From contig NZ_LN831024.1 of the NCBI RefSeq assembly GCF_001457615.1, forward strand, positions 4,320,001-4,352,000: a DNA stretch of 32,000 nucleotides, in the 5' to 3' direction. Positions 1 to 32,000 of this stretch are shown one piece after another. The position numbers and the translations under genes are program-made. Source of the stretch: Pseudomonas aeruginosa (GTDB taxonomy: Bacteria; Pseudomonadota; Gammaproteobacteria; Pseudomonadales; Pseudomonadaceae). Every line of letters starts with the position of its first letter. Position 1 is the stretch's first letter. The notes beneath the pieces are model-generated. The model was not told the DNA's origin. It made no database searches and saw only the letters and a program-made list of their open reading frames with translations.

Positions 1-89
1 AGTCCAGCCTCGCCTTCCTGCGCAAGACGCCCTGGGCCCGGGAAAAGGTCGAGGCGCTCTACGTCCAGCTCAAGCGCAACCAAGGCTGA
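1..89 (+). CDS. 3' end of an unidentified CDS that runs in from the left edge
   Basis: The frame starting at nt 3 is open and reads ...SSLAFLRKTPWAREKVEALYVQLKRNQG, ending at TGA 87-89. It converges on the next gene with only a 3-nt gap. Too short to assign a family. Confidence 0.4.
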   Translation, partial: SSLAFLRKTPWAREKVEALYVQLKRNQG

Positions 90-92
90 AGG

Positions 93-1241
93 CTAGCGCG
101 CCAACCCCAGGCGCAGCAATTGCCCGTCCTTCTGGTCGGTGAGCAGGTAGAGATAGCCGTCCGGGCCCTGCCGCACGTCGCGGATGCGCACCCCGAGATC
201 GCCCAGCAGGCGCTCTTCGTGGACGATCCGGTCGCCATCCAGTTGCAGGCGGATCAGTTCCTGCGTCGCCAGCGCGCCGATGAACAAATTATGCTGCCAG
301 GCCGGGAAGCGCTGCGCATCGTAGAACGCCATGCCGCTGATCGCCGGCGACTTCTCCCAGACATGGTGCGGCGCCTCGGTACCTTCGACGGCCTTGCCCC
401 TGGCTTCGGGGATCGGCAGCAGGGTGTAGTTGATTCCATGGGTCGCCAGCGGCCAGCCGTAGTTCCCGCCGGCCTGGGGTATGTTGATCTCGTCGCCGCC
501 GCGCGGGCCGTGCTCGTGGGTCCAGAGCCGGCCGGTCCAGGGATTCAGCGCGGCGCCCTGCTGGTTGCGGTGGCCATAGCTCCAGATCTCCGGCCGCGCG
601 TCGGCACGGCCGACGAAGGGATTGTCCTTGGGAACGCCGCCGTCCGGATACAGGCGGACGATCTTGCCCTGCAACTTGTCCAGGTCCTGCGAGGTGCTGC
701 GCTGATTGTTCTCGCCGAGGGCGATGAACAGGTGGCCCTTGCCGTCGAAGACCAGGCGCGAGCCGAAGTGATGGCCGCTGGAAAGCTTCGGCAACTGCCG
801 GAAGATCACGTGGAAGCCCTCCAGCCGTCGCTTGTCCGCCGATAACCGGCCACGTCCCGCCGCCGTTCCGGCGCGGCCGTCCTCGCCGGCCTCGGCATAG
901 GTCAGGTAGACCAGCCGGTCCTCGGCGAACCCCGGCGACAAGGCGACGTCGAGCAGTCCCCCCTGGCCGCTGGCGAAGACCCTGGGTACGCCTTCCAGCG
1001 GCGCCGACAACTGTCCCTCGGGACTGACGAAACGCAAGCTGCCGGGCCGCTCGGTGACCAATATGCCCTGGTTGTCCGGCAGGAAGGCGACGGCCCAGGG
1101 ATAGGCCAGACCGCCAACCACCGGGGTGACCTCGACGGCGCCCAGCTCGCTGTCGTGGCGACCGGCGTCCACCGCCTCGACCGACGGAGCGAGCAGCGCG
1201 ACGGCGCTCAGCAGGATGGCATTCAAAGACAGGCCCGGCAT
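93..1241 (-). CDS. Secreted soluble PQQ-dependent glucose/sorbosone (aldose sugar) dehydrogenase, YliI/Asd-like beta-propeller, 382 aa
   Basis: This is the C-terminal 382 aa of the 819-aa track ORF. ATG at 1241 follows GGAGAG. The N-terminus MPGLSLNAILLSAVALLAPSVEA is a signal peptide. Family-typical strings include GLAYPWAVAFLPD, GGLLDVALSP, HHFGSRLVF, GENNQRS, WSYGHRNQQG, HEHGPRGGDEIN and NYGWP. The upstream 437 aa of the ORF overlap two other genes and are spurious. Confidence 0.85.
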   Translation of the reverse strand: MPGLSLNAILLSAVALLAPSVEAVDAGRHDSELGAVEVTPVVGGLAYPWAVAFLPDNQGILVTERPGSLRFVSPEGQLSAPLEGVPRVFASGQGGLLDVALSPGFAEDRLVYLTYAEAGEDGRAGTAAGRGRLSADKRRLEGFHVIFRQLPKLSSGHHFGSRLVFDGKGHLFIALGENNQRSTSQDLDKLQGKIVRLYPDGGVPKDNPFVGRADARPEIWSYGHRNQQGAALNPWTGRLWTHEHGPRGGDEINIPQAGGNYGWPLATHGINYTLLPIPEARGKAVEGTEAPHHVWEKSPAISGMAFYDAQRFPAWQHNLFIGALATQELIRLQLDGDRIVHEERLLGDLGVRIRDVRQGPDGYLYLLTDQKDGQLLRLGLAR

Positions 1242-1333
1242 GCGTTCTCTCCTTCCCCAAGCGAAAAACACCACTCTAGTCGCAGATCCGCCGCGCCTGG
1301 CGGTCCGCACACGGGCTGTAACAAACCCGCCCC

Positions 1334-1957
1334 TCAAAGCAAGGCGACCATTTCCTTGAGAGTCACCGCCCAGGTGCCCTTGGCATTGATATAGCGATAG
1401 CCGAACCGGGAACCATGCGCCTCGCTGGTGATCACCGCGTTCCAGGCCTGCCCGCGCGGCAGGTCGTGGGCCGGGTCGAGGAGCAGGAAGGCGCGCTCGC
1501 TCATGCCGATGGCCAGGCCCCAGTGGCGGATATCGCTGCCCTTGCGGCCGTGGAAACCGAGCACTACCGGAAAGCCGGCCTCCAGGTATTCGCGGGTGTG
1601 CCGGACCAACCTGCGCCCCTCGCCCTTGAGGGCGAAATGCTCGGTATCGTTGATCTCGGCCAGCAGCTCCAGCAGGTCGACGCCGGTGGTGCCGACGCGC
1701 AGCAGCGGGCCGTGCTGGTCCAGCGCCTTCATCAGGCGCCCGTAGCGACTGCGACTGTCGACCCGCTCCAGGCCCTTGGCCTGGCGCCGGCGCAGTTGGC
1801 CGCGGACCAGCATCGCCATGACCAGGCAGTAGGGCCCGCAGGCGCCGTCCATGTCGCCCTGGCGCAGATGGACCTTGTCGCCATGGACGTTGCACAGGCC
1901 GCCGCTGCCATCCTCGTCCAGGTCCCATTCCAGGCCATCGATCAGGCGTGACTGCAT
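1334..1957 (-). CDS. Hypothetical 207-aa protein with a C39-like (papain-fold) cysteine-peptidase motif arrangement
   Basis: ATG at 1957 is preceded by GGAGAGGAG. The string Q33-GDMDGA-C40-GPYCLVMAML resembles the C39 pattern Q-x(n)-CG-x2-C-L-x-M. H145 (RHWGLAIG) and D161 (LLLDP) follow in the order Gln, Cys, His, Asp. No signal peptide or TM segment is visible. Confidence 0.75.
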   Translation of the reverse strand: MQSRLIDGLEWDLDEDGSGGLCNVHGDKVHLRQGDMDGACGPYCLVMAMLVRGQLRRRQAKGLERVDSRSRYGRLMKALDQHGPLLRVGTTGVDLLELLAEINDTEHFALKGEGRRLVRHTREYLEAGFPVVLGFHGRKGSDIRHWGLAIGMSERAFLLLDPAHDLPRGQAWNAVITSEAHGSRFGYRYINAKGTWAVTLKEMVALL

Positions 1958-2069
1958 GAGGGTCTCCTCTCCGGTTCCTTAAGTTGGGACCGAGCGGGCG
2001 CCGAATCATTCCTCGGCGCCCATCGCCACAACGAGTAAACTGGCGGTCTTTCATTCCAGTAGCCTCGCC

Positions 2070-2780
2070 ATGACCGACCCGATCCGCCTGTCCAAACGCC
2101 TCGCCGAACTCACCGCCTGCTCGCGCCGCGAAGCCGAGCTGTACATCGAGGGCGGCTGGGTCAGCGTCGACGGCGAAGTGATCGAGGAGCCACAGTTCAA
2201 GGTGCTCGACCAGCGCGTGGAGCTGCTGCCGGGCGCCCGCGCGGAAACGATTGAACCGGCCACCCTGCTGTTGCACAAGCCGGCCGGCTGGCGCCACGAC
2301 GATTTCGAAGGCCTGCTCGCTGCGGGGCGGCGCTGGAGCGATGACCCCAGTCCCTTGCGAGCGCTGAAAAAACACTTCGCCCGCCAGCGTCCCACCCTTG
2401 CGCTGGACAGCGAGGCTTCGGGGCTGGTGGTGTTCAGCCAGCAGCACGGCGTACTGCGCAAGCTGGTGGACGACGGTGCACGGCTGGAGCAGGAATACCT
2501 GGTCGAGGTCGCCGGCGACCTGGCCGCCGGCGGCCTCGAGCGCCTGCGCCACGGCCTCGCCTACCAGGGCCGCAGGCTATCGCCGTGCAAGGTCAGTTGG
2601 CAGAACGAAAGCCACCTGCGCTTCGCCCTCAAAGACGTGCTGCCCGGCCAGTTGCGCTTCATGTGCGAAAGCGAGGGGCTGGAAGTGCGGAGCATCCGCC
2701 GCCTGCGCATCGGCGCGCTGTCGCTGGCCAGGCTACCGCTCGGCGAATGGCGCTACCTCGGCCTCCACGAACGCTTCTGA
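2070..2780 (+). CDS. S4-domain RNA pseudouridine synthase-like protein (RsuA/RluB/RluE family), 236 aa
   Basis: The N-terminus IRLSKRLAELTACSRREAELYIEGGWVSVDG looks like an S4 RNA-binding motif. The core LLLHKPAG ... ALDSEASGLVVFS resembles the RLDxxTxGL catalytic-Asp motif. EYLVEV and RLRIG match C-terminal family motifs. Confidence 0.85.
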   Translation: MTDPIRLSKRLAELTACSRREAELYIEGGWVSVDGEVIEEPQFKVLDQRVELLPGARAETIEPATLLLHKPAGWRHDDFEGLLAAGRRWSDDPSPLRALKKHFARQRPTLALDSEASGLVVFSQQHGVLRKLVDDGARLEQEYLVEVAGDLAAGGLERLRHGLAYQGRRLSPCKVSWQNESHLRFALKDVLPGQLRFMCESEGLEVRSIRRLRIGALSLARLPLGEWRYLGLHERF

Positions 2781-2784
2781 GCGC

Positions 2785-3564
2785 TCATTCGAGGCCACGC
2801 AGGGCGCGCCCCGGCGACTGCCCGCAGACCCGCCGGTACATGGCGATGAACGCGCTGTCGCTGGCGTAGCCCAGGGCGTGGGCGACCTCGGTCACCGAGC
2901 GGCCTTCGGCCAGGCGCCTCCGCGCTTCGAACAAGCGCGCCTGGGTTCGCCAGCGGGAGAAACCCAGGCCGGTCTGCTCGGTGAACAGACGCGCCAGGGT
3001 CCGCCCGCTGGCGCCGACCTCACGTCCCCACGCCTCGATGCTCCAGTCCAGCGCGGGTTGCGCCAGCAGCGCCTCGGCCACCTTCAGCGCCCGCGCATCG
3101 CGCGGCATCGGCAGGCTCGCGGCGTGTGCCGGCGCGCTCGCCAGTTCATCGAACAGTGCGCGCAACAGCGTCAGGTGCGGCCCTTCCAATTGCAAGTCGG
3201 CTGCCCAGCCGGTCATGCGCAGGATCAGTTCGCGCATTAGCGGCCCGACTTCGAGGACCTGGACGCTGTCCGGCAGCTCGGCGAACGCCGAGGGTTCGAA
3301 GTACAGGCTACGGTAGGCGAAGCGCCCGTGCAGGACCGTGCGATGCGGCACGCCGGCCGGCAGCCAGGCGGCCTGGAGCGGCGTCAATTGGCAAATGCGC
3401 TCGGCGAAATACAGCGTGACGCTACCGGCCGCCATGTACAGCAACTGCGCGCGCCGGTGGCAATGCCAGTCGCTGCGGTGGCCGGTGCTGTCGACCTCGA
3501 GGCCGACCACCGGGCAGCGGGCGAGATCGGGATCCTCGACCCGTTCGTAGGGATAGCGCGGCAC
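2785..3564 (-). CDS. AraC-family transcriptional regulator (N-terminal cupin, C-terminal AraC HTH), 259 aa
   Basis: GTG start at 3564 follows AGAGGA. The cupin-like stretch is HCHRRAQLLYMAAGSV...LPAGVPH. The C-terminal AraC signature is SGRTLARLFTEQTGLGFSRWRTQARL...VTEVAHALGYASDSAFIAMYRRVCGQSP. It is divergent from the MFS gene. Confidence 0.9.
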   Translation of the reverse strand: MPRYPYERVEDPDLARCPVVGLEVDSTGHRSDWHCHRRAQLLYMAAGSVTLYFAERICQLTPLQAAWLPAGVPHRTVLHGRFAYRSLYFEPSAFAELPDSVQVLEVGPLMRELILRMTGWAADLQLEGPHLTLLRALFDELASAPAHAASLPMPRDARALKVAEALLAQPALDWSIEAWGREVGASGRTLARLFTEQTGLGFSRWRTQARLFEARRRLAEGRSVTEVAHALGYASDSAFIAMYRRVCGQSPGRALRGLE

Positions 3565-3653
3565 CTTGTCCTCTTCGCGATGTTTTCCGTCCTGACCGCA
3601 GCATTCTGCCAGGCGCAGGCGGCCTAGGCTTGGCTCTTTTTTCCGGAGCCATC

Positions 3654-4811
3654 ATGCCTGACCGTCCTCGCCCTCCCCTGCTGCTGGTGCTCGCCCTGCT
3701 AGCCCTGCCGCAAGTCGCCGAAACCATCCTTTCCCCCGCGCTGCCGGCCCTGGCCAGCCACTGGCGACTGGACGACGCTACCAGCCAGTGGACCATGGCG
3801 CTGTTCTTCGTCGGTTTCGCCCCCGGCATCTGGCTCTGGGGCTGGCTGGCCGACCGCCTCGGCCGGCGCCCGGCTCTGCTCGGCGGGCTCGGCCTGGCGG
3901 CCCTGGCGACCTTCGGTGCCTGGGCCAGTACCGACTATTCCTACCTGCTTGCCTGTCGCCTGGTCCAGGGCCTCGGCCTGGCGACCTGCTCGGTGACGGT
4001 GCAGGCCAGCCTGCGCGATGTGCTGCAAGGCCCGGCGTTGATGAGCTATTTCGTCACGCTCGGCGCGGTGCTGGCCTGGTCGCCGGCAGTCGGCCCCCTC
4101 GGCGGCCAGTGGCTGGCCGACCTCGGCGGGCACCCGGCGGTGTTCGCCACCCTGGCGGTGCTGCTCGCCTCGCTGGCGGCGCTGGTCGTCCCGGCCTGGC
4201 CGGAAACCCGTCCGCTGCTGGCGGGCACGCCCGAGCCCGCGACCCTGGCGATCTTCCGACGGGTCCTGGCCGACCGCCCGCTACAAACGCGCGCACTGCT
4301 GGTGGCGGTGCTCAATGTGCTGGTGTTCTCCTTCTACGCCGCCGGGCCGTTCATGGTCGGCGACCTGCCCGGCCTGGGCTTCGGCTGGATTGGCCTGGCC
4401 ATCGCCCTTGCCGGGAGCCTCGGCGCCTTGCTCAACCGACGCCTGCCGCGCACCTGGAACAGCGCTCGCCGGGTACGCCTGGGCCTAGCGCTGGCGGCCG
4501 CCGGCGCGACAGCGCAGACGCTGTTGGCCGCCGTCGGATACGCCGAAGGCCTGTACTGGGCGCTGCCAGCCCTGCCGATCTTCATCGGCTTCGGCGTGGC
4601 GATTCCCAACCTGCTGGGTCCGGCGCTGCACGCCTACGACGATTGCCGGGGACGCGCCGGAGCCCTGTTCGGGCTCGCCTACTACCTGCTGATCGGCCTC
4701 GGACTGGGCGCGTCCACCCTGCTACCGTTCGACCGTCCCTGGCCGCTGGCCGCGTACTGGAGCCTGCTGGGCCTGGTCGCACTGCTGCTGGCCAGGCGGC
4801 TGCCGGAATGA
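3654..4811 (+). CDS. MFS transporter (drug/H+ antiporter-like, multiple predicted TM helices), 385 aa
   Basis: The ORF is hydrophobic throughout. The MFS loop motif GWLADRLGRRPALLGG (G-x3-D-R-x-G-R-R) is present. ATG 3654 with GGAG 5 nt upstream is preferred over the TTG at 3630 used by the track. Confidence 0.85.
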   Translation: MPDRPRPPLLLVLALLALPQVAETILSPALPALASHWRLDDATSQWTMALFFVGFAPGIWLWGWLADRLGRRPALLGGLGLAALATFGAWASTDYSYLLACRLVQGLGLATCSVTVQASLRDVLQGPALMSYFVTLGAVLAWSPAVGPLGGQWLADLGGHPAVFATLAVLLASLAALVVPAWPETRPLLAGTPEPATLAIFRRVLADRPLQTRALLVAVLNVLVFSFYAAGPFMVGDLPGLGFGWIGLAIALAGSLGALLNRRLPRTWNSARRVRLGLALAAAGATAQTLLAAVGYAEGLYWALPALPIFIGFGVAIPNLLGPALHAYDDCRGRAGALFGLAYYLLIGLGLGASTLLPFDRPWPLAAYWSLLGLVALLLARRLPE

Positions 4812-4927
4812 AAGCGGCGCCAGGTACGCCCGTGCAAACCGGACGACCGGCCCGGAAAGCCGGATAGGGCGGCCGTCGCGACGCTGCTATGCTGTGATGG
4901 CACAGCGCCCATGCGGACCCGCAGAAC

Positions 4928-6124
4928 GTGGCCAGAACGACGCTCGAATCGATCCAGCACGCCATCGAGGTGAATTCGTCCCTGGCCCTTCCCATCGCCC
5001 TGGAGAATCTCTCGCGTCTGACCCACCTCGCGCTGCTGACCGTCCCCTTCAACCTGATCCACATCCTGGTGTTTTCCCTCAAGGACTTCCGCCCGGACCT
5101 CGGCCATCAGCTCTGGCGCCAGGAAATCATGTACGCCCATGGCGCCATGGCCCTGCTCTTCGGCGGCATCGGCCTGCTCGCGCTATGGCTGCGCCGCCAG
5201 CCGCCCAAGCTGTGGCGCATGCGCCTGCTGATCCTGCTGGGCGGCGCAGGGATCATAGGCTTCGGCGTCGCCATCGCCTGCATCGACCAGCGCATCACCA
5301 GCAACATCACGCCGCTGCTGCTGGCCTGTTTCGCCTGCGCCATGTTCATCCTGATCCGCCCGGCCTACGCGGTGCCCTTCTACGGTCTGGCGATGCTGGC
5401 CTTCGAGGTGGCGATGGACCACGCCCAGGCCGACCCGCAACTGCGCCTGTCGAACCAGGCCAACGGCCTCACCGCGTTCGGCCTCGGCCTGCTGCTGTCG
5501 CTGATCCTCTGGCACGGCCACGTGCGCAACCTGCGCCAGCAACGCAAGCTGGAGTTGCAGCGGCAGGAGCTGGAGGAGAAGAATCGCCAGTTGGAGTACC
5601 TGGCCGGTCACGACCCGCTGACCGGCCTGTTCAATCGTCGCGAATTCGACCAGCTGGTGCTCATGGAACTCGCACGCATCGCTCGCCAACCGCAGCCGCT
5701 GAGCCTGCTGATGGTCGACCTGGATCACTTCAAGTACATCAACGACCGCTATGGGCACCCCTTCGGCGACGAGGTCATCCGCCATGCCGCCAACCTGCTG
5801 CGCGGCAATACCCGTAGCAGCGACAGCGTGGCGCGCCTGGGCGGGGAAGAATTCCTCCTGCTCCTGCCCGACACCGCCGAGCAGCAGGCTCGCAGCCTTG
5901 CGGAAAAACTCCGCGAACGCCTCGAAGGTACCCCGCTGGCGACGCAGGACGGCGTGCTCTGCCTGACCGCCAGCTTCGGCGTGGCCAGCCTCGACGGAGG
6001 CGGCCAGGCCAGCTACGAGCAGCTCTACAGCGCCGCCGACCAGGCTCTCTACCGGGCCAAGAGCAGCGGTCGCAACCGGGTGGAAGTGATTCGCCTGGCC
6101 AGCCTCGCGGAAAGCCTGCGGTAA
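4928..6124 (+). CDS. Membrane-anchored GGDEF diguanylate cyclase with an intact I-site, 398 aa
   Basis: GTG start. The N-terminal half is hydrophobic and predicted to span the membrane several times. The C-terminal GGDEF domain carries HDPLTGLFNRREF, DLDHFKYINDRYGHPFGD and RLGGEEF. An RSSD (RxxD) I-site lies exactly 5 residues before GGEEF. Confidence 0.9.
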   Translation: MARTTLESIQHAIEVNSSLALPIALENLSRLTHLALLTVPFNLIHILVFSLKDFRPDLGHQLWRQEIMYAHGAMALLFGGIGLLALWLRRQPPKLWRMRLLILLGGAGIIGFGVAIACIDQRITSNITPLLLACFACAMFILIRPAYAVPFYGLAMLAFEVAMDHAQADPQLRLSNQANGLTAFGLGLLLSLILWHGHVRNLRQQRKLELQRQELEEKNRQLEYLAGHDPLTGLFNRREFDQLVLMELARIARQPQPLSLLMVDLDHFKYINDRYGHPFGDEVIRHAANLLRGNTRSSDSVARLGGEEFLLLLPDTAEQQARSLAEKLRERLEGTPLATQDGVLCLTASFGVASLDGGGQASYEQLYSAADQALYRAKSSGRNRVEVIRLASLAESLR

Positions 6125-6322
6125 CAATTGATCGGCCGGCCCTGACGAGCGGTCGGTCAGCCGCCCGAACCTTGGTTAAGATGGTCCGTGGCGCTCTAGC
6201 TCGCCGCTCTTCCTGCCCTTCCGACCTGCCCGACCTCGCCCGGCCCCATGCCGCGGCCTTGCCGTTGGCGTCGTGCGGGAAGACCGGCGCAGCGCCGTTG
6301 TCCGCATTACCAGGGGAGAACC

Positions 6323-7036
6323 ATGCTCAAGCACCTGCTCGTGCTCACCTGTGCCCTGCTCGCCAGCTCCTCGGCCCTGGCCCAGGTGATGGCCCGCGAC
6401 CTGGGCGATTTCGAACTCAAGCTGGCCACCAGTCCGACCCGCAGCATGGCCCAGGGCCTGGTCACCCCGGGCAGCTCCGGCAGTTTCCACGGCGGCCTCG
6501 ACCTAAGCCACGAAAGTGGCTGGTACATCGGCAACTGGACCTCCAACCTCGACCCCGGCAAGCCCACCGAGATCGACTCCTACGCCGGCTTCAAGCGCCC
6601 GCTGAACAACCGCCTGGGCTACGAAATGGGCCTGATCCGCTACAGCCGCCCGGAGCAGCCGGCCAACGACGCAGCCGAACTCTACGGCGGCCTGTCGATC
6701 TTCGGCAGCCGGCTCGGCGCGGCCCTGAGCAGCGACCCGGGGCGCAACGACACCACCCTGTTCGCCGACCTCGGGGTCAACCCGCCGTTCGGTTTCGACG
6801 TCACCCTGAAGTACGGCAACCATCGCCTGGACAACCCGGCGAGCCTCAGCGGCGGGGGCTACGTGAGCGTCTTCAACGACTGGTCGGTGAACCTCTCGCG
6901 GCCCTGGCTGGGCATCGACCTGAACCTGTCCTACAGCGGCACCAGCCTGACCGGCAGCGATTGCAGCGCCTACTCGGGACACAACAGCTACTGCGACACC
7001 ACGTTCATGCTGAAGGCGTCGCGTCCGTTCTTCTGA
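6323..7036 (+). CDS. Secreted outer-membrane beta-barrel protein, probably TorF/Gcw_chp-family putative porin, 237 aa
   Basis: ATG 6323 follows GGGGAG. The signal peptide is MLKHLLVLTCALLASSSALAQV. Alternating beta-strand patterns include SGWYIGNWTSN, EIDSYAGFK and GYEMGLIRYS, and the C-terminus ends aromatic (...ASRPFF). The 25 aa upstream in the track ORF are rejected. Confidence 0.7.
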   Translation: MLKHLLVLTCALLASSSALAQVMARDLGDFELKLATSPTRSMAQGLVTPGSSGSFHGGLDLSHESGWYIGNWTSNLDPGKPTEIDSYAGFKRPLNNRLGYEMGLIRYSRPEQPANDAAELYGGLSIFGSRLGAALSSDPGRNDTTLFADLGVNPPFGFDVTLKYGNHRLDNPASLSGGGYVSVFNDWSVNLSRPWLGIDLNLSYSGTSLTGSDCSAYSGHNSYCDTTFMLKASRPFF

Positions 7037-7040
7037 GTCG

Positions 7041-7484
7041 TCAGTCGTCCTGGCGGCGGGTACGCTGGGCGAGTTCGTCGAGCTGTTTCTGCTCGCGCTT
7101 GTCCTCGGCCTGGCGCGCCTCTTCCAGGTAGCGCTCGACCAGCTTGCGCAGCCCTTCCAGGCGGGCGTATCTCTCCCGCCAGTTGAGCCGCGCCTTGTCC
7201 ACCGCCTCGCGGTGCCAGGTCACGCTGTTGGCCTGCTGGGCGACGGCGGTCTCCAGTTGCGAGAGGAAGCGCTGGTAGTTCATCAGCCACTGGCCACTGA
7301 CGCCCTTCTGGCCCTGGCTGATCCATTGCTGCTGGTAGTCGTTGCGGTAGCGTTCCAGCTCCGCCAGCTTCTGCTGTGCCGCGAGCAATTGCTGCTGGCA
7401 CCTGCCCAGCTGGGTCGCGGCATCCCGCTCGGCCTTGCTGGCCATGTCCACCACCGGCGCCAGCCGCGCCGCGCGCTTCTCCAT
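7041..7484 (-). CDS. fliJ: Flagellar export apparatus protein FliJ, 147 aa
   Basis: Coiled-coil protein rich in Q, R and E. It is the last gene after fliI, and its size and position match fliJ. Confidence 0.9.
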   Translation of the reverse strand: MEKRAARLAPVVDMASKAERDAATQLGRCQQQLLAAQQKLAELERYRNDYQQQWISQGQKGVSGQWLMNYQRFLSQLETAVAQQANSVTWHREAVDKARLNWRERYARLEGLRKLVERYLEEARQAEDKREQKQLDELAQRTRRQDD

Positions 7485-7497
7485 GCCTCAGGGCGCC

Positions 7498-8853
7498 TCA
7501 GGCCTGCCCGCCGGCGAGCAGGCTCGCCAGCCGCGCACGGCTTTCCGCCAGGCTTTCGCTTTCGTCGAGGCCCTGGCGCAGGAACTGGCGCATGACCGGG
7601 AAGCGCGCGATGGCCAGGTCGGTCTCGGGATCGCCGCCGGCCACGTAGGCACCGACGCTGATCAGGTCGCGACTCTGCTGGTAGCGCGACCAGAGCTGCT
7701 TGAAGCGCTGGGCGTCGCGCAGGTGCTCGGCCTCGACCACCTGCGGCATCACCCGGCTGATCGAAGCTTCGATATCGATGGCCGGATAGTGGCCTTCCTC
7801 GGCCAGCCGCCGGGACAATACGAAGTGCCCGTCGAGCACGCCGCGAGCGGCGTCGGCGATCGGGTCCTGCTGGTCGTCGCCCTCGGAGAGCACGGTGTAG
7901 AACGCGGTGATCGAGCCGCCACCGGCTTCGGCATTGCCGGCGCGTTCCACCAGCTTCGGCAGCTTGGCGAACACCGATGGCGGATACCCCTTGGTCGCCG
8001 GCGGCTCGCCGATGGCCAGGGCGATCTCGCGCTGGGCCTGGGCGTAGCGGGTCAGCGAGTCCATCAGCAGCAATACGTTCTTGCCCTTGTCGCGGAAGTA
8101 CTCGGCGATCCGCGTGCAGTATTGCGCGGCGCGCAGGCGCATCAGCGGCGCGTCATCGGCCGGCGAGGCGACCACCACGGAGCGCTTGAGGCCTTCCTCG
8201 CCGAGGATCTCGTCGATGAACTCCTTCACCTCGCGGCCCCGCTCGCCGATCAGACCGACGACGATGATGTCGGCCCTGGTGAAGCGGGTCATCATCCCCA
8301 GCAGCACCGACTTGCCCACCCCGGTACCGGCGAACAGGCCGAGGCGCTGGCCGCGGCCGACCGTGAGCAGGCCATTGATCGAGCGGATGCCGACGTCGAG
8401 AGGTTCGCTGATCGGGTGGCGCTTGAGCGGGTTGATCGTCGGGCCGTCCATCGGCACCCAGTCTTCGGCGCGCATCCCGCCCTTGCCGTCGAGGGCGCGG
8501 CCGGCGCCGTCGAGCACCCGGCCGAGCATCGACATGCCCATCGGCAGGCGCCCGGTGTCCGGCAGCGGCACGACCCGCGCGCCAGGCGCGATGCCGGCGA
8601 GGCTGCCGACCGGCATCAGGTACACCTTGCTACCGGAAAAGCCCATCACTTCGGCCTCCACCTGCACCGGGTGGTAGCCGCTTTCGTTGATCACGTTGCA
8701 GCGGCTGCCGACCGCAGCCTGCAAGCCTTCGGCTTCGAGGGTCAGGCCGACCATGCGCAGCAGGCGGCCCTCGACCACCGGCTGCGTCGGCAGCGAGACA
8801 GCCTCGGTGTAGCCCTCCAGGCGCCTGGCGAAACTGGTTCGCTCAAGGCGCAT
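7498..8853 (-). CDS. fliI: Flagellum-specific type III export ATPase FliI, 451 aa
   Basis: Walker A GTGVGKS and Walker [10 protein letters not shown] are present, within an F1/T3SS-ATPase-like core. Confidence 0.97.
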
Positions 8854-9649
8854 CGACGTCTCCGGGGGCGTCGAGGTCGATCCGGATGTCGCTGGCCAGC
8901 GGATGGGTCGCCTGTTCGCGCTGTTGCTCGAACAGTTGCTTCACTGCCTGCGCCAGGCGCGTCTCGATGGTCGCGTCGATGCGACTGTGTTCGGTCTCGA
9001 TGCGGCAGCCGCCGGGCAGCAACGAATCGTCCTCGAGAATCCGCCAGCTCTCTTCGTGGCGCTCGCGCAGCGCCTTGACCCGCTCGAAGTCCTGCGGGTT
9101 GACATGGATACGGATGTTCGCCGCGCCCATCGGCAGCAGCTTGAGAGCCTCGCGCAGGACCTGGCGGACATGGCTGGAGTCCATGTGCAGTTCGCGCTGG
9201 ATCACCTGGCGGGCAACGTGGTTGACCAGGTTGACCATGCCCTGCTCGATCAGGGCGTCCTGCTCGGCGATGGGTTCCAGAAGCTGCGTCATCAGACGCT
9301 CGAGACTTTGCAGACGCTCCTTCAGCGCCTCCTCGGCTTCCTGCCGCGCCTTCAACTGGCCGGCGTGGAAACCGTCGCGCTCGCCGGTGGCGAAGCCTTC
9401 GTTGTAAGCGTCCTGGCGGATCGCCTCGATTTCCTCCAGCGTCGGCGGCTTGACGGTCTCCAGCTCGACCTCTTCCACCGCCGGCGGCGCCGGCGCGGGT
9501 TCGGCGACCGCGGGCACCTGCGGCGCGGCAACGGCCGGCTCGTCGCGCGGCTCGTCGAAGCTCGGCAACGACCAGAGGCCGAAGGCCGCCACGTCCTTGC
9601 CGCGGATCAGTTCGCTGGGATTGTCTTTGTCCTTGTCGTGGGGGACCAC
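8843..9649 (-). CDS. fliH: Flagellar assembly protein FliH (FliI regulator), 268 aa
   Basis: GTG start lies 1 nt after the fliG stop, and the 3' end overlaps fliI by 11 nt. It has an acidic, coiled N-terminal half and a FliH-type C-terminal domain, and sits between fliG and fliI. Confidence 0.9.
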
Positions 9650-9650
9650 C

Positions 9651-10667
9651 TCAGATCATCTCCTCGCCACCCTTGCCGCCCAGCACGATATCGCCGGACT
9701 CGGCCATGCGCCGGGCAATGGTGAGGATTTCCTTCTGCGCACCTTCCACTTCGCTGACCCGTACCGGCCCCTTGGCCTCCAGGTCGTCGCGCAGCAGCTC
9801 GGCGGCACGCTTGGACATGTTCTTGAAGACCTTCTCGCGGATCGCCTCGTCGGAGCCCTTGAGCGCCAGCACCAGTACGTCCGAGGAGACTTCCCGGAGC
9901 AGCGCCTGGATGCCACGGTCGTCGACGTCGGCGAGGTTGTCGAAGACGAACATCAGGTCCTCGATCTGTCCGGACAGGTCTTCGTCGACCTCGCGGATCG
10001 AATCCATCAGCTGGCCTTCGATGGAGCTGTCGAGGTAGTTCATGATGTCCGCCGCGCGCTTGACCCCGCCCATGGTGGTGCGGGTGGCGTTGGAATTGCC
10101 GGCGAACTGCTTCTCCAGGATCAGGTTGAGTTCCTTCAGCGCCGAGGGCTGCACGGTGTTCAGCGAGGAGACGCGCAGGACGATATCCAGGCGCACCTTG
10201 TGGTCGAAATGGCTGAGCACCTCGGCGGCCTGGTCGGGATCGAGGTAGGCGACCACGATGGCCTGGATCTGCGGGTGTTCGTAACGGATCACGTCGGCCA
10301 CGGCACGCGGCTCCATCCACTTCAGGCTGTCCAGGCCGCTGGTGCTGCCGCCGAGGAGGATGCGGTCGATCAGGTTGTTGGCCTTGTCCTCGCCGAGGGC
10401 CTGGGTGAGCATCTTGCGGATGTAGCCGTCGGCACCGACGCCGAGGCTGGTCTGGTCGCCGACCACTTCGACGAACTCGCCCATCACCTGCTCGACCTGT
10501 TCGCGGTGCACGTTGCGCATCGACGCCATGGCCACGCCGACCCGCTGCACCTCTTTCGGCCCCATGTGCCGCAGCACCTGCGCCGCGTCGGTCTCGCCGA
10601 GCGACAGGAGCAGGATGGCGGCCTTGTCGACCTTGGTCAGTTTGGCGGCGAGACGATTCTCACTCAT
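9651..10667 (-). CDS. fliG: Flagellar motor switch/rotor protein FliG, 338 aa
   Basis: Conserved FliG strings include KAAILLLSLGE, IRYEHPQIQAIV, the C-terminal MFVFDNL, and ALKG...KVFKNMSKRAAELLRDDLE. Confidence 0.97.
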   Translation of the reverse strand: MSENRLAAKLTKVDKAAILLLSLGETDAAQVLRHMGPKEVQRVGVAMASMRNVHREQVEQVMGEFVEVVGDQTSLGVGADGYIRKMLTQALGEDKANNLIDRILLGGSTSGLDSLKWMEPRAVADVIRYEHPQIQAIVVAYLDPDQAAEVLSHFDHKVRLDIVLRVSSLNTVQPSALKELNLILEKQFAGNSNATRTTMGGVKRAADIMNYLDSSIEGQLMDSIREVDEDLSGQIEDLMFVFDNLADVDDRGIQALLREVSSDVLVLALKGSDEAIREKVFKNMSKRAAELLRDDLEAKGPVRVSEVEGAQKEILTIARRMAESGDIVLGGKGGEEMI

Positions 10668-10672
10668 GGCGC

Positions 10673-12469
10673 TTACTCATCGGCGTTGATCCACTCTTTC
10701 ACGACCTGGGCGACGCGGCCCGGGTCCTGTGCGACCAGGTTCTTGATCGCGTTCAATTGCGCATCATACCCCTCCGTGGGGCTCGGCAGGAGGATGCTCG
10801 ACGGCCCGCCGATGCTCACCCGGTCGTCGGCCAGCGAGCCTTCCAGGCCACTCTCGCCCAGCGCCAGGTCGCCGTCGCGACCGCCGCCGCCGGCCAGCGA
10901 CTTGCCCTTGCCGCCGCCGGTGATGTTGCTCAGCACCGGACGCAGTACGCCGAACACCAGGACCAGGATGAACAGCACGCCGAGCACCTGCTTGACGATG
11001 TCCCAGAACCACGGCTGCGAGTAGAACGGAATGCTGTCGATCTCTTCGGCCTGGGCCGGGGCGAACGGCGCGTTGATCACGCTGACGCTGTCGCCGCGGC
11101 TGGCGTCGTAGCCCACCGAGTCCTGTACCAGGCGGGTGAAGCGCGCCAGTTCGTCGGCGCTCCAGGGCTGGTGGCTGACCTCGCCGGTCTTCGCGTCGAC
11201 CTTCATCTGGTCGTCCAGCACCACCGCCACCGACAGTCGGCGCAAGCGTCCCTGCTGCTGCTTGGTGTAGCTGATCGAGCGGTCCAGTTCGTAGTTGCGG
11301 GTGGTCTGGTCGCGCTTGTCGGTCGGGTACGGCGCCAGCTCCGGCTTGCCGGTCTTCGGATCGATGATGGTCTGGCCGTTGGCGTCCTTCAGCGGCTGGC
11401 CCGGCGCGACGTAGTCGGCCGGCGCGCTGGCGGTGGCCTGCTGCGGCGCGCTGGCCGGGCCCGGCGGCTGGTTCGACAGCGCCCCCGGCACGCCCTGCGG
11501 GCCGGACGAATTCTGCCGTTCCTCGTTGTTGCGTTGCTCGCTGCGCAGGGCCGGTTGGTCCGGGTTGTACATCTCCGAGGTCGACTCGACCGCGCTGAAG
11601 TCAACGTCGGCGGACACCTCGGCCTTGTAGCGACCGTTGCCCAGCACCGGTTGCAGGATATTGTGCACGCGCTGGGTGAGCAGGCCTTCCATGCGCCGGG
11701 TGAAGTCGAACTGCTTGCCGGCCATGGTCAGCTCGGAGAGTTCCTGCTGGTCGGAGAGCAGGTTGCCCTTCTGGTCGACCACGGTGACCTGCGACTTGTC
11801 CAGCTCCGGCACACTGGTGGCGACCAGGTTGACGATCGCCATCACCTGGCTCGGCTCCAGGCTGCGCCCCGGATACAGCTCGACCAGCACCGAGGCGCTG
11901 GGCTTGCGGTCGTCGCGGACGAACACCGAACTCTTCGGGATCGCCAAGTGCACGCGGGCGGCCTTGACGTTGTTCAGGCTCGACACGGTGCGCGCCAGCT
12001 CGCCTTCCAGGCCGCGGCGGTAGTTGGTGGCTTCCATGAACTGGCTGGTGCCCAGCGCCTGTTCCTTGTCGAGGATCTCGAAACCGACGTTGTTGTCGGT
12101 CGGCGCCACGCCGGCGGAGGCCACCTTCATGCGTGCCCGGCCGAGGTCGTCGGCCTTGACCAGCAGCGCGCCGGAGTTGGGTTCGACCTTGTAGGGAATG
12201 TCCGCCGCGGTCAGCGCTTCCACCACACGGTTCGCGTCGACCCCGTTGAGGCTGCCATAGAGCGGCTTGTAGTCCGGCTGCTGAGACCAGAGCACGACGG
12301 CGAAGCCGATCGCCACGCTGGCGGCGAGACCGACCAGCAGGCCGATCTGGCGCAGCATGGTCATCTCGGAAAGGTTGTCGAGGAACGACAGTCCCGGGAA
12401 GGATTTCTTCAGCATCCCGGCACCGCCGCTCTTGGCGGGAACCTGGCTGTCGATCAGTGCATCGGCCAT
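10673..12469 (-). CDS. fliF: Flagellar MS-ring protein FliF, 598 aa
   Basis: An N-terminal TM helix (IGLLVGLAASVAIGFAVVLW) and a second TM helix near the C-terminus (VLGVLFILVLVFGVL) flank a periplasmic ring domain carrying YscJ/FliF motifs. Confidence 0.97.
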   Translation of the reverse strand: MADALIDSQVPAKSGGAGMLKKSFPGLSFLDNLSEMTMLRQIGLLVGLAASVAIGFAVVLWSQQPDYKPLYGSLNGVDANRVVEALTAADIPYKVEPNSGALLVKADDLGRARMKVASAGVAPTDNNVGFEILDKEQALGTSQFMEATNYRRGLEGELARTVSSLNNVKAARVHLAIPKSSVFVRDDRKPSASVLVELYPGRSLEPSQVMAIVNLVATSVPELDKSQVTVVDQKGNLLSDQQELSELTMAGKQFDFTRRMEGLLTQRVHNILQPVLGNGRYKAEVSADVDFSAVESTSEMYNPDQPALRSEQRNNEERQNSSGPQGVPGALSNQPPGPASAPQQATASAPADYVAPGQPLKDANGQTIIDPKTGKPELAPYPTDKRDQTTRNYELDRSISYTKQQQGRLRRLSVAVVLDDQMKVDAKTGEVSHQPWSADELARFTRLVQDSVGYDASRGDSVSVINAPFAPAQAEEIDSIPFYSQPWFWDIVKQVLGVLFILVLVFGVLRPVLSNITGGGKGKSLAGGGGRDGDLALGESGLEGSLADDRVSIGGPSSILLPSPTEGYDAQLNAIKNLVAQDPGRVAQVVKEWINADE

Positions 12470-12491
12470 GAACTAGTTATCCTCGCGCCGC

Positions 12492-12821
12492 TCAGACCGG
12501 CATCTGCATGATGTCTTGGTAGGCCTGGACCAGTTTGTTGCGCACCTGGGTCATGGCCTGGAACGACACGCTGGCCTTCTGGCTGGCGATCATCACGTCG
12601 GTCAGGTCGACGCCGCTCTGGCCGACCTCGAAGGCGTTGGCCATCGCGGTGGAGGCCTGCTGGGTCTCGTTCACCTTGTCCACGGCCTGGGAGAGCATTT
12701 CCGAAAAGCTCGGCGCCCCCACTTCGGCCGGCGCCTGAACCGGTTTGGCCTTGGCCATGGCTTCCATTTGCATGGAACGCATTTCCAGCATCAGACGATT
12801 GAACTCGACACCCTGACTCAT
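12492..12821 (-). CDS. fliE: Flagellar hook-basal body complex protein FliE, 109 aa
   Basis: ATG 12821 is preceded by GGAGGAAG. The C-terminal FliE signature is [34 protein letters not shown]. The 15-aa upstream extension in the track ORF has no RBS and is rejected. Confidence 0.93.
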
Positions 12822-12880
12822 GACTCTTCCTCCAACAGCCGCGGCTTTTTTGACGCCGCCCGGCACTTTGCAGAGGAGTT

Positions 12881-12896
12881 AGCAACAAGGGTGCCA
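12881..12896 (-). promoter_or_regulatory. sigma54 (RpoN) -24/-12 promoter of fliEFGHIJ
   Basis: The minus strand reads TGGCACCCTTGTTGCT, which is TGGCAC-N5-TTGC with exact GG-N10-GC spacing. It lies about 60 nt upstream of the fliE ATG. Confidence 0.8.
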
Positions 12897-13021
12897 AGTC
12901 GACCCCACGGCCCGGCATCTGCGTTCGCCGCCAATGCCCGCGACCGCTGCAGGGTCCGTCCCTGCTCCGGTTATCGGCAGGCGCGCACGCTCGAACAGCC
13001 CCGGGCGACGACCGGCGGCGG

Positions 13022-13049
13022 ACGCAAAAGGCCCGCACGAGGCGGGCCT
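13022..13049 (-). terminator. Probable rho-independent terminator after fleR
   Basis: The minus-strand RNA reads AGGCCCGC-CUCGU-GCGGGCCU followed by UUUG. This 8-bp GC stem starts 19 nt after the fleR stop. The U-tract is short. Confidence 0.55.
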
Positions 13050-13067
13050 GGGGAACATGGCGAGCAC

Positions 13068-14489
<1,422 letters not shown>

Positions 14490-14493
14490 GGGG

Positions 14494-15702
14494 TTACTCC
14501 TGAATCGCAGAAAGAGGCGCCGCCGGAATCAGCGGCAGGATCAAGGTGGCGCAGGTGCCGCGCCCCGGCCGAGAGCGCAACTGCAATTGCCCCTGGTGGG
14601 CGCGCGCCACGGCCTTGACCACCGCCAGGCCGAGCCCGGTACCGGTGGTCTTGGTGGTGAAGAAGGGTTCGCCCAGGCGCGCCAGGGTCGCCGGGTCCAT
14701 ACCCGGTCCGTTGTCGCTGACGCTGAGGCGCAGGCTGTCGGCGCGGGCATAGAGATGCACCTTCAGGCGCAGTTCGGGCCCGCAGGCCTGGATCGCGTTC
14801 TCCACCAGGTTGAGCACGGTGCCCACCAGGGTGTCGCGATTGCACAGCAGCTCGCCGCCGCGCGCCTCGCACTGCCAACGCACCTGGAGCCCCTGGACAT
14901 GGACTTCGGCCGCCGCGCGCAGGCTGTCGAACAGCGCCTTCGGCGCCACCCGGTCGGTCAGCGGCAGCTCGCCGCGGGCGAACACCAGCATGTCGCGTAC
15001 CTGATGCTCCAGTTCGTGCAGGCGCTCCTTCAGGCGCCCGGCGAAGCGTTGCTGCTGGTCGGTCGGCAGCGCCTGCTCGCTGAGGTGCCCGGCATAGAGC
15101 AACGCCGCCGACAACGGCGTGCGGATCTGGTGGGCCAGCGAGGCGACCATCCGCCCCAGCGCCGACAGGCGCTCGTGGCGCGCCAGTTGCTCCTGGAGAC
15201 GGCGGGTATCGGTGAGGTCGTTGAGCAGGATCAGTTGCCCCGGTTCGCCGTTCAGCGAGCGGGTGGCGATGGACAGGCGACGTCCGTCGCGCAGGGAAAT
15301 CTCGTGACCGTCATCCTCGCGCGGAGCGAAGCAGCGGGCGATCACCTCACGCCAGAGCATGCCCACCAACGGCTCGCCAAGCAGGCCCAGGGCCGCCGGG
15401 TTGGCCTCGCGGACCACGCCATGGGCATCGATGACGATGACGCCGCCGGGAAGCAGGTCGAGCAGGCTCTGCAAGCGGTTCGCCAGGCGCTCCTTTTCCG
15501 CCAGCTCCTCCATGCGCTGCGCGCTGACCAGGGCCAGTTGCCCTTTCAGCTCGGTAACGCGCTCCTCCAGCAGGCTATAGGACTCGGTGAGCTGGCTGGA
15601 CATCTGGTTGAACAGCGCGAAGGCCTGCTCGAGGCCGGCGCGGCTGGTGGCCTCGGCCGTATCGGCTGGCTGCTCGGGGAAGGCGTGGAGGGCTGGTTGC
15701 AT
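14494..15702 (-). CDS. fleS: Cytoplasmic PAS-containing sensor histidine kinase FleS, 402 aa
   Basis: The H-box is SLAHQIRTPL, with N, G1 and G2 boxes (NLVENAIQA, DNGPGM, GTGLGLA). No TM segment is seen. It lies 4 nt upstream of fleR. Confidence 0.95.
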   Translation of the reverse strand: MQPALHAFPEQPADTAEATSRAGLEQAFALFNQMSSQLTESYSLLEERVTELKGQLALVSAQRMEELAEKERLANRLQSLLDLLPGGVIVIDAHGVVREANPAALGLLGEPLVGMLWREVIARCFAPREDDGHEISLRDGRRLSIATRSLNGEPGQLILLNDLTDTRRLQEQLARHERLSALGRMVASLAHQIRTPLSAALLYAGHLSEQALPTDQQQRFAGRLKERLHELEHQVRDMLVFARGELPLTDRVAPKALFDSLRAAAEVHVQGLQVRWQCEARGGELLCNRDTLVGTVLNLVENAIQACGPELRLKVHLYARADSLRLSVSDNGPGMDPATLARLGEPFFTTKTTGTGLGLAVVKAVARAHQGQLQLRSRPGRGTCATLILPLIPAAPLSAIQE

Positions 15703-15755
15703 TGCGTTTCTCTCGGTCGGCGCGACGTCATGGTTCTGTCGGTCGACGGAGATAT

Positions 15756-15771
15756 AGCAATACCCGTGCCT
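15756..15771 (-). promoter_or_regulatory. sigma54 -24/-12 promoter of fleSR
   Basis: The minus strand reads AGGCACGGGTATTGCT with GG-N10-GC spacing. It lies about 55 nt upstream of the fleS ATG. Confidence 0.72.
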
Positions 15772-15814
15772 AAATTTTTTTCATTTGAAAATCAAAGCGT
15801 TGCGAAACGACCTG

Positions 15815-17287
<1,473 letters not shown>

Positions 17288-17391
17288 TTTGATCAGCTGC
17301 CTTGCATCGAATGGGTCTCGCTCGACCCGAAAGAGGGCTGGGACTAATGCCTATTTCTAATAAGCAGCCAGCATTTGGCCACTAGTTAAGT

Positions 17392-17414
17392 CAAATGTGA
17401 ACGATTAGTCAATT
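17392..17414 (-). promoter_or_regulatory. Vfr (CRP-family) operator in the fleQ promoter
   Basis: The minus strand reads AATTGACTAATCGTTCACATTTG. This matches my recollection of the published Vfr site that represses the sigma70 fleQ promoter. It is CRP-like (TGA-N8-TCACA) and lies in the AT-rich region about 105-125 nt upstream of the fleQ ATG. Confidence 0.7.
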
Positions 17415-17454
17415 TTATGGCGTGTTTTTTTTGCTGTTTCCGACAGGGAGAGGC

Positions 17455-17504
17455 AATAAAAAACCCCTACAGACCGCATGGAAAGCAGTACTGGCAGGGG
17501 TTTT
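17455..17504 (-). terminator. Probable terminator of the fliD-fliS-fliS'-fleP transcript
   Basis: The minus-strand RNA reads AAAACCCCU...(27-nt loop)...AGGGGUUUUUUAUU. A 9-bp stem is followed by a U-run, and it starts about 65 nt after the fleP stop. The loop is unusually long. Confidence 0.55.
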
Positions 17505-17568
17505 GGGGGATATGTAAATTTTTCCGAAAAGCCTTGCGCCAAAGTAACGGCACAAAGCCATGAAAAAC

Positions 17569-17862
17569 TTATCCGAACATCTGGTAGACCTTGGCGCCTT
17601 GCTTCGACTGGTTCAGCTGGATCAGATCGGTGGCCAGCTTGCGCTGCTCGCCCTGGCAGACATCGATCAGCTCGCGATACAGCGCCAGCAGCTCTTCCAT
17701 CCGCGCCCGCAAGGTGGCTTCGTCCTGTACATCGAGCATCGCCTCGTCGACGGCCTGGCGGCAACGCTGGTCGAGTTCACCGATGGCCTCCCAGTTCTGG
17801 CTGGCCAGGGCAACGCGCAGGGCGCTACCGGTTTCTTCAAGGATCTGTACAGCTGCACTCAT
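17569..17862 (-). CDS. fleP: Small helical FliT-like flagellar protein (FleP, orf96 of the PAK locus as I recall), 97 aa
   Basis: ATG 17862 with GAGGGA 7 nt upstream is preferred over ATG 17904, which would overlap fliS' by 17 nt. The protein is all-helical, rich in Q, E and L, and is the last gene of the fliD operon. Confidence 0.7.
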   Translation of the reverse strand: MSAAVQILEETGSALRVALASQNWEAIGELDQRCRQAVDEAMLDVQDEATLRARMEELLALYRELIDVCQGEQRKLATDLIQLNQSKQGAKVYQMFG

Positions 17863-17887
17863 TGCTTGGTCCCTCTGGGGATGCCTC

Positions 17888-18268
17888 TCAGGGGGCAATC
17901 GCATCCCAACCGGATTTGATGTTGCGCAACAGCTCGGAAACTTCCTCGAGCTTGCCCGCGTCGTTCTTCAAGTTGGCTTCCGTCAGTCGCATCGACATGT
18001 AGGCGTAAAGGCGGTCGAGGTTGGCTGCCAGCTCGCCGCCCGCCTCGAAGTCGAGCCCTTCGCGCAGGCCACCGACGATGGCGATGGCCTTGCCGATCAG
18101 CTCGCCCTTCAGCGCCACTTCGCCGCGCTCCAGGGCTCCGCGGGCCTGCGCCATCCGGGTCAGGCCGCCTTCCATCAGCATCTGGATCAGGCGATGCGGG
18201 CTGGCATCGATAGCCTGAGCCTGGGTACTGACATTCTGGTATTGCCGCATGGCTGCCATTGCGTTCAT
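17888..18268 (-). CDS. fliS: Second FliS-family flagellin export chaperone (fliS' / orf126), 126 aa
   Basis: The FliS pattern is present: YQ...A.PHRLIQMLMEGGLTRMAQA, KGELIGKAIAIVGGLREGLDFEAGGELAANLDRLYAYM and W..I. Confidence 0.85.
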   Translation of the reverse strand: MNAMAAMRQYQNVSTQAQAIDASPHRLIQMLMEGGLTRMAQARGALERGEVALKGELIGKAIAIVGGLREGLDFEAGGELAANLDRLYAYMSMRLTEANLKNDAGKLEEVSELLRNIKSGWDAIAP

Positions 18269-18326
18269 CGACGGTTGCCTTGTTCGGTGACTGATACGCT
18301 CTATATCGGTCGGCTACCGCGATTCT

Positions 18327-20161
<1,835 letters not shown>

Positions 20162-20174
20162 CTTGCTTCACCTC

Positions 20175-20188
20175 GTCAGCTCATTGAC
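20175..20188 (-). promoter_or_regulatory. Candidate FleQ box in the fliD leader
   Basis: The palindrome GTCAATGAGCTGAC (GTCA-N6-TGAC) lies between the putative sigma54 promoter and the fliD ATG. It resembles the FleQ consensus GTCaNTAAATTGAC. FleQ is reported to bind leader regions of several class II flagellar promoters. Confidence 0.4.
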
Positions 20189-20216
20189 GCTTTGTCCTTC
20201 CAATTCCAACAGACAC

Positions 20217-20231
20217 TCAAAAGACGTGCCA
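20217..20231 (-). promoter_or_regulatory. Putative sigma54 promoter of the fliD operon (imperfect -12 element)
   Basis: The minus strand reads TGGCACGTCTTTTGA. The -24 element TGGCAC is perfect, but the -12 element reads TTGA instead of TTGC, at correct N10 spacing. It begins just after the flaG stop. Confidence 0.5.
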
Positions 20232-20238
20232 ATTCCGC

Positions 20239-20625
20239 TCAGGCTTCCGCCTTGAACAGCAGGCTGCGCGCTTCGTCCAGTCGCTCTGCCAGGCGCAGGG
20301 CCTCTTCGGAAGGGATTTGCCGGATGACTTCTCCGGAAGTCGAATCGGTCACCTTGACCACTACCCGCCCCGTGGAGTCGTCCAGGCTGAAACTCAGATC
20401 ACGACGGATGCTCTGGGTGAACTTCTCGATGGAGGAAACCGCCTCCTCGACCGCAGCGCGTTGCTCCTTGTCGCCCATCCTGACGTCGCCCGTCCGTTGC
20501 GCGCTTGCGCTGGCGGCCGCCTCGCCGGCCTGGCCGGCCGGGCGTGCGCCATCGGAAGAAGACGCCGAGCCGAACAGCCGGATTACCGGAGCAGCCGTCG
20601 AATTGTTGACATTGCTGACGTCCAT
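20239..20625 (-). CDS. flaG: Flagellar protein FlaG, 128 aa
   Basis: The FlaG-family C-terminus is LSFSLDDSTGRVVVKVTDSTSGEVIRQIPSEEALRLAERL. ATG follows GAGAGG. It sits between fliC and fliD. Confidence 0.9.
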   Translation of the reverse strand: MDVSNVNNSTAAPVIRLFGSASSSDGARPAGQAGEAAASASAQRTGDVRMGDKEQRAAVEEAVSSIEKFTQSIRRDLSFSLDDSTGRVVVKVTDSTSGEVIRQIPSEEALRLAERLDEARSLLFKAEA

Positions 20626-20647
20626 CGTCGCTACCTCTCAATGAGAT

Positions 20648-20679
20648 ACGAGGGGAAGCGCGCCAGCGCTCCCCCTCGT
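20648..20679 (-). terminator. Strong stem-loop downstream of fliC (probable terminator or attenuator before flaG)
   Basis: A 14-bp stem, ACGAGGGGGAGCGC-UGGC-GCGCUUCCCCUCGU on the minus-strand RNA, contains one G-U pair. It starts 26 nt after the fliC stop. The trailing sequence AUCUCAUU is only weakly U-rich. Confidence 0.5.
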
Positions 20680-20704
20680 GACTTCACCTTGACCTCGCCG
20701 AAGC

Positions 20705-21889
20705 TTAGCGCAGCAGGCTCAGAACCGACTGCGGCAGCTGGTTGGCCTGGGCCAGGATCGCGGTGCCGGCTTGTTGCAGCACTTGGTTCTTGGTCAGGTT
20801 GGCGGTTTCGGCTGCGAAGTCGGTGTCTTCGATCCGGCCGCGAGCAGCCGATACGTTCTCACCGATGTTCTTCAGGTTGTTGATGGTGTTGTCGAAGCGG
20901 TTCTGCACCGCACCGAGGTCGGCACGCTGGGCGTCGATCTGCTTGATCGCCTCGTCGATCACCAGCACGGCGGACTGAGCGCCCTTCGCGGTGGAGATGT
21001 CGATCTTGGCGACGGTGTCGTTGGTCTTGGCGAAAGCGGTAGCGGAAGGGGCTACGCCAGCCGCGGTGCCTACGCCGGTGCTGCCGGTGTCAGCGATGAC
21101 AACGCCGGAAACCGCGCTAGTGATCGCACCGGAGCCATCCTTGCCAGCTTTGGAAACATAGCTGATGGTATCGCCGTCGCTGAAGGCACCGATGCCGACG
21201 TTGGCGTCGTTGACCGCTGCGGCGATCTTGGCAGCCGCCTGCTCGGCGGTTTCGTTGCCCTTCATGTCGACCTTGACGTTCACGGCGCTGCCGCCGGTGA
21301 TGCCGATCGCGATGTCGACGGTGCCCGAAGCGGTTGCAGCAGTGACCGCGCCGCCGCCGTCAGCCTTGAAGTAGGTGCCGTTCAGCGACTCTGCGCTCAT
21401 CTCGTCGATGCCGACGCTGATGATTTCGTTGGCGGCCGAACCCACCTGGAAGCTGGCGACGCCGAAGGAACCGTCGAGCAGCTTGCGGCCACCGAAGGTG
21501 GTGGTGTTGCTGATACGATCCAGTTCTTTCTGCAGTTGCTTCACTTCGCCGTTCAGAGCGGTACGCTCGGAGTCGCTGTTGGAGCCGTTGGCCGACTGCA
21601 GGGACAGGTCACGCATACGCTGCAGGATGTTGGTCGACTGCTGCAGGGCGCCTTCAGCGGTCTGCGCCAGGGAGATACCGTCGTTGGCGTTCTTGGTAGC
21701 CACGTTCAGGCCGTTGACCTGGCTGGTCAGACGGTTGGCGATCTGCAGGCCGGCGGCGTCGTCCTTGGCGCTGTTGATGCGCGAACCGGTGGACAGACGC
21801 TGCAGCGAAGTGTTCAGCGACGCGGAAGAGTTGTTCAGGTTCCGCTGAGTGTTCAGCGAAGCGATGTTGGTGTTGACGGTCAAGGCCAT
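20705..21889 (-). CDS. fliC: a-type flagellin FliC, 394 aa
   Basis: ATG 21889 is preceded by GGAGGG; the MEGIK extension in the track is rejected. The conserved termini are [18 protein letters not shown]... and ...[14 protein letters not shown]. The short variable centre and total length of 394 aa match a-type (PAK-like) flagellin rather than the longer b-type flagellin (about 488 aa in PAO1, as I recall). Confidence 0.97.
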
Positions 21890-21980
21890 CTTGATGCCCT
21901 CCAAGGACGATATGTTTGCCTGAGCTTGCGACCTCGGGTGGGCATCGCCCAGGCACCCCTAAAGTTCGCATTCGTGATCT

Positions 21981-22007
21981 TTATCGGCGCTTCCCTGAGG
22001 AGCTTTA
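21981..22007 (-). promoter_or_regulatory. sigma28 (FliA) promoter of fliC
   Basis: The minus strand reads TAAAG-N14-GCCGATAA, an exact match to the flagellar sigma28 consensus. It lies about 90-115 nt upstream of the fliC ATG, with a T9/A9 run immediately upstream. Confidence 0.88.
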
Positions 22008-22113
22008 GGTTTTTTTTTGACCATCCTCGTTTTTCATGCATCGGCCCCGTCGGAGGGGTTCGCGCAAGGCCTCCCGAGCGCTGCGGACAGCGACGGAAAG
22101 CCCCGCCGGCCGC

Positions 22114-25100
22114 TCAGTCCGGCATCCAGGCACGATACCAGGCGCGCAAACGCTCGCCGTCGAGCATCCAATCCGCCAGCACCCGTTCGCGCAGGTTATC
22201 CCCTGCCCTGGCTGCGGCATCCAGGTCGCGGGTATGCATGCGGATCGCCTCCACCCAGTCGCGGAAACGGTTCTTCACCCGCGTCACCGGCAGATCGTCC
22301 TGGTAGCAGCGCACGTCGCTGCAGACCACCGGGAAACCGCAGGCGCCGTATTCCAGCAGGCGCAGATTGCTCTTGCACTCGTTGAACAGGTTCTGCTCCA
22401 CCGGCGCCAGCGCCAGGTCGAGATCGAGAGCCGCCAATGCCCGCGGATAGCGTTCGATAGGCACCCCCGCATGCACTTCCCTGACGAAGGGACGGATGGA
22501 CGGCGGGCACATGCCGAAGAACACCCAGTCGACTTCGTCGGCCAGTTCCCGGACCACATCGGCGATCAGTTCCAGATCGCCGGTATGGCTCGAGCCGCCC
22601 GCCCAACCGACACGTGGCCGCTCGCCGCGCCGCCGCTGCGCCCGCAGCCCCTGCCACCACCCCACCGGCAGGCGGTTCTCGATCACCCGGATATCCGGGT
22701 GGAGACCGGCGAAGGCCTCTGCCAGGGCCGGCGTCGACACCACGAAGCGGTCGACGTAACCCAGCCCGCGACGCAGCGTGCGCAAAATGTCCTTCGGCAG
22801 GTGCTGGCGATGGGCGCTCTTGAGGGGCACGTTGGGCAGATAGTCGTCCAGCTCGTAGACCTTGAAGGCCCGCGAGAACGCCTGCATCCGCCGCATGGCC
22901 TCGAGACGCTCCTCGCCGACCTGGCGCTGCAGCACCAGTACGTCCGGGTCGTAGCGCTCCAGATCGGCCACGTGCATCAGGCCGATCGACAGCGCGCCAT
23001 CGATGGATGCCGACTCGCGCAACGCGCTGAACGGCTGGATCACCCGGTAATGGCCGCAGCCGAACAGGTCGGCGGGGTGCGCCAGGACAGTGGGCAAGGG
23101 CCGCCACCCCTGCAACGGGCGCCAGGCCAGCTGCGGGTCGGCCAGCTTGAAACCGCCTTCGGCCTGCAACGAAAAGCCCGGGTTATAGGCGGGATCGCGT
23201 GCCAACAACGGTAGCCAGCGCGCGTACAGCGCATCTTCTTCCTCGACGCTCGCCGCCGTCGTGGCAGGCGCATCGAGCAACAGCCGCGCACGCGGCGTCC
23301 ATACGTTCAGGTAGCCCGCCTGGACCGCCCGCAGGCAGATGTCGACATCGTCCCAGCGCGTCAGCGCCTCGTCGAAACCGCCCAATTCGAGAAACAACTC
23401 GCGGCGCATCAACAGGCATTCGCCAGCCACCGCCGAGTAGTTCTGGTCCACCTGCAGGCGCTGCAGGTAACCGGCGTCCTCGTGCGAACGCCCTTCGAAG
23501 GCCCGCCCGGCCGGTCCGCATAAGCCGAGCAGCCAGCCGGCGTGGCAGACCCGTCCGTCCGCCGCCAGGAGCTTGGCGCCTACCGCGCCGACTTCCGGAC
23601 GCTGGCCATGGTTGAGCAACTGCTGCAGCCAGTCCTTGTCGAGGATGCCGCTGCCGGCATCGAGCCAGAGCAGGAATTCGCCACGCACCCGGGACGCCGC
23701 CAGGTTGCGCAGAGCCCCACGGGATAACTGCCCATCGCCTCGCAGCACCCGCACCTGCTCGACACCCATGCCTTCGACGGCGAGCAGCCATTCGCGAACG
23801 TCGGCCGCTTCGCCACCCTGTTCCAGCAGAAGGATCTCGTAGTTGGGATAGGCGGTATTCTCCAGCACGGTTTCTACGCAACGCTGGAGCTGCGCCAGGC
23901 GCTCCCCGGCCAGCACCAGGATGCTGACCGGCGGTTGCCCGGCGTGGCCGTAGTCCAGCTCGTAGCGCCCCGGCAGCCGGCTTCCGACTGTCGCCTGCGC
24001 GTAGCCACGGGCACGCAGGTGGCCTTCGATCGCCGCACGCTCGGCGGTGCTGTCCTGCAGGCGCAGCGCTGGGCCAGACAGCAGTGGCTCGCTGATGTGT
24101 CCGATACAGCCCAGGCCCCGCTGCTCGACGAGACGCAACTGGTAGGCCAGCTCGAAAGCCTCGCCGGCGGTCTCGTCGAATCCGCCCGTGGCAAGCAGCG
24201 GCTCGCGGCGGAACAACCAGTGCCGGGACAGGCCGGCGGGGAAACTGAGCAGAAGGTCGAGATTCAGGTCCGGGCGCAACGCCGCGCCCAGCTCGCCGTC
24301 ATCCAGGCGCATGAGTTCGTCGGCGTACACCGCCTGGCAGCTCTCCGGTGCCGCCAGCAGGTCCAGCGCCGCCACCAGCAGGCCGCTGACAGTGAATTCG
24401 ACGCCCGCTTCGACCAGGAGCAACCAGTCGGTATCAAGCCGGGCAAGCGCCTGGTTGATCGTCGGTATCGGCCCCGCGGCAGGATCGAAGAGCATCGCTC
24501 CGTTCCGCGGACTCGCGCCCAGCGGCGCGAACAGGTGGCTCTCGACATGTGGATACGAATTGACGTGCTCCAGGCTCTGCAGGGTGCGCTCCACGGCCTC
24601 GGTATCGCCGTGGGTGTCGAGCACCAGCACCGCGAAGCGCGGCCCACCGCCCTGCTCCTGCAGGAATCGATCGATCAGCGCCTTCTGCACCGCATCCGGC
24701 CGCCGCGCCTCCAGCCAGGTCGACAGCGTGACGCTACCGAAGCCCGCCGCCCGCCTCAGCGCGGCGAGCAGGTTGACCGGCTTGAAGACACGGGCGTCCA
24801 GGCGGGTGATCGGTGCCACCCGGACGAAACGGTTGTCGCCGGCCTGGCGATACCAACCCAGTTCGCGGATAGCCAGGCGGAAGTCGGCATGGCCCTGCTC
24901 GCCGATACCGGGCTGGTCGCGCCCGATCTGGCTGAACTGCTGGCGGGAGACGCGGAAACGGGTCAGCGGCCGCGACAGGAACGCCAGGTCGCCACGCTGT
25001 AGCAACTGCGCACACATGGCCAGGTCGCCGATCCAGTCGATGGCCCGGCCGTTGAGCATCATCAGGCGCTCGCAGATCTGCAGCAGCGCATCGCGCCGGG

Positions 25101-25620
25101 CCATCAGGCAACTGGGTTCGCCGATGAAGTTGATGGTGTGGTCGGCGAGGAACGAGACCAGCTCGCGACCGTCGATCAGGACGTCGCCGGCGAACGGGAA
25201 GCAGGTCGCCAGGATGTCCGGCAGCGGCTGCCCTTCCTCGTCGATACGCAACCGCCGCGACGAGGCCAGGACCACGTTCGGCTCGCGCTCCATCGCTCCC
25301 ACCAACGCCTCGACGCATTCGGGAAGCAACACGTCGTCGTCGTGGAGAAACTTGACGTACTCGCCCTCCGCCAGGCGAATGCCTTTCGCCGTGCTGCCCA
25401 GCTCGCCGAGGCGCGTCTCGTTGCGGAAGTAGCGGATCGGGAATGCCGCGGAGGCGCGCTTCTGCTCGACCAGCGTGGCGATCCGCTCGTCGCTGCTGTC
25501 GTCGCAGATGATCAGCTCCAGGGCCGGATAGGTCTGCCCGAGCACGCTGTCGAGGGCGTCCTCGAAGTACTCCAGCTTGTAGGTCGGCATGACGATGCTG
25601 ACACGAACGTTCGCGCTCAT
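22114..25620 (-). CDS. fgtA: Multi-domain flagellin glycosyltransferase (OrfN / FgtA / Fgt1 family), 1168 aa
   Basis: The first GT-A (GT2) domain reads VSIVMPTYKLEYFEDALDSVLGQTYPALELIICDDSSDE...LHDDD. A second, degenerate GT-A-like module lies around aa 330-520 (FAVLVLDTHGD...). A third GT2-like module lies around aa 590-800 (VSILVLAGER...WLDAGSGI...GGFDE). The C-terminal region of about 300 aa is GT-B-like (RVGWAGGSSHTGDLE...ECKSNLRLLEYGACGFPVVCSD). It lies directly upstream of fliC. Confidence 0.9.
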   Translation of the reverse strand: MSANVRVSIVMPTYKLEYFEDALDSVLGQTYPALELIICDDSSDERIATLVEQKRASAAFPIRYFRNETRLGELGSTAKGIRLAEGEYVKFLHDDDVLLPECVEALVGAMEREPNVVLASSRRLRIDEEGQPLPDILATCFPFAGDVLIDGRELVSFLADHTINFIGEPSCLMARRDALLQICERLMMLNGRAIDWIGDLAMCAQLLQRGDLAFLSRPLTRFRVSRQQFSQIGRDQPGIGEQGHADFRLAIRELGWYRQAGDNRFVRVAPITRLDARVFKPVNLLAALRRAAGFGSVTLSTWLEARRPDAVQKALIDRFLQEQGGGPRFAVLVLDTHGDTEAVERTLQSLEHVNSYPHVESHLFAPLGASPRNGAMLFDPAAGPIPTINQALARLDTDWLLLVEAGVEFTVSGLLVAALDLLAAPESCQAVYADELMRLDDGELGAALRPDLNLDLLLSFPAGLSRHWLFRREPLLATGGFDETAGEAFELAYQLRLVEQRGLGCIGHISEPLLSGPALRLQDSTAERAAIEGHLRARGYAQATVGSRLPGRYELDYGHAGQPPVSILVLAGERLAQLQRCVETVLENTAYPNYEILLLEQGGEAADVREWLLAVEGMGVEQVRVLRGDGQLSRGALRNLAASRVRGEFLLWLDAGSGILDKDWLQQLLNHGQRPEVGAVGAKLLAADGRVCHAGWLLGLCGPAGRAFEGRSHEDAGYLQRLQVDQNYSAVAGECLLMRRELFLELGGFDEALTRWDDVDICLRAVQAGYLNVWTPRARLLLDAPATTAASVEEEDALYARWLPLLARDPAYNPGFSLQAEGGFKLADPQLAWRPLQGWRPLPTVLAHPADLFGCGHYRVIQPFSALRESASIDGALSIGLMHVADLERYDPDVLVLQRQVGEERLEAMRRMQAFSRAFKVYELDDYLPNVPLKSAHRQHLPKDILRTLRRGLGYVDRFVVSTPALAEAFAGLHPDIRVIENRLPVGWWQGLRAQRRRGERPRVGWAGGSSHTGDLELIADVVRELADEVDWVFFGMCPPSIRPFVREVHAGVPIERYPRALAALDLDLALAPVEQNLFNECKSNLRLLEYGACGFPVVCSDVRCYQDDLPVTRVKNRFRDWVEAIRMHTRDLDAAARAGDNLRERVLADWMLDGERLRAWYRAWMPD

Positions 25621-25740
25621 TGAGCCATTCCTGAGTAATTGGTGCAGCGCATGGTGATCGGAAGGGCCGGGCCATGGCCCTTCGTGTCGCCGCTCCCGGT
25701 CTCGACTCCCCGCGGCGGAGCATCTGCTCCGACGAGCGCG

Positions 25741-25940
25741 TCAGCGCCCTTCACGAAGAGCATCGGGCCAGTCGACATAGAGGATCGTGTCGTAGAAATA
25801 CAGCGAGTAATGGCGCAGGCGCAGCCGGGCTCCCGCAGCGATCCCGTCGATCGCGGCGACGATGTCCAGCAGGTCCTGCACATGGTGGTAACAGGTGATG
25901 GCCATGCGCGGCCGGCACTCGTCGATCAGCCGCGCGGCCC
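25741..25940 (-). pseudogene. Out-of-frame C-terminal remainder (66 codons) of the FkbM methyltransferase
   Basis: Shifting frame at the G5 run (plus-strand C5, 25938-25942) gives AARLIDECRPRMAITCYHHVQDLLDIVAAIDGIAAGARLRLRHYSLYFYDTILYVDWPDALREGR, ending at TGA 25741-25743. This is the expected continuation of an FkbM domain after DVEGxExxVLxG. Confidence 0.7.
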
Positions 25941-26906
25941 CCGCAGAACCCGTGCCTCATGGCCTTCCACATCCATTTTCAGCAAGGTCATGACATCGAG
26001 GACATCGTCGAGCCGCACGCACGGCACCTGCACGGTGCCGTCTATCTCGACCCTGCTTCCCATGGTGCCGTGGGCTGCGAATGCGAGATGGCCGCCGGTA
26101 TCGGACACCGCCTGGTTATGCAGATGGAGACCGACACTTCCAGCAAGCGACGCATGCATGAGCCGGTAATTCGCCGGATCAGGCTCGAAGGCATGGATCG
26201 AAGCATATTCATGACGAGCCGCCAGCATGAACTTCTTCACCGTATCGCCATCGTAGGCACCGATATCCACGTAATGCTCGTCGCTTCGCAAGACGATCGG
26301 ATGCTCGGGGCCCCGGTACAGGGAAAAGTATTCCTGCTCTCCCGGACACAACACGTCCAGCAACGCAGCGCGGTTGCCGTCCAAACGCAGGCGCATGATG
26401 GCTTCCAGGGTCTTCCGGCTTCGCTCGTCGGCCAGGCGCTCGCGCAGCGAGACGAACTCGGCGTGATGCTGCATCGCCAATTCGCGAGTCAGCGCGCCGG
26501 TCTGGTAGACCAAAGGAATATCCAGCAGGTAGAGAAGCTCGGGCAGATCGAGGGTGATGCATTGCGCAGTCTTCGCCAGGTGATCCAGCGTCAGCCAGGT
26601 AGGCAGCGAATAGGCACAATTCACCGCGGGTTTCCCTGCGTGGCATGGTTCCTTCAACTGGGCGGTAGGAATCACCTGGTCGAAACCATCGGGAACGCTA
26701 TTGCTGGCGAAAAGCACATCGTCCACAGCAATCAGGCGAACCTCAGGCAGACGCTGTGACAAACCGGCAACCACCTGTGAGCGGAACACCCCTCCAAGAT
26801 AGGAACTAGGCACCAGCACCAATAGATATCCGCTCCGTTCGCATCGCGAAAGGAAGTCCGCCTGCGTCATATCGTTTCCCGCCATCATCGACAGCTCCCC
26901 GCTCAT
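25926..26906 (-). CDS. FkbM-family SAM-dependent methyltransferase, prematurely terminated by a frameshift (326 aa as written)
   Basis: FkbM motifs are present: HYVDIGAYDGDT, HAFEPDPANY, NQAVSD and LLKMDVEGHEARVLRG. The ORF then stops 4 codons later. An N-terminal extension of about 190 aa has unknown function. Its ATG overlaps the stop of the upstream gene as ATGA. Confidence 0.8.
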   Translation of the reverse strand: MSGELSMMAGNDMTQADFLSRCERSGYLLVLVPSSYLGGVFRSQVVAGLSQRLPEVRLIAVDDVLFASNSVPDGFDQVIPTAQLKEPCHAGKPAVNCAYSLPTWLTLDHLAKTAQCITLDLPELLYLLDIPLVYQTGALTRELAMQHHAEFVSLRERLADERSRKTLEAIMRLRLDGNRAALLDVLCPGEQEYFSLYRGPEHPIVLRSDEHYVDIGAYDGDTVKKFMLAARHEYASIHAFEPDPANYRLMHASLAGSVGLHLHNQAVSDTGGHLAFAAHGTMGSRVEIDGTVQVPCVRLDDVLDVMTLLKMDVEGHEARVLRGPRG

Positions 26907-27517
26907 AGGATGCGTGCCCCATCGGGCATGAGTTCATCGTAAAAGGAGTAATTAGGCAGTTCCCGGGGAAGCCTGCCCGGCAACAACCATTCGCAGTGTC
27001 GCCCCACCCGGGTGTCGGCGAGCGCGACGCTGCCCGCACCCAGCGTGCTGCCCTGGCCGATCTCCACTCGCCGTCCCAACTGCACGCCAGCGAGCAGCGT
27101 GCTACAGGTTCCGACCCGGCAGTCCTCCTCCACCAGGACCTGCAGCTCCAGCCAACTGCCAGTGCCGATGCGGGCAGGACCAGCGAGCACGCAACCGGCG
27201 CCGACGAACACGTTGCCCAGCAGTCGCACGCCTTCGCCGACGATGGCCTGAGGCGAGACGATATCGAATAGCCGGTAGCCCGCCAGGCGGATATCCGCGA
27301 TGAGCTTGTGGCGGGCGTAGTTCACCGCCCGCTCGTCCAGCGCCACGAATACTTCGCTTTCCGCAGCGGGGTAGCGTTCGAGCAGAGGCGCAATATCGAA
27401 GTTGTGTCGATCCGCAGCATTCAGCTCCAGGACCCGGTGTTCCAGTCCCCGTTCCCGCGCGGTACTGTCCGCCCGTTCGAGCGCGCGCCCTTCCCCGACG
27501 ATGATCGCCTGCTTCAT
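26903..27517 (-). CDS. Left-handed beta-helix (hexapeptide) acyl/acetyltransferase, NeuD/PglD-like, 204 aa
   Basis: ATG 27517 follows GGAGAGGG and overlaps the Rieske gene stop as ATGA. The N-terminal Rossmann-like start is MKQAIIVGEG. Hexapeptide repeats include VGEGVRLLGNVFVGAGCVLAGPARIGTGSWL and VEIGQGSTLGAGSV. Confidence 0.8.
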   Translation of the reverse strand: MKQAIIVGEGRALERADSTARERGLEHRVLELNAADRHNFDIAPLLERYPAAESEVFVALDERAVNYARHKLIADIRLAGYRLFDIVSPQAIVGEGVRLLGNVFVGAGCVLAGPARIGTGSWLELQVLVEEDCRVGTCSTLLAGVQLGRRVEIGQGSTLGAGSVALADTRVGRHCEWLLPGRLPRELPNYSFYDELMPDGARIL

Positions 27518-28644
27518 GCCCTCTCCCCCAGTACCTGCGCGCGATACCACAGGTGCTGGCGCACCAGCTGCACCTCGTAGTCGCCGTGCATGAACGGCGG
27601 CGAATGTGCGCCCAGCCCCTCCTGGAGGCGTTCCAGGACCAGGGTGTCCTCGCCGATCACGTTACGCTCGCCGCGAATCAGGGTGCTCAGCAAAGCGCTG
27701 AAATCGGTCTTCGGATCCTTGCGCCGGGCAGTCATCATCCACAGGTGGTAATCGGTCTCGCCGGGTGCCACCGGATCGTACTGCTGGAGCAGGAAGTGCT
27801 CGCCACGGACGCTGCAGAAGTTCACGTTCGGGTAGATGAACCAGTTGTAGTAGGCGTGCTCGTCGCCGTAGCCCTCGCAGAGGTCGGAGAACCAGCTCTT
27901 GTAGGGCTGGATCGGCGCCTTGGTGGGGAAGCTCAGCGAACGCAGCTCCGGCGTTTCGCCTTCCTGCAGCAGGCGCAGCACCTCGGATGGCACCGCAGCC
28001 TCGCGTGCCAGACCGCGCACCGGGGCGGTCATCACCGGGAGGAAGGTCTTCGGATGGACGAAAGGAACATGGTTGTAGTCCTTCACGTTCTCCATGTTCA
28101 GCTTCCAGTTGTAGCGCACCTTGTGGCAGCTGTAGATCAGCCGCGTATCCAGGTGCGAGGAGACCTCCCGCAAGGTTTCCAGGAATCCATCGTCGAACTG
28201 CTCGCGCAGCGGCAGCGGGTCGTCCGCCAGGTTGACGAACAGCAGTTGCCCCACCTCTTCCAGGTGCAGCTTGCGCAAGCCGATCCGCGCCCGCTCCTCG
28301 GCGCTGAACTGGTACAGGCTGGAGTTCGGAATGCCCTGTAGCTGCCCCTCGGCGCCGAACGACCAGGCATGGTACGGGCAGACCAGCGGTCGCTGGCCGG
28401 TGCATTCGGTCTGGATCGCCGACAGACGATGCGGACACTGGTTGAGAAAGGCCCGAATGCCGGACTCGGTACGCTGCACCACGACCGGCACGCCGGCGAT
28501 CTTGCGGGTGAAGAACTGGTTGCGCTCGCGCACCATCGAACTGAAGCCGACGAAGATCCAGAGCCTGCCGAACAGCCTTTCGCGCTCCAGCGCGAGCGTC
28601 TGCGGCTCGGTGTAGTGCGCTGCGTCCAGCGCATGGCGAGTCAT
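27514..28644 (-). CDS. Rieske [2Fe-2S] non-heme-iron oxygenase (alpha-subunit-like), 376 aa
   Basis: The Rieske motif is CPHRLSAIQTECTGQRPLVCPYHAW (C-x-H-x16-C-x2-H). The mononuclear-iron motif is NVKDYNHVPFVHP (D-x2-H-x4-H). ATG 28644 is chosen; in-frame GTGs at 28650, 28656 and 28665 are possible alternatives. The 135-aa N-terminal extension of the 511-aa track ORF overlaps the upstream gene and is rejected. Confidence 0.88.
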   Translation of the reverse strand: MTRHALDAAHYTEPQTLALERERLFGRLWIFVGFSSMVRERNQFFTRKIAGVPVVVQRTESGIRAFLNQCPHRLSAIQTECTGQRPLVCPYHAWSFGAEGQLQGIPNSSLYQFSAEERARIGLRKLHLEEVGQLLFVNLADDPLPLREQFDDGFLETLREVSSHLDTRLIYSCHKVRYNWKLNMENVKDYNHVPFVHPKTFLPVMTAPVRGLAREAAVPSEVLRLLQEGETPELRSLSFPTKAPIQPYKSWFSDLCEGYGDEHAYYNWFIYPNVNFCSVRGEHFLLQQYDPVAPGETDYHLWMMTARRKDPKTDFSALLSTLIRGERNVIGEDTLVLERLQEGLGAHSPPFMHGDYEVQLVRQHLWYRAQVLGERA

Positions 28645-28661
28645 GTCCACATCCACAACCT

Positions 28662-29294
28662 TCACTTGCTGAAAATAACCCGGGCCGGATTGCCGACCAC
28701 GGTCTGTCCGGCCGCCACGTCCTTGAACACCACCGCGCCCATGCCCACCACGGCGTCTTCGCCGATACTGACGTCGCGGGCGATCATCGCCCCGGAGTTG
28801 ATCACCGCACGATCGCCCACCTTCACGTAGCCGGCCAGCAGGCAGCGCGGGCCGATGTGTACATAGTCGCCGATGACCACGTCGTGGCCGAGCATGGTTT
28901 GCTGGTCGATGAAACCGTAGGCGCCGATACGGCAGTCCACGCCGCTGCTCACGTCGTAGCCGAAGAAGGTCGGGCCGTAGCTGGTCCGCACGCCAAGGGT
29001 GCAGCGGGTGCGGATAGCGACGAACTCGGCGCCCTTCGCCAGCAGGCATGCGACCTGCTTCTGGCGACTGAGCGGATCGCCGACCGCGGCGACGAACAGT
29101 TGGTCAGGCTCCGCGACGAAGCTCTCCGGATACCCGAGCCACGGGTAGTAGAGCGACTCCGCGACCGCGTCGGGGCCGCGCTCGTCGAGAAACCCGCCGA
29201 TCACCCAGTCGATGCCGTGACCGTAGTCGACCTGCAGCTGGGCCAGCACCTGACGCCCCAACCCACCGGCGCCGAGGATGATGATCCTCTTCAT
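28662..29294 (-). CDS. PglD/NeuD-family hexapeptide N-acyltransferase (sugar aminotransferase-product acylase, VioB-like), 210 aa
   Basis: The N-terminal Rossmann-like start is MKRIIILGAGGLGRQV. The C-terminal LbH repeats are IGAYGFIDQQTMLGHDVVIGDYVHIGPRCLLAGYVKVGDRAVINSGAMIARDVSIGEDAVVGMGAVV...VVGNPAR. Confidence 0.85.
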   Translation of the reverse strand: MKRIIILGAGGLGRQVLAQLQVDYGHGIDWVIGGFLDERGPDAVAESLYYPWLGYPESFVAEPDQLFVAAVGDPLSRQKQVACLLAKGAEFVAIRTRCTLGVRTSYGPTFFGYDVSSGVDCRIGAYGFIDQQTMLGHDVVIGDYVHIGPRCLLAGYVKVGDRAVINSGAMIARDVSIGEDAVVGMGAVVFKDVAAGQTVVGNPARVIFSK

Positions 29295-29304
29295 TGCATC
29301 GTCC

Positions 29305-30072
29305 TCAACTGATGGTCAGGCCGCCGTCCATCACCAGGGTCGTGCCGGTCACCCAGCGGCTGGCATCGGAAAGCATGAAGATAGCGGCGTTGGCGATATC
29401 CTCGGGCTTGCCGAAGCCCATCGGGTGGTTGCTGCGTTGACCGTCCATCGAACCGACCGTCTGGGTGGCTGCATCCAGAAGCGGTGTTTCCACCAGTGAT
29501 GGAGACAGGCAGTTAACCCGGATGTTGCGCTTCACCACTTCCATGGCCAGGCAGCGGGACATGGCGATCAGAGCGGCCTTGGTTCCCGAGTATGCCCCCA
29601 CTCCGGCAACCCCGATGTGGGCGGCGATGGAAGCGATGAACAGGATCGAACCGCCGGGCGCTACCAGGTTGCGCTTGAGCAACGCCTGGGTAAGCAGCAT
29701 CGGCGAGTCGACATTGATCGACTGGACTTCATGCAAGTGCGCTTCGGTCATCATCCGCACTGGACACAGACGGGAAATACCGGCGCTATGCACCAGTCCA
29801 TGGATTTCGCTGTCGACAGCCGCTACCACCGCAGCGCGCTCCTCGGCTACCCGAAGATCGGCCTGGACAGCACGGTGCGGCAGCTCCGAGATCGACTGCA
29901 AGGTTGTCAGGCATCCATCCAGGCGGGTCTGGTCACGTCCGGTAACGATCAATTCGGCGCCCATCCGCGCACAGCTCTGCGCGATGGCCAGGCCCAGGCC
30001 GGAACTGGCGCCGGTGACCAGGATGCGCCTGCCCGACAGGCTGAAGGGATTGAAGGAAGTCTCGTCGTTCAC
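29305..30072 (-). CDS. Short-chain dehydrogenase/reductase, 3-oxoacyl-ACP reductase (FabG)-like, 255 aa
   Basis: GTG start. The cofactor motif is VTGASSGLG (TGxxxGxG) and the catalytic motif is YSGTKAAL (YxxxK). IRVNCLSPS is also present. Confidence 0.9.
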   Translation of the reverse strand: MNDETSFNPFSLSGRRILVTGASSGLGLAIAQSCARMGAELIVTGRDQTRLDGCLTTLQSISELPHRAVQADLRVAEERAAVVAAVDSEIHGLVHSAGISRLCPVRMMTEAHLHEVQSINVDSPMLLTQALLKRNLVAPGGSILFIASIAAHIGVAGVGAYSGTKAALIAMSRCLAMEVVKRNIRVNCLSPSLVETPLLDAATQTVGSMDGQRSNHPMGFGKPEDIANAAIFMLSDASRWVTGTTLVMDGGLTIS

Positions 30073-30097
30073 TTGGCTGATTCCGCGTTCAAGGCAC

Positions 30098-31138
30098 TCA
30101 GGATTCGATCAGATCGGGGAACTTCGCCCCTTCGATATCCACCAGGCAGGTACCCCAGGACAGGCCGATACCGAAGCCGCAGAGCAACACGCGATTGCGG
30201 CCGGCCTCGAGTTCCCGGTTGATCCGCGCGGTCATGGTCACCGGCAGCGAGGCGCCGCTGGTGTTGCCGAAGTCGCGCAGGGTCGAAGGCACCTTCTCTA
30301 CCGGCAGGCCGAGCTTCTTGCGGATGGTCTCGTTGATCATCCGGTTGGCCTGGTGGAAAACGAAGTAGTCCACTTCGTCCTTGCTCGCACCGGCATAGTC
30401 GAGCAGCTTTTCCACCGCCGGCGGTACGCGCTGGGTGGAGAAGCTGAGTACGGCGGTGCCGTCGAGCTGCAGGTCGATGGCACGGTGCCAATGGTCGTTC
30501 TCGTCCTCGCGGAACGGCATCAGGTGCTGCACGCCGACCGGTTCGCGATGGCCGCCCACCGGCAGGATGATGGCCTTGTAGCCGCTGCCGTCGCTGTTCA
30601 GGTCGAAGTGCATCGGCGGCGCGCCTTCGCAGAACTCCAGCGCCGTCGCGGTGCCCGCGTCGGAGAAGATCGGATCGTTGACACTGGCGCCGCGGTCGCC
30701 GACCAGCACAAGGCCCTTCTTCACCCCGCCGGCGGCAATCAGCGAACCCAGCAGGTTGAGGGCGAACGGATAGGCCGAGCAACCCAGGTTGACGTCGAAG
30801 GCCACGGTGGAATGCGGCAGCCCCAGGCGGTCCTGGAGGATGATCGCGGTAGCCGGCGCCAGGTAGTCGGGAGACTGGGTCACGACGATCAGCGCATCGA
30901 CCTCCTCGCGCTTCCACTCCAGGCTTTCCAGCAGGCGCTCGGCGGCGTCGAAGGCCAGGTCGGAGAAGCACTGCCACTCCTGCGCCATGCGCCGCGTCTC
31001 GATGCCGATGTTGCGCACCAGGCGTTCGCGCTCGGCGCGCAACTGCGGCTTGCAGTCGGTCAGGTTGGAGATAACGCGCTTGGGGACGCAGGTCGCCATC
31101 CCGGCGAAACGGACGTTCTTCAGCGTGGAGGTGGCCAT
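30098..31138 (-). CDS. 3-oxoacyl-ACP synthase III (FabH/KAS III)-like, 346 aa
   Basis: The active-site Cys is in NLGCSAYPFAL, the His in FVFHQAN and the Asn in FGNTSGASLP. ATG lies 2 nt after the ACP stop. Confidence 0.92.
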   Translation of the reverse strand: MATSTLKNVRFAGMATCVPKRVISNLTDCKPQLRAERERLVRNIGIETRRMAQEWQCFSDLAFDAAERLLESLEWKREEVDALIVVTQSPDYLAPATAIILQDRLGLPHSTVAFDVNLGCSAYPFALNLLGSLIAAGGVKKGLVLVGDRGASVNDPIFSDAGTATALEFCEGAPPMHFDLNSDGSGYKAIILPVGGHREPVGVQHLMPFREDENDHWHRAIDLQLDGTAVLSFSTQRVPPAVEKLLDYAGASKDEVDYFVFHQANRMINETIRKKLGLPVEKVPSTLRDFGNTSGASLPVTMTARINRELEAGRNRVLLCGFGIGLSWGTCLVDIEGAKFPDLIES

Positions 31139-31140
31139 GG

Positions 31141-31365
31141 TCAGAGTCCAAGCATCTGGTAGAGGTCGCCCACCGTGCGAGCCTTGATCAGGTCTTCACC
31201 GGTGATGGTCTTGCCGTATTCCATGTCGAACATGACGATGACCCCGAGCGCGGCCAGCGAGTCCCATTCCGGCAGGTCTTCGAGCTGGGTGTCCATGCTG
31301 ACCTCGACGGGATTCTGGAAATCGGTGGCGGAAAGGAAGTCTTCGATGAATTTTGCTTGGCTCAT
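31141..31365 (-). CDS. Dedicated acyl carrier protein, 74 aa
   Basis: A small acidic protein with the phosphopantetheine-attachment motif EWDSLAALGV (DSL). Confidence 0.9.
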   Translation of the reverse strand: MSQAKFIEDFLSATDFQNPVEVSMDTQLEDLPEWDSLAALGVIVMFDMEYGKTITGEDLIKARTVGDLYQMLGL

Positions 31366-31419
31366 TTCTTGTCTACCTGAGTGAGGCGGTTGTTCATTCT
31401 GTTATCGGTCGCGACGGGC

Positions 31420-32000
31420 TCAACTTGATGCTCGCCGCCGCGGCATGGCGGCGGAAGCGATCAGGCCGGCGACGAACTCGACGTCTGCGGCGGCCAGCCC
31501 GGGATAGATCGGCAGGCACAGCACCCGCGAGGAAATCGACCGCGCCACCGGAAGATTGGCGGGCGCCGCCGAGGGCAGCGAATGGTACATGGGGAAGTCG
31601 CTGATGAGTGGGTAGAAGTAGCGCCGCACCAGCACATCCCTGTCGCGCAGGCGCTGGTACAGCTCGTCGCGCGAAAGCGGAAAATCGTCTTCCACCAGGA
31701 TCGGGAAATAGGCGTTGTTGGCGAAGGTCTGGGTACCAGGCCGGAGGCACTGGATGCCAGGGACGCCGGCCAGCAGGCGCCGATAGCGCTCGGCGATCTC
31801 CCTGCGCTGCTCCAGGGCCTGGTCGACGTGCTTGAGTTGCAGCAGCCCGAAGGCAGCGCCGACCTCGTTGAGCTTGCCGTTGATGCCGGGCATGACCACC
31901 GTGACCTCGTCGACGAAGCCGAAATTCTTAAGGTGGTTGAGGCGTTGCCGGGTGTTTTCGTCCGAGCAGATGATCGCACCGCCCTCGAAGGTGTTGAACA
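31420..32000 (-). CDS. DegT/DnrJ/EryC1-family PLP-dependent sugar aminotransferase (OrfA/VioA-like); C-terminal 193 codons only, continuing beyond the window
   Basis: The frame is open from 31998 down to TGA 31420-31422. It translates as FNTFEGGAIICSDENTRQRLNHLKNFGF...PGINGKLNEVGAAFGLLQL...ANNAYFPILV...RRYFYPL...LCLPIYPGL. This is typical of the family region just after the PLP-lysine. Confidence 0.9.
   Translation of the reverse strand, partial: FNTFEGGAIICSDENTRQRLNHLKNFGFVDEVTVVMPGINGKLNEVGAAFGLLQLKHVDQALEQRREIAERYRRLLAGVPGIQCLRPGTQTFANNAYFPILVEDDFPLSRDELYQRLRDRDVLVRRYFYPLISDFPMYHSLPSAAPANLPVARSISSRVLCLPIYPGLAAADVEFVAGLIASAAMPRRRASS

Follow-up and report, generated by a model that had tools for sequence, protein, structure and literature searches.

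Glycans on the flagellin of Pseudomonas aeruginosa bear on virulence, immune recognition and flagellin-based vaccines, and the type of the glycosylation island is a standard strain-typing locus. A short a-type island, including the deletion of orfI-M, was reportedly described by Arora and coworkers in 2004, JJ692 is presumably the characterised short-island strain, and the long island of PAK is taken here to be the set of 14 genes, orfA-orfN, under GenBank AF332547. OrfN is said to have been found by Schirm and coworkers in 2004 to be required for the attachment of rhamnose, with orfA reportedly needed in PAK for anything beyond rhamnose. Short islands next to a flagellin of the A1 type (394 aa) have reportedly been described before. 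In strain PA103 nine ORFs are located between flgL and fliC, with orfD and orfH 86% and 78% identical to PAK (PMC4020848, Table 1), the RGP9 of strain KRP1 comprises 9 genes and 10,732 bp (PMC7809047), and the nomenclature 'a-type long (a1)' is in use (PMC7685784). The FliC of JJ692 is glycosylated at two sites, each bearing one L-rhamnose (PMC3958885, Table 1), while the glycan on PAK flagellin contains viosamine (PMC3927599). All seven vio genes of Pseudomonas syringae were already paired with PAK orfs by Yamamoto et al. 2011, with identities of 52, 19, 35, 28, 32, 12 and 40% for vioA, vioB, vioS, vioR, acp, vioM and vioT, respectively (PMC3927599).

The window, i.e. the whole stretch of 32,000 nucleotides of P. 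aeruginosa DNA analysed here, very probably contains the complete short a-type flagellin glycosylation island of this species, that is the replacement island RGP9 with orfA-orfH and orfN between flgL and fliC. As the initial annotation had described, nine co-directional genes are packed directly upstream of a-type fliC; all lie on the minus strand, and the family that this annotation had named for each of them agrees with Pfam in all nine cases (Table 1). The spacing of neighbouring genes from orfB to orfH lies between -4 and 25 bp. Directly downstream, fliC is located within the window. Of orfA only the 3′ 192 codons are present, as the gene runs over the window edge at its 5′ side. In contig L001, which is 99.5% identical to the window, flgL directly adjoins orfA upstream, which indicates that nothing is hidden beyond the edge and that the island is complete with nine genes and a size of ~10.4 kb. 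Gene content and order are the same in P. aeruginosa contigs with 99.2-99.5% identity, in which flgL is also located upstream. A megablast search of the segment against plasmids returned a match to b-type fliC only, and a scan for promoters and terminators between positions 20600 and 26000 gave nothing exceeding the shuffled expectation.

Table 1. Features of the short flagellin glycosylation island in the window.
Feature	Position	Strand	Evidence
orfA, DegT-family sugar 4-aminotransferase (VioA/DesI-like)	31420..32000	-	PF01041, 2.8e-37
orfB, acyl carrier protein, 74 aa	31141..31365	-	PF00550
orfC, KAS III (FabH-like) condensing enzyme	30098..31138	-	PF08541 + PF08545
orfD, FabG-like SDR ketoreductase, short-island allele	29305..30072	-	PF13561, 4.5e-54
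orfE, PglD_N + left-handed beta-helix N-acyltransferase (VioB-like)	28662..29294	-	PF00132 + PF17836
orfF, Rieske non-haem iron oxygenase, alpha subunit only, 376 aa	27514..28644	-	PF00355 + PF00848
orfG, second, divergent left-handed beta-helix acyltransferase, 204 aa	26903..27517	-	PF00132, 7e-12
orfH, FkbM-family methyltransferase, short-island allele, frameshifted	25741..26906 (ORF 25926-26906)	-	PF05050
Short-island-specific junction, orfH end to orfN codon 7, in place of orfI-orfM block	25602..25766	-	blastn break points vs L003
orfN (FgtA), three-module glycosyltransferase (GT2, GT2, C-terminal GT1-like), 1168 aa	22114..25620	-	Pfam
fliC, A1-type a-flagellin, 394 aa	20705..21889	-	Identical sequence on at least 1000 contigs, A-type flagellin cluster

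The full-length copy of orfA in L001 encodes 378 aa, is 99.5% identical and has DesI as best PDB match (2po3, 9e-65). The phosphopantetheine site of OrfB is the DSL motif at residue 35 with Ser36, and the protein is 100% identical to the long-island copy. In OrfC the triad Cys119/His262/Asn291 is intact and FabH-type PDB matches reach 1.7e-63; the OrfD protein is encoded in identical form on at least 1000 contigs, and the best PDB match of OrfE is VioB (7txp, 3.7e-22). The motifs CxH...CxxH and DxxHxxxxH of OrfF are intact, its nearest PDB matches at ~1e-21 are CntA, Stc2 and ring-hydroxylating alpha subunits, and a reductase partner was not found within the island. For OrfG the PDB matches are weak and of the PerB/LpxA type. 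OrfN is 99% identical to the long-island OrfN, and one member of its cluster is named 'flagellar glycosyl transferase, FgtA'. FliC retains the two residues published as glycosylated, Thr189 and Ser260 (mature numbering). Two open reading frames were rejected during this assignment. The 511-aa ORF at 27514-29049, which had been taken for the Rieske gene, is an overcall with an N-terminal extension overlapping orfE in another frame, and the gene calls of related contigs start so as to give 376 aa. The 88-aa ORF at 25617-25883 was considered spurious, with no Pfam match and an overlap with the out-of-frame tail of orfH.

For the comparison with the long form, contig L003 was used, which carries a PAK-like long island of 14 genes and is not PAK itself. 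A tblastn matrix and blastn against L003 showed orfA-orfH and orfN to be present and orfI-orfM to be absent, the latter lying in L003 in a 5.57-kb block that is missing from the window according to the blastn break points; the early guess of a short island was therefore right. Protein identities to L003 are 98-100% for orfA-C, E, F, G and N, 86% for orfD and 77% for orfH, so that divergence is confined to the latter two, and these values match those published for PA103 against PAK (86% and 78%). OrfE, reportedly also polymorphic between island types, is 99% identical to the L003 copy. Between the short and long alleles dS and dN/dS are 0.35 and 0.22 for orfD and 1.1 and 0.13 for orfH, rates which indicate that the divergence of the short-island alleles is old and under purifying selection. 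The 164-bp junction between orfH and orfN matches neither of the long-island flanks; for this reason, and in view of the divergent orfH allele, an origin of the short island by loss of the block between repeats of the long one was rejected. With a gene content identical to that of the published short island (PMC4020848, PMC7809047), the locus is not the variant with an unpredictable glycan that had been suggested. The nine-gene island is real but ordinary, and its identification adds nothing new to what is already known.

In the reading of the FkbM gene as a whole gene, a frameshift had been missed. A 1-bp deletion in a homopolymer, which changes a G6 run to G5 at positions 25938-25942 (minus strand), truncates orfH, so that the protein ends after 326 aa in the window, whereas most strains encode 388 aa. 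The rest of the gene, at 25741-25925, continues out of frame and codes for the normal OrfH C-terminus, and of the 173 positions of the PF05050 profile only 1-131 are matched by the window protein. Compared with the intact 388-aa allele (P0001/P0122), the window copy shows 99% identity. The G5 run is found in the window, L001 and L002 and the G6 run in L004; orfH is frameshifted in at least 24 contigs, and this slip has also arisen in other lineages. In any case, the methylation step assigned to OrfH is knocked out in the window strain by a recurrent homopolymer frameshift.

From homology, a pathway can be proposed in which OrfA would convert dTDP-4-keto-6-deoxyglucose to dTDP-viosamine, OrfB, OrfC and OrfD would form a short 3-hydroxyacyl-ACP from acetyl-CoA and malonyl-ACP, and OrfE would transfer an acyl group onto the 4-amino group. 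The oxygenase OrfF, the second acyltransferase OrfG and the methyltransferase OrfH may tailor the product further. For OrfN, the literature on this island family reports that it is required for the O-linked attachment of L-rhamnose to two Ser/Thr residues of the surface-exposed FliC domain. Homologues of vioA, acp, vioS, vioR, vioB and vioT are present with intact catalytic residues, as judged by Pfam, motifs, the PDB neighbours DesI and VioB and the published pairing with PAK orfs. A functional VioM-type O-methyltransferase was not found, the sole methyltransferase OrfH being of the FkbM family and frameshifted. The logic put forward in the initial annotation, from a 4-aminotransferase through a short 3-hydroxyacyl-ACP made by ACP, KAS III and ketoreductase to an LbH N-acyltransferase and a methyltransferase, is reasonable and agrees with these results; the parallel to the P. 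syringae vio genes holds as well but is not new, Yamamoto et al. 2011 (PMC3927599) having already drawn it for PAK.

The same cassette was found in the flagellar loci of Xanthomonas and Stenotrophomonas. Purifying selection on orfD and orfH and the conservation of the cassette in Xanthomonas suggest that the module does something, which sits awkwardly with a rhamnose-only glycan: eight biosynthetic genes are under selection and kept across genera, yet the only published glycan of the island is reportedly a single rhamnose. If JJ692 is a short-island strain, its rhamnose-only flagellin means that an N-acyl amino sugar on flagellin is only predicted for this island type. The view of the initial annotation, that a variant island puts a novel N-(3-hydroxybutyryl)-type amino sugar, made by the set of ACP, KAS III and ketoreductase, on flagellin, with a glycan unpredictable from characterised strains, is considered unlikely. 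It is favoured by the intact motifs in all pathway enzymes but OrfH, by DesI and VioB as the nearest solved structures, by the selection on the divergent alleles, by the cassette and an OrfN homologue being kept together in the flagellar loci of further genera, and by the three glycosyltransferase modules of OrfN, which are more than a single rhamnose needs. However, the gene content is that of the published, very common short island and hence no variant, only rhamnose is found on the flagellin of JJ692, presumably a short-island strain, orfH is frameshifted in the window, and even in PAK the acyl group was not identified (PMC3927599). It is also unlikely that JJ692 is unrepresentative and that short-island strains with intact orfA-H extend the flagellin rhamnose with a tailored, Rieske-oxidised N-acyl viosamine, a glycan that would be common to Xanthomonas and Stenotrophomonas; mutation of the G6 tract of orfH would then serve as a recurring switch by which this surface antigen loses a methyl group.

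The rhamnose-only flagellin of JJ692, the missing 5.57 kb, the orfH frameshifts and additional damage in individual short islands (orfN frameshifted in L004; orfD split and orfN truncated in L032) would also fit a short island recently derived from the long one by deletion, in which orfA-H are leftover and decaying and orfN alone is in use. This is very unlikely, given the old and constrained divergence of orfD and orfH, the junction without long-island homology, the short architecture of Xanthomonas, which lacks orfI-M, and an intact orfH allele on at least 1000 contigs. Equally improbable is that the orfA-H viosamine of short-island strains goes to another surface molecule (LPS or another glycoprotein) and not to flagellin: it would reconcile the rhamnose-only flagellin of JJ692, where orfA-H are presumably present, with genes still under selection, but orfA is reportedly needed for the PAK flagellin glycan, and in the loci examined in Pseudomonas, Xanthomonas and Stenotrophomonas the cassette always adjoins an OrfN-type flagellin glycosyltransferase inside flagellar clusters. 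Moreover, viosamine is part of the PAK flagellin glycan (PMC3927599). The preferred reading remains the already published short island, to which the orfH frameshift with its recurrence, the purifying selection on the orfD and orfH alleles and the cassette of Xanthomonas and Stenotrophomonas are added as new but minor points.

Compared with known systems, the island shares with the documented short islands of PA103 and KRP1 the location between flgL and fliC, the nine genes in order, a size of ~10.4-10.7 kb, alleles of orfD and orfH that diverge from the long form (86% and 77-78% identity) and an a-type FliC with both glycosylation sites; it differs in the OrfH cut from 388 to 326 aa by the 1-bp deletion. 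With the PAK-like long island the stretch from orfN to fliC is 99.8% identical at the DNA level, whereas orfI-orfM, encoding a 424-aa protein without Pfam match, a CTP_transf_3 cytidylyltransferase, a 166-aa protein, a 367-aa methyltransferase and an HMGL-like enzyme, are found in the long island only. In Xanthomonas albilineans CFBP2523 (L005/L020), for example, the gene order is preserved from DegT, ACP, KAS III, SDR, LbH (PglD_N), Rieske, LbH and FkbM to a glycosyltransferase of 1174 aa, with identities of 72% for orfA, 80% for orfB, 83% for orfC, 69% for orfF, 60% for orfG, 50% for orfH and 52% for orfN. In contrast to the window, the Xanthomonas-type cassette contains two SDR genes and is located between fleQ and fliE, not beside fliC, and for the tailoring genes of further Xanthomonas species identity falls to 26-50%. 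The island of P. syringae pv. tabaci, the experimentally shown product of which is N-(3-hydroxybutanoyl)-2-O-methyl-viosamine, shares the DegT 4-aminotransferase, ACP, KAS III, SDR, LbH N-acyltransferase, a methyltransferase and the OrfN-family giant glycosyltransferase. Unlike the window island it has neither a Rieske oxygenase nor a second LbH protein, its methyltransferase is not meaningfully similar to the OrfH type (12% reported identity), and its rhamnoses are added by the separate enzymes Fgt1 and Fgt2 of another island.

Nine genes were located on the minus strand at 22114-32000, all in the same direction and directly upstream of fliC (20705-21889), and each of the nine gene families named in the initial annotation was confirmed by Pfam (see table). 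The intergenic spacing from orfB to orfH ranged between -4 and 25 bp. A 511-aa ORF was rejected as the Rieske gene, the product of orfF being 376 aa long. The first 186 codons of orfA are the sole part hidden by the window edge. In L001, a P. aeruginosa contig that is 99.5% identical over 12 kb, flgK and flgL lie immediately upstream of a 378-aa orfA, and the island is therefore complete with nine genes and about 10.4 kb. FliC is an a-type flagellin of 394 aa, whose exact sequence is found on at least 1000 contigs; it has both of the published acceptor residues, Thr189 and Ser260 (mature numbering). Elsewhere in the window are flagellar genes usual for P. aeruginosa (flaG, fliD, two fliS, fleQ onward), followed by unrelated genes. 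fliD is intact in the window (18725-20161, 478 aa) and was split into calls of 403 aa and 69 aa in the otherwise near-identical L001 (16748-18184). At 17000-18000, in the fliT/fliS-fleQ intergenic area of an a-type-specific flagellar segment, the G+C content is 0.57, compared to about 0.66-0.70 elsewhere.

Genes of the island in the window and additional genes of the long island on contig L003
Gene	Product	Position	Strand	Remark
orfA	DegT aminotransferase	31420-32000	-	Pfam; 5' end cut by window edge
orfB	74-aa ACP	31141-31365	-	Pfam
orfC	KAS III	30098-31138	-	Pfam
orfD	SDR	29305-30072	-	Pfam
orfE	PglD_N + hexapeptide acyltransferase	28662-29294	-	Pfam
orfF	Rieske/Ring_hydroxyl_A oxygenase	27514-28644	-	Pfam; 376 aa
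orfG	second hexapeptide protein	26903-27517	-	Pfam
orfH	FkbM methyltransferase	25926-26906	-	Pfam
orfN	GT2 + GT2 + GT1-like glycosyltransferase, 1168 aa	22114-25620	-	Pfam
L003 extra gene	424-aa protein	between orfH and orfN		no Pfam match
L003 extra gene	CTP_transf_3 cytidylyltransferase	between orfH and orfN		
L003 extra gene	166-aa protein	between orfH and orfN		
L003 extra gene	367-aa methyltransferase	between orfH and orfN		
L003 extra gene	538-aa HMGL-like enzyme	between orfH and orfN		

Two common P. aeruginosa OrfH alleles were found in a search with OrfH. The contig with the 77%-identical allele, the PAK-like L003, holds an island of 14 genes and 15.9 kb with five additional genes between orfH and orfN. 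The window and L003 aligned in two blocks, orfA-orfH with 93.7% and orfN-fliC with 99.8% DNA identity, and the 5.57 kb separating these blocks (L003 11124-16697) are missing from the window; the initial reading of a short island was right. The 164 bp from the end of orfH to codon 7 of orfN (25602-25766) matched neither flank in the long island. Protein identities were 98-100% for orfA, B, C, E, F, G and N, 86% for orfD and 77% for orfH, and a sliding-window comparison limited the divergence to orfD and orfH. The dN/dS ratio of short versus long alleles was 0.22 for orfD (dS 0.35) and 0.13 for orfH (dS 1.1); neither of these divergent alleles of the short island is decaying. Arora et al. (2004) reportedly described a short island without orfI-M, with orfD, E and H being polymorphic, and are said to have encountered it alongside A1 as well as A2 flagellins.

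In the window itself, orfH is a pseudogene. Intact alleles read CGG GGG GCC and the window reads CGG GGG CCG, which is a slip from G6 to G5 at 25938-25942 that shortens OrfH from 388 to 326 aa, with loss of the final quarter of its FkbM domain. The slip is carried by the window and the contigs L001, L002 and L030-L033. It is present in identical form in two allelic backgrounds of orfH (S34/E55, T34/G55) and co-occurs with both the 394-aa and the 387-aa flagellins (A1 and A2). At least 24 contigs carry it, while the intact allele is found on at least 1000. The slip is accordingly real and recurrent, which points to the G tract as a homopolymer mutational hot spot. Further disruptions in other short islands, each either a real inactivation or an assembly error, are an orfN frameshift near residue 814-821 in L004 (about 13726-13750), an orfD in two pieces with an orfN shortened to 1111 aa in L032 (2834-3602, 7287-10622) and a shortened orfA call in L033 (462-1487).

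The same cassette, in the order DegT, ACP, KAS III, SDR, LbH, Rieske, LbH, FkbM and giant glycosyltransferase, was found within flagellar clusters of Xanthomonas, Stenotrophomonas and other Pseudomonas; orfA, B and C (62-86% identity) are better conserved there than OrfN (49-64%), and identities of the tailoring genes are only 26-70%. The closest cassette is that of X. albilineans and X. translucens. Since the cassette occurs across genera and the majority of these loci are without orfI-M, the short architecture is old and modular, and the long form appears to be the short one after insertion of a block and exchange of the orfD and orfH alleles. Homologues of orfI (65-69%) and orfJ (68-72%) are present in Xanthomonas pisi, X. 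prunicola and X. bonasiae (L011, L012, L018), and the block missing from the short island is therefore a mobile module common to genera. In the flagellar clusters of Xanthomonas, Stenotrophomonas and Pseudoxanthomonas that conserve the cassette (L005/L020 from X. albilineans, L009-L028), ACP and KAS III stand out by their unusual conservation (76-86% aa), while the tailoring genes vary; in L007, L008, L021, L022, L025 and L027, only the DegT gene of the cassette is retained near the giant glycosyltransferase. In Pseudomonas paraeruginosa ATCC 9027 (L006), orfA, B, C and N share 92-99% identity with the window, but the places of orfD to orfH are taken by genes of only 30-52% identity in changed order (FkbM-like before Rieske), which looks like a third island variant.

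The closest solved structure of OrfA is DesI (9e-65), the dTDP-4-keto-6-deoxyglucose 4-aminotransferase, and that of OrfE is the viosamine N-acetyltransferase VioB (3.7e-22). OrfC is FabH-like with Cys119/His262/Asn291, OrfB has the DSL serine, and both TGxxxGxG and Ser/Tyr/Lys motifs occur in OrfD. OrfF is a Rieske oxygenase of the alpha-only kind, in which the ligands of the cluster and of the iron are intact (closest structures: CntA, Stc2 and ring-hydroxylating oxygenases), and OrfG is a distant second acyltransferase. Because the nine island genes include neither a dehydratase nor an enoyl reductase, the natural product of a route via OrfB, OrfC and OrfD would be 3-hydroxyacyl-ACP, probably C4, and OrfE, judged from sequence, would then put the 3-hydroxyacyl group onto dTDP-viosamine. 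Schirm et al. (2004), who reportedly studied the short-island strain JJ692, are said to have found OrfN required for the proximal O-linked rhamnose and, in PAK, orfA for the remainder of the glycan. Viosamine is a component of the PAK glycan (PMC3927599). FliC of JJ692 carries L-rhamnose at two sites, compared to up to 11 sugars in PAK (review table, PMC3958885), and this single published glycan argues against a tailored viosamine product on the flagellin of short-island strains. The orfH frameshift, the non-decaying short alleles and the cassette in other genera, which are added here, make the rhamnose-only outcome slightly puzzling, yet do not overturn it; that intact short islands add a tailored viosamine whose methylation is toggled by the orfH G tract seems improbable.

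The island itself is already known and has the same gene content as a characterised island with a solved glycan; its initial description as an uncharacterised variant was wrong. The locus is one of four recognised replacement islands, and the designation 'a-type long (a1)' is current, with Arora 2004 and Schirm 2004 cited for it (PMC7685784). The analogy to the vio genes, correct in the gene functions assigned, was not new, as Yamamoto et al. 2011 had already matched all seven P. syringae vio genes to orfs of PAK, the identities being 12-52% (PMC3927599). PAK gene labels conflict between publications: VioM, a methyltransferase, is paired with orfG in Table 1 of PMC3927599, whereas orfG is an acetyltransferase and orfH the methyltransferase in Table 1 of PMC4020848, with which the gene order in the window agrees. 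In KRP1, the RGP9 island comprises 9 genes and 10,732 bp (PMC7809047). For PA103, in which flgL and fliC are separated by nine ORFs, Luo et al. listed identities to PAK of 100% for orfA and orfB, 99% for orfC, 86% for orfD, 99% for orfE and orfF, 98% for orfG and 78% for orfH, and a ninth gene 98% identical to PAK_04281, which corresponds to orfN by locus-tag position (PMC4020848). This identity pattern of the PA103 short island is the same as the one measured for the window.
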